DNA of 64,000 nt, taken from the NCBI RefSeq assembly GCF_913020055.1, contig NZ_CAJWCF010000006.1:8273-72272 (forward strand), given 5' to 3'. The DNA is from an uncultured Paraglaciecola sp. (GTDB lineage Bacteria; Pseudomonadota; Gammaproteobacteria; Enterobacterales; Alteromonadaceae). The notes under the pieces are model-generated. The model was not told where the DNA came from, ran no database searches, and was given only the letters and a program-made list of their open reading frames with translations. Shown here piece after piece: positions 1 to 64,000 of the stretch (positions are counted from its first letter, which is position 1; every line of letters starts with the position of its first letter). Both the position numbers and the translations under genes were made by a program.

Positions 1-2259
1 AAAGAAACTTGCGCCTACTTGGCTGGCGATACTAGATAAATTCAGACCTAAGTCATAAGCCACAGGCAATAATTCAATTTGAATTTCTTTACTGGCAGGA
101 TCGATAGTCGAACTGATATCAAATAAGCCTTTTTGCTGCTGCAACATAGATATAAATTCCCGTCCGGCAGCATTCAGCATATTAATATCGGCGCCAAACA
201 ACATAAAGCCAAATTCGCCGCCATCGTTTCCGCCGCCCATCAAATCGTCTTGAATAGTAATAGATTTGAGGCCAGGAATAATTGGCAACTCTTCGCGCCA
301 TCGTCTGGCTAACTCAAAAGCATCAAAATGACGTTTTTCTTCGTCTACCAAGGGAACCACAATTCGTCCGTCGGTACGACCGGTATTAAACACCATAATG
401 TCTTTCATCATGCTGCTACCGTATTCTTCAATAATCTTTTTATCTACCGCTAAAATTGTAGACTCAATGGTTTTAAGCGCATCTATGGTAGACATATCCG
501 ACACATTCTCATTCATCGAAATATTGATGCCTGGAAAGTCATGGGGCACTTTGGGAGAGGGGATCATGCGTACCTGATTGCCTTGGATCAAACCAATGCT
601 AATTAACAGCATTGCAATAAAGGCAGTCAATACTAACCAGCGCCACTCAATGCAGCGACTGATGAAGTTTTTGTATGGGCCATTAACAAAACTAAAAAAT
701 CCTTTGTTAAAACGTGCACGCCAGCTACTTTCTTTGATTGGAGTGAATTTCATGTGCGCCAGATGAGCAGGCAAGATTAACTTTGATTCAATTAAGCTAA
801 ATATTAAACACAAAATCACTACAGCGGAGATATTGACGAAAAATGCGCCCTCTGGGCCGGTTGAAAACAGTGTTGGAGCAAATACCGCAATGGTAGTTAA
901 TACGCCAAAAGTCGCAGGTGTTGCTACACGCTTGGCACCGCGGACTACGCTTTCCACTCCGCCACCTTTTTCCTCTATCTCAGAGTAAGCGCTTTCGCCT
1001 ATGACAATGGCATCGTCCACCACAATTCCCAACACCATAATGAAGGCGAATAAAGATAATATATTAATGGTGATACCAAACACTGGCATCATCATCATTG
1101 CCCCCAAGAAACAAACAGGCAAACCAACCATTACCCAAAATGCCAATCTAAATCTTAAGAATATAGTCAGTAGCAAGGCCACTAAAAAAGCCCCTTGAAA
1201 CAGGTTTTTTAACATCATATCTAGGCGACCGTTCAGGTAAAAGGTCATGTCGACTAAGGTTTTAATTTGCAAACCTGTTGGCAGGGTTTTATTACGTTGT
1301 TCTATATAGGCTTTGACAGATTCAGCTACTGGTACGGTGTTTTGATCTTTGGTGGCTTTTACCGATAAAAATATCGCATTTTCACCTGAGTATTTGAAAT
1401 AACGCTCACCCTCGGTAAAGCCGTCATGTATTTTAGCCACGTCTTCGAGCAATACTTTGGCACCATTTGCCCCAATTTTAATTGGAATACGTCTAAATTC
1501 GTCACCTTTGTAGAGTTGATTTTCAACCCGTACTGCAATAATGCCTGAATCTGTGCGTAACTGGCCGGCTGAAATATTAGCCGAATAACTTCTTATAGCT
1601 AGAGTCACATCTGCAATGGTTAAGTTATATTTACGTAAGGTTTCAGGGTTGATTTCAATCGCAATTTCATCTTGTGGTGCATCAAGCGACACCAGCGACA
1701 CGTTATTAAGTTGTAAAAGTTCGTCTTCAATTTGTTTGGCTATGGGTTTTAGATCGCTAAGAGGCAAGTCACCTACAAGTGACATTTCAATCACATCTTG
1801 CCTAAACTCGATTTGCGAGATGGTTGGAGGCTCCATATCAGCAGGAAAGGTAGCAATGCTGTCTACCCTCGCTTTGACTTTGTCGAGTACTCCGGTGAGT
1901 TCTTTATCTTTATGGATTTCTAAGGTAATCCGGCCATTGCCTCGAAACGCTCGAGAGGTGGCTTTTTTAATCTCGGTGATATCTTTAATCGATTCTTCAA
2001 TTTTGATTAAGATGCTTTCTTCAATTTCTTGTGGTGATGCACCGCGATATACAGCACTAACATTGATATAGTTAATTTCAATGTTAGGAAACATTTGCCG
2101 TTGAATCGTAAAATAACTAAAAAGGCCCATTATGATGATAAACATCATCATTAAGTTAGCCACTACCGAGTTATTCGCAAAAAACGCAATAATACCAGTT
2201 TGCTTAGGCTCGGCGATCTGTGATTCAGTCGCTGGACTGTCTGTATTTTCAGTAGACAT
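1..2259 (-). CDS. RND efflux transporter permease subunit (AcrB/AcrD/AcrF family); 3' end runs off the window
   Basis: Hand translation from ATG at 2259: MSTENTDSP...GIIAFFANNSVVANLMMMFIIIMGL...LFAFIMVLGIVVDDAIVIGES (TM4 proton-relay DD motif). The frame is open to position 1. Absent from the ORF track because no stop lies inside the window. Confidence 0.93.
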   Translation of the reverse strand, partial: MSTENTDSPATESQIAEPKQTGIIAFFANNSVVANLMMMFIIIMGLFSYFTIQRQMFPNIEINYINVSAVYRGASPQEIEESILIKIEESIKDITEIKKATSRAFRGNGRITLEIHKDKELTGVLDKVKARVDSIATFPADMEPPTISQIEFRQDVIEMSLVGDLPLSDLKPIAKQIEDELLQLNNVSLVSLDAPQDEIAIEINPETLRKYNLTIADVTLAIRSYSANISAGQLRTDSGIIAVRVENQLYKGDEFRRIPIKIGANGAKVLLEDVAKIHDGFTEGERYFKYSGENAIFLSVKATKDQNTVPVAESVKAYIEQRNKTLPTGLQIKTLVDMTFYLNGRLDMMLKNLFQGAFLVALLLTIFLRFRLAFWVMVGLPVCFLGAMMMMPVFGITINILSLFAFIMVLGIVVDDAIVIGESAYSEIEEKGGGVESVVRGAKRVATPATFGVLTTIAVFAPTLFSTGPEGAFFVNISAVVILCLIFSLIESKLILPAHLAHMKFTPIKESSWRARFNKGFFSFVNGPYKNFISRCIEWRWLVLTAFIAMLLISIGLIQGNQVRMIPSPKVPHDFPGINISMNENVSDMSTIDALKTIESTILAVDKKIIEEYGSSMMKDIMVFNTGRTDGRIVVPLVDEEKRHFDAFELARRWREELPIIPGLKSITIQDDLMGGGNDGGEFGFMLFGADINMLNAAGREFISMLQQQKGLFDISSTIDPASKEIQIELLPVAYDLGLNLSSIASQVGASFF

Positions 2260-2269
2260 AATGGTGTCC

Positions 2270-3418
2270 TTATAGTGATTTATTAACGACTAAATCTTCT
2301 TGCGGCTTGGCAACTTTAACCTTCATGCCTTTCTGCGGATATTCAGGCAGAGTAGTCACTAACGTATCTTGGTTTTGCAAACCTTCGCTGATCAAAAAAT
2401 ATGCGCCTTCTTCCCGCAAGATTTCAACTCGTTGAGGTTGCATCTGTTGTTCATCGTCTAACAACCAAATAATTCGATTGTTGACTAATTCTTGGGGTAA
2501 ACGATACACATTATTAAGAGTTTTTCCGGCGAATCCTACTTCTACATAATGGCCAAATTTAAGCGGAGGTAGAGATGATTTTAAGCTGTAAGGGTCTTCG
2601 ATTCTGACAATTAGCTGACTCATGCGTGTACTTTGGTCAATAATGCCTAAATCACGGACAACCTTGCCTTCGCGATTAATCGGGTTATAACCTTTGGTAC
2701 TAATAGTGGCTACTTGTTGGGTAATATCACTGGGTAAAAATTCTCTGTCAAAGCCTGCAATGGGGAAAGATACTTCTGCAGATTCAATGTTATACAGCTC
2801 ACCTACTTGAGCTCCTTTATTAACGTATTGTCCAACGCCTAAATCACGGCTAACTACCAAAGCATCGTATGGTGCTTTTATCACGCCATTATCTAAATCT
2901 CGTTGGGCTATTTTTAATCTAGCTTGAGCTGATTTTACTGATGCTTGGGCGCTTAACATCTGTGGTTTACGTAAATATAAGTCAGATACTTTGCTGCCCT
3001 TTGCTTCACGTTCAGCTACTTCTGCTCTGGCCTGTTCTTCAATTAGGTTGGCTTTAGCTAAACTAAGGTCAGCTTCGGCTTGTAAAAAGGCGGCTTCGTA
3101 AGTGACTAGCTCAATAGTAAACAAGGTGTCGCCACGTAAAACTAAACCACCGGGCACGAAGTTAGGATGCCAGCTAAGTACTTCGCCTGATATTTGAGCA
3201 GAAACCATAGTACTTTCAAGAGGTTTAACCTCACCATAGCTAGTGATTCTAACTTGGTAATCTTCAGCTATGGCTGTTTCAATTTTTACCGTGGGGCGAG
3301 TGTCTACCGGTTTTTTCTCTTCGTCTTCTTCACCTGAAGCCTTAATTGCAGTCATGCCGCCGAAACCAATAGCCAGTATCACTACGGGAAATATTCCTTT
3401 AAACCATTTGTTCTTCAT
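2270..3418 (-). CDS. RND efflux periplasmic adaptor (membrane fusion protein)
   Basis: 382 aa with N-terminal anchor, lipoyl/helical-hairpin motifs (VSAQISGEV, IKAPYDALV); directly upstream of the RND permease. Confidence 0.92.
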   Translation of the reverse strand: MKNKWFKGIFPVVILAIGFGGMTAIKASGEEDEEKKPVDTRPTVKIETAIAEDYQVRITSYGEVKPLESTMVSAQISGEVLSWHPNFVPGGLVLRGDTLFTIELVTYEAAFLQAEADLSLAKANLIEEQARAEVAEREAKGSKVSDLYLRKPQMLSAQASVKSAQARLKIAQRDLDNGVIKAPYDALVVSRDLGVGQYVNKGAQVGELYNIESAEVSFPIAGFDREFLPSDITQQVATISTKGYNPINREGKVVRDLGIIDQSTRMSQLIVRIEDPYSLKSSLPPLKFGHYVEVGFAGKTLNNVYRLPQELVNNRIIWLLDDEQQMQPQRVEILREEGAYFLISEGLQNQDTLVTTLPEYPQKGMKVKVAKPQEDLVVNKSL

Positions 3419-3610
3419 TTCATTTTGCCCTCACCACAATTTTTCATTGCTATATAGTAACTTAGGACAACAAAGATACATAAGTTCATTTGTAAAAATA
3501 TGTGACTTTTAAATTCCTATGGTTAATTAAAAGATCTGCAAACTCTAGTGTAAATAAATGCCGAATTAACTATAGTGAACTCCATTCAATTATCAGCAAT
3601 GAATAAACTT

Positions 3611-4471
3611 ATGAAACGTTGTGCATTTTTATCCATGGACAGTCTTGAAGACTTTTTTTCATATGACCAAATGTTATTTGAACCGTTAAAAACAGTGGGC
3701 TGGTTAGCCGAAGAGGTGTCTTGGCGAAAGCCTGATGTTGATTGGAATAATTATGATGCTGTAGTCATCCGCACTACTTGGGATTATCAGGATGATGTAG
3801 AAGGATTTATGGCCTGTTTACAACGTATTGAGGCGTCTTCTGCTCAACTGCAAAATAGTTTGAAAATCGTCGAGTGGAATATCAGTAAAAGCTACTTAAA
3901 GGATTTGCAAAACCAAGGCATCAACATTGTGCCTACTCTTTGGTTTGATTCTTTTTCGTTAAGTGAAATTCAAGCCGGTTTTGACTATTTTGACTCGCCA
4001 CAATTAGTCATCAAACCTTTAATAAGCGCTAACGCTGATCATACTTATAGATTGACCCCAGAAAGTCTTGTGCAACAAGCCGATGACCTAAAAGCTATTT
4101 TTGCTAGCCGTGAATTTATGCTGCAGCCATTTTTAAATGGGATTGTTGATGAAGGTGAGTATTCACTGTTTTATTTTGCAGGGCATTACAGCCATAGTAT
4201 TTTAAAGCAACCTGAATCAGGTGATTTTAGAGTGCAGGAAGAGCACGGCGGAAGACTCAGTTCTATTCAGCCCTGCGAAGATATGTTAACTACAGCAAGA
4301 CACAGCTTAGCGGCATTACCAGAAGACGTACTGTATGCGCGGATAGACTTAGTACGACACAAAAAAGAGTTTGTGGTCATCGAAATAGAGCTAATAGAAC
4401 CTTCGTTGTATTTCAATATGGACGCCGACTCGCCACAACGATTTGTCGATGCATTTATTGAAATGTTATGA
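3611..4471 (+). CDS. ATP-grasp ligase (RimK/glutathione-synthetase-like, DcsG-like subfamily)
   Basis: VDWNNYDAVVIRTTWDY, VIKPLISANA, LQPFL...GEYSL, YARIDLV...IEIELIEPSLYF. Start placed at ATG 3611 (ORF track begins at 3575). Confidence 0.8.
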   Translation: MKRCAFLSMDSLEDFFSYDQMLFEPLKTVGWLAEEVSWRKPDVDWNNYDAVVIRTTWDYQDDVEGFMACLQRIEASSAQLQNSLKIVEWNISKSYLKDLQNQGINIVPTLWFDSFSLSEIQAGFDYFDSPQLVIKPLISANADHTYRLTPESLVQQADDLKAIFASREFMLQPFLNGIVDEGEYSLFYFAGHYSHSILKQPESGDFRVQEEHGGRLSSIQPCEDMLTTARHSLAALPEDVLYARIDLVRHKKEFVVIEIELIEPSLYFNMDADSPQRFVDAFIEML

Positions 4472-4504
4472 GTATCTATCAATAAAAAACAATCTGTTAC
4501 GGCA

Positions 4505-4530
4505 ATGAACATGTTATGTTTTTGCTCATT
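4505..4530. promoter_or_regulatory. Imperfect palindrome upstream of the ABC operon, possible repressor operator
   Basis: AATGAACA-N10-TGCTCATT, about 25 bp before the start codon. The right half resembles an E. coli GlpR operator half-site (GCTCATT); weak match overall. Confidence 0.25.
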
Positions 4531-4553
4531 CAAATGAAGTGGTGGGGTATCTG

Positions 4554-5666
4554 TTGGCGTTAGAATTACAAGATGTTAGTTTGCTAATGGAACAGCAAAC
4601 CTACCTGAATAATATTTCACTTACATTTGAAGCTGGTTCTTTCAACGTGTTGTTAGGCCGGACATTGGCGGGCAAAACATCGCTACTTCGAGTACTCGCC
4701 GGTTTAGACAAACCTAGTAGTGGAAAGGTTGTTTACAACGGGCAAGATGTAACTGGCTTCGCAGTGCAAAAACGGGGCCTGTCTATGGTCTATCAACAGT
4801 TTATTAATTACCCCCACTTAACCGTTTGGGAAAACATTGCTTCTCCGTTAAAACTGGCTAAAGTCTCTGCCGATGAAATTACAAAACGGGTCAAACAAAC
4901 AGCTGAAATGTTGCATATTGGCGAGTATCTGCAACGATTACCTTTAGAGCTGTCGGGAGGTCAACAACAACGTTGCGCCATGGCCAGAGCATTAGTTAAA
5001 GACGCTGGCATAGTCTTATTCGACGAACCTCTGGTGAATTTGGACTACAAACTCCGAGAAGAGTTACGCAGCGAATTAAAAGCCTTGTTCAAAACCCGAG
5101 AAACCATTGCTATTTATGCTACCACCGAGGCCCATGAAGCCTTAGCCTTAGGTGGCACAACGACTTTACTCCATCAAGGTAACGTTTTACAGACTGGCTC
5201 AGCCAAACAACAGTTTGCTAAACCGATAAACTTAGATGCGGCTGATTTATATAATGAACCCCCTTTAAACGTTTTTTCTGCCAGTGTTACCAATGGCGTT
5301 ATGCAACTTCAACAGCCTATTAGTTTGGCCAGTGCCGATCATCTAGCAGATTTGCCAAACGGTGAGTATCAGTTTGCTATCCGACCGAATCATATTTCTT
5401 TGCAATCTAACGATCTGACTTCAATTGTCTTAGCATCGAAGGTGGATTTAGCAGAAATCAGCGCTTCTGAAACCTATTTGCATGTTGAAACCAGTGTGGA
5501 TTCAGCTCAAAAAGGTTTGAATTGGATTGTGCACATATTGTCTATTATGAGCTTTAGGACGGGCAGTGAACTTGAGATCTTTTTACCTTTGGAAGATCTG
5601 TTTGTATTTGATCTAAACGGTAAAGCACTACGTTGGCCTGACACTCATATTGAGCGAGAATTGTAA
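4554..5666 (+). CDS. ABC transporter ATP-binding subunit 1 (GlpS-like, glycerol-type importer)
   Basis: Walker A GRTLAGKT, signature LSGGQQQR, Walker B VLFDEP, H-loop replaced by ATTEA. Probable TTG start at 4554 after a GGTGGGG RBS. Confidence 0.88.
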   Translation: MALELQDVSLLMEQQTYLNNISLTFEAGSFNVLLGRTLAGKTSLLRVLAGLDKPSSGKVVYNGQDVTGFAVQKRGLSMVYQQFINYPHLTVWENIASPLKLAKVSADEITKRVKQTAEMLHIGEYLQRLPLELSGGQQQRCAMARALVKDAGIVLFDEPLVNLDYKLREELRSELKALFKTRETIAIYATTEAHEALALGGTTTLLHQGNVLQTGSAKQQFAKPINLDAADLYNEPPLNVFSASVTNGVMQLQQPISLASADHLADLPNGEYQFAIRPNHISLQSNDLTSIVLASKVDLAEISASETYLHVETSVDSAQKGLNWIVHILSIMSFRTGSELEIFLPLEDLFVFDLNGKALRWPDTHIEREL

Positions 5667-6802
5667 TGGCCACTATTACCCTAAAAGGTCTAGCGCATAG
5701 TTACCTAACTAATCCTACAAAATCGCAGGACTATGCAATTCAAGCGTTAGACCATGTGTGGAAACAAGGTGGTGCTTATGCATTGTTAGGACCTTCTGGA
5801 TGCGGAAAGTCTACTCTGTTGAATATTATTTCGGGTTTAATTAATCCGTCTGAGGGAGAGGTGTTATTTGATGAGCAAGTAGTGAACTCTTTCAGCCCAG
5901 AGCAGCGCAATATCGCGCAGGTATTCCAATTTCCTGTGGTATACGATGCTATGACAGTGGCAGAGAATTTGGCCTTCCCTCTTAAAAATATCAAGCTGCC
6001 CAAAGCACAAATAAAAGACAAAGTAGCCGAAATAGCAGACCTACTTGAGTTAACCGATTCTCTCAATAAAAAAGCCAAAAACCTAAGTGCAGATCAGAAA
6101 CAAAAAGTATCCATGGCCCGTGGCTTAGTGCGCGAAGATGTATCAGCCATCTTGTTTGACGAACCCCTCACAGTGATTGACCCCAACCTTAAGTGGAAAC
6201 TCAGGCGCAAGCTTAAACAAATCCACGAGCAGTTGAATATCACTATGTTGTACGTGACCCACGATCAGCTTGAAGCGGCCACTTTTGCGGATGAAATAGC
6301 CTTAATGTATCAAGGTAAAATTGTGCAGTTTGGTACACCTCAAGAGTTATTTGAACGACCTAATCACACCTTTGTGGGATATTTTATTGGTAGTCCAGGC
6401 ATGAACTTTATTCCGATTACAAAAAGCCAAGCAGGTGTGTATTACAAAGATATGCAACTTAACATTAGCCAACAACAGCAAGTCGCTTTGCAGAACACTA
6501 GTTCACAAAATCTAAAGTTGGGTATCCGTCCAGAGTTTGTTGAATTAAGTGCAAGACCAGAGAGTAATAGTTTTGCTGTGAGTGTTTTATCAGTGCAGCA
6601 TTTAGGCAGCTATCAACTGGTGGTTATCGACTTTAATGGCTTAGAAATGCAGGTTCGCGTGGCTGAAAAAATGCAGTTTAGTGGTGCACAAGTGCACTTG
6701 GTTTTCCCGAGTAAATGGTTAAAGTTGTATGTGGATGAATATTTAGTGGGTGAGCCGGCAATGGATGACGGGGGCCAAAGTATGGAAAAGAACCATGAAT
6801 AA
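5666..6802 (+). CDS. ABC transporter ATP-binding subunit 2 (rhizobial GlpT-like)
   Basis: GPSGCGKST, degenerate signature LSADQKQK, ILFDEP, VTHDQ, C-terminal TOBE-like region; TAATG stop/start coupling with the upstream gene. Confidence 0.9.
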   Translation: MATITLKGLAHSYLTNPTKSQDYAIQALDHVWKQGGAYALLGPSGCGKSTLLNIISGLINPSEGEVLFDEQVVNSFSPEQRNIAQVFQFPVVYDAMTVAENLAFPLKNIKLPKAQIKDKVAEIADLLELTDSLNKKAKNLSADQKQKVSMARGLVREDVSAILFDEPLTVIDPNLKWKLRRKLKQIHEQLNITMLYVTHDQLEAATFADEIALMYQGKIVQFGTPQELFERPNHTFVGYFIGSPGMNFIPITKSQAGVYYKDMQLNISQQQQVALQNTSSQNLKLGIRPEFVELSARPESNSFAVSVLSVQHLGSYQLVVIDFNGLEMQVRVAEKMQFSGAQVHLVFPSKWLKLYVDEYLVGEPAMDDGGQSMEKNHE

Positions 6803-7682
6803 GATACCCAACAACAAAGCATGGTGGTTAGTGTTGCCAATGTTTTTGCTGGTGGCATTTTCAGCCATTATTCCGTTGATGACAGTGGTGAACTATTCAC
6901 TACAAGATATTTTTGACCAAAATACTGCCTATTTTGTTGGAGTGGAGTGGTATCAAGAAGTATTAAGAGATACGCGCTTGCACGATTCTTTACTGCGTCA
7001 GTTTGGCTTTTCACTTTCGGTTCTATTAATAGAAATACCCTTAGGGATCGCAGTGGCATTAATGATGCCCACCCGCGGTTGGCAGGCGTCAGCGGTACTT
7101 ATCTTATTGGCCTTGCCGTTACTTATTCCTTGGAATGTAGTGGGTACCATTTGGCAAGTATTTGCCAGAGGCGATATTGGATTATTTGGTTGGACATTGA
7201 ACAATCTTGGCGTCGACTATAACTACACCTCCAATTCGCTTGATGCATGGTTGACTGTATTACTGATGGATGTGTGGCATTGGACCTCGTTGGTTGCCTT
7301 ATTATGTTATTCCGGCTTGCGGGCTATTCCTGATGCCTATTATCAAGCGGCTAAAATAGATCGTGCCTCACCTTGGGCAGTATTTCGGTATATCCAGTTA
7401 CCACGCTTAAAGAATGTGTTGGTGATAGGCGTGTTGCTGCGCTTTATGGACAGTTTTATGATTTACACCGAACCCTTTGTGTTAACTGGCGGCGGCCCAG
7501 GCACCTCTACCACCTTCTTGAGCCAAACCCTGACCCAAATGGCCATTGGGCAGTTTGACATTGGCCCAGCTGCAGCATTTTCTCTGGTGTATTTCTTAAT
7601 TGTGTTGCTGGTGTCTTGGGTGTTTTTTACCACAATTACACATATGGAAAAGTCTGATAATGGCAACAAACATGATAAGTAA
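6795..7682 (+). CDS. Carbohydrate ABC transporter permease 1
   Basis: Six hydrophobic segments and EAA-loop variant AIPDAYYQAAKIDRAS. Start MNKIPNNKAWW at 6795. Confidence 0.9.
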   Translation: MNKIPNNKAWWLVLPMFLLVAFSAIIPLMTVVNYSLQDIFDQNTAYFVGVEWYQEVLRDTRLHDSLLRQFGFSLSVLLIEIPLGIAVALMMPTRGWQASAVLILLALPLLIPWNVVGTIWQVFARGDIGLFGWTLNNLGVDYNYTSNSLDAWLTVLLMDVWHWTSLVALLCYSGLRAIPDAYYQAAKIDRASPWAVFRYIQLPRLKNVLVIGVLLRFMDSFMIYTEPFVLTGGGPGTSTTFLSQTLTQMAIGQFDIGPAAAFSLVYFLIVLLVSWVFFTTITHMEKSDNGNKHDK

Positions 7683-8472
7683 ACGCAACTTGGGCATGTT
7701 CATGTATCTCATATTTGTGTTGTTACCTATCTATTGGTTGCTAAATATGTCGTTTAAAACCAATGATGAAATCTTAGGGCAGTTAACATTATGGCCAACA
7801 GACTTTACGCTTAATAATTACATCACCATCTTTACTGATGCGAGTTGGTATATGGGATATGTGAATTCTATGACCTATGTTGCCATGAATTTGGTGATCA
7901 CCTTGCTGGTTTCGCTACCCGCAGCGTATGCTTTTAGTCGTTATAAATTTGTGGGTGATAAACATTTGTTTTTTTGGTTGTTGAGTAACCGTATGGCACC
8001 GCCAGCGGTGTTTTTGTTACCGTTTTTTCAGTTGTATTCTTCAGTTGGGCTATTCGATACACATCTGGCCGTAGCGTTAGCTCACTGTTTGTTCACAGTT
8101 CCATTGGCAGTGTGGATTTTAGAAGGTTTTATGTCTGGGGTACCAAAAGAAATAGACGAGACTGCTTATATTGACGGTTATAGTTTTGGCCACTTTTTTA
8201 TCAAAATTTTCATCCCGATGATAAGCTCTGGGATCGGTGTCACCGCCTTTTTTACTTTTATGTTTTCTTGGGTTGAACTACTGTTGGCGCGCACGTTAAC
8301 CTCTGTTGATGCAAAACCGATTTCCGCCATAATGACGCGCACCGTGGGGGCGACCGGAATAGATTGGGGGGTATTGGCGGCCGCGGGTGTGTTAACTATT
8401 ATTCCAGGTATATTAGTTGTTTGGTTTGTGCGTAACCATGTTGCTAAAGGTTTTGCCTTGGGGCGGGTATGA
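7660..8472 (+). CDS. Carbohydrate ABC transporter permease 2
   Basis: EAA loop GVPKEIDETAYIDG and multiple TM segments. Start at ATG 7660 or 7672. Confidence 0.9.
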   Translation: MATNMISKRNLGMFMYLIFVLLPIYWLLNMSFKTNDEILGQLTLWPTDFTLNNYITIFTDASWYMGYVNSMTYVAMNLVITLLVSLPAAYAFSRYKFVGDKHLFFWLLSNRMAPPAVFLLPFFQLYSSVGLFDTHLAVALAHCLFTVPLAVWILEGFMSGVPKEIDETAYIDGYSFGHFFIKIFIPMISSGIGVTAFFTFMFSWVELLLARTLTSVDAKPISAIMTRTVGATGIDWGVLAAAGVLTIIPGILVVWFVRNHVAKGFALGRV

Positions 8473-8500
8473 CCACTGATCTAAGCTGGAGTGAAAAAAC

Positions 8501-8776
8501 ATGTTGAATTGGATGGCGTGGACCATGCCAAGTGGTTTGTTCTTTATTGGCATTGCGAGCATTTTGTTGGTGATGACTATTTTCGAAATTCGTAAGCCGT
8601 GTGTTGAGCGTAAAGGTTGGTTACCCATTCCTACTACGCGCGGGGATAGGCTTTTTATTGGCTTATTAAGCAGTGCATTTATACATTTATCGTTTTTGGG
8701 ATTATCAGATTTGTCGTTGTGGATAGCTTTAGCTATGTCGGCGTTACTGATGTTAATACTGCTGCGTTGGGGGTGA
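8501..8776 (+). CDS. Small integral membrane protein (DUF2160 / GlpU-like)
   Basis: 91 aa with WMAWT and TTRGDRLFIGLL motifs typical of DUF2160, between the permeases and the binding protein. Confidence 0.82.
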   Translation: MLNWMAWTMPSGLFFIGIASILLVMTIFEIRKPCVERKGWLPIPTTRGDRLFIGLLSSAFIHLSFLGLSDLSLWIALAMSALLMLILLRWG

Positions 8777-8851
8777 TCTTCATCGTTGTTGTCTATTCAA
8801 GCTAATTATTACCAGTCACTTGGTAAAGCGTCAAAAAATCTAGAGGGTTGT

Positions 8852-10564
8852 ATGCAAAAAAAATTACAGTGGACCAGTTTGATGTTGATATTGGGTTTAT
8901 CCGCTCAATCGGTAAAAGCCGATGAGGAGGCCGCTAATCGTTGGTTAAAAACTGAATTTACCGACTCGACATTGAGCCAAGAGCAACAGTTAGAGGAAAT
9001 GCGTTGGTTTATTCAAGCGGCGAAACCCTTCGCTGGTATGAGCATTAATGTTGCCTCAGAAACGATTGCGACTCATGAATATGAGTCGAAAGTCTTAGCC
9101 AAAGCATTCAGTGAAATCACTGGTATCAAGATCACCCATGATTTGATCCAAGAAGGTGATGTGGTCGAAAAGCTACAAACCCAAATGCAATCGGGTCGTA
9201 ATATTTATGATGCTTATGTGAATGACTCTGACTTGATAGGTACACATTTTCGTTACGGTAAAGTAGTGCCTATATCCGATATGATTGCCGGTGATGGCAA
9301 AGATTTAACCTTGCCTACCTTGGACTTAGAAGACTTTATCGGCTTGAGTTTTACCACAGGCCCTGACGGCAAAGTGTATCAGTTGCCTAGTCAGCAGTTT
9401 GCTAACTTATATTGGTTCAGAGCCGATTGGTTTGAGCGCGCAGACTTAAAAAGTAAATTCAAAGAGTTATACGGTTATGACTTAGGTGTGCCAGTCAATT
9501 GGTCAGCCTATGAAGATATTGCCGAGTTTTTTAGTGAAAAAGTCAAAGTGCTTGATGGTAAACCTGTATACGGTCATATGGATTACGGTAAGAAAGACCC
9601 GTCCCTAGGATGGCGATTCACCGATGCTTGGTTTTCTATGGCAGGTGCAGGCGATGTAGGTATTCCAAACGGATTACCAGTAGATGAATGGGGTATTCGT
9701 GTAGAAGGCTGCCAGCCAGTAGGTTCTAGTGTCTCCAGAGGCGGTGCAACCAATGGCCCTGCTGCTGTTTATGCCACGCAAAAATATGTTGATTGGTTAC
9801 GCCAATACGCACCACCAGAAGCCCAAGGCATGACCTTTTCTGAATCTGGCCCAGTACCGGCACAAGGTGCAATCGCCCAGCAAATATTTTGGTACACCGC
9901 TTTTACCGCTAGTATGAATGTACCTGGGTTACCCGTGGTGAACGAAGACGGCACACCAAAATGGCGTATGGCGCCTTCACCTAAAGGCCCATATTGGCAA
10001 GAAGGCATGAAACTAGGCTACCAAGACACGGGCGCTTGGACTTTCTTAAATTCTACTCCTGACAAACGTCGTTTGGCCGCTTGGTTGTACGCTCAGTTTA
10101 CTGTGTCTAAAACTGTATCGCTGAAAAAAACCTTAGTGGGTTTAACGCCTTTCCGTGAATCAGATATTAACTCACAACAAATGACCGATGTGGCACCTAT
10201 GCTTGGTGGATTAGTGGAGTTTTACCGCAGCCCAGCCCGTAAACAGTGGACACCTACAGGTACTAATGTGCCCGATTACCCGAAACTGGCACAACTTTGG
10301 TGGAAGTACATTTCTGAAGTCGCTAGCGGTGAAAGCTCTGCGCAAAAAGCTTTAGACGGCCTAGCGGCTGCACAAGACAAGGTAATGCGACGTATAGAGC
10401 GGGCTAAAGTGCAAGGCGAATGTGGACCAAAATTGAACAAACCAAGAGATCCCGAATATTGGCTAGCTCAACCCGGTTCACCCAAAGCCAAACTGGCCAA
10501 TGAAAAACCCCAAGGCCAGACAGTAGCTTATGAGCAACTTTTGAAAAGTTGGCAGGGAGAGTAA
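8852..10564 (+). CDS. ABC transporter periplasmic substrate-binding protein (GlpV-like)
   Basis: Signal peptide MQKKLQWTSLMLILGLSAQSVKA; YVNDSDLIGTH, YGHMDYGKKDPSLGWRFTDAW, GTNVPDYPKLAQLWW. AGAGGG RBS before ATG 8852. Confidence 0.88.
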   Translation: MQKKLQWTSLMLILGLSAQSVKADEEAANRWLKTEFTDSTLSQEQQLEEMRWFIQAAKPFAGMSINVASETIATHEYESKVLAKAFSEITGIKITHDLIQEGDVVEKLQTQMQSGRNIYDAYVNDSDLIGTHFRYGKVVPISDMIAGDGKDLTLPTLDLEDFIGLSFTTGPDGKVYQLPSQQFANLYWFRADWFERADLKSKFKELYGYDLGVPVNWSAYEDIAEFFSEKVKVLDGKPVYGHMDYGKKDPSLGWRFTDAWFSMAGAGDVGIPNGLPVDEWGIRVEGCQPVGSSVSRGGATNGPAAVYATQKYVDWLRQYAPPEAQGMTFSESGPVPAQGAIAQQIFWYTAFTASMNVPGLPVVNEDGTPKWRMAPSPKGPYWQEGMKLGYQDTGAWTFLNSTPDKRRLAAWLYAQFTVSKTVSLKKTLVGLTPFRESDINSQQMTDVAPMLGGLVEFYRSPARKQWTPTGTNVPDYPKLAQLWWKYISEVASGESSAQKALDGLAAAQDKVMRRIERAKVQGECGPKLNKPRDPEYWLAQPGSPKAKLANEKPQGQTVAYEQLLKSWQGE

Positions 10565-11029
10565 GAGTGTTATTTATTTGAAAGGTTGTTTAAAAGTAGG
10601 TTCAAATATAAAGAAGGACTAATAAATTCCTTCTTTATTGAGTTGAAATTTCTAATTCATTTTCGGCTCAAAGGTGCTGCCCGAGAGGAATACCTATTTT
10701 TACCCTCTTCAATCAACACTTCTGAAATGCGTATTTTGAGGTGGTATACTTATAAATATGTTATTCCCCAATTATCTGGAAAATTTAGCCAGAAATATTG
10801 AGTGTATTACATGGAAACTTATTCTAATTTCTTATAGAAACCAACGGCAATAATATAGATACTGACTTTGATAAGCGAATTACAGACGCTGGGATAATTA
10901 GTTTTTCAACCACGAATTCCTGCATACTTCCGATAAAGATATACTCGCACTATGACGAGTTAGCGTTATTAGGGGGATATGCCCCTTTTAAAGGGTGCCT
11001 GAATAGATGGGGACAATAAATTTAAGCGT

Positions 11030-11230
11030 TATAAACTATTGCAACTCCCTTTGTTATCAAATTATTACCCACAGTTTCTGGCCCTCATTGGACAACAAGT
11101 TAATGGTTTTCCCAAGTATGTGCGTTCAGAATTTGAAACGTACTCCAAGTGAAGAAATTTGGAATATGGCTTTTTGCAAGTTCATTGTAAAGAGTGTCAC
11201 CATGAACACCTTGTTGCAATAACATGCCCT
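11030..11230 (+). pseudogene. Relic of an IS91/ISCR-family transposase, N-terminal zinc-binding domain
   Basis: Hand translation: (SLCYQII, frameshift) NYYPQFLALIGQQVNGFPKYVRSEFETYSK*RNLEYGFLQVHCKECHHEHLVAITC. This matches the remembered IS91-type pattern LYQ..YP.F....G..LP.YV..EF..Y..CG.LE.GF..V.C..CHHE.LVAFSC. In-frame TGA at 11150-11152; the rest of the gene is absent. Confidence 0.75.
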
Positions 11231-11355
11231 AATCACATAGTGAACTAAACCCAATAAGCCTCATTCATTTGTCGGCGCTGTGAAATTTCAATGATGTTAA
11301 GTATGAAAATGAAGAATTATAATCATAAATACAATAATAAATTTAAAGATAAGCT

Positions 11356-12315
11356 TTATTTTTTAACCGGTGTCATTCTTGTTAGATTATCTTTGAATGG
11401 CTTTAGATAGGCTTGATATATTGACTGGTGACCTGGGTCACCAGTGCCGATACCAAACCGAATTTTACCCACCTTAGATGAGTGAATTAAGGTTCCAATC
11501 ATCCTATCCCAAATAGCGAAGGTTGAGCCTAAGTTACGGTCGAAGTGCTCAGGTTTATCGCTATGATGCACTTGATGTTGTGCAGGGCTGATAAACCATG
11601 ACTCAATTTTATCTCCCCAAGACCACCATACGTGGGAGTGGCGAAGGTTTGCTCCCATGACATTGAAAACAAATACAAAAATATTGGCACCAAGAACATC
11701 GAACATACTCAATGTTGGTCCAAAAAAATAATAACCAATACCCACGGCTAACCCTTGAGAGAGTGCCATTCTACATGCGTATAAATAGCTTTCAAAAGGA
11801 TGACTTCGATATATTGTCATCGGTGTCATCACTTTTGCTGAATGATGTACTTTATGGAAATCCCATAGAACGGGCACTTTATGCATGGCTAAGTGCAATA
11901 AAAAACGCGTCAGGTCATCTAACAAAAACAGTACCAGAGTAAAAATACTGATGATAACCACTTGGTTATCAGTGATAGGTGCCATGTCGCCAAACAGTGT
12001 TGCAAGTAAATCTGAAAATCCGATTGCTATTGGCACCATGGTTAACACTATCGGTGCCCAAAGCAATACTTTTAGCAGGCGGTTTACAATAAACAAGCTG
12101 TAATCAAGTCGAGCAGAAGCATGAAACCATATTTTTTTATTAAACAGGTAACCCCAAAAAGCACCCAACCTAAAATTTTTCTTTTGAACTAAGTAAGCCG
12201 GAATAGCGAGCAAAATAGCGGATACTAAATAAATACCAAAAACACGTTTATTGGCATCCATCAAATATCCAGGTAAGTACAGGATACTCTCGCTTAGTAA
12301 ATCAACTATTTGCAT
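11356..12315 (-). CDS. Sterol desaturase / fatty acid hydroxylase superfamily membrane protein
   Basis: His boxes HLAMH, HKVHH, RHSH and HQVHH; several TM segments; RNLGSTFAIWDRMIGT. Confidence 0.9.
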   Translation of the reverse strand: MQIVDLLSESILYLPGYLMDANKRVFGIYLVSAILLAIPAYLVQKKNFRLGAFWGYLFNKKIWFHASARLDYSLFIVNRLLKVLLWAPIVLTMVPIAIGFSDLLATLFGDMAPITDNQVVIISIFTLVLFLLDDLTRFLLHLAMHKVPVLWDFHKVHHSAKVMTPMTIYRSHPFESYLYACRMALSQGLAVGIGYYFFGPTLSMFDVLGANIFVFVFNVMGANLRHSHVWWSWGDKIESWFISPAQHQVHHSDKPEHFDRNLGSTFAIWDRMIGTLIHSSKVGKIRFGIGTGDPGHQSIYQAYLKPFKDNLTRMTPVKK

Positions 12316-12354
12316 CTAATCCTCTTTAAAACACAGTCACTTAAAAAATCCTTG

Positions 12355-14598
12355 CTAAAACCTGTATTTATAACCCACTTGAAACTGCCTCGATTTGGTT
12401 GGCCTTGCACCAAAAGGTCTTCGGCTTGATATTTTTGCGGTATCAAAAATATTATCTATTTTTGCATACAGCTGGCTGTTGCTTGTTAGATTATAACTTC
12501 CTGATAAATCAACATTCGTCAATGCTTGCGTTTTTAAACCTGCTAAAGCTGAATCTCTTGGATCGCCTGGATCAACCGTTAAAGCAGTCTGAGCCGATTC
12601 TTTCATTTCGCCGGAATAACTGGCTAATATAAATATTTGCCAGTTATTCGCGGTTAAACCCAGACTCAGAGATAAAATATCATCCGCTAAATAAGGGACG
12701 CCATCTCCTTCGTTTACGAGTCCCCATTGAGTAAAATCAGAATAGAAGGTGTCTTTGAATTCGGATTCAGTATGCGTGTACACAATCGACCAAGGTAGAG
12801 ACAACTGACTATTAAGTTTATAGGTATCACTGACAGTGGCTTCGATCCCATAAATGTCTACTTCCCCTGCATTAAATTCTACGTCAGTGTCGCACCCAGC
12901 AGAGACAGAGCAACTTTCTTTAAGGTTACTGTAGTCAGTGAAAAAACCAATCACTTCAGCTTCTTGACCACTATTAACGTATCGATAGCCCAGTTCATAG
13001 TTGACACTTTTTTCAGTTTTTATTTCTACCGCTTGCGCAGGGCTGGTAGGCACAAAACCACTGTACACGCCACCAAAGATGCCTGAAAATTTAGATAGTT
13101 CGTAATACGCACTGATGCTGGGTAACCAGATCTTGTTAGTTTTTTTCAGAAAGTCTTGCTCTCGGCCCGGTGCACGGTTTTGATAATAACCATCAATCGA
13201 CTCACCTCTAACACCCAACGTTAGACTGAGGTCTTCAAACTGCAGTGTATCTTGAATATATATAGACAGTGCTTCGGTGTTTTCAGTATTGGTTGAAGTG
13301 GGTTTTGTAGCTTCACCGGTAGATTGCAGGTTTCCTGAGCGTAAAAAGAAGTTGTCTTCTATATGATTTCGCTCAATTTGGTCTTCATGAAAACGAATAC
13401 CTCCTTCAATTTCATTTTCAAGGCCAAACAGTCCCAAGTCCCATGCAAAGTCTATTTGCATGCCCTGTGAATAATACTCACGAGCGTTTGTGCTCAACAC
13501 CAGAATTTCTCTTAAAGTGCTATCTCTATCACCTGTTAACGTTTGATAATAAGGAAGGTTTTGTTCGCTTGTTGGGTCGCGCAAAATTTGCTGCAACGTG
13601 GGTACAAAGCCACCCTGGGAACTAATAAATTCGTTTACTTTAAACCAATCGCGTTCGAAATCATTACGATAAACCCGCGTTGTGGCATTAAAATCAGAAA
13701 ATTCAATATGATGAGTTAGTTGAATTTGTTGATGCTCCCAATTCATCTGGTCTAATTGACTAGATACATAACGTCTATAAGGATTTTCAGAAAAATCAGC
13801 ATCAGTTAAGCCGAGGTAAGTTTCATCCGATGTTTCTTCTCCGTAGGAAAGTTTTAATTCAAACAACTGAGAATAATCATCACCATCCAGTCGATAATTG
13901 AACTTCGCCATCAAATCTGACTTATCGAACCCAGTATCACCGCCGCCATCTATCTCTTTAAAACCATCAGCTTTAAAATGCAAACCTTCCAGCAGGAAAC
14001 CAAAGTCGCCAACAGTATCGCCATAATAAGCGTGAAGTTTGCCATAGTTGTCAGTACCAAGACCTAAATCTAGGGCACTTTCTTGGCTGTCTGGTACTTG
14101 CCTAGAAATGAGGTTTAACGTTCCCGCCACCGTATTCGGGCCGTACTTAATGGTTGATGGACCTTTGGTGACTTCTATTGCCGTCATACGTGTGGTGTTG
14201 GGGAAATAATAAGCAGCAGATGCAGAGTAGGGGGCAGGGCCAATTAAAACACCATCTTCCATGATATTTATTTTTTTACTACGCTCAGGTGTCACGCCGC
14301 GAAACCCGATATTAGGACGTAACCCATAACCGTCCTCTTGACGGATATTGACGCCAGGTACGGTAGCTAAAATTCTGCCGATGTCATCATATTCAAACTT
14401 TTCTAGCTCCAATTCATCAATCAACTTGACTGAGCCTGTCGATTTTATGAGATCTTCTTTGCTGCCGATCACACTCATTCGCTCGATTGAAGTGTGATCA
14501 TCATTTGCAACAGCCAATGGACTAAGCAATATGCTCGTTATTAATACTGCTAAGGGCTTTTTGATCATTGATGGTTTTAATGTATTTAAATTAATCAT
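12355..14598 (-). CDS. TonB-dependent receptor, FecA-like
   Basis: Signal peptide, TonB-box-like IERMSVIG, plug motif VPGVNIRQEDGYGLRPNIGFRG, KYGPNTVAGTLNL, C-terminal GYKYRF. Start (14598) overlaps the imelysin stop. Confidence 0.93.
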   Translation of the reverse strand: MINLNTLKPSMIKKPLAVLITSILLSPLAVANDDHTSIERMSVIGSKEDLIKSTGSVKLIDELELEKFEYDDIGRILATVPGVNIRQEDGYGLRPNIGFRGVTPERSKKINIMEDGVLIGPAPYSASAAYYFPNTTRMTAIEVTKGPSTIKYGPNTVAGTLNLISRQVPDSQESALDLGLGTDNYGKLHAYYGDTVGDFGFLLEGLHFKADGFKEIDGGGDTGFDKSDLMAKFNYRLDGDDYSQLFELKLSYGEETSDETYLGLTDADFSENPYRRYVSSQLDQMNWEHQQIQLTHHIEFSDFNATTRVYRNDFERDWFKVNEFISSQGGFVPTLQQILRDPTSEQNLPYYQTLTGDRDSTLREILVLSTNAREYYSQGMQIDFAWDLGLFGLENEIEGGIRFHEDQIERNHIEDNFFLRSGNLQSTGEATKPTSTNTENTEALSIYIQDTLQFEDLSLTLGVRGESIDGYYQNRAPGREQDFLKKTNKIWLPSISAYYELSKFSGIFGGVYSGFVPTSPAQAVEIKTEKSVNYELGYRYVNSGQEAEVIGFFTDYSNLKESCSVSAGCDTDVEFNAGEVDIYGIEATVSDTYKLNSQLSLPWSIVYTHTESEFKDTFYSDFTQWGLVNEGDGVPYLADDILSLSLGLTANNWQIFILASYSGEMKESAQTALTVDPGDPRDSALAGLKTQALTNVDLSGSYNLTSNSQLYAKIDNIFDTAKISSRRPFGARPTKSRQFQVGYKYRF

Positions 14599-15847
14599 TG
14601 TCACCAGCCGATGTAGCCGGTAATTCGAGCGCTAGCCTCTGAATAAAATCTGTTTTCATATTATCTGTTACGTCTTTAAGTTGATCGTGCACCTCTTGCA
14701 CTTGCTCTGGCTGTTGTACTAACAAGTCTGTAAGTGAGCTTTGTAGACTCAAGGCAAACTCAATAACCTCGGTTAAATCGCCACGCATTTTTGCTGCCGT
14801 GTCAGTTGCACCGACATCAAGCAGATAATCCTCGAATCCAATACCTGCATCAGTTTCGCCACCCAAAAAAATCATATTGAGACCCTGAATGTTGCTGATG
14901 ATATTTTGTAGAGAATGATAAGCAAAACGAGATTCTACATTTTCAGCACAGGGTGCGAGTCCACAATCATTTGCAAACACGCCAAGTGGTGTGGCTAATT
15001 TGGCGTCTTTAGTGAATTTTTCGATATAAAAAATTGCGTCAGACACATCATTCACTGCGTCTTGAGCATTGTTGAATATACTATCCTGTTGACCCGCATT
15101 TTTAAGAATATCAGCATAACCTTGCGCGTTTTCTGAACCGTTCCAGGCCGTTAATAACGCTTCAATATTGGAGACTAAATCTGTAGCAGCGATTTTTGCT
15201 AGTCCACATCTTGCGACTGTTCTGTCTTCATCTGTACGATTATTCCAACCTTGGGGATCGGTTCCAAATACAGTACAGCTATGGTCTAAGTTTGGATTGA
15301 ACAACAAGTATTCGATGGCATCCAAGCCTTTTCTGCTAGCCGTACGTGTACTGATGTCATAGTCTGCTTGTTCAGCTAACACCACGTCTTGGTCTAAAGC
15401 GCAAGCACTCGTATTAGGCCAAGAATATATTTTGTTTCTGAGATCGTTATTGTTATCTAAAAGTGGCCCTATTTGCATCACTTCGGCTATTTGCCAAACC
15501 GCCATGGCATCTCGCCAGCTTTGTTTTGCTGATATTTGTGTTGCATCGATATCATCAGCTTGAGAGGTCAGAGCATCGCAGTAATGACCAATCGCAGTCT
15601 CTTGATCAACCGCTAACTGAGCAAATTTGGTGTAAGTAGGAACAATGACATTGTCAGTTAAGCTTTGTAGAAGCAAAGTCTGGTTGAAACTATTACTAGG
15701 TGTTGTTGGTTTAGTGGCAGCTTGAGAAAATAGCGCCCCTTGAGTGCTACTTGAACTTTCGCCACAAGCCACCAAACCCATTATGGCTCCAATAGCGGCA
15801 CTATTGAGCACTAGATTGATTAGTTTCGAATTAAAAGGTTTTGCCAC
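14591..15847 (-). CDS. Imelysin-family lipoprotein
   Basis: Lipobox LVAC, Ser-rich linker, NVIVPTY, KIYSWP, KGLDAIEYLLF, KLATPLG, C-terminal LALELPATSAGDND. Confidence 0.85.
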   Translation of the reverse strand: MAKPFNSKLINLVLNSAAIGAIMGLVACGESSSSTQGALFSQAATKPTTPSNSFNQTLLLQSLTDNVIVPTYTKFAQLAVDQETAIGHYCDALTSQADDIDATQISAKQSWRDAMAVWQIAEVMQIGPLLDNNNDLRNKIYSWPNTSACALDQDVVLAEQADYDISTRTASRKGLDAIEYLLFNPNLDHSCTVFGTDPQGWNNRTDEDRTVARCGLAKIAATDLVSNIEALLTAWNGSENAQGYADILKNAGQQDSIFNNAQDAVNDVSDAIFYIEKFTKDAKLATPLGVFANDCGLAPCAENVESRFAYHSLQNIISNIQGLNMIFLGGETDAGIGFEDYLLDVGATDTAAKMRGDLTEVIEFALSLQSSLTDLLVQQPEQVQEVHDQLKDVTDNMKTDFIQRLALELPATSAGDND

Positions 15848-15880
15848 TTCTTATACTCCAATATGCATAACGTAAAATTT

Positions 15881-15914
15881 AAAAAAGAGGTTAGCCTCGA
15901 AAGGGTAACCTCTT
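15881..15914 (-). terminator. Intrinsic terminator/attenuator between the first and second gene of the cassette
   Basis: On the minus strand: AAGAGGTTA-C-CCT-TTCG-AGG-C-TAACCTCTT followed by a T tract. Confidence 0.7.
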
Positions 15915-16006
15915 AGGAATATCAGCAGTGTTATTCCAGTTTATTGATAAGATTTGTTATAGATTTTCATTATGAAATTTTACCACGAAATCCTGTTATA
16001 AAAGGT

Positions 16007-17737
16007 TTACCAATTGGCTGCATTCTGTGCATCAAATGCGTAAGCTGCCTGCAACAAATCTCTAGCTATCATTAAATCAGCACGATAAGCCAACACTTCA
16101 GCTTCGCCTGTTAATACCGGCATGTCACCCATCATACTGTGAACTGTAATGAAGTCTGCATCGTTAAGAGGTGTGGCTTTGTTAAACTGTAAACCTAAAG
16201 CGAAGCCCTTCATTTCAGACCAATGTTTTGCGATAGTAGAATAGCTAAAGTCATCAGTTCCAATCGTTCCTAAATCTGCATCTACATCATTGATGTAGTG
16301 AACAACCGTTGCTGCAATGGCTTTTTCCCATGTTAGAACAGCAATATCACGATACCCATAGAGCTCAGTTTTTTGCGCTTCTGTTAACGCAACGCCAGCA
16401 GTATCATTTAACAATTTACGACCCTGTAAAAATGCGTCCATTGCTTCCTTGCTAAAATCGTTAGCGACTGTTGCACCACGGTCACGCTTAGCTGCATTAG
16501 CTGAATGTCCAAAGTTGTACTCAGAATTGAAGTCAATGGCTCCATCTCCATTGGTATCGTGATAAAGCTGCCAATCGTCACGACCGCCCTTTGTGGCGAC
16601 TTCTTCATCCGTGTAATCAAGATAATCTCTGGCCGCACCGAAATAACCGAACCCTTCATCAAACTGATGTTCTAACTCAGTGTATGCTTTTGATGTATCA
16701 GTGTGATCAGAAAGCAAGCCTTTGCCATCTGTATCGCTGTCTAAGTAATCATCTACACCTTGCGAAAATGAGACTGACATTGATAAGAATTTTTGAATAA
16801 GTTGCCTTAAATCACGACCATCACTGGTTAATGAGATATTAGTAATGTCATTACCAAAGGGGTCTTGACGAACGGTTCCGTCTAGTTGAGTTTGTGCATT
16901 ATCAGCAAGCATATCAAAGAAGGTACGAACAAGGCCTTCAGGTGTTGTAGAGCCTTTTGCTCCCCAACCTGCAAACTCACTATTCCAGTCTTTATGCTGA
17001 CCTGTGGTATCATTACCTGCTATTTTACCTACTAAATTTTTTGACGAGCTTGATAAGTCTGCCAACACAGTTTGAGCGCCAGGCGACGTGGTTGTTAAAA
17101 TTGAACGTTGTGAAGCCACATCATAATCAGAAACATCAAAATATGAATTAAGTGCATTGATTACCGCATCACGATTGATAAAAGCGCCATTGGTATCAAA
17201 CGCTGTTGCATCGCTTATTTCTGCACCAATAAATTTGAATAGGTCACTTATCAGTATTTGACGAGCCACTTGTCCGCTATAATTTACCGCAGACTCTCCG
17301 GGCATCGCTTTACTTTCGAAATCGTAATAATCTAATAAGTCATCGACATAAAGGGTTATATCTTTGCTGAAAGTGGCACTAGCACTGTCAGTAACTGTGA
17401 CAATTAAGGAAACGTTGGCTTCTTGCTCAAAGTTCAGTGTATTTTCTGCTTTGAGTTTTAACGCCGCACCATCTATTTCAAAACGATCGTCGTCAACAGC
17501 AAAAGTAAAGGTATCTGCTGTATCAGCATCGGTTGCTGATAAGGTGCCAATAGCGGCACCTGTAACGTTCTCTGAAACATTACTGGCAGACAAAGCTATG
17601 TCTGTAGGTGCGCTATTGACCGAAGGTGTAGGAGTCGGCGTTGGCATAGAATCACTAGAACTTCCACCACAGGCTGTTAATCCAAATGTGGCAGCAACAA
17701 CTGCGGCTGATAATAAACTCTTTTTAGTTTTAAGCAT
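16007..17737 (-). CDS. Lipoprotein with a cadherin-like repeat and a DUF4856-type domain
   Basis: Start MLKTKKSLL at 17737 (GAGGG RBS), lipobox LTAC, GGSSS and PTPTPTP linker. Cadherin motifs: APTDI.LS...SEN, ATDAD, LNFE, VTVTD. Then SAVNYSGQVARQ, DLRQLIQKFL, EHQFDEGFGYFG, AKHWSEMKGFALGLQFN. Confidence 0.8.
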   Translation of the reverse strand: MLKTKKSLLSAAVVAATFGLTACGGSSSDSMPTPTPTPSVNSAPTDIALSASNVSENVTGAAIGTLSATDADTADTFTFAVDDDRFEIDGAALKLKAENTLNFEQEANVSLIVTVTDSASATFSKDITLYVDDLLDYYDFESKAMPGESAVNYSGQVARQILISDLFKFIGAEISDATAFDTNGAFINRDAVINALNSYFDVSDYDVASQRSILTTTSPGAQTVLADLSSSSKNLVGKIAGNDTTGQHKDWNSEFAGWGAKGSTTPEGLVRTFFDMLADNAQTQLDGTVRQDPFGNDITNISLTSDGRDLRQLIQKFLSMSVSFSQGVDDYLDSDTDGKGLLSDHTDTSKAYTELEHQFDEGFGYFGAARDYLDYTDEEVATKGGRDDWQLYHDTNGDGAIDFNSEYNFGHSANAAKRDRGATVANDFSKEAMDAFLQGRKLLNDTAGVALTEAQKTELYGYRDIAVLTWEKAIAATVVHYINDVDADLGTIGTDDFSYSTIAKHWSEMKGFALGLQFNKATPLNDADFITVHSMMGDMPVLTGEAEVLAYRADLMIARDLLQAAYAFDAQNAANW

Positions 17738-17795
17738 GTTTCCCTCGAAATACAAATGGATTAGTAATTTATTTGACGTAAACACTATAAAACAG

Positions 17796-17824
17796 ATGCA
17801 AATAAGAATCAATGCTATTTGCAT
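17796..17824. promoter_or_regulatory. Putative Fur box upstream of the cassette
   Basis: Perfect 9-bp inverted repeat ATGCAAATA-N11-TATTTGCAT. The central 19-mer AATAAGAATCAATGCTATT matches AATGAnAATnATTnTCATT at 12 of 16 defined positions. Confidence 0.6.
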
Positions 17825-18907
17825 TATTGTTTGGTGAGTGATGATAAAGTGTTTTAATGTAAATAATCAGAATTTTATTGATTGACTCATGACTGCTGTA
17901 GTCGATAAGTTAGTCTGTATGAAAGTCAAACAGATGGTCGTGGCCATTTTGATCATAATTTGTAAGTCATCCGAACGTTAATATTCTCAATCAAATAAAA
18001 GTCATAGTCTGTAAGGTTTTCTGCAATAAAATACTGTGCGTAAATTAGTTGTTAAAGCGCCAGTAACAAAAATCGAAGTCTGATGCTCCTCATTTCTTTA
18101 CTCATAAATATTTACTCGTTTTCTAAAAGCTTTTGAATATCTAATTTGCCTATCACTTTTATTTATTTTTTCCGTGCACTTATAAAAAACAGAAGTTTCT
18201 AACATATAAAAATTACATCCATGTAACCCATATTTAAAGTTCAGCAAATAGTACATTCGCTAATCCATTTACCAAACGATTGATTTAATTTTTTAGTTGT
18301 TCTTTAAAATTCCTTACTGAATTAATATTTATCACTGTATTTTTCTCATAAGTGGAATGATTTTTCCATTCGCCGCGCGCATGGCTTCGCAGGAGCGTGT
18401 ATCTGAATACAATCAAGTGCTCATGATGACAACCTTCAAAACGTTCTCACAAAAACCTATTTTTAAAAGATCCGCGCTTGAGGTAAGATTCAAATTTTGA
18501 GCGCGCATACTTTCACACCGTCTCTTTTGTGGTATCCATTACAAGAGGCATATCACTCCCGACACTGCTATTTTTCAGTACAGGTGTGTTTTTTGTTGTC
18601 GCTATGCTGAAACTTTATAGCGCAAAGATACGGGCAATAACGGTCTGAATCTGGAGTGTTCACTTGCCTAATGAGTGGTATATCCGTTTGCAAGCTATCA
18701 GTAATTTTGCACTTTTAACCACGATTCAGTGCTATTTGTGGATGATTAGCTTTATGATCATACTGGTACACTTGTCTTTGTTAAGTATTGACTGCAAGAT
18801 TGTTAGTAACAGAAACCATCAATGCGACACTTACCAAGTAAGGTTACATTGATTGTCCTTTCTGTTTTGTTAATATCTAATGACTATAAAAAACGACAGG
18901 GAAAATA

Positions 18908-20734
18908 ATGCGAATAATAAAACAAACCCTACTATCGGTAGCCGTTTTGGCTTCTTGCGTTGCTTGCGCGCCCGCAAACAAGCCTGAAACTGCTATCAGC
19001 GCCGTGACCTTAACGGCTGCAGATGCAAATGAATTTTTAGAGCAATATGCCAGTGAAATGGAAAAGATAGCAACACCTGCAGCCCATGCTTCATGGGCTT
19101 ATGCAACCCACATCAATTTCGATACTGGAAAAGTCAACGCATATTTTAACGAGCAAACATCGGTATTGAGCGCTCAGTATGCCGTTGCAGCAGCCACATT
19201 TAATGATGTAGAAGTAGACGCGGATACTAGACGCCAACTAGAACTCCTAAAAGCCTCACTCGAAATAGCACCACCTGCAGATCCTGCAAAAGCCGAACGA
19301 CTGGCTGCCATTGGTTCCCAAATGACCAGCATTTATGGAGCGGGTGAGTATTGTAGAGAAGATGGGACTTGTTTGTCTTTAGTGCAAATGAGCGCTGAAA
19401 TGGCAACAAGTCGTGATCCTGAATTACTGCAAGAATATTGGCAAGGGTGGCGCGAAATTTCAAAGCCCATGAAAGACGTTTATGCGGAGCAAGTGCTGAT
19501 TGCGAATGAAGGTGCTAAAGAGCTAGGTTTTGCAAATACTTCTGAATTATGGCGCGCTAAATATGACATGCCCGCCGCTGAATTCCCAAAAGAATTGGAC
19601 CGACTTTGGGGCCAGGTAAAACCTTTTTATGCAGCCTTGCAATGCCATGTACGAGCTGAGTTATCTGAGCATTATGGTGAAGAGACTGTGCCGTTAGACC
19701 AGCCTATACCGGCACATCTTTTAGGAAATATGTGGGCACAAAGCTGGGGTAATATTTACGACATTGTGAAACCAGAACAAGAAATGAATGTCCCTGATGT
19801 GACAAAAGCAATGGCTGACCAAGGCTATGATGAAATTAGAATGGTCAAAGAAGCGGAAGCGTTTTTCTCATCCTTAGGTTTTACATCATTGCCCGAAACG
19901 TTCTGGGAACGTTCAATGTTTCAAAAGCCACCCGGCCGCGATGTGCAATGTCACGCATCTGCCTGGAACATAGACAGTAAAGAAGATTTGCGTATTAAGA
20001 TGTGTATTCAAATTACCGGTGAAGAATTTAACGTTATTCACCACGAGTTAGGTCATAATTATTATCAACGGGCATATAAAGACCTCCCCATTCTTTATCG
20101 TGGCTCTGCCAATAGCGGTTTCCACGAAGCGATTGGTGACACTATTGCTTTGTCGATGACTCCTACGTATTTAAAAGGACTCGGATTAATCGATGACATT
20201 CCTGACGCGTCAAACGACATAGGTATGTTATTAAAAGTAGCGCTGGATAAAATTGCGTTTATTCCTTTTGGCTTAATGGTTGATCAATGGCGCTGGCAGG
20301 TTTTAGCAGGGGACATCACGCCAGATAAATACAACGAATTGTGGTGGGAACTGCGTGAAACCTATCAGGGTGTAGCTGCACCTGTGAGCAGAGATGCTGA
20401 TGCTTTTGATCCCGGTGCTAAATATCATGTACCGGCCAACGTGTCTTACACACGCTATTTTTTAGCACATATCCTACAATTCCAATTTCATAAAGCATTG
20501 TGCGATATTGCTGGCAGTGAAGAGCCATTGCATCGCTGTTCAATTGTGGGCAGTAAAGAGGCCGGAACAGCCTTAAATGACATGCTTGAAATGGGTAAGA
20601 GTCAGCCTTGGCAAGAGGCTATGCAAACAATGACGGGTGGCCGAGATATGGATGCATCCACTATTGAGGCGTATTTTGCCCCTCTGAAAGTGTGGTTAGA
20701 TGAGCAAAACGCTGACCGTCAGTGTGGGTGGTAA
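18908..20734 (+). CDS. M2 family metallopeptidase (peptidyl-dipeptidase A, ACE-like), predicted lipoprotein
   Basis: Lipobox CVAC; HLLGNMWAQSW; zinc motif HHELGH; ANSGFHEAIGD; FDPGAKYHVP; YTRYF. Confidence 0.93.
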   Translation: MRIIKQTLLSVAVLASCVACAPANKPETAISAVTLTAADANEFLEQYASEMEKIATPAAHASWAYATHINFDTGKVNAYFNEQTSVLSAQYAVAAATFNDVEVDADTRRQLELLKASLEIAPPADPAKAERLAAIGSQMTSIYGAGEYCREDGTCLSLVQMSAEMATSRDPELLQEYWQGWREISKPMKDVYAEQVLIANEGAKELGFANTSELWRAKYDMPAAEFPKELDRLWGQVKPFYAALQCHVRAELSEHYGEETVPLDQPIPAHLLGNMWAQSWGNIYDIVKPEQEMNVPDVTKAMADQGYDEIRMVKEAEAFFSSLGFTSLPETFWERSMFQKPPGRDVQCHASAWNIDSKEDLRIKMCIQITGEEFNVIHHELGHNYYQRAYKDLPILYRGSANSGFHEAIGDTIALSMTPTYLKGLGLIDDIPDASNDIGMLLKVALDKIAFIPFGLMVDQWRWQVLAGDITPDKYNELWWELRETYQGVAAPVSRDADAFDPGAKYHVPANVSYTRYFLAHILQFQFHKALCDIAGSEEPLHRCSIVGSKEAGTALNDMLEMGKSQPWQEAMQTMTGGRDMDASTIEAYFAPLKVWLDEQNADRQCGW

Positions 20735-20793
20735 GCTGTTCATAGCCAGATACAAAAATTAAATTGCTGATTATTTGCAGCTAACCATACTCA

Positions 20794-20875
20794 TTAATGC
20801 TACCTCATCTCGATGAGATAGCATTAAACCTCACCTTGAGGATATAAATAGTTCTCAGCAGCACTGTTTATATCC
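20794..20875. repeat. Two adjacent hairpins downstream of the M2 peptidase
   Basis: TTAATGCTA-C-CTCAT-CTCG-ATGAG-A-TAGCATTAA (20794-20827) and GGATATAAATAGT-N10-ACTGTTTATATCC (20840-20875). Confidence 0.6.
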
Positions 20876-21174
20876 ACCTCATCATATTTCTAAGAAAATA
20901 TAAATATCCCCCTATCTTAAGTAATATTAATAAGTTCATAGCTTTATGATAGTTTAATTGCCCCACTTACCGATGATCGGTGCGTGGTGTTTGATTAATC
21001 ACGTGACCGGTTTTACGTCAGTAACATGTAGATGACCCGAACATCATTTTTGCAATGTTTAAAGGGTTTATTTACCGACACTGTTCATTTTAGTATCGTT
21101 CGGGTAACGTTTTCAATAAGCTAATGCCACGGTATTCGCTTGTAAAAACCTAGTTTTAGTTCAATCAATTATAC

Positions 21175-21747
21175 TTAGCTGGGGTTCATCGCTATAAACT
21201 TCAGTGCCACGCCGTTATTGCACCAGCGTTGACCGGTGGGTTTAGGACCATCATTGAACACATGGCCCTGATGTCCACCACAGCGGATACAATGATACTC
21301 GGTGCGTGGCCAAATCATTTTATAATCTTTTTTGGTCGCTAAATGCCCAGGGATATGGGTAGTAAAACTGGGCCATCCTGTGCCGCTTTCAAACTTCATC
21401 GCTGACGTAAATAACGGCAAATCACAACCTTCACAGGCATATATGCCCTTACCATGCTGTTCATTTAAGATGGAAGAGCCAGGGCGCTCCGTTTGTTCTT
21501 CTCGAAGCACTCTAAAAGCAGCCGAACTAAGTCGCTGTTGCCATTCTTGTTTACTCAGTTTCAGAGGTGTCAACACTAAGCTGCCACTGTAGCTTTTAGG
21601 TAGAAACTTGCGCCATTGTTGCTCTATTGCGAGTGCAGTTCTGCTTTTTTTAAATGCGGGCTCACTAAAAGCCGAAAACATGGTGCTGCCTAATCCCAGG
21701 CTTGCGGTCACTGCAATAGTTGACGTGATAAATTTTCTGCGGTTCAT
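21175..21747 (-). CDS. msrB: Peptide-methionine (R)-S-oxide reductase with Tat signal
   Basis: NRRKFI twin-arginine motif, CEGC and CIRC zinc pairs, KFESGTGWPSF, GHQGHVFNDGP, RWCNN. Confidence 0.93.
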   Translation of the reverse strand: MNRRKFITSTIAVTASLGLGSTMFSAFSEPAFKKSRTALAIEQQWRKFLPKSYSGSLVLTPLKLSKQEWQQRLSSAAFRVLREEQTERPGSSILNEQHGKGIYACEGCDLPLFTSAMKFESGTGWPSFTTHIPGHLATKKDYKMIWPRTEYHCIRCGGHQGHVFNDGPKPTGQRWCNNGVALKFIAMNPS

Positions 21748-21976
21748 AAGATGCCTCTTTTTATAAATTATGTATAACTAGACCGTCAATTACGGTATTT
21801 ATTTCTAGATAAGAGTAAAAATAAAAGAGACCGCGTCTATTTTAAGATAGTTATGCTTTGGATGTGTTTTCATCCGTGGCTTCGTTATCTATGTCATAAA
21901 CTACGCCACTCATGACCAATAAAGCATGAAGTTAATGATTACTTATAGCGCTCAACTTCGGATTCGTGAAACAGGA

Positions 21977-23194
21977 TCAAAGCATCCCAGTGGCGCTCAT
22001 GATCAAACGAATACCTAAACCTGCAGTCACCATCACTACTATTATGCCAAGCGTATTACCCAACCATTTATTGGTATATTGACCTAATTGTTTTTTATGG
22101 TTCATGACAACCAGTAAGAAGATGGCAATAACAGGCAACAACAAACCATTGGCAAATTGCGCGGCTAAAATAATGCTAATAGGTTTGATTCCAGTTAAGG
22201 CTAAGATCACACCACTAAAAATGACGCTAAGGGCAATTAACTTAAAGGTACGTGATGACGTGCCGCCCTTAACCCCTAATATTTCTGTCATGGCATAGGC
22301 TGTGGCTAAAGGTGCGGTGATTGAGCTGCTTAAGCCTGCTGCAAAGAAACCTACACCTAACATGGTTTTTGAAAATGAACCGAACAGTGGTTCTAGTTGG
22401 GTTGCCATGTCTCCCGCACCAGATATATTTAACCCGCTACCAAAAATGCTGGCAGCGGCCGTGGAGGCTATCAATATGGTAATTAACCCACCTAATCCAA
22501 TCGCGGTGGCAGTGTCTGCTCTAGCGTGATTTAAATCGTTAACAGATGACCACTTGGCTTTTACCGCTGAGGCATGCAAAAACAAATTGTAGGGTACTAC
22601 TGTTGTACCAATTAAGGCGATGACAGTTAACAGGCTGCCATCAGGGATTTTGGGGGTAGTGAGACCTTTAAAAAGTGCGCTTAAATTGGGGCCAACAGAG
22701 ATAAAGGTCGCAATAAATGCTAGCGCCATCAGCGCGACTAATATCAGTAAAATACGTTCAATTTGTTTATATGAACCACGCCACAGTAAAGTACCCGCTA
22801 ACAGCGAAATAAGAATAACTGAGATTCGGTAAAACGATTGGCTATTATCTGTTAATGCATCGATGCCTAATGCCGCACCGGATAAGTTTCCTGCCTCGTA
22901 TGCTGCATTACCTAAATACAAAGCCACCATGATCAGAGCAAATAACGGCCATTTCCAGATAGATTGATTCAGCATGATTCGTAATGTTTCGCCTAACCCT
23001 TGTTGAGTGACTAAGCCCAAACGAGCGGACATTTCTTGCAAGATAATAGTGGCGATGGTGGCAAATAGTAACGCCCAAAGCAGAGTGTATCCGTAATTTG
23101 CGCCTGCTAAAGTACAAGCCGTGACTGTTCCGGGACCAATAAATGCCGCTGCGATGAGCGCACCAGGACCGATGTTTTTTAAACGTTTTAGCAT
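21977..23194 (-). CDS. NRAMP-related transporter (YcsG-like)
   Basis: NIGPGALIAAAFIGPGTVT, QEMSARLG, GTTVVPYNLFLHA, about 11 TM segments. Lacks the canonical DPGN and TM6 Met. Confidence 0.85.
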   Translation of the reverse strand: MLKRLKNIGPGALIAAAFIGPGTVTACTLAGANYGYTLLWALLFATIATIILQEMSARLGLVTQQGLGETLRIMLNQSIWKWPLFALIMVALYLGNAAYEAGNLSGAALGIDALTDNSQSFYRISVILISLLAGTLLWRGSYKQIERILLILVALMALAFIATFISVGPNLSALFKGLTTPKIPDGSLLTVIALIGTTVVPYNLFLHASAVKAKWSSVNDLNHARADTATAIGLGGLITILIASTAAASIFGSGLNISGAGDMATQLEPLFGSFSKTMLGVGFFAAGLSSSITAPLATAYAMTEILGVKGGTSSRTFKLIALSVIFSGVILALTGIKPISIILAAQFANGLLLPVIAIFLLVVMNHKKQLGQYTNKWLGNTLGIIVVMVTAGLGIRLIMSATGML

Positions 23195-23227
23195 AGATTT
23201 TTATCTACTCTGAGATATTTGATTGGT

Positions 23228-26200
23228 TTATTCATTAGCTTTTCCAAACCCGCCTCCTGTTGGCGACTGAATAGAGATACTGTCTCCGGCTGCCACTGTC
23301 GTAAAGTCACATCCGGCCAGTGCTTGTTGTTCACCGTTGCCTTTCGTTAACCAATTACGCCCGACTCTGCCTGCTTGTCCACCTTTGAGACCGAAGGGTG
23401 GGGTGACTCGGTGTCCTGATAAAATAGAGCACTGCATGTCTTCTAAAAAGGTAATAGTACGGGTAATGCCGTCACCCGCATGCCACTTGCCTGAACCACC
23501 TGAATCACGATCAATGACAAATTCCTTGAGCATCACCGGATATCGTTGTTCTAATATTTCGGGGTCGGTCATACGCGTATTGGTCATATGCGTATGCACT
23601 GCAGCGACACCATTAAACCCATCGCCTGCGGGGCTGCCAGAACAAATAGTTTCGTAATACTGGTAGTTTTCATTGCCAAAGGTCAGGTTATTCATGGTGC
23701 CTTGGCTGGACCCCAGCGCACCTAAAGCGGCAAATAAGGCATTGGTCACCGCTTGGCTTGTTTCAACGTTTCCAGCTACTACCGCCGCCGGAAAGCGCGG
23801 GTTAAGTATCGAACCTTCGGGCACAATAATTTCCAGTGCTTGCATACAACCCGCGTTAAGTGGCACATCATCGTCAACCAAACATCTAAATACATACATC
23901 ACAGCTGCTTGGGTAATGGCTTTTGGCGCATTCAGGTTGTTGTTTTGTTGCGCACTGGTACCAGTAAAATCAATACATGCCTGTAGATTGACCTTATCAA
24001 TAGTAATTTTGACCTTAATGGTCGAACCGGATTCTAACGGATAGCTAAACTCTCCATTCTCTAATCTAGCCAGCACGTTCTGCACAGAGGTTTTTGCGCT
24101 GTCTTGGATATGTTGCATGTAGGCATACACGGTTTTAAGTCCATGCTGGTCGACTAGTTTGAGTAGCTCATTCACACCTGTTTTATTGGCCGCAGTTTGC
24201 GCCATTAAATCGGCCATGTTTTGCGCGACATTTCTTGCAGGATAATCACCTGAAGAAAATAACGTTTCGATATTAGCGGTTTGAAATTGTCCTTGTGCAA
24301 CCAGCTTCACACTGTCGAGTAGAATGCCTTCTTGATGAATGTTAGTCGCTAATGAAGACATAGACCCTGGGGCAATGCCTCCTACGTCTTCATGATGGGC
24401 GCGGCTGGCCACATAAAATAAAATGTGGGTATTAGCCGCATCAAACACAGGGGTAATCACCGTAATGTCGGGTAGATGGGAGCCGCCGTTGTATGGATTG
24501 TTTTGTACAAACACATCGCCCGGATTGATAGATTGTTGACCATTAATAATCACTTTGACGCTGGCATCCATCGAGCCTAAGTGCACGGGCACATGTGGAG
24601 CGTTAGCAATCAAGTTGCCGGTGGCATCAAAAATGGCGCAGGAAAAGTCCAAACGTTCTTTTACATTCACCGACTGAGAAGTATTACGTAACACTATGCC
24701 CATTTGCTGGGCGATGCTCATAAAGGCACTGTTAAATAGCTCTAGGGTGACAGGGTCTGCCTTGTTTAGAGCACTTTCTTCTATTGTCTGACCTGAAATT
24801 AAGGCTGTGTTTATTGGTTCAAAGTGAAGCTCCAAATGGCCATTTACATTCACTTTAGCTCGCCAGTTTTTTTCTATAATGATAGTGCCTGTTGGTTCAA
24901 CAATTATCGTGGGGCCTGATACTTCATGGCCAAATGTGAGTGATGATAAATGTATAACCTGTGCATCTAACCACTGACCTTGGCTATAAATTTGTCTAAC
25001 GCTGTGTGCTTTTATGGATAAGTCTTTGGCCAGAGGGTGTTTGGCTTCTACCACCTTTTCAGCGCCGCCATAGGATTCAACAATTAAGGTATCAATCATT
25101 ATGGGTTTGTCGGCACTAAAGCCAAACTGTTGCTCATGTTGCTGAGTAAAGTTTTTTTGCATAGCTGCAAACGAATCGAGTGGAATATTAAGGCTGGTAT
25201 CCGTATTCAGGTATTTAAGCAAAGCGCTGCTTTGATGATTTATTTGCTTGTTGTTCAAACCTTGGCTGGTTAAGTCTTCAGTATTAGTTTGTTTAAGTTG
25301 TTCAATAGCAACTTGTATTGCTGATATATCACCGCTTTGGATCAGAGGGCACGCGACTTTTTGCCGTTCTACTTTTATATCGGCTAAACCCATACCATAA
25401 GCTGACAAAATGCCCGAGTAACTGTGTAAAAATACGGTTTTAATGCCGAGTTTTTCAGCCACTAAACAAGCATGTTGCCCACCTGCGCCGCCAAAACAAT
25501 TCAGCACATAGTTAGATACATCGTAACCCCGTGCGATGGATATTTTTTTGATAGCTTGTGCCATGTGTTCAATCGCTATGGCTAGAAAACCTTCGGCTAC
25601 GTCTTCAGCACTTCGACCATCGCCAATATTATGCGCAATGTCAGCAAAAGCTTTTACGGAGCTTGTTTTATCTAAAGGTAGGTTTTGCTCTGGACCAAAT
25701 ATACTGGGGAAAAAATCAGCCTGAATTTTGCCTAAGCATAAATTAATATCGGTCACTGCTAACTCGCCATTGCGCCGATAACAAACCGGGCCTGGCACCG
25801 CGCCTGCCGATTCAGGGCCTACTCGAAAACGCCCATCTTGGTAACGTAAAATTGACCCACCACCGGCCGCTACAGTATGAATGTGCAACATAGGCACGCG
25901 CATACGTACCCCTGCTACTTCGGTTTCGTAGGCTTTTTCAAATTCGCCTGCATAGTGCGACACATCAGTTGAGGTGCCGCCCATATCAAAACCAATAATT
26001 TTATCAAAACCGGCTAGTTTAGCGGTGTGTACAGCACCGACTATGCCGCCAGCGGGACCAGACAATATGGCATCTCGGCCACGAAAAGTGTCTGCGCTAG
26101 TCAGGCCGCCAGATGACTGCATAAATAACAATTGAGCGGGTGTGTGTTGGTTTAGACCTTGGCTGATATTTTGAATATAACGCAATAATATAGGGGTGAG

Positions 26201-26863
26201 ATAAGCATCGACTAAGGTGGTTTCACCTCTGGAAATGAGCTTTTGCAAAGGACTGACTTCATGGCTAGTCGAAATTTGGCTAAAACCAATTTCCTTAGCC
26301 AACTGCATTAATTGTTTTTCGTGTTGAGTGTATTGGTAGCCATGCATTAGGACTATTGCAATGGCCGTTAGACCTTGGCTGTAAGCTGTTTCCAATGCCT
26401 TTTTACTGCGTTCAATATCTAGGGCTTGCACACCTTCACCTTTAGCTGTGACTCGCTCGTTTATCTCGATGACCTGAGTGTACAGAATATCGGGTTTTTC
26501 AATCTTTAAGGCAAACGTATCGGGGCGTGCTTGATAGCCAATTTCAAGCGCATCCTTAAAACCCTTTGTGATAGCCAATAAAACCGAGTCGCCTTTGCGT
26601 TCTAACAAGGCGTTAGTCGCGACTGTGGTGCCCATTTTTATTTTGTCTATCAGGTCATCAGGTACGGGATCGGATTGGGGGATATCCAAAATGGATTTAA
26701 TGCCGTAAACGGCTGCATCGGCATAGGCTTCTGGGTTTTCAGATAAATACTTTCTGCACAGCAGGGTGCCATCTGGATGCCTAGCAACGATATCGGTGAA
26801 AGTGCCACCGCGATCAATCCAAAATTGCCAGCTTTTATAAGGTGTATAAGAGTCTTTGTTCAT
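23228..26863 (-). CDS. ATP-dependent 5-oxoprolinase, fused hydantoinase A/B (OPLAH type)
   Basis: 1211 aa; [76 protein letters not shown]. Confidence 0.92.
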
Positions 26864-26962
26864 CTGAAGTGCACTTGTGTAGCTTAATTGTGATTATGCC
26901 AGACCCTATGCTTTAATCTATCAACTTATACTGATTGTTATTGTAAAAGGGGAAGGTTAGTT

Positions 26963-27256
26963 ATGATTATTATTACCGGCGATTTGCTAATAAAAGATGG
27001 CCACATGCCGCAAGCCATACAAGCGTCGCAAAAGCATGTTGCTCACTCTCGCACTGAGCCTGGCTGCATCAGTCATGCCGTGTACCAAGATCCTGAAAAT
27101 GCTTTACGTTTGTTTTTTTATGAACAATGGGCAGATCAGGCCGCCATTGACGCTCATTTTGCCTTACCTAGTTCCCAAGCGTTTGTCGCAGAAGTGCGGG
27201 CATTAGTATCAGCACCAGCAAATTTACATATTTTTAGTGCCGAACAAATTAAATAA
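26963..27256 (+). CDS. ABM-domain protein (putative quinol monooxygenase)
   Basis: 97 aa; SRTEPGCISH, FYEQWADQAAIDAHF. Confidence 0.88.
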   Translation: MIIITGDLLIKDGHMPQAIQASQKHVAHSRTEPGCISHAVYQDPENALRLFFYEQWADQAAIDAHFALPSSQAFVAEVRALVSAPANLHIFSAEQIK

Positions 27257-27264
27257 AGGTTGTT

Positions 27265-27306
27265 TAAACCTTTTGGTGATTGTTTGCGACCTAATCTAAA
27301 TAGGTC
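27265..27306 (+). promoter_or_regulatory. Possible ECF-sigma promoter with an overlapping palindrome
   Basis: TAAACC-N16-CGAC, then GACCTA-N7-TAGGTC, about 30 bp upstream of the DUF4097 gene. Confidence 0.3.
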
Positions 27307-27338
27307 ATCAGACTCTTATTTAAAAAAAGGATTAGGTC

Positions 27339-28085
27339 ATGAAAAAGTTGATTGTTGTTTGTTTAATTGTCTCTACCGCGTTTTTGAGTCAGGGGCTTTT
27401 TGCTGATGGGTGGGGCAGTGCAACGTTACACAAAGAAGTGCGCTTAGTCTTAGATGATGATGCCATCAAGCAACTGAACATCGATGTAGGTGCCGGCGAC
27501 TTAAGCGTAGTGGGTAAAAAAGGCCAAACCGAAATAACCGTAATTGCGAGTGTGTATGGCGAAGAACTAAATGATGATGATTATGCGCTTAGTCTTGAAC
27601 GAGACGGTGATAAAGCCATATTGATTGCCCATTTCAATGATAATACCTACAACAATGAAAGAATCGATGTAGAGGTTAACATGCCGTCATCTTTAGCTTT
27701 GCTGGTGGATGATAGGTCTGGGGATTTAAGCATTGAGTCAGTCGACAATGGACTGACTTTGAATGACCGCTCTGGTGATATTGAATTAAACAATATCGCA
27801 GGTTTTATCAAAATCGAAGACCGTTCAGGTGATTTAGTTGGCAAAAACTTACGCGGAGATGTGTTGATTGATGATCGTTCTGGCGAAATACAGTTAAAAG
27901 ATGTGGTTGGCGATGTAAACATTGACGACTCATCAGGCGATATTCGGGTTAAAAACGTATCAGGCATCGTCACCGTCGAAGACAGTTCTGGCGATATCAA
28001 TGTAAATGGAGCTGCAGATTTTAAATTGGAAAACGATGGTTCTGGTGATGTTAACCTGAAGAATATTAAAAGGGATTTGAAGTAG
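27339..28085 (+). CDS. DUF4097 family beta-strand repeat protein, exported
   Basis: Signal peptide; repeated (I/V)xDxSG(D/E)(I/L) units in the C-terminal half. Confidence 0.85.
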   Translation: MKKLIVVCLIVSTAFLSQGLFADGWGSATLHKEVRLVLDDDAIKQLNIDVGAGDLSVVGKKGQTEITVIASVYGEELNDDDYALSLERDGDKAILIAHFNDNTYNNERIDVEVNMPSSLALLVDDRSGDLSIESVDNGLTLNDRSGDIELNNIAGFIKIEDRSGDLVGKNLRGDVLIDDRSGEIQLKDVVGDVNIDDSSGDIRVKNVSGIVTVEDSSGDINVNGAADFKLENDGSGDVNLKNIKRDLK

Positions 28086-28193
28086 ATTTCGAATGGCGCG
28101 GGGGGTAAACAGATAGCTTAATTGCTACGCCTACTCGCGCTATCATAATACATATTTACAGCCTTGTTTCCGCGTTCCTAAAGGATTGAATTG

Positions 28194-28502
28194 TTAGGAA
28201 TACTTTGACGAAACTATTTTTCGCAGGCTCTTTTTAATTAATTGTTGCTCAAAATAAAGAGAAACGAGGCCACCAACAAAAATCGAAGCTAACAACAACA
28301 CCCAATACAATGGAGCCTGGATATCTGAAGCGGAAAGAAACAAATTAAACGGGATAACTATAAATGAAAACCCTAGTACTTTTAGAAACTCTCTCAACAG
28401 CTCACTTCTAGACTTCGCTTCCTGAATATATGTATTAACAGTTTCACAAGAAATATCTCCCAACTCAGGGAATGTTTTTCTTATCCATTTTAAATAATTC
28501 AA
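28194..28502 (-). CDS. Hypothetical small membrane protein (two TM segments)
   Basis: 102 aa, TTG start after a GGATAGAG purine-rich stretch, two hydrophobic segments; no family recognised. Confidence 0.6.
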   Translation of the reverse strand: MNYLKWIRKTFPELGDISCETVNTYIQEAKSRSELLREFLKVLGFSFIVIPFNLFLSASDIQAPLYWVLLLASIFVGGLVSLYFEQQLIKKSLRKIVSSKYS

Positions 28503-28540
28503 TTCTCTATCCTTAATTAATTCATATACCTAACAAATTA

Positions 28541-28760
28541 CTAGCTACTACTAACAATCCGATTTCGATCTGTTTTTTACTTGTACTAACCCAATATCGA
28601 CTCGTTTTAGCGCATTAGCATTTTGTCGGCTAATTTAGTCGCTTCTGTTAGCGAGGATTGTGGCAGTTATAGTAGAAATGCTTCATCGTCAAAATGCAAT
28701 ACTGAGTCTAAATTGCGGTAGATGGATTGTATTAGCAAGATATTGATAATAACTCTCTGG
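28541..28760 (-). pseudogene. Decayed duplicate of the 3' half of the GGDEF gene at 29675-30493
   Basis: 28621-28718 aligns ungapped by eye to about 29858-29955 (TTTTGTCGGCTAATTTAGT[C/G]GCTTCTGTTAGCGAGG[A/T]TTGTGG...). It translates RNLDSVLHFDDEAFLL*LPQSSLTEATKLADKM, then after a deletion NALKRVDIGLVQVK and DRNRIVSSS*. Confidence 0.8.
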
Positions 28761-28764
28761 TAAA

Positions 28765-29614
28765 TCACCTTATTAAATTGTCAGTTAAGTTTAAATATCC
28801 CATGCTTTTCATTCGTTCAGCTTCATGAGGCCACCATTTAGTCATAGCCTTAATATATTCAGGAGTATCTTTTATTTCATCAATACGCTCATTGACTTGT
28901 TTGATAATTTTATTACCCCCAAGCATTTTTTGGGCAACCTACATGGCCTAATTGGTATTGAGGTAAGCCCTTAATAGAATACAGATCTAGTTGTTCAAAC
29001 ATTTGAAGGTCGTTGACAAAAAAATTAACTTCAAACGGATATGCAAGGGCCATATCAGTGCGTTTTTTGAGAAGCATTTTTAATATCGTTTGATTTCCAG
29101 CAGTAACAATCCGTTGGATATTACCTGTTTCTAATTGGCTTAAAATGTCATCGATAAAAAGTCCGTATGACCTTTCTTTAATTAAAAGTATCGAATATTT
29201 TTTATTAATCAGAGCCAATAAATCGATACTTTCATTTTGATTAATATCAGGAATGAAACCTTTTCGAGTAATTAACCTTAAAGTAGGCGTAAGCTCTACT
29301 GGTTTTGAAAAAGCAATAAACTCTTCTCTTTGTTTGGTTTTAATTAAAGTGGGATAACAAGACTTTTCTTCTTGTTTTAAGTTATATAGGATCCTTGCGC
29401 CTGTTGCAGTTTCAAATCTATGTTCATAATCAGTTAAACCTTCGATTATTTGCTCTAGTATCAACTGTATATAGCCCTGCCCTTTACAAGGCCCTTCATG
29501 AATAAAAACAGGAGGGGTATTGGTTTCGTACCAAGTAATACTATTCTTGCTCCAGCTGGAAAAGCTGAAAATTGTAAGAATGAAATAGAATACCAGTTGA
29601 AAAACCTTGTTCAT
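28765..29614 (-). pseudogene. TIGR02285-like periplasmic binding protein, frameshifted at a G5 tract (or a sequencing error)
   Basis: The ORF stops at ...GCPKNAWG* (28913). Removing one C from CCCCC at 28916-28920 restores WGNKIIKQVNERIDEIKDTPEYIKAMTKWW...NLIR* (282 aa), resembling the family C-terminus. Confidence 0.72.
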
Positions 29615-29674
29615 TTAATGACCTTCGGTTATTAGTTTTACACAGTATGGCTAATAAAAATTAAGCATGGGAAC

Positions 29675-30493
29675 CTAACCCACTATTACACGGTCTCGCC
29701 CCTGCGCCTTAGCCTCTGCTAACCCAAGTTCCGCTCGTTTCAGCGTACTTTCAATATTAACTTCTTGTTTCTGCCATTGCGCTACGCCGCCGCTGGCGGT
29801 GATTTCTACAATCAGTTTATCTGAAAACGTAGGCGCGTTGGCAATTTTGTTGCGGATTTTGTCGGCTAATTTAGTGGCTTCTGTTAGCGAGGTTTGTGGT
29901 AGTAATAACAGAAACGCTTTGCCATCAAAACGAAACACTGAATCTGAATCTCGGCAATTTGTTTGAATTGTATTGGCGACATTCTGAATCACTTGGTCAC
30001 CCAATTCTTGTCCATACTGCTGGTTAATGGATTTAAAGTGGTCGATATCAAAACTGATGACAGACAAATCAGAATTGTAACGTTTACTGATGGCTACCGA
30101 TTGTTCTGCGAGTACATTAAAAGACCGGCGATTAAGCAGATTGGTCAGATAATCATGATTGGCATGTTGTATGTCTTTACTGTCTTGGCCAGTCTTGGCA
30201 GTTATGGCTCGAATAATGATAAGCACATTAATGAGAACGCTGAGTATGATAATAGTCAGTATTAATTGCTGAGTGGCACGTAACGGTTGTTTAATTTGGT
30301 CGTAATCAACTTTAATTTGTGACTCACTTACACTAACTGGGCTGGCAGAATAAGGTTGTTCAGCGATGAGTTTATCTAGCGAAAAATACACCATAATTGA
30401 CAAGCTAGTCATTAACGTAAGTGAAATAACATAAGTTAAAGTCATGCTACGCGCTGAGTTGACTGTCTGTTTAATATTCAATGGGTTATCCAT
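29675..30493 (-). CDS. Membrane-anchored degenerate GGDEF-domain protein
   Basis: Two TM segments, DYLTNLLNRR, FDIDHFKSINQQYG. Active-site motif reads DGKAF; RDSD (RxxD) lies five residues upstream. Confidence 0.88.
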   Translation of the reverse strand: MDNPLNIKQTVNSARSMTLTYVISLTLMTSLSIMVYFSLDKLIAEQPYSASPVSVSESQIKVDYDQIKQPLRATQQLILTIIILSVLINVLIIIRAITAKTGQDSKDIQHANHDYLTNLLNRRSFNVLAEQSVAISKRYNSDLSVISFDIDHFKSINQQYGQELGDQVIQNVANTIQTNCRDSDSVFRFDGKAFLLLLPQTSLTEATKLADKIRNKIANAPTFSDKLIVEITASGGVAQWQKQEVNIESTLKRAELGLAEAKAQGRDRVIVG

Positions 30494-30599
30494 TTTAGTA
30501 GCCAATAATAAGCATTCCATCCGTTAGGTAGAAATCATACTCACTTTTATTCAAATGCGCATATGATATTGTGGATAAATAATTAATAAGGAGAAGCAA

Positions 30600-31346
30600 A
30601 TGGCACAGTGGTTAGATGCAAAAGTAGTGAGCAGAACGGATTGGAATGATCATTTGTTTAGTTTGCGTTTTTCGTGTGAAAACTTTCCTCGGTTTAAGGC
30701 GGGACAGTTCACTAAGGTAGGAGTTGAACAAGATGACAAAATATTATCTCGACCCTATTCATTAGTGAGTGGGCCTAATGATAATGAGTTGGAGATTATT
30801 GCTGTACCTGTTGAAGATGGTTTGTTGTCTCCTAAGTTACACACTTTACAAATTGGCGACTGTTTAAAAATCATGTCTCCCGCAACTGGTTTTTTAGTGC
30901 TGGATGAAGTACCTAAAAGTCGGGATTTATGGCTAATGGCTACAGGCACTGGAGTAGGGCCTTTTTTGTCTATTTTAGCTACTGATGAAGCTTGGCAAAG
31001 TTATGACAATATTATTTTAGTATACGGTGCACGTTATCAGCACGATTTAGCCTATATGCCATTAATTGAAGATTGGTTGAAACGTTACTCCGATAGATTT
31101 CATTTTGTGCCAATTGTTAGTCGAGAGAATAAGGATGACGCATTGCATGGGCGAATTCCAACCTTGCTTAAAACATTATCTATTCAGCAGCATGTTGGCT
31201 TAGATATTCACCCATCACATAGCCAAGTAATGTTATGTGGAAACCCAGACATGATAGAAGATGCGACGCAAACATTAATTGAATTAGGCTTAGCTAAACA
31301 CCTTAGGCGGTCTCCGGGTCAAATATCATTAGAGCGGTATTGGTAG
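30600..31346 (+). CDS. fpr: Ferredoxin (flavodoxin)--NADP+ reductase
   Basis: FKAGQFTK, RPYSLVS, ATGTGVGPFLS, MLCGNPDMI, C-terminal ERYW. Confidence 0.93.
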   Translation: MAQWLDAKVVSRTDWNDHLFSLRFSCENFPRFKAGQFTKVGVEQDDKILSRPYSLVSGPNDNELEIIAVPVEDGLLSPKLHTLQIGDCLKIMSPATGFLVLDEVPKSRDLWLMATGTGVGPFLSILATDEAWQSYDNIILVYGARYQHDLAYMPLIEDWLKRYSDRFHFVPIVSRENKDDALHGRIPTLLKTLSIQQHVGLDIHPSHSQVMLCGNPDMIEDATQTLIELGLAKHLRRSPGQISLERYW

Positions 31347-31439
31347 CACTAAAGGAATAAGCTATAGGTGATGAGAGAAAACAGTGCAGAGTAAGTTAAA
31401 ACCGTAAAGCTACGGTAGTGAGTTTGAATATTGTTATTG

Positions 31440-32663
31440 TCAGTGGATAGCAGACATTCTCTCATCAGCCCAAATTATTGCGTCTTGAAATAACAAGCCT
31501 GATTGTTCACGATCTACTTCTATTTTTTGGCAAAAACGTTCAATGTTTTGCCAATCTGCTTTTTCAAATAACTCACATAGTTTTAAAAAGTTAGCTGATT
31601 CTCCCTTTCGACTAATAATTGCATTTTTTATATCATCGTGCAGCGGCAATTTGTCCATAAGTTCTTGGATGTCGCCGTCTACCATGGCGTCGATTAAAGA
31701 TAATAAGCCGATTAGAAAAGCAGAAGACTGGGAATGAGAAGGTAAGGCCGCTTTTACCATCAATTCGCAAAAACGCCCTCTAGCCAAGGCCATGACAGTT
31801 AATTGTTTGGGTTTTCCCACTGAAAATTGTGCGGTAAACAACAAACAAATAAATCGTCTTAACTCGTCTATACCTAATACTAGTAAGGCTTGTTTAATGC
31901 TCTGTATGGTGGTGTTGCGCTTGAAGATTGGAGATTGTACATAACGTAGTAATTTAAAAGACAGGTTGACCTCATCCTCGAATATGGAAGTGATCTTTTT
32001 AATATCCAGTTCGCCTTTATTGATTTCGGACATCAAGTTAATCACTGAAACTTGAGAAGGGTTAAATGCCACTGTTTTAATCACTTCTGGGCGACTAAAA
32101 AAGTAACCTTGAAAATACTCACAACCTATACCTAAGGCGTGTTGAAATTCAGAGTAAGTTTCGATTTTTTCAGCCAATAACTTTATATCAGGGTAGGAAC
32201 TTAAGGCCGCTATAATTTCTTGAAACTGCGGTTCGGAGGTTAAGCTATAGTCGAGCTTGATAATATCCACATAGGAAAAAAATTGTTTCCATGCTGAATC
32301 ATGCTCGTAATCATCCAGAGCAATGGAATACCCTTTTTCTTTCAAATTAATACATGCAGCAAGAAGTTTGTTATTAGGTTTGGCTGTTTCGAGCACTTCA
32401 ACCATAATTTTCTCTTTGTCCAATAACAAAGGATAGCCGTTTACTAGCGAGTCATGGGTAAAGTTGATAAAAGCTAAGGTGCCTTGGGTTAAACTTTCTA
32501 AGCCTAAATTAAATTCCAAACCTTCAATAATTTTGGCGGTAGCTTCATCATCATTTATATTTTGCGGAAATACATTGTCTAGGCTGTCACGAAGCAATAA
32601 CTCATAGGCAAATAGATTTTTGTTTTTGTCAAAAATAGGCTGGCGTGCAACATAAAAATTCAT
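31440..32663 (-). CDS. EAL + HDOD domain protein (YuxH/PdeH/CdgJ-like)
   Basis: YVARQPIFD, AYELLLRD, IALDDY, LLAEKIET, FQGYFFSRP, C-terminal AFLIGLLSLIDAM. Confidence 0.9.
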   Translation of the reverse strand: MNFYVARQPIFDKNKNLFAYELLLRDSLDNVFPQNINDDEATAKIIEGLEFNLGLESLTQGTLAFINFTHDSLVNGYPLLLDKEKIMVEVLETAKPNNKLLAACINLKEKGYSIALDDYEHDSAWKQFFSYVDIIKLDYSLTSEPQFQEIIAALSSYPDIKLLAEKIETYSEFQHALGIGCEYFQGYFFSRPEVIKTVAFNPSQVSVINLMSEINKGELDIKKITSIFEDEVNLSFKLLRYVQSPIFKRNTTIQSIKQALLVLGIDELRRFICLLFTAQFSVGKPKQLTVMALARGRFCELMVKAALPSHSQSSAFLIGLLSLIDAMVDGDIQELMDKLPLHDDIKNAIISRKGESANFLKLCELFEKADWQNIERFCQKIEVDREQSGLLFQDAIIWADERMSAIH

Positions 32664-32834
32664 AGTGATATCTTCCGGTTGATATTACAAATCGTAACAC
32701 TGACCCGAACATTTTGATGGGACTAATTTCTATGCTGTTAGAAACGTAAAAATGTTTGAGTATTTATTAAGCCTGCAACAATAAGCCTTGCGTAACAAGA
32801 AAAAAAGCCTTAGATACATTTATTTTCTGAATGA

Positions 32835-34226
32835 CTAATTGTTGATTTGACCAAACCAATTCAGTTTTTTATGCAAACTTACCACCGAGCCTACAATGAT
32901 CAGTGCTGGTGGTTTGATTTGTGCGATTTCAGCTTTTTGTTGAATATCTTGCAAGGTGCCTGTTACTACTTTTTGTTGTGAAGTCGTCGCCGATTCCACC
33001 ATAGCAATGAGCGTTGTGCCAGCTAGACCATGTTTGACTAATTGCTCGCAAATAATAGGTAAACCGGTTAAACCCATATAGAACACTATGGTTTGGTCTG
33101 GCTGGGCTAATCCTTGCCAATTGAGGTTAATACTGTTGTCTTGTAAGTGTCCTGTGGCAAATACCACTGACTTGGCGTGATCTCTATGTGTTAGCGGAAT
33201 GCCGGCATAACTGGCTGCGCCGCTGGCTGCTGTAATGCCGGGAACGACTTGAAAATTCACACCATGTTCGATGAGTGTTTCGAGTTCTTCACCTCCTCGG
33301 CCAAAAATAAAAGGGTCTCCACCTTTTAGTCGAACCACGCGATTACCCGCTAACGCTTCTTTTGCCAATAACTCATTGATTTGGTCTTGTGGTACAGTGT
33401 GCTTGCTTTTCGCTTTGCCCACGTAGATTTTTTCTGCATCACGTCTAACCAGTTCTAGGATTTCTGGCGACACCAAACGGTCATACACTACCACATCGGC
33501 TTTTTGCATTAAGCGTAAGGCTCTAAACGTCAATAAATCTGGATCGCCTGGGCCTGCACCTACTAAATACACCTCTCCAACTGTTTTGTTGGCATCTTGA
33601 GCATTGAGTTTTTCTAACATTTTTTGCTCAGCGAGTTGTTCGTTACCTTGTAAGACGTTTTCGGCAATATCGCCATCGAGTACGTCTTCCCAGAAATAGC
33701 GGCGCTCAGTAACAGACTTAAATCGTTTCTTTACTGAATCTCTAAATTTTTCAGAGAACTGCCCTAATAAACTTACTTTTGTTGGGATCACTGACTCGAG
33801 TTTTTGCCTTAAATATCGCAGTAAAACTGGCGCGACACCACCACTGCTTATGGCAATGATGATAGGTGAACGATCAACAATCGAAGGAGTAATAAATTGA
33901 CAAAGTGGGGTGTTGTCTACCACATTGACCAAAATCTTTTGAGCACGTGCCTGATCGTGAATTTGTGCGTTTAATTCACTGTTATCGGTAGCAACAAACA
34001 CAATTTGTTGGTTGGTCAGATCTGACTCAGAGTAAGGTCTGACAATAAGTTGGATCTTTTTTTGTTCTGCAAATCGTTGTACGGTATCGCACACCAAAGG
34101 GGCGACTACTGTGATGTGTGCAGATGTTTTTAACAGTAATTCCACTTTACGTGCAGCTACTTCTCCGGCGCCTACAACTAAACAAGTTAAGTCAGTGGTA
34201 TCTAAAAATATCGGGAAATATTGCAT
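32835..34226 (-). CDS. cysG: Siroheme synthase (precorrin-2 dehydrogenase/ferrochelatase + uroporphyrinogen-III methyltransferase)
   Basis: VVGAGEVAARK, VNVVDNTPLC, VGAGPGDPDLLT, RLKGGDPFIFGRGGEE. Confidence 0.96.
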   Translation of the reverse strand: MQYFPIFLDTTDLTCLVVGAGEVAARKVELLLKTSAHITVVAPLVCDTVQRFAEQKKIQLIVRPYSESDLTNQQIVFVATDNSELNAQIHDQARAQKILVNVVDNTPLCQFITPSIVDRSPIIIAISSGGVAPVLLRYLRQKLESVIPTKVSLLGQFSEKFRDSVKKRFKSVTERRYFWEDVLDGDIAENVLQGNEQLAEQKMLEKLNAQDANKTVGEVYLVGAGPGDPDLLTFRALRLMQKADVVVYDRLVSPEILELVRRDAEKIYVGKAKSKHTVPQDQINELLAKEALAGNRVVRLKGGDPFIFGRGGEELETLIEHGVNFQVVPGITAASGAASYAGIPLTHRDHAKSVVFATGHLQDNSINLNWQGLAQPDQTIVFYMGLTGLPIICEQLVKHGLAGTTLIAMVESATTSQQKVVTGTLQDIQQKAEIAQIKPPALIIVGSVVSLHKKLNWFGQINN

Positions 34227-34349
34227 GTGTTAATACTCGTGAAAAAGACGTGTTCAGTGTGCCCTTTTAGACTAAAAGTGAAAACCAATTAAAACAGAAT
34301 TGATATTCCATTAGGTTATTAAAAAGGTGTTTTTTTTAGGTTTGCACAC

Positions 34350-34375
34350 AAAAAAAAGGGGCTATGCAGCCCCTT
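34350..34375 (-). terminator. Intrinsic terminator after deaD
   Basis: AAGGGGCT-N4-AGCCCCTT with an A tract on the left (T tract on the minus strand). Confidence 0.85.
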
Positions 34376-34398
34376 GTTAATTTTTGTAAGCTCGAAGC

Positions 34399-36141
34399 TT
34401 AGTCGCGGTTAGCTGGATTACCGCGTTTTTTGGGCGCTTGTTCTGACCATTCGCGCATTCCTAAACTACGGCCAGCAACCCGAGTCTTTTGCAAGGTCTC
34501 GCGTGTTGCTTTGGGCATGTCTTTAGGTAAATCAACGGTGCTGAAATTATCATAAATTTCGATAGAACCAATATTTTTACTGCTAATGTTTGCTTCATTA
34601 GCGATTGCGCCCACTATGTTGCCAGGCTTGGCTCCATGAGTGTGACCCACTTCTATGCGGTAACGTTGCATACCTTCACTCGGTGGTCCAGATTTGCGCT
34701 CACGTTTAACACGTTCGCCACCACGTTCGTTACGACCACCACGCTCTCTAGGGGCACGATCGTTTCTGTCGTTTCGGTCATTTCTAGGTGGTCTAGCATT
34801 TAAATCAGGGCGGTCGCTTTCTTTAAGAATTAGCGGCTCATCACCTTGTGCGATTTTGGCTAATGCCGCCATGATCACTTCAGGTGCAGCTTCTGTTTCT
34901 GCTTGAATTGACTCAACGATAGGTATGAGTGTTTCAATAGATGAATCACCCATTGCTTCAATCACACTATTTTTGAAACGAGACAAGCGTGTTTCGTTTA
35001 ATTCTGAGATTGATGGGATAGTCATCGCATCAATTGTTTGCCTAGTGGCGCGCTCAATAGAAAACAACATACGTTTTTCACGATGTGAGATAAATAATAT
35101 CGCATCACCTTGACGTCCTGCACGTCCGGTACGGCCAATACGGTGAACATATGATTCTGTATCGTAAGGTACGTCAAAGTTGATAACGTGACTTACACGC
35201 TCAACATCCAGTCCACGAGCCACTACATCGGTAGCGACTAGAATGTCGATTTTGCCTTTCTTCAAGCGGTCTACGGTGCGTTCGCGCGAGTTTTGTGGAA
35301 TGTCACCATTAAGCGGTTCAACTGCATAACCTCTTGCAGATAACTTTTCAGCTAATTCCATAGTGGCAGTTTTAGTACGTACAAAGATGATTACACCATC
35401 AAACACTTCAACTTCCATTATGCGCGTCAGGGCTTCCAATTTATGGTGCCCAGCTACTTGCACATAACGCTGGCGAATAGTGCTGGCAGTGGTGACTTTG
35501 GATTCAATTTTGACTGACTTAGGGTCATTCAAATAACGTTTGGTTATTTTACGAATTGGGTCTGGCATCGTTGCTGAAAACAAAGCCGTTTGACGTTCTT
35601 TAGGAGCGTGGCCCAAAATCCATTCTACGTCGTCGATAAAACCCATACGTAACATTTCGTCGGCTTCATCTAGTACTAAAAACTTCAACTTATCGAGTTT
35701 AAGTGTGCCTTTTTTAATATGGTCAATTACACGCCCAGGTGTACCAACAACCACTTGCGTGCCACGTCTTAGTTGGCGAATTTGGTTGTCGTAAGACGAA
35801 CCACCATAAATAGGTAGTACGTTAATTTTTTTAGAAAAGCTGGCATAAACCTGAAAAGCTTCAGCTACTTGAATGGCCAATTCCCTTGTAGGGGCTAAAA
35901 CCAATAGTTGAGTATTTTTTTCGTCAGGATCAATGTTAGCTAACATAGGTAAAGCAAAAGCAGCGGTTTTACCGGTACCAGTTTGCGCCGTGCCTAATAA
36001 ATCGTGGCCATCAATAATAAGTGGAATACACTCTGCTTGAATAGGTGTTGGTTTTTCGTAGCCGACTTTGTCCAATGCTTGCAGCAGTTCTTCGGGTAGG
36101 TTTAAATCTCTAAATGTTATTTCAGATGTGGTGGTAGTCAT
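34399..36141 (-). CDS. deaD: DEAD-box RNA helicase DeaD/CsdA
   Basis: Q motif, AQTGTGKT, PTRELA, DEAD, SAT, HRIGRTGR; C-terminal DbpA RNA-binding domain (RYRIEVG...KPGNIVGAIANE). Confidence 0.92.
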   Translation of the reverse strand: MTTTTSEITFRDLNLPEELLQALDKVGYEKPTPIQAECIPLIIDGHDLLGTAQTGTGKTAAFALPMLANIDPDEKNTQLLVLAPTRELAIQVAEAFQVYASFSKKINVLPIYGGSSYDNQIRQLRRGTQVVVGTPGRVIDHIKKGTLKLDKLKFLVLDEADEMLRMGFIDDVEWILGHAPKERQTALFSATMPDPIRKITKRYLNDPKSVKIESKVTTASTIRQRYVQVAGHHKLEALTRIMEVEVFDGVIIFVRTKTATMELAEKLSARGYAVEPLNGDIPQNSRERTVDRLKKGKIDILVATDVVARGLDVERVSHVINFDVPYDTESYVHRIGRTGRAGRQGDAILFISHREKRMLFSIERATRQTIDAMTIPSISELNETRLSRFKNSVIEAMGDSSIETLIPIVESIQAETEAAPEVIMAALAKIAQGDEPLILKESDRPDLNARPPRNDRNDRNDRAPRERGGRNERGGERVKRERKSGPPSEGMQRYRIEVGHTHGAKPGNIVGAIANEANISSKNIGSIEIYDNFSTVDLPKDMPKATRETLQKTRVAGRSLGMREWSEQAPKKRGNPANRD

Positions 36142-36179
36142 CAATATTCCCAGGGTACAGGCAGGCACAGCATTATTTG

Positions 36180-36216
36180 AATCGGTAATACAATTTCGAA
36201 AATCGGTAATACAATT
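36180..36216. repeat. Perfect 16-bp direct repeat (21-bp period) in the deaD leader
   Basis: AATCGGTAATACAATT at 36180-36195 and 36201-36216. Confidence 0.9.
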
Positions 36217-36470
36217 ATTTAAGGCGAAGCCGGCACGGTTTCAAAGGTTAAATTATATTCGATATTCACCATTTACTCCATGTAATGCTTTGTTTAATTG
36301 CATTATTTTTGGAAAATGTCATTTTGTAGCAGGTAACTTTATGCTTTATTGTCAATGATGTTGCAAATATGTGTTTTAGTTGTGCTTAACGGTTAACATA
36401 AAGCGAGAAAATTCCTCATTTGGCTAATTTTTGTCGAAAGTAGTTTTTAGAATCAGGATCACAAGCCCCT

Positions 36471-37721
36471 ATGCAGCAAAGTATCAAAAAAGACAGATTT
36501 ATCCCGTTGAGAAAATCAGACTTAATTCAAACTTGTTTAGATGATGGGCGTTTATCCAGTGACCAGCTGAAAGGATTTAAAATTCTTTGTCAGTTGATAG
36601 TGAGTACAATGCATTTTGAATATCATCAAATTCTTGAGGAGTTAAAAGACAGTTACGCACCTTTTGATCCTAATTCAGATACTTTACCTATGACAAAGTT
36701 AACGGATGACATTTTGCTGGCTAAACAAAGTAATTTTACTTTCAGGTTTACCCAAGTTTTAAATGCAGCAAATTTTGAAAAAGTGACAGATCAAGATCTG
36801 CAAGAGGCATTGCAGGAAGAGTCCCTGTTTAAAGTCAGGTTAGCGGTTGAATTTGAAGATTTTGAAGATGTAGTGTTTTATCGACGTGGGGAATACCAAC
36901 AAACTGAAACCATCAGTAAGTTTTGGGGATTGCTCAAACAAAAAATCACTTTCACCAATTACGACAAAGTAGCAGTGTATATTAAGTTTAAAGATGTAAA
37001 TTATTTTGCTCAAAGCAAATCTACTACGGCCAATTTTGAATCGGGTTCCACCATTATTAAACTTTTTCAGAATGTGCCTAAGGCCGATTTGGAAATGTTA
37101 TTTCCGAATAGTCAGGTTCGAATGAGGACTATCGATAAAGCCATAATAGGTGGCTCTGCGTTAGTCGGGGGAACTGTGGTTCTAGTGACTAAACTTGGCG
37201 CTTCTCTAATAGTGTTAGCTGGACTTTTTGGTTTCTGGCTGGGCTTGAGTAATAAAGAAGTGACGATTAATACCCAAGAATTGATCGCTCTGGGTGTAGG
37301 GACAGGAGTGTTAGGTGGTTTTATTTTTAAAGAATGGAGTAAGTTTAAAAACCGTAAGTTACGATTTATGAAAGCGTTAGCAGACAACCTGTACTTTAAA
37401 AATTTAGATAACAACTCAGGGGTCTTTCATCACCTTATTGACTCGGCTGAGGAAGAGGAATGCAAAGAGGCTATATTGGCTTATTACTTTCTTATTACTC
37501 AGGAAGGACCAATGGCAATGCAGCAGTTAGACGAAAAAATAGAATTGTGGTTTAAGAAAAAATTCGATTTTGAAATTGATTTTGAAATTACCGATGCTTT
37601 ATCCAAATTGCAGCGATTTGGTATCGTCAAATTAACTGATGGGCAATACACTGCATTGCCTATAAAAACCGCACAAGTCAAACTGGATGCTCAGTGGGAT
37701 GCATTATTTAATTTTTCCTAA
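36471..37721 (+). CDS. DUF3754 / TMEM143-family protein
   Basis: RFIPLRKSDL, LKDSYAPFDP, IKLFQNVPKADLEMLFP, two TM segments, LYFKNLDNNSGVFHHLIDSAEEEECKEAILAY. Confidence 0.82.
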   Translation: MQQSIKKDRFIPLRKSDLIQTCLDDGRLSSDQLKGFKILCQLIVSTMHFEYHQILEELKDSYAPFDPNSDTLPMTKLTDDILLAKQSNFTFRFTQVLNAANFEKVTDQDLQEALQEESLFKVRLAVEFEDFEDVVFYRRGEYQQTETISKFWGLLKQKITFTNYDKVAVYIKFKDVNYFAQSKSTTANFESGSTIIKLFQNVPKADLEMLFPNSQVRMRTIDKAIIGGSALVGGTVVLVTKLGASLIVLAGLFGFWLGLSNKEVTINTQELIALGVGTGVLGGFIFKEWSKFKNRKLRFMKALADNLYFKNLDNNSGVFHHLIDSAEEEECKEAILAYYFLITQEGPMAMQQLDEKIELWFKKKFDFEIDFEITDALSKLQRFGIVKLTDGQYTALPIKTAQVKLDAQWDALFNFS

Positions 37722-37834
37722 GCGCTATTTGTAAAGTGACTATCAGCAGCTAATTAAATTGTTAGTGCTGGTCGCATAAGGTAAAAGCGCATGTCATTAT
37801 GGCTACATAGGTATTTATACAAGGGACAATCAAA

Positions 37835-40603
37835 ATGAAACGTTTTAATTCTACTCAATTAAAATTCGCGTTAGCAGTTGTAGCATTAGGGGTGTTATCC
37901 GGTTGCAGTAAACAAACTAGTGACGAATATATAAAAGAAGCGCAACAATATGTCGCTGAAAATGATCCGGGGGCTGCAATAGTAGCGCTGAAAAATGCGG
38001 TGCAAATTGAACCAAAGTCAGCTCAAGCAAGGTTTGAACTTGGCAAACTCTATATTCAACAAAAACAATTTGAAAGCGCTGAAAAAGAGCTTAACCGTGC
38101 TTTAGACTATGGCTTTGAAGCAGCAAAAGTATTACCGCTATTAACTCAAGCTTATCAGCGCACTGGCGCCTATTCAGCTATCAGTAAAATAGAACATAAG
38201 GATAGTGGTTTAACCTCAGTTGAACGTGCTGAAATCGGCTATTTCAAAGTGGTGTCTTTGGCCCGATTAAATAAGTTAGATGAAGCTCGCTTATTGATTG
38301 AAGAATTATCTGAAATAGAAACGAGTTCTGTTTTTAAGGGCCTGACTGCAGCTTATATGGTGGTGTTAGATCAAGAGTATGAAAAAGCGTCAGCTTTGGT
38401 ATCAGAGCTTCGCGAACGAGCGCCGCAAAATGCAGAAATATTGAAGTTATTAGCACAACTAAAATTGTCACTTGGTGCACCAGATGAAGCTGCTGAGATA
38501 TTTAAAGACTATGTGCAGTTTTATCCTGAAGATAAACAAACAACTTTTGTATTGGCCAAGTTATTGGTCGATATAGGTGATTTAGCCGCAGCCGATCCCT
38601 ACTTAGATGAACTTCTCTTGTTGAATGATCAAAATCCTCTTTTGAATCAATTGAAGGCTGCAACTTATGCACAACAAGGTGATTATGCTAATGCCTTAAA
38701 ACGAGCAGAAGTTGCCATTATGGGAAATGTTGAAGCTCCGTCGATTCGCCTGATTGCAGGTTATTCAGCCTATCAACTTCAAGACTTCTCAAGTGCCCAT
38801 CGACATTTGACTTACATCGCGGCCTTGTTGCCAGATAATCATCCTGGCCTTAAATTACTCGCAGCCAGTCAGTTACAACTAGGTTTAACCTCAGAAGTCG
38901 GAGACGTGTTGGAAAGACTCGATCAGTTAACAGAAGAGGATGCGCCTTTATTTTCCAAGGCCAGTTTTGAATTACTGCGAGATGGTTTTGAAAAAGATGC
39001 CAAAGTGTTAATTGAAAAATCTACTGATATTAGCCGTACCGCTGAAGATTTAACGCGCTTAGGACTATTACAACTTTCACTTAATAACCTTGATGGCATA
39101 GTAAACCTAGAAGAGGCGGTTAGTAAGTCTCCTGAATTAGAGAGCGCACAAACTACTTTAGCAAAAGCTTATTTAGTGACGAAGCAATATGACAAAGCGC
39201 TAGAACTGGCAAATAATTGGAAAAAAACCAGCCCTACTGATTCAAAACCCTATTTATTGGCTGGCGATATTTATACAAGGCAAAAGAAATTTGCAGAGGC
39301 AACAGTAGAAATTGAGAAAGCGTCTGCTTTAGACAGTAATAGTCCCATTTCAAGTTTGGCTATGGTTAATGTGATGGTGGCGCAAAAAGAAATGCAAAAA
39401 GCGAATCTATTATTAGAGCAGATGCTAATTGAATTTCCGAATAATGTACCTGTTCTGGCCACCAATTATTTGGTTAGTAAACAAATCAATAAACTATCTT
39501 CAGGGATTGAAAAAATTCAATCTGCTTTTGACCGCGACCCTGCCAATATTGCTGCCAGGTTACTTTTAGCAAGGGTTCAAGTAGTCGAAACCAATTATGA
39601 AACCGCTATTGAACTGTTAACCGAAGTAAAAGACCAGAAAGACTTGCCAAAAGGTTATTGGAAAACTTTAGGCCAAAGCTACATTAAAACTAATCAATTA
39701 AGGCCGGCAACACTGCATTACGATGCGTGGTTAGCTATTGAACCCAATGATAAGGACGCCATAATCGGTAAATTATTATTACTCGACAATCAGAATAAGC
39801 TTACAGAGGCATCACAATTAACCCAAGGTTACCTGAAGAATCGTGATGACGTGCAGATGCAGTTGTTAAACACTCACTTTTTGCTGATGCAGACAGATTA
39901 CCCTGCTGCACAAAAGGCATATGATGATTTGCCAGAAAATGTGCTTGGATTACCTTTGGCTAAAAGCTTTCTGGCGCGCTTTCAGTTAAACAACAATCAA
40001 CCAGAGTTAGCATTAGAAAACGCGCTGATTGCTTATAACGCAACGCCAAATAATAGAAACTTGATCCTGTTGTCGTTTACTTACGACTCATTGGAGCAGC
40101 GTGACAAGACCTTTGAGTTACTTAAGCAGCATGTTGAAAAACAACCCAAAGATTTGGCTGCTAAAATGTTATTGGCCGAAAGGCAGATAGGAGGTGATGT
40201 AGCAGGCGCAATCGCAACCTATGAAGTGGCCTTACAACAAAACCCCAATAATTATATAGCCCACAATAATTTAGCGTATTTATATTTACAAAAAGGGGAT
40301 ATAGATAAGGCTAAGGGGTTTGGACAAAAAGCAGTTGAACTTCAACCCAATAACTCAGCTGCGTTGGATACCTTAGCGCAAATATATGTGGCGGAAAAAG
40401 ACTATAAAGAGGCGTTAAGTCTATATGAACGAGCGATAACTGATGCCATGCAAAATGAGGAAATATATCTCAATTATGTCGAAGCACTATTATTGGCAGA
40501 AGAAACCTTTTTAGCTAAACGTAAACTTAGCCAGCGCGAAATGAAGCTAGAAGCATCTCTTATCAGAGAAGCCAAGCTAAAAGCTGATTATGGTCTTGAG
40601 TAA
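37835..40603 (+). CDS. prsT: PEP-CTERM/XrtA system TPR-repeat lipoprotein (PrsT-like)
   Basis: 922 aa, lipobox LSGC, AIVALKNAVQ..P...ARFELG, TPR repeats throughout, AHNNLAYL and AALDTLAQ near the C-terminus. Confidence 0.82.
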   Translation: MKRFNSTQLKFALAVVALGVLSGCSKQTSDEYIKEAQQYVAENDPGAAIVALKNAVQIEPKSAQARFELGKLYIQQKQFESAEKELNRALDYGFEAAKVLPLLTQAYQRTGAYSAISKIEHKDSGLTSVERAEIGYFKVVSLARLNKLDEARLLIEELSEIETSSVFKGLTAAYMVVLDQEYEKASALVSELRERAPQNAEILKLLAQLKLSLGAPDEAAEIFKDYVQFYPEDKQTTFVLAKLLVDIGDLAAADPYLDELLLLNDQNPLLNQLKAATYAQQGDYANALKRAEVAIMGNVEAPSIRLIAGYSAYQLQDFSSAHRHLTYIAALLPDNHPGLKLLAASQLQLGLTSEVGDVLERLDQLTEEDAPLFSKASFELLRDGFEKDAKVLIEKSTDISRTAEDLTRLGLLQLSLNNLDGIVNLEEAVSKSPELESAQTTLAKAYLVTKQYDKALELANNWKKTSPTDSKPYLLAGDIYTRQKKFAEATVEIEKASALDSNSPISSLAMVNVMVAQKEMQKANLLLEQMLIEFPNNVPVLATNYLVSKQINKLSSGIEKIQSAFDRDPANIAARLLLARVQVVETNYETAIELLTEVKDQKDLPKGYWKTLGQSYIKTNQLRPATLHYDAWLAIEPNDKDAIIGKLLLLDNQNKLTEASQLTQGYLKNRDDVQMQLLNTHFLLMQTDYPAAQKAYDDLPENVLGLPLAKSFLARFQLNNNQPELALENALIAYNATPNNRNLILLSFTYDSLEQRDKTFELLKQHVEKQPKDLAAKMLLAERQIGGDVAGAIATYEVALQQNPNNYIAHNNLAYLYLQKGDIDKAKGFGQKAVELQPNNSAALDTLAQIYVAEKDYKEALSLYERAITDAMQNEEIYLNYVEALLLAEETFLAKRKLSQREMKLEASLIREAKLKADYGLE

Positions 40604-40651
40604 TACTTGATTAGGTTGAGGTTATTCAGGTAAATGTTAGGAATACTGATT

Positions 40652-40677
40652 AAAAGGCTACGTTTGTAGCCTTTTTT
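40652..40677 (+). terminator. Intrinsic terminator after prsT
   Basis: AAAAGGCTAC-GTTT-GTAGCCTTTT followed by TT. Confidence 0.85.
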
Positions 40678-40899
40678 ATGTTGATTGTTATTGAGGTTTT
40701 TTGAACTATTGGCTAACAAAATATACGACACCGGACTCTTGATAATAGTGAAGAGTATTGTTGGGAATCATTCGCGTTGTCCAGACTAAATGAATATAGA
40801 GTGTTGGAATTCTGCTACTTAAAGCCAGTCTAAACTGGCGACATATCGAATGGGATTATTATTTCGACCACTAAATGAGTGGCTAATTTTAACCACTCA

Positions 40900-41286
40900 T
40901 TAGGAGAATAGGCGTGCTTCACCGGCTTGGCGTCTTTTGGCTTTTAGAACTAATAATAGTGTAATAAACCCAGGTAACGCCTGTACATATAGGATACTGG
41001 TTTTAGCTGTGAGACCACCAAAAATGCCAGCAATAGTGATACATAAGAGTAGAAATACTTTTAGACTTTGATTACCGCTGATTAATCCCCAAAGTAAACC
41101 AAAACCTAAAAAGCTATTATATAAACCTTGATTCATAGCCAAAATTTCAGACGACTTTGCAACCTCTTCTGTCATTGAAAATATTTTTTGGCCAATAGGA
41201 TGATTCCAGAAAAACATCTCTAATACCATTATGCCTATATGCAATAGGGCGACTGAAAAGGTCATAAAACCAGCTAAAAACTTCAT
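40900..41286 (-). CDS. DUF1304 membrane protein
   Basis: HIGIMVLEMFFW, LAMNQGLYNSFL, GGLTAKTSILYVQALP. Confidence 0.88.
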   Translation of the reverse strand: MKFLAGFMTFSVALLHIGIMVLEMFFWNHPIGQKIFSMTEEVAKSSEILAMNQGLYNSFLGFGLLWGLISGNQSLKVFLLLCITIAGIFGGLTAKTSILYVQALPGFITLLLVLKAKRRQAGEARLFS

Positions 41287-41450
41287 TAATAATACCTTGG
41301 CTACTTTGCATCAGATGTATTTTTTATAGTGTGGTAAATTGACTTCAGTTGCAAGGACTGGCGCAGATACCAGTGTCTTAATTTGCAGACTTTAAGGTTT
41401 ACATTATTCTTGTCGACATAAAAAAGTGCAATTAAGCATAGAGTAGAAAC

Positions 41451-41473
41451 AAAAAAGCGCCTCGCGGCGCTTT
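41451..41473 (-). terminator. Intrinsic terminator at the end of the hfq-hflXKC operon
   Basis: AAAGCGCC-TCGC-GGCGCTTT with an A tract on the left. Confidence 0.8.
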
Positions 41474-41496
41474 CAAATATACATAGATTGTTATAG

Positions 41497-42378
41497 TTAT
41501 TTTCCGATAGGATTCTTCATATATCGGAAGAAGTCACTGTCCGGCTCTACAACCAACACATCTTGTTTGCTACTAAAGCTTTTCTTGTAAGCGTCCATAC
41601 TACGTAAAAAGCTATAAAAATCAGCATTCTTGGAGTAAGTTTCAGCGTAAATTTGCGCTGCTTGTGCTTCACCTTCACCTTGCAGTTTACGTAAATTACG
41701 TTCTGCGTCAGCTAACATAACAGTGATTTTGGCATCGATATCAGCTTTAATAAATTCAGCTTTTTCTTTACCTTCAGAGCGATGCTCTCTCGCTACCGCT
41801 TCACGTTCTGTGCGCATGCGTTGGAAAATAAAGTTCCGAACTTCAAGTGGTAAGTTGATTTGTTTAACACGTACATCAATAATCTCTATTCCTAGCTCAT
41901 CCGAGCTAGTAGAAGCTTGTTCCATGGCTTCATCCATTAACTCTGAACGTTCACCAGACACAATTTGCTGAATAGTACGTGTACCAAATTCAGATCGTAG
42001 ACCGTTATTTACTTTTTGTTGTAACAGTATTTCTGCGCTAGATTTGATACCACCAGTCGCAAGGTAATACTTAGCGAAGTCTTCAATTTTCCACTTAACA
42101 TACAAGTCGACAATCAAATCCTTTTTCTCAGAAGTCACAAAGCGGTCGGGTGCTTCATCTAACGTTTGAATACGAGCATCAAGCGTTACCACACGGTCAA
42201 AGAAAGGTAGCTTTAAATGTAAACCCGGTTCGAAAACTCTGGTTACATCCGTTTCACTGTCTCTTTGTACTTTACCAAACTGGATAACAATCGCTTTGTT
42301 GCCTTCTTCAACAACAAACAAAGAACCAAATACGAGTAGGCCTAACGCCACAATAATTAAAGCAATAAAATTTTTCAT
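41497..42378 (-). CDS. hflC: FtsH protease modulator HflC
   Basis: SPFH domain, LDARIQTLD, RFVTSEKKDLIVD, RMRTER, FYSFLRSM. Confidence 0.96.
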   Translation of the reverse strand: MKNFIALIIVALGLLVFGSLFVVEEGNKAIVIQFGKVQRDSETDVTRVFEPGLHLKLPFFDRVVTLDARIQTLDEAPDRFVTSEKKDLIVDLYVKWKIEDFAKYYLATGGIKSSAEILLQQKVNNGLRSEFGTRTIQQIVSGERSELMDEAMEQASTSSDELGIEIIDVRVKQINLPLEVRNFIFQRMRTEREAVAREHRSEGKEKAEFIKADIDAKITVMLADAERNLRKLQGEGEAQAAQIYAETYSKNADFYSFLRSMDAYKKSFSSKQDVLVVEPDSDFFRYMKNPIGK

Positions 42379-42381
42379 GGT

Positions 42382-43539
42382 TTAGTTTCTCCCACTACGT
42401 ACGCCACTACTGCGGCTGTTTCTGGAGTTGTTGCTAACTGGTTGTGGATCAGCTTCCTGATTACGCAAACCCTCTAAAGTACTGCGAATATTCGCAGGAA
42501 CAGTTGGCCCAGATTGATTCCCCAGTATTTTGTCCAGTGGCAAATACATCATGTTGCCAGTGCCTTCAGTGTCCACCAAAATTTTGCTGGTATTACTGTA
42601 AACTTCTTCCATTGTTTCAAGGTAAATACGGCTACGAGTCACTTCTGGCGCAGCAATATATTGAGGTAATAATTCCTCAAATCGTGCGATTGCACCCTGT
42701 GCTTCCAATGTCACTCGTTCCTTATAGGCTTGAGCTTCTTGTGCCATCCGGTTAACTTGACCACGTGCTCTAGGTTCAAGTTCTCGAGAGTAAGCTTCAG
42801 CTTCGTTGATAAAGCGCTGTTCATCTTCTTGTGCTGCAATTGCATCGTCAAAAGCTTCTTTCACTTCTTCTGGAGGTCTTGCATCTTTAAAGTTCATGTC
42901 GAGAACGGCTATACCCATGTCGTAAGATTCAATAATGCCGGTCAATTCATCTCTTACGCTTTGTCTCGCCACTTCACGACCACTTGTTAGTACATCATCC
43001 ATTTTTGAATGACCCACTACGTAACGAATTGCACTATCAAATGCCTGACTTAAACTCTCTTCAGGGCTAGTTACGGCAAAACTGTATTTGTAAGGTTCGA
43101 GAATACGGTATTGGACTTCCATCTCAACACGTACCACGTTTTCATCCTCAGTTAACATTGAACCAGATGAAGGCATAGAGCGAATCGTTTGCACGTCTAC
43201 AGGTTTAACAGTGTCGACGAATGTTGGTTTCCAACGCAGCCCAGGATCGACGAAATGGCTAAATTCGCCAAAACGCAACACTACGCCACGTTCGGCTTCA
43301 CGAATAGTATAGAAACCACTAAACACCCAACCAATGACTAATATGCCAAAAATAACGGCGATACCTATACCACCAAGGCTTTTACCCCCTGATGAGCCAC
43401 TATTGCCGCCACCGCCAAATTTGCCAAACTTATTCATTAAGTTTTTGAAAACCTCATCTAAATCAGGTGGGCCTTGATCTCGGCCGCCCTTGTTTTTCCA
43501 AGGATCATTATTGTTTCCACCGGGCTCATTCCAAGCCAT
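42382..43539 (-). CDS. hflK: FtsH protease modulator HflK
   Basis: MAWNEPG, GRDQGPPDLDE, MLTEDENVV, FDDAIAAQEDE. Confidence 0.96.
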   Translation of the reverse strand: MAWNEPGGNNNDPWKNKGGRDQGPPDLDEVFKNLMNKFGKFGGGGNSGSSGGKSLGGIGIAVIFGILVIGWVFSGFYTIREAERGVVLRFGEFSHFVDPGLRWKPTFVDTVKPVDVQTIRSMPSSGSMLTEDENVVRVEMEVQYRILEPYKYSFAVTSPEESLSQAFDSAIRYVVGHSKMDDVLTSGREVARQSVRDELTGIIESYDMGIAVLDMNFKDARPPEEVKEAFDDAIAAQEDEQRFINEAEAYSRELEPRARGQVNRMAQEAQAYKERVTLEAQGAIARFEELLPQYIAAPEVTRSRIYLETMEEVYSNTSKILVDTEGTGNMMYLPLDKILGNQSGPTVPANIRSTLEGLRNQEADPQPVSNNSRNSRSSGVRSGRN

Positions 43540-43621
43540 TATTTCTCTCCAACTAGTTAATTCAATAAATAGGTCTATGACCAATACGAGTTTTTAAAAA
43601 TTTTTGATCTGTTTTATGTTG

Positions 43622-44911
43622 CTAATTTTTTACTATATATGACTCTAAATCAACGTCGACACGTTTAATAAGTCTATTCCAATCACTTTGCTCCATTCGC
43701 ACTTCGACTTGCCAATCGCCATTTTCGGCATAATCTTGTGATGCAATGCAGTTCATCTCAAAAAACACACCTCGCAAATTACTTTTCTGCGGTGGAATCA
43801 ACAGGCTATGTTGTACCATGTTTTTTGATAAACATTCAGTAATTGCGTCGAGCAGCAAATCAATACCAATACCTTGCTGGGCAGATATCCAAACACGAAT
43901 AGGCATGCCTGATTCATCTCGATCTATTTTCGCACTGACGCCACCCATGCGATCAATTTTGTTACACACCACCAATTGCTGAATATCATTGGCTTCTATC
44001 TCTTCAAGTACTTCATTTACCTGTCCGATATTCTCTCGAAATTGGTCGTCAGAATAATCGACTACATGTAATAACAAGTCTGCCTGTTGCGTTTCTTGTA
44101 AAGTCGCTTTAAAAGCCGCAATAAGATCATGGGGGAGGTGGCGGATAAAACCAACCGTATCAGCAAGAATGGCTGAACCAACATCTTGTAACTGAATCTT
44201 TCTAAGTGTTGGATCAAGCGTGGCAAACAGTTGATCAGCCGCATATACAGATGACTGTGTCATGGTATTAAACAACGTTGACTTGCCTGCGTTGGTATAC
44301 CCGACTAAGGAGACCGTTGGTATTTCTGCTCGAATTCTGGAACGACGGCCTTGCTCCCGTTGTTTTTGAACTTTGTCGAGGCGGCGTTGAATTGCCTTGA
44401 CTCTTGCTCTTAATAGTCGCCTGTCAGTTTCAAGTTGACTTTCACCTGGGCCGCGTAAACCAATTCCACCTTTTTGTTTATCTAGGTGAGTCCAGCCACG
44501 AATCAAACGAGTGCTGATATGCCGAAGTTGTGCAAGCTCTACTTGTAACTTACCTTCGTGGGTTCGGGCTCTCTGAGAAAAAATATCTAAAATCAGTCCA
44601 GTGCGGTCCAGTACTCGACATTGACAAAGCTGTTCTAGATTACGCTCTTGGGAAGGGGACAAACTATGATTGAAAATCACCACATCAGCTTGCTGTGCTC
44701 TTACAGCATTCGCAATTTCTTCAGCTTTACCGCTACCTACAAAATAACGTTCTTGGGGTGCTTGTCTAGAACCCGTGACAACATCAATAGCGTTCACACC
44801 AGCAGACGACACAAGTAATTGTAATTCTAATAAATCTTCTTTGCTATTTTCATCAGCAAAATCAACATGCACTAAAACAGCTTGCTCACCTGCTGCATAA
44901 CGGTCAAACAA
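43622..44911 (-). CDS. hflX: Ribosome rescue GTPase HflX
   Basis: GYTNAGKST, DQLFATLDPT, DTVGF, NKID. Confidence 0.96.
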   Translation of the reverse strand: MFDRYAAGEQAVLVHVDFADENSKEDLLELQLLVSSAGVNAIDVVTGSRQAPQERYFVGSGKAEEIANAVRAQQADVVIFNHSLSPSQERNLEQLCQCRVLDRTGLILDIFSQRARTHEGKLQVELAQLRHISTRLIRGWTHLDKQKGGIGLRGPGESQLETDRRLLRARVKAIQRRLDKVQKQREQGRRSRIRAEIPTVSLVGYTNAGKSTLFNTMTQSSVYAADQLFATLDPTLRKIQLQDVGSAILADTVGFIRHLPHDLIAAFKATLQETQQADLLLHVVDYSDDQFRENIGQVNEVLEEIEANDIQQLVVCNKIDRMGGVSAKIDRDESGMPIRVWISAQQGIGIDLLLDAITECLSKNMVQHSLLIPPQKSNLRGVFFEMNCIASQDYAENGDWQVEVRMEQSDWNRLIKRVDVDLESYIVKN

Positions 44912-44930
44912 GCCACTCTCCTAAAACCAT

Positions 44931-45179
<249 letters not shown>

Positions 45180-45253
45180 CTATCCTTTTTATTCTTATAA
45201 ATTTTACCCTAAAACAGGATTATACAGTAAAACATATAGCTGTATAGGCCGCC

Positions 45254-46207
45254 TTAGGATTGAAGTTGACTCAGTTTAATAACTTTCGACAGATTGTCTA
45301 AAGAAAATGTATCCAATGAGTAAATATTTTCCCATCCTCTTAGCCATGTTAACTGCCTTTTGGCTAATTGCCGAGTCGCGGCGATAGACTTTTCACGCAT
45401 TTCGTTAAAATCAAAATCACCATCCAGATACTGCCACATTTGTCTATACCCAACACATCTAATAGAGGGTAAGTTCAAATGTAGATCACTCCTACCTTTT
45501 AATTTTTCAACTTCCGCCTGAAACCCTGTATCGACCATTATTTGAAATCGCTGAGCAATACGTTCATGCAGAACTTTACGATCGTCGGGAGCGATACAAA
45601 ACTGCTTTATATTATAGGGTATGGGGGCGGATTTAGTTGCCATCAAGTCTGTCATTGAGCGATTGGTTAGAAGATAAACTTCTAAGGCCCGAATTAAACG
45701 TTGGGGATCATTCGGGTGTATACGTTTAGCAGAGGTAGGGTCGAATTGCGCTAATTGTTGATGTAATACATTCCAACCTGATTTTTCGGCCTGTGCTTCT
45801 ATGGCTTGCCTTACATTTTGATCAGACTCAGGTAAGGGCGAAAGTCCGTCAATTAAAGCTTTGTAATACATCATAGTGCCACCCACTAATAATGGGATAT
45901 TGCCTCTAGCGGTGATGTCTTGCATGGCTAAAAGGGCATCTTTTCTGAATTCGGCCACTGAGTAACTCTGAGCAGGATCTAAAATATCAATTAACTTATG
46001 TGGTGCTATTTTTAACTCAGCAGCGTTTGGTTTAGCTGTGCCTATGTCCATGCCACGGTAAATCAACGCAGAATCAACACTGATTATTTCACAGGGTAAA
46101 TTTTCGCAAAGTTCAATTGCGAGGTCTGTTTTGCCTGAGGCAGTAGGCCCCATCAAAAACAATGCTGGTGGTAACGAGTTAGGGGAATGTACGATGTGAT
46201 CACTCAT
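45254..46207 (-). CDS. miaA: tRNA (adenosine(37)-N6)-dimethylallyltransferase
   Basis: [45 protein letters not shown]. Confidence 0.97.
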
Positions 46208-48008
46208 AGGATTTTAACCACCCATCTAAATCCACCAATTTACCTATTTGAGCTACATCACGTTTTAAGTTAACTGAGGTATTAGCAAATTGTTGCCACA
46301 GCTCCTGAACCTGATTCGCACCTATATCTTCATTTGAAACAATACATGTTAGCAAGTGCTCACGCACTTGATGAGTTTCTATTTTTGGACACGCTAAAAT
46401 ATCTTCTAAACATTCACTCCAACGAAATGGCCTTAATCCAGCGGGTACTTTTCGTAAAATAATTCTATTTGGGGTCCAGCCAATTTCCACATTATTTTCT
46501 AGAAGTGGCTGATAAAGTAATTTTGCTTGTGTTAGTAATTCAGCCGAGGATGTAATTGAAATAGGCATCAACAAAGGTTGGCTAACGGGCATCGAATCAG
46601 AGTACAGCTTAGACATCACACTAAGATGCAGTGCTTTTGTCTCGAGTAAATAAAACTTATGCTCAATATTAAGTAAGATTTGTTTATCTGTTACTTGAAG
46701 CCATTGCCCAGGAATCGTGATTGAACTGTTCGTTGAATTAGTGTGCTGTGTCGGCGTCATCAACTGTTGGTAGTTCTTTGAAGTTTGATTAATGACTTGA
46801 GAAGAGTTAACCAAGTGCTCGGCCATTCCTTTTTTTACCAATGTATTGGTATAGCCAAAAGATTGAGTCTTAGTTCCAGAATAGCTTGATGGAACTTCAT
46901 CCACTTTTGGTTCAGGTGCTGGCCTTTGCAAAGGTTGAATATAATCATGCTTAGGTTCGGCCTGGGGCAAAATATTTACTTCAGCATTTGGTTGTTGTTG
47001 CCCTTGTTGAAAATATTGATTCAGCGTGTCTGTTAATGCTCTGTAAATAAAATCATGTACCAAACGTGCCTGATGAAACCTGACTTCATGTTTGGCCGGA
47101 TGTACATTTACATCCACTTGATTTGGCTCAAGGGTCAAATACAGTACATAGGCGGGATATAAATCGGCACCAATAAGCCCTTCAAACGCTTGGCGAACAG
47201 CATGATTGATTAACTTATCGCGCATCATGCGTCCGTTTACATAGAAATACTGGAATTCAGCTTGAGCTTTAGCTTGTTCTGGTTGAACTAACCAACCTTT
47301 TAACTCAAATTGTTGATACTGACTATTTAGCTCAATGCAATGTTCGCTAAATTCTTTGCCGCAAATCGCACTTAAGCGTTTTATCTCAGTACCTTGCGCT
47401 TTCACTGCTGGGTACTTTCGCAGTAATTTACCATTATGTTTAAGACTAAAGCTCACATCAAAACGACTTAACGCAATACGCCTCACTATTTCATCTATAT
47501 GGGCGAATTCAGTTTTTTCAGTTCTTAAAAACTTGCGCCTGGCAGGGGTATTAAAAAACAAATCTACCACATCAACACTGGTGCCATCGGGATGGGCCAC
47601 CGGATTGAGTTGAACCTGCATTTCACGGCCTTCACAGTGGGCTTGCCAAGCTTGATTCTGGTTTTTTGGTTTCGAGCTTAAGCTTAAACGAGCAACGGAA
47701 CTGATACTTGCCAAGGCTTCACCACGAAATCCCAAACTACAAATGGTTTCTAAATCTTCTAATTTGACAATTTTACTGGTGGCATGGCGACTTAGCGCCA
47801 AAGCGAGTTCTTCATGCACAATGCCGCTACCGTTATCACGGATTAAAATGCGTTTATGACCACCTTTCTCGATATCAATTTCAATTGATGTTGCCCCTGA
47901 ATCGAGGCTGTTTTCCACTAACTCTTTAACCACAGAAGCAGGGCGTTCAACCACTTCTCCAGCGGCAATTTGGTTGGCTAATCTAGCGGGAAGAATTTGA
48001 ATCGGCAA
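46200..48008 (-). CDS. mutL: DNA mismatch repair protein MutL
   Basis: [49 protein letters not shown]. Confidence 0.97.
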
Positions 48009-48043
48009 AACAATGACCTTGGTATAAATGCTAAACGAGTGGA

Positions 48044-49378
48044 TTAGGTACTAGGGATCGTCAGAACTTGTCCAATACGTACCATATTGGTATTGAGATT
48101 ATTGGCTTTTTTAAGAGAACTGATTTGAACATTATAACGTTGAGCCAGTAAAGATAAAGATTCACCGCTGCGAACTCTATGAGTACGGTTTTCTTGTTTC
48201 CATTTAGCCCATAAGGAACCGTCAGGAGGCGATCCTTTGAAATGTTGTTTCAGGCCGTTAAATACGGATTGAGCTAGCTTCTGTCTGTACTTCGACCAAT
48301 TCAGGTTTTTCTCTTCTTTTGGATTAGAGATAAAGCCAGTTTCTACCAAAATCGAAGGGATATCTGGTGACGTTAACACCGCAAGACTCGCGGCTTGAGG
48401 TGTCTTTTTGTGTAACTTTGTGACTTTCTTTAGGTGTTTTATCATGTCACGACTCACGTCATAACTGGTGGTCAACGAATGATCCATAGACATATCGAGC
48501 AACGCTTGGGCTAGATAACGTTCATTTGCGGTATCTTGAATAATTTCAGCAGCACCACCTAATAATTCAGAATGGCGTTCGGTTCTTTCCATCCAACGAC
48601 CTAATTCAGTATTCGCTCTTTTCATGGATAAAACCCAAACAGACGCACCGTTAGGTTGAGGGGTAGTGAAGGCATCAGCATGAATTGACACAAACATATC
48701 TGCTTTGTTTTTTCTGGCAAGTTGCGGGCGCTTATTCGGCGAAATGTAATAATCACCGGTGCGTGTCATCACCGCTTTCATGCCTTTTTCTTGGTTGATT
48801 AAAGTTTCCAATCGTTTAGCTATACCTAAAGTGACATTTTTTTCGTAACTACCACTGGGCCCAATCGAGCCGGGATCTTCTCCACCGTGGCCCGCATCGA
48901 TAACGATCACAATGTCTCTGTCGGTTGTTGATTTGGCATTCAAAACAATTTGCGGCGCGGCGCTCTCTGGATCGTTTAAATCAATGACTAATCTATCGCC
49001 ATAAGGTGCAGTGGGTGGCAGAGCAAAAATATTTTTTTCGAGAGTTTTGTTTAATTCAATAACGACTCTTACTGCCCCTGGCTTTTTGGCCTTACTGTAA
49101 CGCACCTTTTTGACCAATTTACTGTCATTGGTAATCTTTGAAAAGTTGAACGTTTTTGGTGTGTTTTCTATGTCGATGACTAATCGTTGTGGGTTTTTTA
49201 AGGTGAAATAAGTGTATTTTGGGGTATCAGACAAATCGAAAACTAAACGAGTGGTACTGGGAGAAGGCCAAATACGTAACCCTTCGATAGTGTTTTTAGC
49301 AAAACTTGTCGTACTAAAAGCCATCAGTAAAAAACTGACTAATATTGCATTAAATTGTTGTGACCAAAATATTCGCAT
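48044..49378 (-). CDS. amiB: N-acetylmuramoyl-L-alanine amidase (AMIN + Amidase_3 + LysM)
   Basis: AMIN domain, [26 protein letters not shown]-terminal LysM; position in the superoperon. Confidence 0.92.
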
Positions 49379-49388
49379 TATTATTTTT

Positions 49389-49880
49389 CTAGTTTAATTG
49401 CTTAAGCAAATCAGAGCCTTTTGTAGACTTAGCCTGCATCGATAAGAAACGTCCTGTTTGCGTGTACTCAATACTAATGTGTAAATCTGCTGCTGCCAAG
49501 AGGCCAGCACCTTTGTCTGGCCATTCAATCAAACAAATACAATCAGCGTCGAAATAATCTCGAATGCCCATGAATTCTAATTCTTCAGGATCAGATAAAC
49601 GGTATAAGTCAAAGTGAAACACCCGCCAGTCAGCTATTTCATAAGGTTCAACCAAGGTATAAGTAGGGCTTTTGACATTACCTATATGGCCTAATCCTTG
49701 AATAAAACCACGACTAAAAGTAGTTTTACCAGCACCTAAATCCCCTTCAAGATATATCACAATTGATTGATGACAACACTTAGCCAATTTCCCTGCCAAA
49801 GCAACTGTGGCAGCTTCATTCACTAATTCATAGTGTATCGAGGGTAAATCAGCAGTAGGGGGAATCAAAGGAATACTCAT
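49389..49880 (-). CDS. tsaE: tRNA t6A biosynthesis ATPase TsaE
   Basis: [31 protein letters not shown]. Confidence 0.97.
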
Positions 49881-51430
49881 AATCCGTTAACAATGGCTCG
49901 TAAAGGTTGTAATAAATCTGAGGCAATCATACCACGTTGACCATATTGTATGGCAACTCTGTCTCCCGCTTCGGCATGCGCACATACGCCATAGACTGCC
50001 GCTTTTTGTGAGGTAAAGCCTTGGGCTAAAAAGGCACCGATAACGCCGGTTAATAAATCGCCCATTCCAGCCGTTGCCATACCAGGATTCCCACCTTCAC
50101 ATACCCAAGGTACAGAGGCTTCGTGTAAATCTGCCGATTGAATGATACTGCCAGCCCCTTTTAATACACAGGCAGACTGATATTTTTGCGAGATATTTTT
50201 AGTGGCCAAATATCTATCGCTTTCAATTTTACTGATGTCACAGTTTAATAATCGGCTTGCTTCACCAGGATGAGGGGTAAAGACCAGTGCCGGTAAGTTG
50301 GCAAGGGTATCTCGAACAGCAACATCATCGGCCATCACTGCAAGTATATTTAGTCCGTCAGCATCTATGACCAATGGTTTAGGGCTGTGTTTTAAGTGTG
50401 CCAATAAACGTGAAAATTGCTGTTGTGACCAATCATCTTGGCCTAATCCAGGTCCCACAACTATGCAACTACACCAACTTAATGCAGCATCAATATCTTT
50501 ATTAGCAAGCATGATTTCTGGGCGACCAGCAGAGATCGACAAGTTACTAGACTCATGACAATAGACCTTTACCAAGCCTACTCCACAACGCAAGGCTGAT
50601 TCCGCGCTGAGTCTAATTGCACCGGCCATACCTTGGTTGCCACCTATGCATAATAACTTGCCAAACGTACCTTTATTGCCGTGTTTTGGTCTTGGCTGCA
50701 ATGGTTGTAACATCGACCAGTTGACTAACTGCACTTCACCTTGCGCTATGCTAAAAAATTCATTGCCCACAACCAAATCCGCATAACAAAGTTTGCCACA
50801 AAATTCTTTACCAATGCCAGTAACCAATCCCGGCTTGATAGCAACAAAAGTGACTGTTACATCGGCTTTAACAGCAATTGGTAATGGTTGCCCTGTGTTA
50901 GCTTGCATGCCAGAGGGTAAATCTATGCTCAATACCGGAATGCCTGTTTGATTGATTTTTTGGATGACTTCTTGAAAGGTTTGACTGACTTCGCCGGTTA
51001 CGCCCGTGCCCAGCAGTGCATCTACTAACACGTCAAACTGTGCATAATCCAACTCAGAAAACGCCAGTGTTTCACCAGCTACTTCTTGCCATTTAGATTG
51101 TGCTTGTTTGGCATCGCCATTTAACTCTCTTGTTGGCTGCTGACACGTTACCGAAACATCTAAACCATGCTGCTTTGCCAGCTTAGCTAACACATAACCA
51201 TCACCGGCATTATTACCGTTGCCAGCCACTACTAGTACTTTCTGAGCTTTTGGCCATTCTTGTAGTAAGATTTTGAATGCAGCTTTGCCCGCTCTTTGCA
51301 TTAATTCAAACATACTGCACTTAGCTAATAACGCAGCCTCAGGTTCAATCGATCTGACTTGCTCTGAACTGACAATTTTATGTGCTAGACTCGCAGCCGC
51401 TTGCTCGGTTAACAGGTTTGTCGATGTCAT
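49877..51430 (-). CDS. nnr: Bifunctional NAD(P)HX epimerase/dehydratase
   Basis: [24 protein letters not shown]-like [34 protein letters not shown]. Confidence 0.95.
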
Positions 51431-52569
51431 TACTTAACACTTCTGAATTGTTGTCTTTAGCTGAAAATATCAAGGCTTGGGGGAAAGTGCTAGGTTTTCA
51501 ACAAGTCGGCATATGCGATGTTGATTTGCATCAACATGAAGCTCATCTGCAATCTTGGCTTGAAAAAGGCTATGCAGGAGAGATGAACTACATGGCAGAG
51601 CACGGTATGAAAAGGGCTAGACCATCAGAGTTGCTGCCCGGCACTATGCGAGTCATAAGTGTCAGAATGGATTATTTGCCCCCCGATGCTAAATTTGCCG
51701 AAACATTAAAAAATAAACAGCAAGCTTATATCAGCCGTTATGCACTTGGCCGCGATTATCATAAATTGTTACGTGCTCGTTTGAAAAAGCTTGGTGAAAA
51801 AATAAAGACTGAATGTGCAGAATTAAATTTCAGACCTTTTGTTGATTCAGCACCTGTACTCGAACATGCCATTGCCGAAAAAGCGGGCATTGGATGGACA
51901 GGTAAGCATTCACTTACTATCAATAAAGAAGCTGGTTCTTGGTTCTTTTTAGGGGAGTTGTTTGTCGATATCCCCTTACCAGTAGACAAGGCCGTAGTCG
52001 AAAATTGTGGTAGTTGTACCGCTTGTTTAACGATTTGTCCCACTCAAGCAATTGTTGAGCCCTATGTGGTGGACGCAAGACGTTGTATTTCCTACCTTAC
52101 CATTGAACAAAAAGGCGCTATCCCGGAGCAATACCGAGCTTTGATTGGCAATCGTGTTTACGGTTGTGATGACTGCCAACTTATTTGTCCGTGGAATCGC
52201 TTTGCAAATATTACAGATGAAGCGGATTTTCACCCTAGGCAAAAACTAATGAGCAAAGAGTTGATTGAATTGTTTGCATGGGATGAACAGACTTTTCTAA
52301 AAAACACAGAAGGTTCGGCGATTAGGCGCATTGGTTTTGAGCGTTGGCAACGCAATTTAGCTGTGGGCTTAGGTAATGCAGCGTTTTCAAATGAGATTGT
52401 TAGCACTTTGCGTGCGGCCTTGAGTCATTCGACAGATTTAGTCAAAGAACATATTCAATGGGCGTTGCTGCAACATGAAAGCAAAGCGACGCAGAATCAA
52501 AAAACTGACAGTCGACTAACCCAAAGGTTAGTGCGCAGCATCGAAAAAGGTTTAGTTAGGGATGCGTAA
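51424..52569 (+). CDS. queG: tRNA epoxyqueuosine(34) reductase
   Basis: SRYALGRDYH, FVDSAPV, GSWFFLGE, CGSCTACLTICPT, CISYLTIE, YGCDDCQLICPWN. Confidence 0.96.
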   Translation: MSLLNTSELLSLAENIKAWGKVLGFQQVGICDVDLHQHEAHLQSWLEKGYAGEMNYMAEHGMKRARPSELLPGTMRVISVRMDYLPPDAKFAETLKNKQQAYISRYALGRDYHKLLRARLKKLGEKIKTECAELNFRPFVDSAPVLEHAIAEKAGIGWTGKHSLTINKEAGSWFFLGELFVDIPLPVDKAVVENCGSCTACLTICPTQAIVEPYVVDARRCISYLTIEQKGAIPEQYRALIGNRVYGCDDCQLICPWNRFANITDEADFHPRQKLMSKELIELFAWDEQTFLKNTEGSAIRRIGFERWQRNLAVGLGNAAFSNEIVSTLRAALSHSTDLVKEHIQWALLQHESKATQNQKTDSRLTQRLVRSIEKGLVRDA

Positions 52570-52608
52570 TCAGAAATACTCTAAGTGCGTCGTTCCATTC
52601 AATTGCTT

Positions 52609-52986
52609 TTAAACGTAATTTTTTACAATTCTGCACACCGAACCATTATCCCTAGAAAGTAATATATTTGATTCAATATCATCAGCAGGGTACCCATATA
52701 AACCAAATTGATTACCGCGACTATGAGTGATGATTAAGGCAAAGTTTGGCTGGAAATTAATGTCACCTCGAAATGGATCTAATATGGGGATTTGGAATCT
52801 GCCGAAATGCAAAAGGCCTATTTTTCTATTATTTCGAAACACAGTTTTATCAAATAGCGGTTTTTCAATAATGGCATAAACAGCAAATTTAGGGATTTGC
52901 ACTGGCACACTTTGCCAAACCATTTGAACTATCTGTAGTTCCTCGGCCAGTGAAGATATTGACTTGGGCAAATCGAATGTTTTCAT
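52609..52986 (-). CDS. Small CheW-like domain protein
   Basis: 125 aa; IGLLHFGRFQIPILD resembles the CheW/ChpC (LG...W...IP.ID) pattern; divergent. Confidence 0.55.
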   Translation of the reverse strand: MKTFDLPKSISSLAEELQIVQMVWQSVPVQIPKFAVYAIIEKPLFDKTVFRNNRKIGLLHFGRFQIPILDPFRGDINFQPNFALIITHSRGNQFGLYGYPADDIESNILLSRDNGSVCRIVKNYV

Positions 52987-53049
52987 TATTTCCCCTGAGT
53001 TTATTTTTAAAACTACTCCTCAAAATATAGAAGGTAAGTGCAAAAGTAG

Positions 53050-53763
53050 TTAAAAATTAAGGTAATAATCTTTGCAGAGCACAATATACTCTTTGGAATA
53101 GCTACCCAAATGGTTATAAATACTCATTTTTTCGCTATTCTTGGTGTCTTTGATAGGGCTAAATTCTAATAAAAATCGGCTCACATTGGCTTGTTGTTTG
53201 GTCTGCACTTGCAGTTCACGGGTGCAAAATAGTCCTACTGATTCAGCGCTCAATAGGAATTCCTTCACTACGTCTGCGGGTAATACACAACAAAAAGTGC
53301 CGCTAGCGGAGAGTGATTTTGCTACTTCTTGTAAAAGTGTTGAGTGATCTAATTCCACCGTTTGCCGTGCGTTTAGTCGATTTGGTATGGAGTGAATTTT
53401 GTTGGCGCTGAGATTAACCGGAAAATAAGGTGGATTACTGACTATTAGGTCATAACCAGTTTCCACAGAAAAAAGTTGAATACTTGTATGTTGAAATGTC
53501 AGTCGATCTGACCACGGGCAATTTTTAGCATTACCTTCAGCTTGCAAGATAGCCTCAGCATCGATATCTATGCCGTCAATTAAACAAGTGTCTTGGGTTT
53601 TTTGCGCCAACATAATGCCTAACAAACCACTACCGGTACCGATATCTAAAATACGCTGTGCGTTGTTAGTTTGTACCCAGCTTCCTAACATAATGCTGTC
53701 AGTGCCTACTTTCATTGCGCATTTATCATGCTCAATAGTAAACTGTTTAAACTTAAATCCCAT
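53050..53763 (-). CDS. trmN6: tRNA1(Val) (adenine(37)-N6)-methyltransferase (YfiC/TrmN6)
   Basis: FKFKQF, AMKVGTDSIMLGSW, LDIGTGSG, IVSNPPYF. Confidence 0.9.
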   Translation of the reverse strand: MGFKFKQFTIEHDKCAMKVGTDSIMLGSWVQTNNAQRILDIGTGSGLLGIMLAQKTQDTCLIDGIDIDAEAILQAEGNAKNCPWSDRLTFQHTSIQLFSVETGYDLIVSNPPYFPVNLSANKIHSIPNRLNARQTVELDHSTLLQEVAKSLSASGTFCCVLPADVVKEFLLSAESVGLFCTRELQVQTKQQANVSRFLLEFSPIKDTKNSEKMSIYNHLGSYSKEYIVLCKDYYLNF

Positions 53764-53764
53764 T

Positions 53765-54388
53765 TTAGAATACTTGTAGACTGATCATTTTAGCTGCCAC
53801 ATCAGCGGCCTGAACGGGCTTATATTTGGCTAGATTTCCAATCAGCAGTGGTGACAAAAAAGGGCTAAACAGGCTTGCAAGTTTCTCGGCAGGGCGTATT
53901 TCTTCTCTCTCGCCTAATAACAAAGATGGCCTAACAGCACTTGCATTATCTAACCCCGGCATATTAACAATGGCATTTTCTAATTCACCCTTGACCCGCA
54001 AGTAAAAATTGTTACTTTTAGCATTAGCTCCCACTGAAGAAATCCATACAAAACTAATCGCGTGCTGGGCTTTAGCAAGTTGAGCTGCCACATGTACATA
54101 CTCAAAATCAATTTTTCGAAATGCTTGTTTGCTACCTGCTTTTTTGATAGTAGTACCTAAACATACGTAGACGTGATCGCAGGTAAAGTAACCTTGATAG
54201 TCTTGCAAATTTTCAAAATCAACAACAATGGGCTGCACTTTAGTTGATGTTGTTTTGAAAAAATCTTTTGGCAGTGGTTTACGTAACAAACAAGTCACTG
54301 TTTGATATCTATTATCTTGGCAAAGCTGCTCGACTAATGATTTACCCACTAGCCCAGTAGCCCCTAAAACTAAAGCCGTTTTCAACAT
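53765..54388 (-). CDS. Atypical short-chain NAD(P)-binding protein (YraR/TIP30-like)
   Basis: GATGLVG, CLGTTIKKAGS, YLRVKGELE, RPSLLLGER. Confidence 0.87.
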   Translation of the reverse strand: MLKTALVLGATGLVGKSLVEQLCQDNRYQTVTCLLRKPLPKDFFKTTSTKVQPIVVDFENLQDYQGYFTCDHVYVCLGTTIKKAGSKQAFRKIDFEYVHVAAQLAKAQHAISFVWISSVGANAKSNNFYLRVKGELENAIVNMPGLDNASAVRPSLLLGEREEIRPAEKLASLFSPFLSPLLIGNLAKYKPVQAADVAAKMISLQVF

Positions 54389-54516
54389 CTATTACCTGCA
54401 ATTTTAGCTGTAGGTAAAAATCCTACAATACGCTTAAAAGGGAGAGCCCTAAAAATAATGACGCAGCTTACCCTATTTATCCCGAACTCAGGTTATTTAA
54501 CCTCAACGTATCCCAA

Positions 54517-54891
54517 TCACGCAAACATGTGGGTTGCTAATGTTTTTTGAATGCCAACCACGGTGTCTTTGTTTAGTTCTTTTTCGATTGGGTTATCTTG
54601 CCCGGAAATCCAAATTTTTAGTTCTGCATCTAAATCAAAGTGCCCAGCCGTTTCGATTTTAAATTGGGTAATGGCGCTGTAAGGAATCGAATGATAATCG
54701 ACTTTACGGCCAGTCAAACCTTGCTTGTCAATTAAAATTAACCGTTTGTTAGTGAATACATACATATCCCGTACTACTTTAAAGACCTGCTGAATACTTT
54801 CGGTTTCTCCAATAATTGGCGCTAATTCCTCTGCTACTTCACTGATATCAATTTCAGACGCGTTGCCGAGTAATGCATCAAGTAATCCCAT
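54517..54891 (-). CDS. Bacterial PH-domain protein (YvbH-like)
   Basis: MGLLDALLGN, RDMYVFTNKRLILIDKQG, ETAGHFDLDAEL. Confidence 0.88.
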   Translation of the reverse strand: MGLLDALLGNASEIDISEVAEELAPIIGETESIQQVFKVVRDMYVFTNKRLILIDKQGLTGRKVDYHSIPYSAITQFKIETAGHFDLDAELKIWISGQDNPIEKELNKDTVVGIQKTLATHMFA

Positions 54892-55006
54892 TTTTACTTC
54901 CTTTAAATATTTAATCAGCAATCAGCATAATTGTTGATGCGAAAATAGCAACTACAGGCTACCATTTCGCTTCTTCGAACATTCTGATGATGGTAATTAC
55001 AAATTT

Positions 55007-56002
55007 ATGTCCAGTGTGACTTTTGCCGATGTGCAAGCTGCTAAAAAACGTATCAGTTCTTATATCAATAAAACCCCAGTGCTGGAATCTCAATTATTAA
55101 ATGATTGGTTAGGGCATAAGGTCATGTTTAAAGCGGAATGTTTTCAAAGAACAGGTGCGTTTAAACTTCGTGGTGCTCTGAACATGATGTTAAAGGCTCG
55201 AGAAGATGGGCGTCTCGGCACACAAGTGGTTGCCAGCAGCTCAGGTAACCATGCTCAAGCGGTGGCGTATGCGGCCAAGATTTTAGATGTAAAAGCGACC
55301 ATCTTTAGTGCACAAAATGTGTCTAAAGTGAAAGCAGCCGCTACACAATACTATGGTGCCACACTCGATTTAAGTGCGACCCGTAAAGAAGCTGACGAAA
55401 AGGTTGCAGAGGCCGCAAAACAACAGGGGGTTTTATGGATGCCGCCATTTAACCATGACGATATAATTGCCGGGCAGGGCACCGCTACTCTCGAAGCGCT
55501 TGAGCAAACAGGCGAGGTAAACAGTGTATTTGCACCTGTTGGTGGTGGTGGGTTGGTCTCGGGGGCTCAGGTTAGCACTAGAGCTATATACCCAAAGGCA
55601 AGTGTTATTGGGGTTGAACCTTTAATAGCGAATGATGCTGCAGAGTCGATACGTACCGGTGTTATCCAGTCTTTGTCAGAGCAATCTAATACCCTGGCTG
55701 ATGGTGCCGCGACCTTACAAGTGGGCGAAAAAACCTTTCCTCATCTACAAACTTTAAACGGTTTTTATGAGGTGGATGAAACAAAAATTGCTTACTGGAC
55801 TCAGTGGTTACAACACTTGCTTAAGGTCCATGTTGAACCTACTTGTGCAATGTGTATGGGGGCTGTAGTTGAATGGCTTAAATCGCAGAGTAGTGAACAA
55901 AAAGTCCTAGTGATCTTGTCTGGCGGTAATATAGACCAACAAAAAATGCTTAAAATATGGCAAGATGACCATTTGCAAAAAGTACCTAGTTTATTGATTT
56001 AA
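55007..56002 (+). CDS. PLP-dependent serine/threonine dehydratase (serine racemase-like, no regulatory domain)
   Basis: KAECFQRTGAFKLRGA, SSGNHAQA, PVGGGGL, ILSGGNID. Confidence 0.9.
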   Translation: MSSVTFADVQAAKKRISSYINKTPVLESQLLNDWLGHKVMFKAECFQRTGAFKLRGALNMMLKAREDGRLGTQVVASSSGNHAQAVAYAAKILDVKATIFSAQNVSKVKAAATQYYGATLDLSATRKEADEKVAEAAKQQGVLWMPPFNHDDIIAGQGTATLEALEQTGEVNSVFAPVGGGGLVSGAQVSTRAIYPKASVIGVEPLIANDAAESIRTGVIQSLSEQSNTLADGAATLQVGEKTFPHLQTLNGFYEVDETKIAYWTQWLQHLLKVHVEPTCAMCMGAVVEWLKSQSSEQKVLVILSGGNIDQQKMLKIWQDDHLQKVPSLLI

Positions 56003-56058
56003 CAGCTAAAACCTGATTTAGTGTGGGTATTGTTATAGTGAGTATTTGACAACACGTT

Positions 56059-56460
56059 TTGAGAGGAACCAATACATTGCGGATTTTTTTAACAAGCATC
56101 ATATTAAGCCTATTGGCGTTAATTCCGCACCCAAGTATTGCCCAAGAAAAGGTCTTCACCCAAGCATCTTGTACTATTGTGTATTCTCTAAAACGTTCAG
56201 CCGATAAGTATTTTAATGACGAAATTGTTCAGTTAGGAAGACAAATTAATAAACACAATATCCAGTTTATAGATTTAAATCACTGGGGTAAAACGTCACC
56301 CCACGTTGAAGTGAGTGGTCGATTTCGTAATCAATTGCGCCAGCAATATGATTTGAATAAAAGTATTAATCAAGCCATTGTTGTGGACCGAAGCGGAAAG
56401 CTAACCCATCGTTATACTGGCTCCGTGACCTTAGTCAACCTGTTGTTAGATTGCAGTTAG
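56059..56460 (+). CDS. Small exported protein, DUF4174-like
   Basis: Signal peptide ending SIA; LRQQYDL...AIVVDRSGKLTHRY...VTLVNLL resembles the DUF4174 C-terminal pattern. Confidence 0.5.
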   Translation: MRGTNTLRIFLTSIILSLLALIPHPSIAQEKVFTQASCTIVYSLKRSADKYFNDEIVQLGRQINKHNIQFIDLNHWGKTSPHVEVSGRFRNQLRQQYDLNKSINQAIVVDRSGKLTHRYTGSVTLVNLLLDCS

Positions 56461-56505
56461 CCCAAATAAATAAACAACTATAACGTCTCACTTCTTGTTA
56501 TTTGG

Positions 56506-56545
56506 TTTACACAACATTTACACCCTACAAACGGAAGTTTAGAGT
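56506..56545 (+). promoter_or_regulatory. Sigma70-like promoter with an 11-bp-period direct repeat over the -35
   Basis: TTTACAC-AACA-TTTACAC (56506-56523); TTTACA(-35, 56517-56522)-N17-TAGAGT(-10, 56540-56545). Confidence 0.5.
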
Positions 56546-56593
56546 TAACTGTGCTGTAATTGCTTTATTAAACTCTACAAGCAAAATTAAGCC

Positions 56594-57979
56594 ATGTCGT
56601 TCTCAAATAATGCAGTTACTCGCTCGCTCAATTTTAGTTATTTACTTATCCCTCTCTCTTTTGTGTTAATGGCATGTGGTGGTTCATCTAGTTCAACCCC
56701 AACTCCAGTCTCTGTTACGCCCACACCCACTAATACAATACCATTGGCAAATGCTGGACTAGATCAAAGCGTATCTGTAGGCACAACAGTGACGTTGGAC
56801 GGCTCATTAAGTTCTGATGCTGACGGCGATGCACTGGGTTATAACTGGGTCTTAACTGGCGTACCAGTTGGCAGTAATGCCATTTTGCAAAATCAAACAG
56901 ACAGTCAACCCATGTTTATGGTTGATATTGCGGGTAATTATACTGTTTCACTTATGGTTAATGATGGCACTGCTACTAGTGCAGAGGATGATGTGCTCAT
57001 AGTCGCAAGTAACACTAATGTGGATATCACTAACGTGAATTTTTCTAATCAACAAGGCAGCTGCGATGCTTATGTTGGCAATTACACTTCTAATGTGACT
57101 GATGTGTCGCGTAATATAAATTTTATTGGCGATATTGAAATCAGTTTGTCTGGAGAAACATGCGTCATTTCATCTAACGATATACCCAATCACGACTTTA
57201 ATGATCAGGGAACTTCTTTCGTGAATAACGTTAGTGAACAAAATAATACCTATGTTCTTTCTGCTTCACCGCAGTTTGCATCTAACTCAGCGCCGGTAAG
57301 CCTTAATGTGACCAATGCAGTGTTTCTAAATGGCGCGATAGTCGATTTGCTTGCCGCTGCTTGTTATGACGTGGGTAACCAGTCACTTGGTAATGAAAAA
57401 ATAGGCTGTGGGCAAGACCAGATAAATAATCCTTGGCGTTACGACCCCATGTCCCCTCTTAATACCTTTTCTACCGATAGTCATAATGCTCATGCTCAAC
57501 CAGATGGTACTTATCATTATCACGGTAATCCCATGGCCATGTTTGAACAAAATTGTGAGTCACAAGGTGTCGCTTCGCCTGTCATTGGTTTTGCGGCGGA
57601 TGGTTTTCCGATATATGGCAGTTGCTTTACTGATCTCGTGTCTAACTCTGTCAAAAAGGCCCAAAGCAGTTTTGTGCTAAAAAATGATGGTGGTGTGCGA
57701 GTTGATGCTGATGGATACACAACTCCTGTGGCCGGCCAAGGTGTGGTTGTTAGCAATCTTTATGATGGACAGTTCACTGGTGATTTCGAATACGTTGCTG
57801 GTAGTGGTGATTTAGATGCATGTAATGGCATGACTATAAACGGGCAATACGGTTATTACGTCACAGATAGTTATCCTTGGATTTTAGCTTGTTACAAAGG
57901 TGAGGTGGATGACTCATTTATTAAAACAGCTGCGGCTTTAGAAAATCGCTCGCACGGCCATAGCCACCTACTCAAATAA
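56594..57979 (+). CDS. YHYH-domain lipoprotein with a PKD/Ig-like domain
   Basis: Lipobox LMAC, GGSSSS/PT linker, PLANAGLDQ...LDGSLSSDADGD, HNAHAQPDGTYHYHG, IGFAADGFPIYG, DLDACNG, YGYYVT, C-terminal SHGHSH. Confidence 0.87.
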   Translation: MSFSNNAVTRSLNFSYLLIPLSFVLMACGGSSSSTPTPVSVTPTPTNTIPLANAGLDQSVSVGTTVTLDGSLSSDADGDALGYNWVLTGVPVGSNAILQNQTDSQPMFMVDIAGNYTVSLMVNDGTATSAEDDVLIVASNTNVDITNVNFSNQQGSCDAYVGNYTSNVTDVSRNINFIGDIEISLSGETCVISSNDIPNHDFNDQGTSFVNNVSEQNNTYVLSASPQFASNSAPVSLNVTNAVFLNGAIVDLLAAACYDVGNQSLGNEKIGCGQDQINNPWRYDPMSPLNTFSTDSHNAHAQPDGTYHYHGNPMAMFEQNCESQGVASPVIGFAADGFPIYGSCFTDLVSNSVKKAQSSFVLKNDGGVRVDADGYTTPVAGQGVVVSNLYDGQFTGDFEYVAGSGDLDACNGMTINGQYGYYVTDSYPWILACYKGEVDDSFIKTAAALENRSHGHSHLLK

Positions 57980-58106
57980 CATTTGTTTGGCCCAGTGAGC
58001 AGTAGATAAAGCTGTGTGGATTATTCTAAGCTACTGTTCATAAAGCTTTAGTTGCATCAAGGGTAAATCTAAGGCAAGTTAAATCAAATAATTTAAGGAA
58101 CTGCCC

Positions 58107-59756
58107 ATGCAACGTCTATTTATTTTTGGACTACTTTTTTTCAGTACACTGATGTTGGCGGCTCCGAGCCATATTCATAACGTTAATGGTTATACATTGG
58201 ATGATTCGGGTGAGCTCGTTCGTTTCTCAAACATGGTGTTTGATGGCGGTAAGGTGCTGGCTATTGGCGGCATGGAACTGAATAAACGTTTCCCTAATGC
58301 AATGCAAATTGATGGCCAAAACAAAGTTTTGTTACCTGGGCTGATTGATGCTCACGGACATGTCATGGGACTTGGCGAAGGTTTATTACAAGTAGATTTA
58401 CGCGAGAGTCAATCCGCTTTAGATGCAGCCAAAACTGTGCAGGCTTATGCTAAGACTCAGCAAGAGCTAGCTTGGATTACTGGCAGAGGCTGGAATCAAG
58501 TGCTTTGGCCAGGGAAAGCGTTTCCTACCGCTAGTTTGTTAGATGAATATGTCAAAAATAAACCAGTTATGTTGTCGCGAGTAGATGGCCATGCCAGTTG
58601 GGTCAATAGTAAAGCTCTTGAAATAGCCGGTATCACCAAAGATACACTTGATCCCCCAGGTGGAAAAATTGTCCGTGATAAGCAAGGTAACCCTACAGGT
58701 ATCCTGATTGATAATGCCGAAAGTTTACTATATGAGCATTTACCTAAAACGTCTGATGCCACCTTAGCCGCGCAATTAAATTCAGCAGGCAAAAAATTGC
58801 TTTCTGAAGGTATAACCAGTGTGCATGACGCTGGTATAGGTAAAGTGGTATACGACTACTACCAAAAACGTGTGGCGCAGCACTCACTACCGGTGCGTAT
58901 CTATCCAATGATTGCTGCGACATCACCCATCTTGAAGCAACTATTAGAAACAGGCCATGTGCAAGACCAATATGATTGGCTCGCCATCAGAAGTGTCAAA
59001 GCTTACGGTGACGGAGCTTTAGGTAGCCGCGGTGCAGCCTTATTAAAACCTTACTCTGACGCCCCAGATAACCATGGATTATTGGTTACAAGAGAAGCTG
59101 ACTTAAAACCACTTTTTGACTTGGTTTTGGGGAGTGGTTTTCAACTTAACTTTCATGCGATTGGAGATAGAGCCAATCGTTTAGCGTTAGATCAGTTTGC
59201 TGACACTTTTAAGCGAATTGGTGGTAAGTCACTACGCAATCGTGTTGAACATGCTCAAGTGATAAATGTTAACGATATTCCACGTTTCAAAACATTAAAT
59301 ATCATTCCTGCGATGCAGCCAACCCATGCTACTAGCGACATGAATATGGCAGAAGACAGAGTGGGAGCAGAAAGGTTAAAAGGCGCTTACGCCTGGCAGA
59401 CGTTCTTAAAACAAGGTTCTCCTGTGGCGTTTGGTTCTGATTTTCCGGTAGAACTCTCTAATCCATTTTTTGGTTTACATGCTGCAGTAACAAGACAAAA
59501 TCGCAATAATTCACCTAACAAAGGTTGGATACCGAGCGAAGCGGTAACAGTCAAACAAGCCTTCCGTGGTTTTACTTTGGATGCAGCTTACGCAGCTCAT
59601 CAAGAAAATATATTAGGTGGACTAACCGAAGGGAAGTGGGCCGATTTTATTTTGATAGACCAAGATATCTTTACGATCGCGCCACAAGATATTTGGAAAA
59701 CCCAAGTGTTAGAAACATGGATTGCAGGTGAAAGACGTTTTACAAAAACGCCTTAG
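58107..59756 (+). CDS. Amidohydrolase_3 / YtcJ-like metal-dependent hydrolase with signal peptide
   Basis: PGLIDAHGH, RVDGHASW, DGALGSRGA, HAIGDRA, RVEHAQ, GSDFPV, ADFILID. Confidence 0.9.
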   Translation: MQRLFIFGLLFFSTLMLAAPSHIHNVNGYTLDDSGELVRFSNMVFDGGKVLAIGGMELNKRFPNAMQIDGQNKVLLPGLIDAHGHVMGLGEGLLQVDLRESQSALDAAKTVQAYAKTQQELAWITGRGWNQVLWPGKAFPTASLLDEYVKNKPVMLSRVDGHASWVNSKALEIAGITKDTLDPPGGKIVRDKQGNPTGILIDNAESLLYEHLPKTSDATLAAQLNSAGKKLLSEGITSVHDAGIGKVVYDYYQKRVAQHSLPVRIYPMIAATSPILKQLLETGHVQDQYDWLAIRSVKAYGDGALGSRGAALLKPYSDAPDNHGLLVTREADLKPLFDLVLGSGFQLNFHAIGDRANRLALDQFADTFKRIGGKSLRNRVEHAQVINVNDIPRFKTLNIIPAMQPTHATSDMNMAEDRVGAERLKGAYAWQTFLKQGSPVAFGSDFPVELSNPFFGLHAAVTRQNRNNSPNKGWIPSEAVTVKQAFRGFTLDAAYAAHQENILGGLTEGKWADFILIDQDIFTIAPQDIWKTQVLETWIAGERRFTKTP

Positions 59757-59791
59757 GTTAATTTTTTGAGTTAGAGGTCATAGGGTTTTAG

Positions 59792-60268
59792 CTAGAGGAT
59801 ATTTGCCTTTCTCATGTAAACACAATTTTGCATATTGCCAGGGAAGGGCTGTTCTGGATACTCTGTTTCAACAAAGCCCAATGATTGATAGCAGTTATAG
59901 GCAACAAGATTATGTTTAAATACAAATAAAGAGGCTCCTTTGGCAGGTTGTTCTAAGTGTGCTTTTTCTAGTATTTTTGTAATTAATATTTTTACCAACC
60001 CTTGACCACGATTATTTGGGTTAACGGCCAGTCGTCCAAGGTGATGATGATCTAACCGTTCATAGTATTGTCCAAAAGCTACAACTTGTTGTTCTTCGTT
60101 TAGTAGACAAAATGATGTGAAATGATCCGCTGTTAACAGATTAAGAAATTTATCATCCGACATGGGGTAGGTCATATTTGGACCTCCCCATGTGAACATT
60201 TGTTGATGATCGCTAAACCAAGTTTTTACCTGCAAATACTGTTGTTCTGTAGGACAAATTAATGTCAT
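59792..60268 (-). CDS. GNAT family N-acetyltransferase
   Basis: HLGRLAVNPNNRGQGL, NLVAYNCYQSLGF. Confidence 0.88.
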   Translation of the reverse strand: MTLICPTEQQYLQVKTWFSDHQQMFTWGGPNMTYPMSDDKFLNLLTADHFTSFCLLNEEQQVVAFGQYYERLDHHHLGRLAVNPNNRGQGLVKILITKILEKAHLEQPAKGASLFVFKHNLVAYNCYQSLGFVETEYPEQPFPGNMQNCVYMRKANIL

Positions 60269-60279
60269 TGGATTAGCCT

Positions 60280-61143
60280 TTACTGCCCGTTATACAAAGT
60301 GGCAATCCACTTTTCCTCATTAATAAAACTCCATGACCAAGCTTGGTATTTTTCACCAAGGCCTTTGGTCACAGCATCTTCAAGACTCATACCTTTGGCT
60401 TTCATGCTTTTTACCATGGCAGCAGTATTAATGATCATATCCAAGGCATTTTGATAGTCGGCTTTGGTCGCTAACTTACCGTGCCCTGGGATTATTTTTG
60501 TATCGTCTTTAAGCATACTAATGAGTTTAGTGGCGTTCTTAATATAACCGGCAACTGTGCCACCGCCATTTAAATCGATGTACGGAAAACGGCCTTCAAA
60601 GAACAAGTCTCCTGGGTGTAAGACATTGGCTTCTTCAAACCAAACGACACTGTCGCTATCTGTATGACCTGCTGGCAAATGCATGACTTTGATGGTGTCG
60701 CCATTAAAATGAAAAGTCACACCTTGTTGATAAGTCACCACAGGTAATTCGGCATGAGTGTGGTCTTCTTTACTTGCTAGACGTTTACGCACATTGTCAT
60801 GAGCAAAGATGGTACTACCTTTAATTTCTTTGAAATAGGCGTTAGAACCAGTGTGATCACCGTGGTAGTGAGTGTTTACAACATACTTCATAGGAGTCTT
60901 CGCAATATTACCAATAGCTGTGGCTATTTTTTCGGCTAGTGGTGCAAATTGGTCATCAATGATTAAGATACCTTCGTCACCAGCGGATACGCCAATATTG
61001 CCCCCCATACCCTCTAACATGTGTACTGAGCCGCTAACTGGTTGACTGGTGATTTCGACATCGGCAAATCTGTCTTGGGCAATAACCGAACTGGTTGAAA
61101 ATAGTGCGGTAATGGCAGTAAACAATATAATTTTAGCGCGCAT
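60280..61143 (-). CDS. Exported metallo-beta-lactamase-fold hydrolase
   Basis: Signal peptide; NTHYHGDH (HxHxDH), GHTDSD, GDL, IPGHG. Confidence 0.88.
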   Translation of the reverse strand: MRAKIILFTAITALFSTSSVIAQDRFADVEITSQPVSGSVHMLEGMGGNIGVSAGDEGILIIDDQFAPLAEKIATAIGNIAKTPMKYVVNTHYHGDHTGSNAYFKEIKGSTIFAHDNVRKRLASKEDHTHAELPVVTYQQGVTFHFNGDTIKVMHLPAGHTDSDSVVWFEEANVLHPGDLFFEGRFPYIDLNGGGTVAGYIKNATKLISMLKDDTKIIPGHGKLATKADYQNALDMIINTAAMVKSMKAKGMSLEDAVTKGLGEKYQAWSWSFINEEKWIATLYNGQ

Positions 61144-61237
61144 GGTTAATGTTCCTTAGTTAATAAAAAGTAAATCTAGACGTTTATAACAACTAGATAC
61201 AAACTATGCAGCAAATAAGATCTTAAAGATAACCTGC

Positions 61238-62965
61238 ATGTTTGAATTTACAAAACGTATTAGCTTTATATTCTTTGTTATCAGTCTGGCAACTGCTTTC
61301 TACATTAACTTTAAAGTTAACCCGACTTGGGTTGAAAGCCAGTTGCAATATCAAACATATAATAATGAGTTGGGTCAGTTGGTGTATCGCGCAAGTGGGC
61401 AAGAGAACCTAATAAAGGACCCAATTCCCTATACCGATTCGCCTCTTCGCCAATCAATACTGAATAATCAACAAACCAAGCCTTCCCTCTCACAGCAATG
61501 GGTATATAAAAATAATATAGATGATGTGGTGTTACTTAAGGCGGATTTTCATTTTGGCATTTGGTCGTTATTACCTGCTTTAGTCGCGGTTGTATTGTGC
61601 TTGATGACTCGTGAACCTTTAGTCGCATTGTTTAGCGGGATAGTGATTGGCGCTGTGATGTTAGGACGATTCGATATCACTCATGAGGTATTTATTCCGA
61701 ATGTAGGAACCTCGAGTGCAGCTTCTATCTTAATTTTATATCTATGGTTGCTTGGAGGGTTAATGGGGATGTGGGCAAAAACAGGTGCTGCACAAGCCTT
61801 TGCTGACCATATGAGTGAGCATTATGTAAAAGGGCCACGTTCAGCCAAAGTAGTTACTTGGTTCTTGGGTTTGGTATTCTTCCAAGGCGGTACCATGAGT
61901 ACGGTATTGGTAGGCACCACGGTGAAACCCATTGCTGATAAGGCTGGCGTTAGTCATGAAGAGCTTAGTTACGTGGTAGATTCTACCGCTTCACCTATTG
62001 CTTCTATTATTGCATTCAATGCTTGGCCTGCTTATGTTCAAGCCTTTCTGTTTATTCCAGGTGTGGCTTTTTTGGCCACAGAAAGTGACAGGATAGCGTT
62101 CTTTTTTGCCAGTATCCCTTTTAGTTTTTACGCTATTTTTGCTGTTTTAGGCACTTTATTACTGAGTTTAAATATCACCACCTTTAGTGGTTCTCCACTT
62201 AGAAAAGCCATTAAACGAGTGGCTGAAACCGGTGAGTTGGACGCGCCTAATGCTTCACCAATTAGTGCCAAAGAATTACACCTAAGCCAAGCTCCAGATG
62301 GATATGAAGCGCATAGACTAGAATTTATTCTGCCTTTAGTAAGCCTAATTGTAATTGCCATTGGTTCCTATTTTGTTACGGGTTCACCAAAAATTCACTG
62401 GGCATTTTCAGGGGCTTTGTTTTTGTCCATATTTATGGCGTTGGCAAAAGGTATGGCACTTCAACAGGTGTTAGAAGGTTTTGGTAATGGATTAAAAGGA
62501 GTGGTAGTCGCTTCGGTTATATTAATGTTTGCGTTAACTATAGGTGTACTTAGTAAACAGCTGGGCGGAGGTATTTATTTGGTGGAATCCTTGGGCGAAC
62601 ATATACCCTTTTGGTGTTTACCCATAATATTACAACTGATGACCATGCTTATTGCTTTCTCAACAGGCACCAGTTGGGGGACTTACGCAATTGCCTTTCC
62701 TTTAGGTTTGCCTTTGGCATGGACGATCGCGCAAACCCAAGGCCTAGATAACCCCGAGTTATTTATGATGGTATGTTTTGCAACAATACTTAATGGCAGT
62801 GTATATGGTGACCAATGTTCACCTATATCAGATACTACGATTCTGAGTTCTATGACCACAGGCTGTGATTTAATGGATCATGTAAAATCACAAATTGTAC
62901 CCGCTACTTATGCAGCGATCCTCGCAGGAGGGCTGTGGACGGCTACCGTTTTGTTTTTCGCCTAA
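61238..62965 (+). CDS. Na+/H+ antiporter NhaC family protein with N-terminal extension
   Basis: WSLLPALVAVVL, SYVVDSTASP, FSTGTSWGT, GSVYGDQCSPISDTTILSS, DHVKSQ. Confidence 0.88.
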   Translation: MFEFTKRISFIFFVISLATAFYINFKVNPTWVESQLQYQTYNNELGQLVYRASGQENLIKDPIPYTDSPLRQSILNNQQTKPSLSQQWVYKNNIDDVVLLKADFHFGIWSLLPALVAVVLCLMTREPLVALFSGIVIGAVMLGRFDITHEVFIPNVGTSSAASILILYLWLLGGLMGMWAKTGAAQAFADHMSEHYVKGPRSAKVVTWFLGLVFFQGGTMSTVLVGTTVKPIADKAGVSHEELSYVVDSTASPIASIIAFNAWPAYVQAFLFIPGVAFLATESDRIAFFFASIPFSFYAIFAVLGTLLLSLNITTFSGSPLRKAIKRVAETGELDAPNASPISAKELHLSQAPDGYEAHRLEFILPLVSLIVIAIGSYFVTGSPKIHWAFSGALFLSIFMALAKGMALQQVLEGFGNGLKGVVVASVILMFALTIGVLSKQLGGGIYLVESLGEHIPFWCLPIILQLMTMLIAFSTGTSWGTYAIAFPLGLPLAWTIAQTQGLDNPELFMMVCFATILNGSVYGDQCSPISDTTILSSMTTGCDLMDHVKSQIVPATYAAILAGGLWTATVLFFA

Positions 62966-62973
62966 CGTACTGC

Positions 62974-63024
62974 TTGAGTATATTGATTTTGTAAATGAAA
63001 CATTGGCTTAATCAATATACTCAA
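62974..63024. repeat. Perfect 15-bp inverted repeat with a 21-nt spacer; one arm is the last codons of the DUF1653 gene
   Basis: TTGAGTATATTGATT (62974-62988) and AATCAATATACTCAA (63010-63024). Confidence 0.85.
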
Positions 63025-63217
63025 ATCTGGGTTTTGTTACACCATCAACTTGTACTGTTTCAATAAACATTTCCAAAGGTCTAACCCATAAACCCCTTGC
63101 ACCATATAAGGGCTGATAAACCACTAATTCGGTTTCATCTTCTGAATGTTTAGCTACGCCAATGACTTCATATTCATTGCCTTTGTAATGACGGTAACGC
63201 CCTATTTCCAATGACAT
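63008..63217 (-). CDS. DUF1653 domain protein
   Basis: GRYRHYKGNEYEV, HSEDETELVVYQPLYG, LWVRPLEMF. Confidence 0.92.
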   Translation of the reverse strand: MSLEIGRYRHYKGNEYEVIGVAKHSEDETELVVYQPLYGARGLWVRPLEMFIETVQVDGVTKPRFEYID

Positions 63218-63232
63218 ATTTATTCCTCGTTG

Positions 63233-64000
63233 TTAGGAGATACTATTGTTTAACTGCAGATTTTTTTGTCTTACCTGTTGCCATGAAATCACTATCAGTT
63301 GTACTGCAATGATAATAAAGCTAGCCAGTAATAAACCACGCCACTCTATTAGGTAAAGAAATATACCAGCGCTCAGGGCTGCTGTGGCTTGACAGCCGAA
63401 CACCAAAAATTCATTTAATCCTTGGACTTTAAATCTTTCGCTAGGCTGATAACTCTTAGCGAGTAATACCGTACCGCCAACAAACAGAAAATTCCAACCA
63501 ATACCTAATAACACCAACGCACTCCAATAGCTTAGCCATTGACTGCCAGTTAACGCGATTAAGATAGTGGTGATATAGGCAGATAACCCTAAGTAGATGC
63601 TCTTTGAGGTACCCAATTTACTGATTAACCAACCACTAAACAATGAGGGAAAAAACATCGCGAATATATGGCTTTGGATAACCCACTTTGTATCCTGCAA
63701 GGAATAAGCTTCATGCACGTGCATATGTACAGGTGTGGCCGTCATAATAAAACTCATTAATGCATAACCCACTACTGAAGCCGAAACTGCCAAAATAAAC
63801 ACTGGTTGGCTTGCTATAACACTTAATTTCCGGCCGGTTTCTGCAGACTTATGTTGCGCTACGTGGGTATTATCGATTCGAGTAAACAGAAAGCTACATA
63901 ACAACAATAAAGCTGCCATTAAATAAAATGCACCGACGAAAATTTGCTCGGTAATTAGCTGACCAATGGTCACTAACTCTGGCCCTAAGATAGCGGCTAC
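63233..64000 (-). CDS. MFS transporter, C-terminal part (5' end outside the window)
   Basis: The frame is open to 64000 (VAAILGPELVTIG...); FIMTATP, IQSHIFAMFFPS, LGIGWNFLFVGGT. Confidence 0.88.
   Translation of the reverse strand, partial: VAAILGPELVTIGQLITEQIFVGAFYLMAALLLLCSFLFTRIDNTHVAQHKSAETGRKLSVIASQPVFILAVSASVVGYALMSFIMTATPVHMHVHEAYSLQDTKWVIQSHIFAMFFPSLFSGWLISKLGTSKSIYLGLSAYITTILIALTGSQWLSYWSALVLLGIGWNFLFVGGTVLLAKSYQPSERFKVQGLNEFLVFGCQATAALSAGIFLYLIEWRGLLLASFIIIAVQLIVISWQQVRQKNLQLNNSIS

Follow-up and report, generated by a model that had tools for sequence, protein, structure and literature searches.

The four genes g1 to g4, co-oriented on the minus strand of the window (the whole analysed stretch of 64 kb), form a real operon that is common to many marine bacteria and is apparently iron-regulated. 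They encode, in order of transcription, a DUF4856 lipoprotein, an imelysin-like lipoprotein, a TonB-dependent outer-membrane receptor and a membrane protein of the fatty-acid-hydroxylase/sterol-desaturase (FAH) superfamily of di-iron enzymes. We propose, with a probability of roughly one half, that the cassette is a TonB-dependent iron-acquisition operon, probably Fur-repressed, of a widespread and uncharacterised type that works by the steps given below. The earlier note on this DNA knew of no experimental description of the combination; likewise, no paper on this four-gene set was found in the literature searched.

Gene content and control region

Re-reading of the ORF list reproduced the four co-oriented genes and the 39 bp between g3 and g4 that had been noticed previously. 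A Pfam HMM scan of the proteins returned DUF4856, Peptidase_M75/imelysin, Plug plus receptor barrel, and FA_hydroxylase, which bore out all four earlier domain assignments. The g1 frame is listed as 16007-17824 (minus strand). Its start is most likely the ATG at 17737 and not 17824 (gene 16007-17737), because the protein then opens with MLKTKK, runs into a GLTAC lipobox and has 576 aa, equal to the P. psychrophila orthologue. DUF4856 was matched at 29.4 bits (cut-off 22.3) and Cadherin at 25.9 bits, under its cut-off of 28.8. An N-terminal cadherin-like Ig domain (residues ~45-132) precedes the helical DUF4856 domain (residues ~140-576). In the AF2 model (pLDDT 87 for the whole protein, 90.5 for the helical domain) the former resembles cadherin EC domains; for the latter the PDB held no significant structural match, and profile comparison found no relationship between DUF4856 and imelysin. 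The searchable literature holds no mention of DUF4856. Across 62 homologues, fifteen of its residues are conserved at 93-100%, the majority invariantly (E356, H357, D360, E361, Y365, D394, E406, D419, R440, W470, Y481, K504, H505, E508 and K510).

The g2 protein (14591-15847, minus strand; Peptidase_M75, 2.4e-30) has GLDAIE in place of the GxHxxE motif, so that the histidine is missing, and its orthologues carry D, A, I or Y at this position. That g1 and g2 are both lipoproteins, as had been read from the letters, is in agreement with their lipoboxes LTAC and LVAC, of which the cysteine (C28 in g2) is invariant in the orthologues. For the receptor g3 (12355-14604, minus strand) the candidate starts are 14604, 14598 and 14568. 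The 8-bp overlap with g2 given in the earlier note applies if the ATG at 14598 is used and becomes 14 bp with the GTG at 14604. A TonB-box-like IERMSVIG and a C-terminal YRF were read from the sequence, and an N-terminal signalling domain is lacking. The receptor stayed under every NCBIfam cut-off, with a generic siderophore-receptor model as the best family, and among solved proteins FecA is nearest to it, through the plug alone (1e-17). The description 'FecA-like' is thus correct for the plug domain and not for the rest of the protein. The hydroxylase g4 (11356-12315, minus strand; FA_hydroxylase, 7.9e-22) has no relatives in the PDB by sequence. Its histidine boxes H141xxxH145, H154xxHH158 and H247xxHH251 are invariant, as are H226 and H228.

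A Fur-box-like palindrome, GCAAATAGCATTGATTCTTATTTGC (17798-17822, minus strand), is situated ~60-85 nt upstream of the g1 start codon, outside the gene because g1 most likely starts at 17737 and not at 17824. Compared by hand with the E. coli consensus the element is weak (~10/19 positions), and an automated scan of the upstream 250 nt had its best Fur match (11/19) at another site. It scored 13.0 bits, third-best in the 64-kb window, with a matrix whose input was limited to upstream sites of g1 orthologues, these sites having been pre-selected for Fur-box similarity. Upstream of g1, at least 14 of the 19 consensus positions were matched in 28 of 59 orthologous loci, compared with 3% of random windows. 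The Fur-like palindrome reported earlier ahead of the genes is recovered here, and matches to the Fur consensus are enriched among relatives. A sigma-70-like promoter found by consensus scan (TTGATT-17 nt-TATAGT, 17784-17812, minus strand) overlaps the box; the match alone is not significant, and its location agrees with metatranscriptome coverage, which reaches up to ~17815. Further upstream, tblastn revealed the decayed remnant of a Fur-family gene (17853-18156, minus strand) as two collinear fragments in different frames with 37-40% identity (E 9e-5 and a marginal E 0.09). In P. psychrophila the intact Fur-family gene is present 107 bp upstream of the cassette; the intact gene was seen at the loci L161 and L082.

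The 159-bp spacer between g1 and g2 folds as RNA into an intrinsic-terminator-like hairpin with a T-run (15881-15913, minus strand). An equivalent hairpin was observed in 37 of 39 same-order cassettes and in 8% of shuffled spacers. It is probably an attenuator, and its conservation after g1 implies that DUF4856 is made in excess. Sea-ice metatranscriptome contigs span exactly g1 to g4, with a greater depth over g1 than over g2-g4; one contig bridges g2 and g3, and the spacer between g3 and g4 is covered by contigs that extend across it.

Neighbourhoods of the orthologous genes

With the hydroxylase as anchor, 80 genome loci were compared, and 44 of them contained all four genes. Of these, 42 keep the gene order of the window (many Alteromonadales genera, Kangiellaceae, Ectothiorhodospiraceae), and two, from Nitrospirota and Bdellovibrionales, have it rearranged. 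Reciprocally, with DUF4856 as anchor, 30 metagenome loci had sufficient flanking sequence; 26 of them contained the imelysin and the receptor, and 19 the hydroxylase too. This co-occurrence is more than chance.

The module is broader than the cassette seen in the window. At 21 further loci a soluble DUF4856 gene directly precedes the hydroxylase gene. Their hosts are alphaproteobacteria (Pelagibacteraceae, SAR116, Planktomarina and others) as well as Neptuniibacter, Oceanospirillaceae and Saccharospirillum. Genes of the FbpABC/FutABC/SfuABC type are direct partners of the pair at 13 of these loci, where it continues to an FbpA/FutA-type binding-protein gene, usually followed by a permease and an ATPase, and of the full cassette at three Colwellia-type loci. 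All 16 have the binding protein plus, contig permitting, permease and ATPase; the window has no such genes. Among solved proteins, these adjoining binding proteins hit FbpA/FutA at 1e-104 to 1e-106. In SAR11 sfuABC is the classic iron-induced operon (PMC2864753). For DUF4856 and hydroxylase genes upstream of fbpA, no published role was found in the literature searched. The form of DUF4856 follows its partner, being a lipoprotein with a receptor and a soluble periplasmic protein with an ABC system only. At nine Arcobacter-type loci the hydroxylase gene is contained in an operon of imelysin, di-haem oxidoreductase, imelysin and cytochrome-c peroxidase, and sister cassettes carry a vitamin-K-carboxylase-like HTTM enzyme in place of the hydroxylase. 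Altogether, DUF4856, imelysin, TonB-dependent receptor, FbpA-type ABC or di-haem oxidoreductase genes adjoin this hydroxylase subfamily in 77 of 80 loci. Together with the closeness of the adjoining binding proteins to solved ferric-binding proteins, this strongly supports the link to iron that the earlier note had drawn. The absences it had listed are true of the window, in which no ferric ABC transporter or permease adjoins the cassette. They do not define the type, since relatives carry FbpABC, ExbBD or di-haem peroxidases alongside.

Proposed working of the cassette and role of the hydroxylase

Upon iron limitation, transcription would start ~50 nt upstream of g1. The iron regulation is suggested by the motifs and by a related cluster in another phylum (see below). 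Through the conserved attenuator the DUF4856 lipoprotein would be more abundant than the downstream products, and its conserved His/Asp/Glu/Tyr cluster may capture iron at the outer membrane or pass it on there. The iron would probably be in the ferric state and free of any dedicated siderophore. Siderophore-independent uptake is plausible because the DUF4856-hydroxylase pair occurs in Pelagibacteraceae loci that have no receptor gene nearby. The imelysin-like lipoprotein could serve as a second relay, after which the receptor would take the iron over the outer membrane with TonB energy. The inner membrane would be crossed by a separate FbpABC-type ferric ABC transporter, which adjoins the cassette in some relatives and in this genome would be encoded beyond the window.

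The hydroxylase would then be an O2-dependent di-iron enzyme with its active site at the cytoplasmic face, and not a transporter. The positive-inside rule predicts that the histidine boxes and the C-terminus are cytoplasmic. The same topology is needed by fused frames at other loci: there the hydroxylase frame stays open through a signal-peptide-like segment and beyond it encodes a ferric-binding protein, a peroxidase or a receptor. Such fusions argue for tight functional coupling and for a cytoplasmic C-terminus. The reading favoured here, though tentatively, is that the enzyme might supply or regenerate a cofactor, a membrane lipid or a compound of quinone type, on which the iron-handling proteins of the periplasm depend. 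The HTTM enzyme of the sister cassettes would have a parallel role. Judged by what is known of vitamin K carboxylase, it probably acts at the periplasmic side, whereas the hydroxylase site would be cytoplasmic, so that the equivalence of the two is only positional.

The strongest competitor of this cofactor role, though itself doubtful, is that the hydroxylase remodels membrane lipids (ornithine or similar lipids) in co-regulation with iron stress while standing mechanistically outside uptake. All characterised members of the superfamily that we know of act on lipids, and the only named family that the protein resembles is the ornithine-lipid hydroxylase OlsE (1e-10 to 1e-12). The OlsE score is 41-47 bits (41 for g4) against a cut-off of 475. 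Moreover, co-regulation alone fails to predict immediate adjacency in three operon designs and several phyla, and neither the frames fused with a binding protein, receptor or peroxidase nor the retention in Pelagibacteraceae would be expected.

Only slightly less probable is a function as cytoplasmic-face iron acceptor or ferric reductase in an import complex, in which Fe3+ delivered by the FbpBC permease is reduced to Fe2+. This would suit a histidine-rich di-iron site on the cytoplasmic side, as placed by the positive-inside rule and the fused-frame topology, as well as the 13 loci in which the hydroxylase directly adjoins fbpA and the three alphaproteobacterial loci in which its frame is fused to the ferric-binding protein via a single transmembrane segment. 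It would also suit the presence of the hydroxylase in Pelagibacteraceae loci, for SAR11 genomes are minimal and accessory genes in them should be essential to their pathway. However, the superfamily offers no known precedent, and both the exchange for an HTTM enzyme, which is without such a metal site, and the periplasmic imelysin/peroxidase operons without adjacent FbpBC are left unexplained.

It is improbable that what the cassette takes up is an iron chelate of amphiphilic or lipid-tailed nature, or a lipid-like nutrient, with the hydroxylase processing its acyl or alkyl part. Marine siderophores are often acylated, g3 is most similar to siderophore receptors, and one database names one g4 orthologue 'alkylglycerol monooxygenase'. 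Yet the ABC-linked loci pair the hydroxylase with FbpA/FutA-type proteins, which bind unchelated ferric iron, and the surroundings of the cassette show no conserved catabolic gene such as one for an esterase or acyl-CoA ligase. SAR11 bacteria, besides, are without TonB receptors or siderophore systems (PMC13271415).

In the earlier note the di-iron enzyme was thought to replace the usual inner-membrane step. That the hydroxylase itself translocates iron in place of an ABC or EfeU-type permease is still less probable, even though it is integral to the membrane, binds iron and is always accompanied by genes of iron uptake, and no ferric ABC transporter or permease adjoins the cassette in the window. 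Its gene is followed by FbpA-type transporter genes in the 16 loci, including the three full cassettes, and this coexistence and the cytoplasm-facing histidine boxes speak against a replacement. Furthermore, all eight canonical di-iron catalytic histidines are invariant, the sister cassettes substitute an HTTM enzyme and not a permease, and we know of no transporter in the superfamily. Least likely of all is a metal other than iron (copper, zinc or manganese): against a weak similarity of g3 to OprC and ZnuD, a cupredoxin gene near the P. psychrophila cassette and an Nramp gene 4 kb away in the window stand the Fur-type boxes, the adjoining ferric-binding proteins, the imelysin/di-haem partners known from Fur regulons (PMC3143127) and the iron induction of the Riemerella cluster.

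Relation to known iron systems

The Fur-regulon imelysin operons (P. aeruginosa PA4370-PA4373 icmP, V. cholerae VC1264-VC1266, Leptospira lruB) are iron-regulated and encode a lipoprotein of the imelysin family (PMC3143127; PMC7567364). The cassette resembles them in having such a lipoprotein and in its apparent control by iron. Like their second imelysin (PA4372/IPPA type), g2 is without the motif histidine. In Arcobacter, g4 orthologues occur inside operons of this type; g2 is only remotely similar to the imelysins there (E 6e-4 and 0.04). In contrast to these operons, the window is without the di-haem oxidoreductase (DUF1111/DHOR), the second imelysin and DUF1513, and has the DUF4856 lipoprotein, the TonB receptor and the di-iron hydroxylase instead. 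In EfeUOB/EfeM also, a periplasmic metal-binding protein with an M75/imelysin domain works together with a redox enzyme and a membrane component (PMC9174327; PMC3143127). Unlike this ferrous-iron system, the cassette lacks the EfeU/Ftr1 permease, the DyP peroxidase and the cupredoxin domain, and its membrane protein belongs to an unrelated superfamily and has a catalytic site predicted to be cytoplasmic.

As in TbpB/TbpA, HmuY/HmuR and Bacteroides XusB/XusA, a gene for an outer-membrane lipoprotein adjoins that for a TonB receptor, apparently under iron control, and we think by analogy that g1 to g3 may work as these systems do. XusB (formerly DUF4374) is a recent case in which a DUF lipoprotein proved to serve an iron receptor. 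DUF4856 is unrelated to these lipoproteins in sequence and fold; it is also found in soluble periplasmic form, next to ABC transporters where a receptor is lacking, and the cassette has two lipoproteins, not one. A TonB receptor gene is paired with an inner-membrane redox protein in FoxA/FoxB and PiuA/PiuB (PepSY_TM) as well, and in P. psychrophila a pair of receptor and PepSY_TM-type reductase directly adjoins the cassette. PepSY_TM proteins are haem-containing reductases acting on the periplasmic side, whereas g4 is of the non-haem di-iron oxygenase type and predicted to face the cytoplasm.

The DUF4856-imelysin-HTTM-TonB receptor cassettes of Myxococcota have the same first two genes and receptor as the window, whereas the membrane enzyme is of the HTTM/VKGC-lumenal type and precedes the receptor. 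A contiguous Riemerella cluster (RAYM_09779-09794) is induced when iron is restricted (PMC5609570); its genes carry the annotations TonB receptor, vitamin-K carboxylase, imelysin lipoprotein and hypothetical protein. This cluster matches the HTTM variant by annotated gene set only, its fourth gene being the 'hypothetical protein'. The two least understood genes of the cassette, those for DUF4856 and the hydroxylase, also adjoin ferric transporters elsewhere, including in bacteria of the SAR11 family.

The four genes, their products and their surroundings

The interval 11356-17824 was filled by four minus-strand ORFs, g1 to g4, and the Pfam scan bore out every domain that an earlier, sequence-only note had named in them: DUF4856 and a sub-threshold Cadherin match in g1, Peptidase_M75/imelysin in g2, Plug and the TonB-dependent receptor barrel in g3, and FA_hydroxylase in g4. 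The spacing described there was also found, with a gap of 39 bp between g3 and g4 and an overlap of 8 bp between g2 and g3 if g3 starts at the ATG at 14598. The start of g1 is almost certainly the ATG at 17737, which gives MLKTKK...FGLTAC with a lipobox and a product as long as the 576-aa orthologue of Paraglaciecola psychrophila. The two g1 proteins were 89% identical and the 6.5-kb DNA stretch 90.4%. Similarity to the P. psychrophila DNA (locus L161, CP003837) was confined to 11306-17833 and stopped sharply at both ends. The cassette is therefore a discrete module with differing surroundings in two related genomes, and it has moved as a block. In P. psychrophila it lies in what looks like an iron island, made up of a P19-like Iron_transport gene, a receptor gene with an AraC gene, and a receptor gene paired with PepSY_TM. 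The window's flanks are unrelated to iron, and an Nramp gene was the only other iron gene found in the window. The flanks carried an oxoprolinase, a convergent Ugp/MalK-type sugar ABC system with DUF2160, and, on the plus strand and divergent from the cassette, a Peptidase_M2 gene (18908-20734) encoding a full-length bacterial homologue of angiotensin-converting enzyme (E 2e-220). An MsrB gene (21175-21747) and the Nramp/MntH-type divalent-metal transporter gene (21977-23194), both on the minus strand like the cassette, lie 4 kb upstream of it and outside the conserved module. Downstream of g4, the 790 bp at 10565-11355 contained no ORF of at least 80 aa and no convincing terminator.

The g1 protein matched PF16148 (DUF4856) with 29.4 bits against a gathering cut-off of 22.3, and PF16148 was present in all g1 homologues in precomputed annotation. 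Its N-terminus scored 25.9 bits with Pfam Cadherin, below the cut-off of 28.8; residues 45-132 of the AF2 model matched cadherin/protocadherin EC domains (Foldseek E about 4e-4, probability 1.00). The N-terminal ~90 residues are thus predicted to be a cadherin-like Ig domain, at the level of the fold only. As this domain dominated the fold search with full-length g1, the search was repeated on a truncated model. The helical domain was modelled with a pLDDT of 90.5 and a pTM of 0.92 and had no significant Foldseek match in the PDB; PDB searches by sequence with g1, g2 and the g4 profile likewise returned nothing useful. Among 62 homologues, down to 27% identity, 93-100% conservation was found for E356, H357, D360, E361, Y365, D394, E406, D419, R440, W470, Y481, K504, H505, E508 and K510, and most of these residues were invariant. 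Such a residue make-up would suit a ferric-iron site. Residues 392-406 (HDTNGDGAIDFNSE) form a DxDxDG-type loop of the calcium-binding kind, in which D394 and E406 are invariant in the DUF4856 family and D402 is about 90% conserved. The EHxxDE motif of DUF4856 resembles the HxxE motif of imelysins. That DUF4856 is a disguised imelysin was ruled out: profile-profile comparison with the g2 family gave a probability of 0.2, and Foldseek with the helical domain put EfeO at rank 11 (E 1.5, TM 0.18).

The lipoboxes of g1 (...FGLTAC, C23) and g2 (...GLVAC, C28) have a cysteine that is invariant in orthologues, followed in both by glycine at +2. Glycine in this position is compatible with outer-membrane targeting in Lol sorting, and the g1 and g2 sequences are consistent with that destination. 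Nearly the whole of PF09375 was matched by g2 (106.6 bits, cut-off 23.5, model positions 1-282 of 288). Its GxHxxE motif reads GLDAIE, without the histidine, and D, A, I or Y stands there in orthologues. The motif with histidine is that of the canonical imelysin, IrpA and EfeO families (PMC3143127). By this motif g2 falls into the GxxxxE (IPPA/PA4372-like) type, and it resembles the second imelysin of the Pseudomonas operon, which also misses the motif histidine (PMC3143127). An operon of the PA4370-4373 type includes an adjacent EfeB-like/DUF1111 di-haem peroxidase and a second imelysin, both of which were absent from the entire window. Around g4 orthologues in Arcobacter, an EfeB-like/DUF1111 di-haem peroxidase and a second imelysin were present. 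The cassette differs from EfeUOB as well, an operon with an EfeU/Ftr1 permease and an EfeB DyP peroxidase, neither of which occurred in the window or in the conserved neighbourhood.

Plug (PF07715, 3.5e-15) and barrel (PF00593, 1.2e-29) were both found in g3 above their gathering scores. As read from the sequence, IERMSVIG after the signal peptide is TonB-box-like, and the C-terminus, ...GYKYRF, ends in an aromatic residue. The receptor had been called FecA-like. This holds for the plug and not for the rest, as NCBIfam FecA gave 88 bits, in the plug only, against a cut-off of 1100, and the PDB match to FecA covered residues 49-173 only. Being far below the curated cut-off, g3 was ruled out as a FecA ferric-dicitrate receptor. 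The Pfam scan detected no STN (signalling) domain, and none of the curated NCBIfam families reached its cut-off with g3.

Putative control elements and transcripts

As g1 almost certainly starts at the ATG at 17737, the Fur-like palindrome at 17798-17822 lies upstream of it. The site overlaps the -35 element and spacer of a sigma-70-like promoter (TTGATT-17-TATAGT). It matches the E. coli consensus weakly; with an orthologue-derived matrix, built solely from sites upstream of orthologous g1 that were pre-selected for Fur-box likeness, it scored 13.0 bits and ranked third in the 64-kb window. The other top matches, at 28739-28757 (14.8 bits) and 40763-40781 (13.1 bits), both exceed this value, the former being the higher; the ORFs near them were DUF1304 or had no Pfam match, with no evident link to iron. 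Across orthologous loci, a consensus match of at least 14/19 occurred in 28 of 59 upstream regions versus 3% of random windows. An intact gene of the Fur family is situated about 110 bp upstream of g1 in a close metagenomic relative and in P. psychrophila (107 bp in the latter). In the window, 17853-18156 on the minus strand contains two collinear fragments in different frames with 37-40% identity to the P. psychrophila Fur-family protein, which looks like the remnant of a decayed regulator gene. Apart from these fragments the 1.17-kb region upstream of the cassette is free of ORFs.

The 159-bp spacer between g1 and g2 contains a terminator-like hairpin with a T-run at 15913-15881. An equivalent hairpin, its sequence differing by genus, was found in 37 of 39 cassettes of the same order versus 8% of shuffled spacers. 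Only about 33 nt separate the hairpin from the start of g2, and g2-g4 are therefore probably expressed by read-through past it. The hairpin would then attenuate transcription downstream of g1 and leave DUF4856 in excess. Sea-ice metatranscriptome contigs of close relatives, the sole RNA data found in a search that also sought runs from a cultured strain, span exactly g1-g4 (about 17815 down to about 11150) and fit this picture: depth was greatest over g1 (contig depth being a rough measure, from data without an iron contrast), the g2/g3 junction was crossed by one contig, and the spacer between g3 and g4 was bridged by contigs. One contig, from run X26, omits 154 nt at 17553-17708, where the low-complexity and cadherin-like N-terminus of g1 is encoded; strain variation or faulty assembly may account for the omission.

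Conservation of the cassette and its link with iron

The hydroxylase subfamily occurs in at least about 570 species genomes. With one genome per species, the best 80 loci of at least 567 relatives in a hydroxylase-anchored scan were classified by tblastn and ORF labelling, with Pfam checks on the neighbours. All four genes were together in 44 of these 80. The order DUF4856, imelysin, receptor, hydroxylase was kept in 42, from Paraglaciecola, Alteromonas, Salinimonas, Bowmanella, Pseudoalteromonas, Shewanella, Colwellia, Thalassotalea, Ferrimonas, Psychrobium, Catenovulum, Kangiellaceae and Ectothiorhodospiraceae, and rearranged in 2 (Nitrospirota, Bdellovibrionales). Two further loci (L001, L024) were cut by a contig end and consistent as far as present, and one (L036) had imelysin, receptor and hydroxylase with DUF4856 not detected. 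In 21 loci DUF4856 directly preceded the hydroxylase, without imelysin or receptor (Pelagibacteraceae, SAR116, Planktomarina, Cognatishimia, Rhodospirillales, Hyphomicrobiales, Neptuniibacter, Oceanospirillaceae, Saccharospirillum); one of them, L064, had imelysin/di-haem genes of the Arcobacter type too. A third arrangement, with a canonical imelysin, a di-haem oxidoreductase, a His-less imelysin, the hydroxylase and a cytochrome c peroxidase, was seen in 9 loci from Arcobacter and relatives, and three loci (L029, L040, L071) had no such neighbour.

The pair loci ran on into a binding-protein/permease/ATPase ABC system in 13 of the 21 cases. Three Colwellia-type cassettes ran directly into a binding protein, a fused permease and an ATPase, and some other cassettes into DUF3450-ExbB-ExbB-ExbD. 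The best NCBIfam matches of the transporter, all below cut-off, were to 2-aminoethylphosphonate systems; this identity was rejected on the PDB sequence search, in which the adjoining binding proteins matched, at 1e-104 to 1e-106, solved ferric-binding proteins that included Mannheimia FbpA and Synechocystis FutA. DUF4856 is a lipoprotein and carries the cadherin-like domain where the receptor accompanies it, and where it occurs with the ABC system alone it has an ordinary signal peptide and lacks that domain. This implies that its conserved job is periplasmic or at the outer membrane and independent of the receptor.

A DUF4856-anchored metagenome scan yielded 30 loci with at least 5.2 kb of downstream DNA. 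Imelysin and receptor were present in 26, of which 19 had the hydroxylase. The other 7 carried, in the imelysin-receptor slot, a vitamin-K-carboxylase-like membrane enzyme, a single protein that combines an HTTM domain with the lumenal domain of the vitamin K-dependent carboxylase. Sister cassettes with this HTTM protein in place of the hydroxylase (L103, L108, L110, L127, L130, L135, L141, L162) were on Myxococcota-like contigs, and the same HTTM order was found in the precomputed annotation of one Myxococcota genome. In Riemerella anatipestifer a contiguous cluster annotated as a TonB-dependent receptor, a vitamin K-dependent gamma-carboxylase, an imelysin lipoprotein and a hypothetical protein has been reported, with all four genes up under iron restriction (PMC5609570, Table 4). 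We infer that the hypothetical protein is a putative DUF4856. Among experimental data, this cluster comes closest to showing that the cassette family is controlled by iron. In SAR11 HTCC1062 an "unknown protein", SAR11_1239, adjoins sfuC and was up 2.5-fold under iron limitation (PMC2864753); this gene may correspond to the DUF4856 gene or the hydroxylase gene that adjoins the ferric ABC genes in Pelagibacteraceae (L063, L077). The evidence is computational throughout, except for these Riemerella and SAR11 transcriptomes. Taken together, three independent operon designs, the adjoining ferric-binding proteins, the enrichment of Fur motifs, the nearby Fur-family genes and the response to iron restriction of the Riemerella cluster with its similar annotation strongly support the link to iron that had been proposed for g1-g4.

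The hydroxylase and a proposed model of the pathway

The g4 protein belongs to the fatty-acid hydroxylase/sterol desaturase superfamily, which is marked by PF04116 and by HxxxH, HxxHH and HxxHH boxes in a protein of four or five transmembrane helices. It matched PF04116 with 78.5 bits (cut-off 31). Its boxes (H141/H145, H154/H157/H158 and H247/H250/H251) were invariant in 14 orthologues, which argues that g4 is probably a working di-iron enzyme. An OlsE ornithine-lipid hydroxylase was ruled out (NF052566, 41.4 bits against a cut-off of 475). The positive-inside rule predicts that the boxes and the C-terminus are cytoplasmic. In three alphaproteobacterial loci (L067, L079, L080) the hydroxylase frame lacks a stop and leads, by way of a hydrophobic segment resembling a signal peptide, into the ferric-binding protein, and in L064 it is joined to the cytochrome c peroxidase. 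By ORF label, one genome and six metagenome loci had the hydroxylase fused to the TonB receptor (L060, L111, L115, L121, L134, L151, L158). The junction in four inspected fusions consisted of a hydrophobic segment, an AxA-type site and then the mature partner. The fused frames support a cytoplasmic C-terminus of the hydroxylase and a tight functional tie to its neighbours; their products may be polyproteins that signal peptidase cleaves, or translation of the partner may begin at an internal start codon.

We propose a TonB-dependent route under Fur repression. An excess of DUF4856 would capture iron at the outer membrane or hand it over there, the imelysin-like lipoprotein would relay it and the receptor gate it, import being completed by an FbpABC system encoded elsewhere. 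The hydroxylase would service this pathway, with a lipid- or quinone-type product as its most likely contribution, a tentative reading with a probability of about 0.3. More broadly, it is possible, if speculative, that DUF4856 and the hydroxylase are an ancient and so far overlooked core module of iron acquisition. In this reading an oxygen-dependent membrane enzyme, the di-iron hydroxylase or in sister cassettes the HTTM protein, would chemically confer metal-binding ability on a new kind of periplasmic or outer-membrane iron-binding protein, or preserve that ability, by modifying the protein or by providing a lipid- or quinone-derived cofactor. The module would plug into whatever importer is at hand, be it a TonB receptor, FbpABC or an imelysin/peroxidase system, and for SAR11, SAR116 and other bacteria abundant in the ocean it would be a requirement for uptake of inorganic ferric iron. 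That the enzyme performs lipid remodelling merely co-regulated with iron uptake seems doubtful, and a function as cytoplasmic iron acceptor or reductase unlikely. Processing of the iron ligand is improbable. Transport itself is the least probable function: the hydroxylase, which the earlier note took to stand in for the inner-membrane transporter, coexists with FbpABC, looks like an enzyme with a predicted cytoplasmic active site and, where it is replaced, gives way to another oxygen-dependent membrane enzyme.

As the earlier note had supposed, the g1-g4 combination was absent from the searchable literature, which also contained no mention of DUF4856 and no paper that links an imelysin to a desaturase or hydroxylase in connection with iron. 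An alpha-proteobacterial iron-regulon reconstruction did not mention these genes. The cassette is of a known kind, iron uptake apparently under Fur control by a receptor with helper lipoproteins, and has in addition a widely conserved, unexplained enzymatic component.

Much of the ocean is poor enough in iron to limit bacterial growth, and the iron supply of siderophore-less bacteria, SAR11 included, is poorly understood beyond FbpABC/SfuABC. Two uncharacterised genes accompany iron importers of three designs in several phyla, and one of them, DUF4856, has a fold that is confidently predicted by modelling and has no solved relative. The question is directly testable with a soluble alphaproteobacterial DUF4856 and in cultured carriers among Paraglaciecola, Pseudoalteromonas and Shewanella. 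If DUF4856 and the hydroxylase are necessary for uptake, they would represent a new class of iron-binding protein and an unexpected role in iron acquisition for an oxygen-dependent membrane enzyme, and both genes would be useful indicators, in marine metagenomes and metatranscriptomes, of iron stress.

Follow-up and report, generated by a model that had tools for sequence, protein, structure and literature searches.

The locus analysed here raises the question of what is transported by a carrier that has the Nramp fold without its metal ligands, and whose gene lies directly downstream of that of a predicted 5-oxoprolinase. The window, that is, the whole stretch of 64,000 nucleotides of Paraglaciecola sp. 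DNA that was analysed, contains the following features at this locus:

23228..26863, minus strand: fused HyuA-HyuB gene, predicted 5-oxoprolinase of the eukaryotic OPLAH type (1211 aa; ORF and Pfam)
23195..23227, minus strand: intergenic spacer of 33 bp, with the enzyme gene upstream of the carrier gene
21977..23194, minus strand: gene of an NRAMP-fold (LeuT-fold) secondary carrier of the GPGT/TTVVPYN clade, predicted 5-oxoproline importer (405 aa)
23126..23137, minus strand: GPGT, residues 20-23 in the unwound TM1, in place of the metal-binding DPGN (translation, 10ky alignment and relatives)
22886..22888, minus strand: TM3 residue N103, aligned with the conserved Nramp Glu (DraNramp E134, BfraNramp E116; 10ky alignment)
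22586..22606, minus strand: TTVVPYN, residues 197-203 in the unwound TM6, in place of A-x-x-M-P-H-N (translation, 10ky alignment and relatives)
26963..27256, plus strand: divergent ABM-domain gene, a conserved flank for which no role is claimed (97 aa; Pfam ABM)

The genes of the carrier and of the human-type 5-oxoprolinase form a two-gene, operon-like arrangement. As the preliminary description had stated, both have the same orientation and are separated by 33 bp, and a terminator scan found no terminator-like site in this spacer. Upstream of the enzyme gene, no sigma-70-like site emerged from a promoter scan, a result from which nothing is drawn, and no RNA run with the locus was present among the runs listed, all 21 of which are metagenomes marked 'DNA?'. 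In relatives, the two genes lie 0-85 bp apart or overlap, by 8 nt in one locus (L164) and by the single shared base 8735 in another (L168). PxpABC gave no match in the 64-kb window in a tblastn search with 18 PxpA/PxpB/PxpC and six DUF2891 sequences.

The upstream gene is predicted to encode an ATP-dependent 5-oxoprolinase of the OPLAH type. Its product is a single HyuA-HyuB polypeptide with all four Pfam domains in the order Hydant_A_N, Hydantoinase_A, Hydant_A_C and Hydantoinase_B, and it resembles a proven 5-oxoprolinase, human OPLAH, over its full length (43% identity end to end, 1266 columns, 948 bits; the human query matched NP_060040.1 in an exact sequence look-up), whereas it reaches only 419 bits against the fused N-methylhydantoinase 7hk5. 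JGI names its homologues '5-oxoprolinase (ATP-hydrolysing)', and its nearest NCBIfam models are those of caprolactamase, with scores far under the cut-offs.

The downstream carrier matches PF01566 (293 bits, Pfam), and its AlphaFold2 model (pLDDT 94.9, pTM 0.93) has the 11-TM LeuT-type fold of canonical Nramps, with Foldseek TM scores of 0.82-0.87 against DraNramp, BfraNramp and EleNRMT. All five residues of the metal/proton site are lost (D to G, N to T, E to N, M to V and H to Y). In the alignment with the canonical BfraNramp (10ky), G20 stands at the TM1 Asp, T23 at the Asn, N103 at the TM3 Glu, V200 at the Met and Y202 at the His, and the translation reads F-I-G-P-G-T at residues 18-23. 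In the AlphaFold2 model, the TM1 helix breaks at residues 19-20 and the TM6 helix at residues 199-200, and the replaced residues are modelled exactly at these breaks, the substrate-binding place of LeuT-fold carriers. Among 109 aligned relatives with 35-64% identity, G20 and G22 are invariant, and P21 (107/109), T23 (106/109), N103 as Asn (104/109), T197 (107), T198 (108), V200 (99), P201 (103), Y202 (104) and N203 (102) are nearly so; the site motifs are also present in nearly all of the best 150 of 7116 cluster-representative matches, at 35-64% identity. Since the replacements are near-invariant, GPGT and TTVVPYN, which had already been recognized in the first reading of the sequence and are confirmed here in the translation, are no chance feature and mark a conserved clade. 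Moreover, E100, near the site, alternates between E and Q (61/41 in the same alignment) and all the canonical ligands are replaced by uncharged residues, so no conserved acidic residue is left at these positions.

Pipelines give proteins of this clade the name "Nramp divalent metal/manganese transporter" because, of three models, only the loose NF037982 is passed (113, cut-off 50), the carrier being below the cut-offs of the NCBIfam MntH model NF001923 (155.8, cut-off 430) and of TIGR01197 (99.7, cut-off 272.5). A metal name is, therefore, indeed given automatically, as had been anticipated, and whether it is wrong rests on the reading of the substrate.

The gene pair may constitute an operon for the uptake and hydrolysis of external 5-oxoproline (pyroglutamate), a reading to which a probability of about 0.6 is given. 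The NRAMP-fold carrier would bring in the anionic lactam 5-oxoproline, probably together with H+ or Na+, and the fused OPLAH-type enzyme would then open the ring to yield glutamate at the expense of ATP. Putative ligands for the carboxylate and the lactam are the backbone amides of G-P-G and the side chains of T23, T197, T198, Y202, N203 and N103. We infer 5-oxoproline, over other small cyclic amides, as the substrate, as well as the import direction and the use of a coupling ion. The reason to regard pyroglutamate import as most likely, rather than metal import, is that relatives of the carrier adjoin unrelated 5-oxoprolinases, as described below.

The neighbours of the carrier were surveyed in the best 80 genome_contigs loci plus that of the window (L001), 81 in total, at 48-88% identity. 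The genes pxpA-pxpB-pxpC (Pfam LamB_YcsF, CT_C_D and CT_A_B) lie directly downstream on the same strand in 48/81 loci, a fused OPLAH-type hyuAB gene lies beside the carrier in 11/81, and none of the 81 has both, which supplies the count of linkage asked for previously. The pxp-linked state is widespread in the carrier tree, in Bacteroidota, Bacillota and Alpha- and Gammaproteobacteria, and the window carrier falls in a clade of 21 members (98% support), of which 10 are hyuAB-linked and none is pxp-linked. A second hyuAB junction, with reversed gene order, was found in Henriciella (L042), nested among pxp-linked Hyphomonadaceae, and joining the two hyuAB-linked groups was rejected by the AU test (p=0.0012); fused hyuAB was, thus, acquired as a partner in at least two independent junctions. 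A third junction, in haloarchaea, involves split genes: on pHV4 of Haloferax volcanii and on a Halorussus plasmid, CopG and a GPGT carrier with 44-48% identity to that of the window stand with hyuA and hyuB, with starts and stops that overlap. The pairing of carrier and 5-oxoprolinase arose, therefore, at least three times, and one carrier clade has been exchanged between PxpABC, fused Hyu-type and split Hyu-type genes. The earlier claim that the carrier family had independently joined a non-homologous 5-oxoprolinase is, in this way, borne out within the window's own clade. The Intestinibacter locus (L055) has the order pxpB, pxpC, three further ORFs, pxpA and carrier gene and, hence, does not represent the C. 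difficile pxpAGBC order, as had been considered.

It could be argued that the adjacency is meaningless, with the carrier serving as a housekeeping permease of general function that lies beside the enzyme gene by chance, since no lactamase gene is found nearby in 8/21 members of the window's subclade, whose neighbours are heterogeneous (TamAB, MCP, 2-hydroxyacid dehydrogenase, fatty-acid hydroxylase, deacetylase, YjbR) and include no common partner. The locus of Paraglaciecola arctica has an intact carrier gene (88% identity) and, ~150 bp from it, the ABM gene that also flanks the window pair, but hyuAB is cleanly missing there. These unlinked carriers are points against the 5-oxoproline reading as well. 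However, of the 75 loci that no contig end interrupts, 59 have a neighbour of the 5-oxoprolinase type, the pairing has arisen repeatedly, the genes overlap in several genomes, and the pair is kept amid differing flanks (a nos cluster, hut genes as in L164, a pectate-lyase gene and msrB); chance is, on this record, highly improbable. The context of the pair also includes glutaminase, DUF969 and a PxpA homologue in L167 and a faint Peptidase_C15 match in L166.

From the enzyme side, the pairing with the GPGT carrier is clade-restricted. Thus, within the enzyme clade with at least 63% identity, the carrier is present in 6/7 looked-up loci, whereas among more distant OPLAH-type loci it occurs in only 1/80, a scarcity that would also be compatible with chance adjacency. 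In about 12 of these 80 distant metagenome loci, a TRAP system, DctPQM, takes the place of the carrier, and one of the DctP proteins scores 399 bits against 2pfz and 296 bits against 2pfy, which we take to be the pyroglutamate-binding receptors of B. pertussis. Four further loci of the 80 contain a D-glutamate cyclase gene.

Both kinds of 5-oxoprolinase require divalent metals, so a role in cofactor supply would also explain the double linkage. The carrier would then import Mn2+, Mg2+ or Zn2+ through a non-canonical site and be co-expressed with metal-needing ATP-dependent lactamases, a proposal that seems unlikely here. MumT and YcsG/MntG, which are encoded in pxp/mum operons and have no metal site, have been reported to raise cellular Mn2+ (PMC5050338; PMC10448178), so missing ligands alone do not exclude a metal effect, and EleNRMT illustrates that Mg2+ transport is possible with an altered Nramp site (PMC8806188). 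The persistence of the carrier in the 8/21 close relatives devoid of a nearby lactamase gene is also in line with metal import. Nevertheless, the Mn2+ reports concern another clade, ~24% identical and with GPGF/GGTVGGY motifs, and EleNRMT keeps the TM1 Asp, whereas in the GPGT clade none of the five site positions holds a conserved acidic residue. Furthermore, no metal regulator, metal ABC system or P-type ATPase lies beside the clade loci with annotated neighbours, unlike the control genes: plasmid-borne canonical DPGN NRAMPs are surrounded by Mn/heavy-metal (metal-homeostasis) genes and an NRMT-like NRAMP adjoins CorA, so genomic context tracks the substrate in the Nramp superfamily. Finally, what distant OPLAH-type genes pair with is a TRAP system of the pyroglutamate-binding subfamily, a carrier for the substrate and not for a metal. 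The original proposal of 'pyroglutamate, not Mn/Fe' is, accordingly, strengthened in its first half by the swapping of partners, while its exclusion of Mn/Fe has to be softened in view of the Mn2+ effects in the other clade.

A different objection concerns the cargo, which might be 5-oxo-D-proline, hydantoin, butyro- or valerolactam or a pyroglutamyl dipeptide, or a product to be exported, with the enzyme being a lactamase of matching specificity and not an L-5-oxoprolinase. The Halorussus cluster also contains a gene of the Asp/Glu-racemase family, to which hydantoin racemases belong, and subclades could therefore differ in substrate; the D-glutamate cyclase genes near some OPLAH-type genes, together with the caprolactamase models closest to the enzyme, point in the same direction. 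Moreover, in P. putida, other lactams, namely butyrolactam and valerolactam, are the substrates of Pxp and Opl paralogues (10.1101/2021.12.09.472016). However, the enzyme resembles human 5-oxoprolinase far more than it does any lactamase or hydantoinase of known structure, the partner found most often beside the carrier clade is pxpABC, and anionic 5-oxoprolinate would need a carrier more than neutral lactams do; another cargo thus appears improbable, about to the same degree as a metal.

If pyroglutamate import is true, the manganese or divalent-metal names carried by thousands of clade proteins (7116 representative matches, with the motif near-universal in the best 150), and the models of metal homeostasis built on them, would be wrong. 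The exchange of one carrier clade among three kinds of 5-oxoprolinase genes makes pyroglutamate uptake a sharp, testable prediction, and the locus would point to pyroglutamate as a nutrient of marine heterotrophs such as Paraglaciecola. The NRAMP-like gene of the B. subtilis pxp operon was reportedly linked to 5-oxoproline in a 2017 paper. The literature on NRAMP-like genes in pxp/mum operons is split between 5-oxoproline (C. glutamicum, 2026; PMC13274462) and Mn2+ (A. baumannii, 2016, and B. subtilis, 2023; PMC5050338, PMC10448178), and groups without the metal site form a paraphyletic grade below canonical Nramps (preprint 10.64898/2026.01.27.701978). The structural field of Nramps still lists other metal-site-less groups as entirely uncharacterised. 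As a tentative and rather doubtful extension, the GPGT/VPYN and GPGF (YcsG/MumT/PxpT) clades might both be carriers of 5-oxoproline or small lactam acids, the first organic substrates of Nramp/SLC11, with an ancestral function in organic solutes, a derived metal transport, and indirect or secondary Mn2+ effects of MumT and MntG.

Among known systems, one of the closest is the Nramp-related 'G-motif 3' group, to which PxpT, YcsG/MntG (B. subtilis) and MumT (A. baumannii) belong (preprint 10.64898/2026.01.27.701978); growth of C. glutamicum on 5-oxoproline requires its PxpT (Cg1142; PMC13274462). Like the window carrier, PxpT, YcsG and MumT combine the Nramp fold with the absence of DPGN/MPH, and their genes share operons with genes of the 5-oxoprolinase type; this shared linkage is a functional resemblance and not a membership. 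Judging from a mum-type (L177) and a pxpA-linked (L175) NRAMP and the YcsG model 9a52, carriers of the YcsG/MumT type are a different clade: the first two have GPGF, FNIGN and GGTVGGY and are only ~24% identical to the window carrier (E 1e-6 to 1e-8), the Foldseek alignment with 9a52_A has 19% identity, and GPGF-type members are farther from the window carrier than DPGN MntH proteins are. The preliminary assignment to the same transporter family as B. subtilis ycsG was, therefore, abandoned, as was the idea that pxpABC-linked GPGT proteins are YcsG/PxpT orthologues, and the published experiments on YcsG, PxpT and MumT with 5-oxoproline or Mn2+ are not directly transferable by orthology. In addition, the usual partners of YcsG, MumT and PxpT are pxpA, a hydro-lyase gene and either pxpBC or urea-amidolyase-like genes, and not an OPLAH-type enzyme.

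Canonical Nramp/MntH (SLC11) and EleNRMT share the fold and PF01566 with the window carrier. However, compared with canonical MntH, all the metal/proton ligands are replaced, with neither the TM1 and TM6 motifs nor the TM3 Glu retained, and the clade's genomic context is lactam catabolism instead of metal homeostasis. EleNRMT is the best PDB sequence match of the carrier, but the NRMT features, D-A-G-G with the TM1 Asp and A-P-W in TM6, are absent, since in the alignment with 7qia G20 lies opposite the TM1 Asp and V-P-Y opposite A-P-W. On the enzyme side, the fused A-B architecture is common to eukaryotic OPLAH and yeast OXP1, whereas the enzyme described here is bacterial, ~80 residues shorter, linked in an operon to a carrier, and of predicted activity. 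Lastly, in the TRAP systems DctP6/DctP7 of Bordetella pertussis, which lie near a eukaryote-type 5-oxoprolinase and whose binding proteins were crystallised with pyroglutamate (cited in PMC13274462), uptake is likewise coupled to an enzyme of the OPLAH type, although these systems are unrelated tripartite transporters, whereas the transporter of the window is an NRAMP-fold carrier.

The two genes lie side by side on the minus strand of the window, whose G+C content is about 40% and whose nearest protein relatives are from Paraglaciecola. The preliminary description had reported an adjoining pair whose carrier has altered NRAMP motifs, and this observation is confirmed, with GPGT and TTVVPYN exactly at the positions that it named:

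23228..26863, minus strand: open reading frame of the enzyme, 1211 aa
21977..23194, minus strand: open reading frame of the carrier, 405 aa, 33 bp beyond that of the enzyme
23137..23126, minus strand: GPGT, carrier residues 20-23, in TM1
22606..22586, minus strand: TTVVPYN, carrier residues 197-203, in TM6

No terminator-like site was found in the spacer between the two genes. Pfam recognises four domains of the hydantoinase/oxoprolinase type in the enzyme, ordered A_N, A, A_C, B, and the protein is 43% identical end to end to human OPLAH (1266 columns, 948 bits; the human sequence was confirmed by exact look-up as NP_060040.1/OPLA_HUMAN). By sequence, the nearest solved structures are 7hk5 (419 bits), which is a fused N-methylhydantoinase, and caprolactamase, and the enzyme's homologues are named "5-oxoprolinase (ATP-hydrolysing)" at JGI and "hydantoinase B/oxoprolinase family protein" at NCBI. 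The window also encodes, 1.2 kb off the operon and beyond msrB, a full-length angiotensin-converting-enzyme-like peptidase (18908-20734, plus strand; Peptidase_M2, 734 bits).

The carrier matches the Nramp family in Pfam (PF01566, 293 bits), and its AlphaFold2 model (pLDDT 94.9, pTM 0.93) superimposes on DraNramp and EleNRMT with Foldseek TM-scores of 0.84-0.87. TM1 is broken in the model at residues 19-20 and TM6 at 199-200; in LeuT-fold carriers, these two unwound segments form the substrate site. A phmmer alignment to 10ky, a canonical clade-B Nramp of Bacteroides fragilis, places the following residues at the metal-site positions:

Carrier residues at the canonical metal-site positions (10ky alignment)
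G20: TM1 Asp
T23: TM1 Asn
N103: TM3 Glu
V200: TM6 Met
Y202: TM6 His

When 1.84 billion cluster representatives were scanned in full with HMMER, 7116 matched the carrier, and F[IV]GPGT and GTT[VI]VPYNLFLH are present in nearly all of the best 150 of them (35-64% identity). In a 109-sequence alignment of carrier relatives, G20 and G22 are invariant and T23, N103, T197, T198, P201, Y202 and N203 are each retained in 102-108 sequences, whereas E100, close by, is E in 61 sequences and Q in 41 and, thus, the site positions lack a conserved acidic residue. The replacements are a signature of the clade, not an accident. The NCBIfam scores account for the automatic annotation: the carrier falls far under the MntH and TIGR01197 cut-offs of NCBIfam, and its metal-transporter name comes from the loose NF037982 model ("Nramp family divalent metal transporter"), which it passes; its relatives are labelled with that name or as "manganese transport protein" in the sources.

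The preliminary description had proposed counting how often such carriers accompany each type of 5-oxoprolinase, and a census of 81 carrier loci, comprising the 80 best from a pattern scan in which each prokaryote species was represented by a single genome, and one metagenome locus (48-88% identity; ORFs called and clustered, recurrent clusters annotated with Pfam), supplied that count. The pxpA-pxpB-pxpC genes (LamB_YcsF, CT_C_D, CT_A_B) lie directly downstream on the same strand in 48 loci, a fused hyuAB gene (1194-1249 aa) is present in 11, and none of the 81 has both. Neither is found in 17 loci, among them L052, which has a TonB-receptor gene, and contig ends cut short six of the 81; ten Pfam-annotated neighbours from six of the unlinked loci revealed no common partner. 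The carrier-pxpABC cluster comes with a DUF2891 gene (PF11199, 437 bits) in 18 loci (L027, L030, L032, L045, L046, L050, L051, L054, L060, L063, L065, L066, L068, L069, L077-L079 and L081), directly upstream of the carrier in 16 of them, downstream of pxpC in L030 and one gene further upstream in L068. A signal peptide resembling those of lipoproteins is present in the single DUF2891 protein that was inspected, and the family may therefore act as an exported partner of a cytoplasmic pathway.

In a maximum-likelihood tree, pxp-linked carriers are spread over Bacteroidota, Bacillota, Alphaproteobacteria and Gammaproteobacteria, and the window carrier falls in a clade of 21 (98% SH-aLRT support) with 10 hyuAB-linked, eight unlinked, three contig-edge and no pxp-linked members. 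The hyuAB-linked carrier of Henriciella (L042) is nested among pxp-linked Hyphomonadaceae; its gene precedes that of the enzyme, which is 47% identical to the window enzyme, and an AU test rejects grouping it with the main hyuAB-linked clade (p=0.0012, for a group chosen after the tree was seen). A third junction occurs in haloarchaea, where Haloferax volcanii pHV4 and a Halorussus plasmid carry a CopG-family gene followed by a GPGT carrier and split hyuA and hyuB, with overlapping starts and stops; the Halorussus cluster ends with an Asp/Glu-racemase-family gene. These carriers are 44-48% identical to that of the window, and the archaeal enzyme subunits share 33% and 40% identity with the matching halves of the window enzyme and of human OPLAH. 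The H. volcanii cluster (L172, 538172-543744) belongs to a genetically tractable archaeon.

In Paraglaciecola arctica (L002), the ABM gene lies about 150 bp from the carrier gene, whose product is 88% identical to that of the window, while in the window a 3.7 kb hyuAB stretch separates the same two genes; by parsimony on the tree, this absence represents a loss with the carrier kept. Comparison of window 26864-26962 with L002 9836-9988 and with the further locus L003 reveals a clean presence/absence polymorphism of the 3.6-kb hyuAB gene, which is absent from both of these close relatives although their carriers are intact (88% and 87% identity).

Seen from the enzyme, the GPGT carrier adjoins the gene in six of seven loci looked up at 63-66% enzyme identity. 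A regulator of MarR type (HTH_27) is encoded in most of the seven, and a TonB-dependent receptor in several. Neighbours in three loci, namely hut genes in L164, a glutaminase, DUF969 and a PxpA homologue in L167, and a faint Peptidase_C15 match in L166, fit glutamate and pyroglutamate metabolism. Among 80 more distant metagenome OPLAH-type loci (48-56% identity, with one at 82%), the carrier is present only in the one at 82%, and in about 12 of the rest its place is taken by a TRAP DctP-DctQ-DctM system. Such TRAP genes adjoin fused OPLAH-type genes of 50-56% identity in L087, L089, L107, L109, L118, L144-L146, L160 and others. The one DctP tested (L087) matches 2pfz and 2pfy with 399 and 296 bits, against 82 bits for the next non-family match; these are, we take it, the Bordetella pertussis receptors crystallised with pyroglutamate. 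PMC13274462 places the B. pertussis pyroglutamate receptors near a eukaryote-type 5-oxoprolinase gene. In the distant set, a MarR-type regulator occurs in at least five loci and LysR with D-glutamate cyclase (PF07286) in four. The MarR-type protein (about 170 aa; with fused OPLAH-type genes in L082, L083, L165-L168, L008 and L017, often alongside a TonB-dependent receptor) is a candidate 5-oxoproline-responsive regulator; no such gene was seen among the ORFs annotated within about 5 kb of the window pair.

Two unrelated 5-oxoprolinases, of Pxp and Hyu type, are thus mixed and matched with unrelated carriers, the GPGT NRAMP-fold proteins and TRAP systems, and the simplest common denominator is 5-oxoproline uptake and hydrolysis, although Pxp and Opl paralogues can act on other lactams. 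The predicted function of the carrier is, with a probability of roughly 0.6, the import of 5-oxoproline. A genuine rival is that the carrier would supply the 5-oxoprolinases with divalent metal, which both types require; moreover, eight of the 21 closest carrier relatives have no lactamase gene nearby, which weakens the uptake reading, and the carrier may transport metals. Genomic context tracks substrate in the NRAMP superfamily, since plasmid DPGN/MPH genes lie amid metal genes (including those for a metal-dependent regulator, the binding protein of a Mn ABC system, P-type ATPases, FTR1 and a multicopper oxidase) and an NRMT-like gene (DAGA/APW) lies between corA and a CBS-domain gene. The latter, on an Arthrobacter plasmid (L174, NZ_CP084557.1, 82697-84436), encodes a 579-aa protein with D-A-G-A in TM1 and A-P-W in TM6, and its context and motifs fit Mg2+ transport. 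The pyroglutamate reading of the preliminary description is upheld in its core and loses its YcsG premise.

YcsG, placed there in the same family, belongs to another clade: its integrative model 9a52_A is only 19% identical to the carrier model by Foldseek, lower than MntH. The separation agrees with a preprint in which MntG/YcsG falls into a "G-motif 3" group and the remaining Nramp-related groups are described as entirely uncharacterised (10.64898/2026.01.27.701978). Carriers with GPGF in TM1, FNIGN in TM3 and GGTVGGY in TM6 are encoded on a Citrobacter plasmid, in an operon of NRAMP, PxpA, hydro-lyase, urea-amidolyase family and biotin carboxylase genes, and on a Lactiplantibacillus plasmid, clustered with hydro-lyase and PxpA genes. 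They share about 24% identity with the window carrier (E 1e-6 to 1e-8); for DPGN proteins the values are 26-28% and 1e-22 to 1e-27. The mum-like and ycs-like operons of this second metal-site-less NRAMP clade lie on enterobacterial and lactobacillal plasmids, in part IS-flanked (L177, Citrobacter freundii, with the same protein on Klebsiella plasmids; L175, Lactiplantibacillus). An Intestinibacter locus (L055) has a similar layout but a GPGT-type carrier and, therefore, the two clades replace each other.

The described arrangement of Acinetobacter baumannii mumTLUHC is that of the Citrobacter operon, and MumT is reported to be <25% identical to known NRAMPs; together with the Foldseek figure, this would assign YcsG, PxpT and MumT to the GPGF clade. 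Growth on 5-oxoproline needs YcsG and PxpT, according to PMC13274462, and MumT and YcsG/MntG raise cellular Mn2+ (PMC5050338, PMC10448178); given the clade difference, these experiments would transfer to the window carrier only by analogy. Systems for 5-oxoproline uptake and hydrolysis are already known, and what would be new here is their construction from a GPGT NRAMP-fold clade and an OPLAH-type enzyme.
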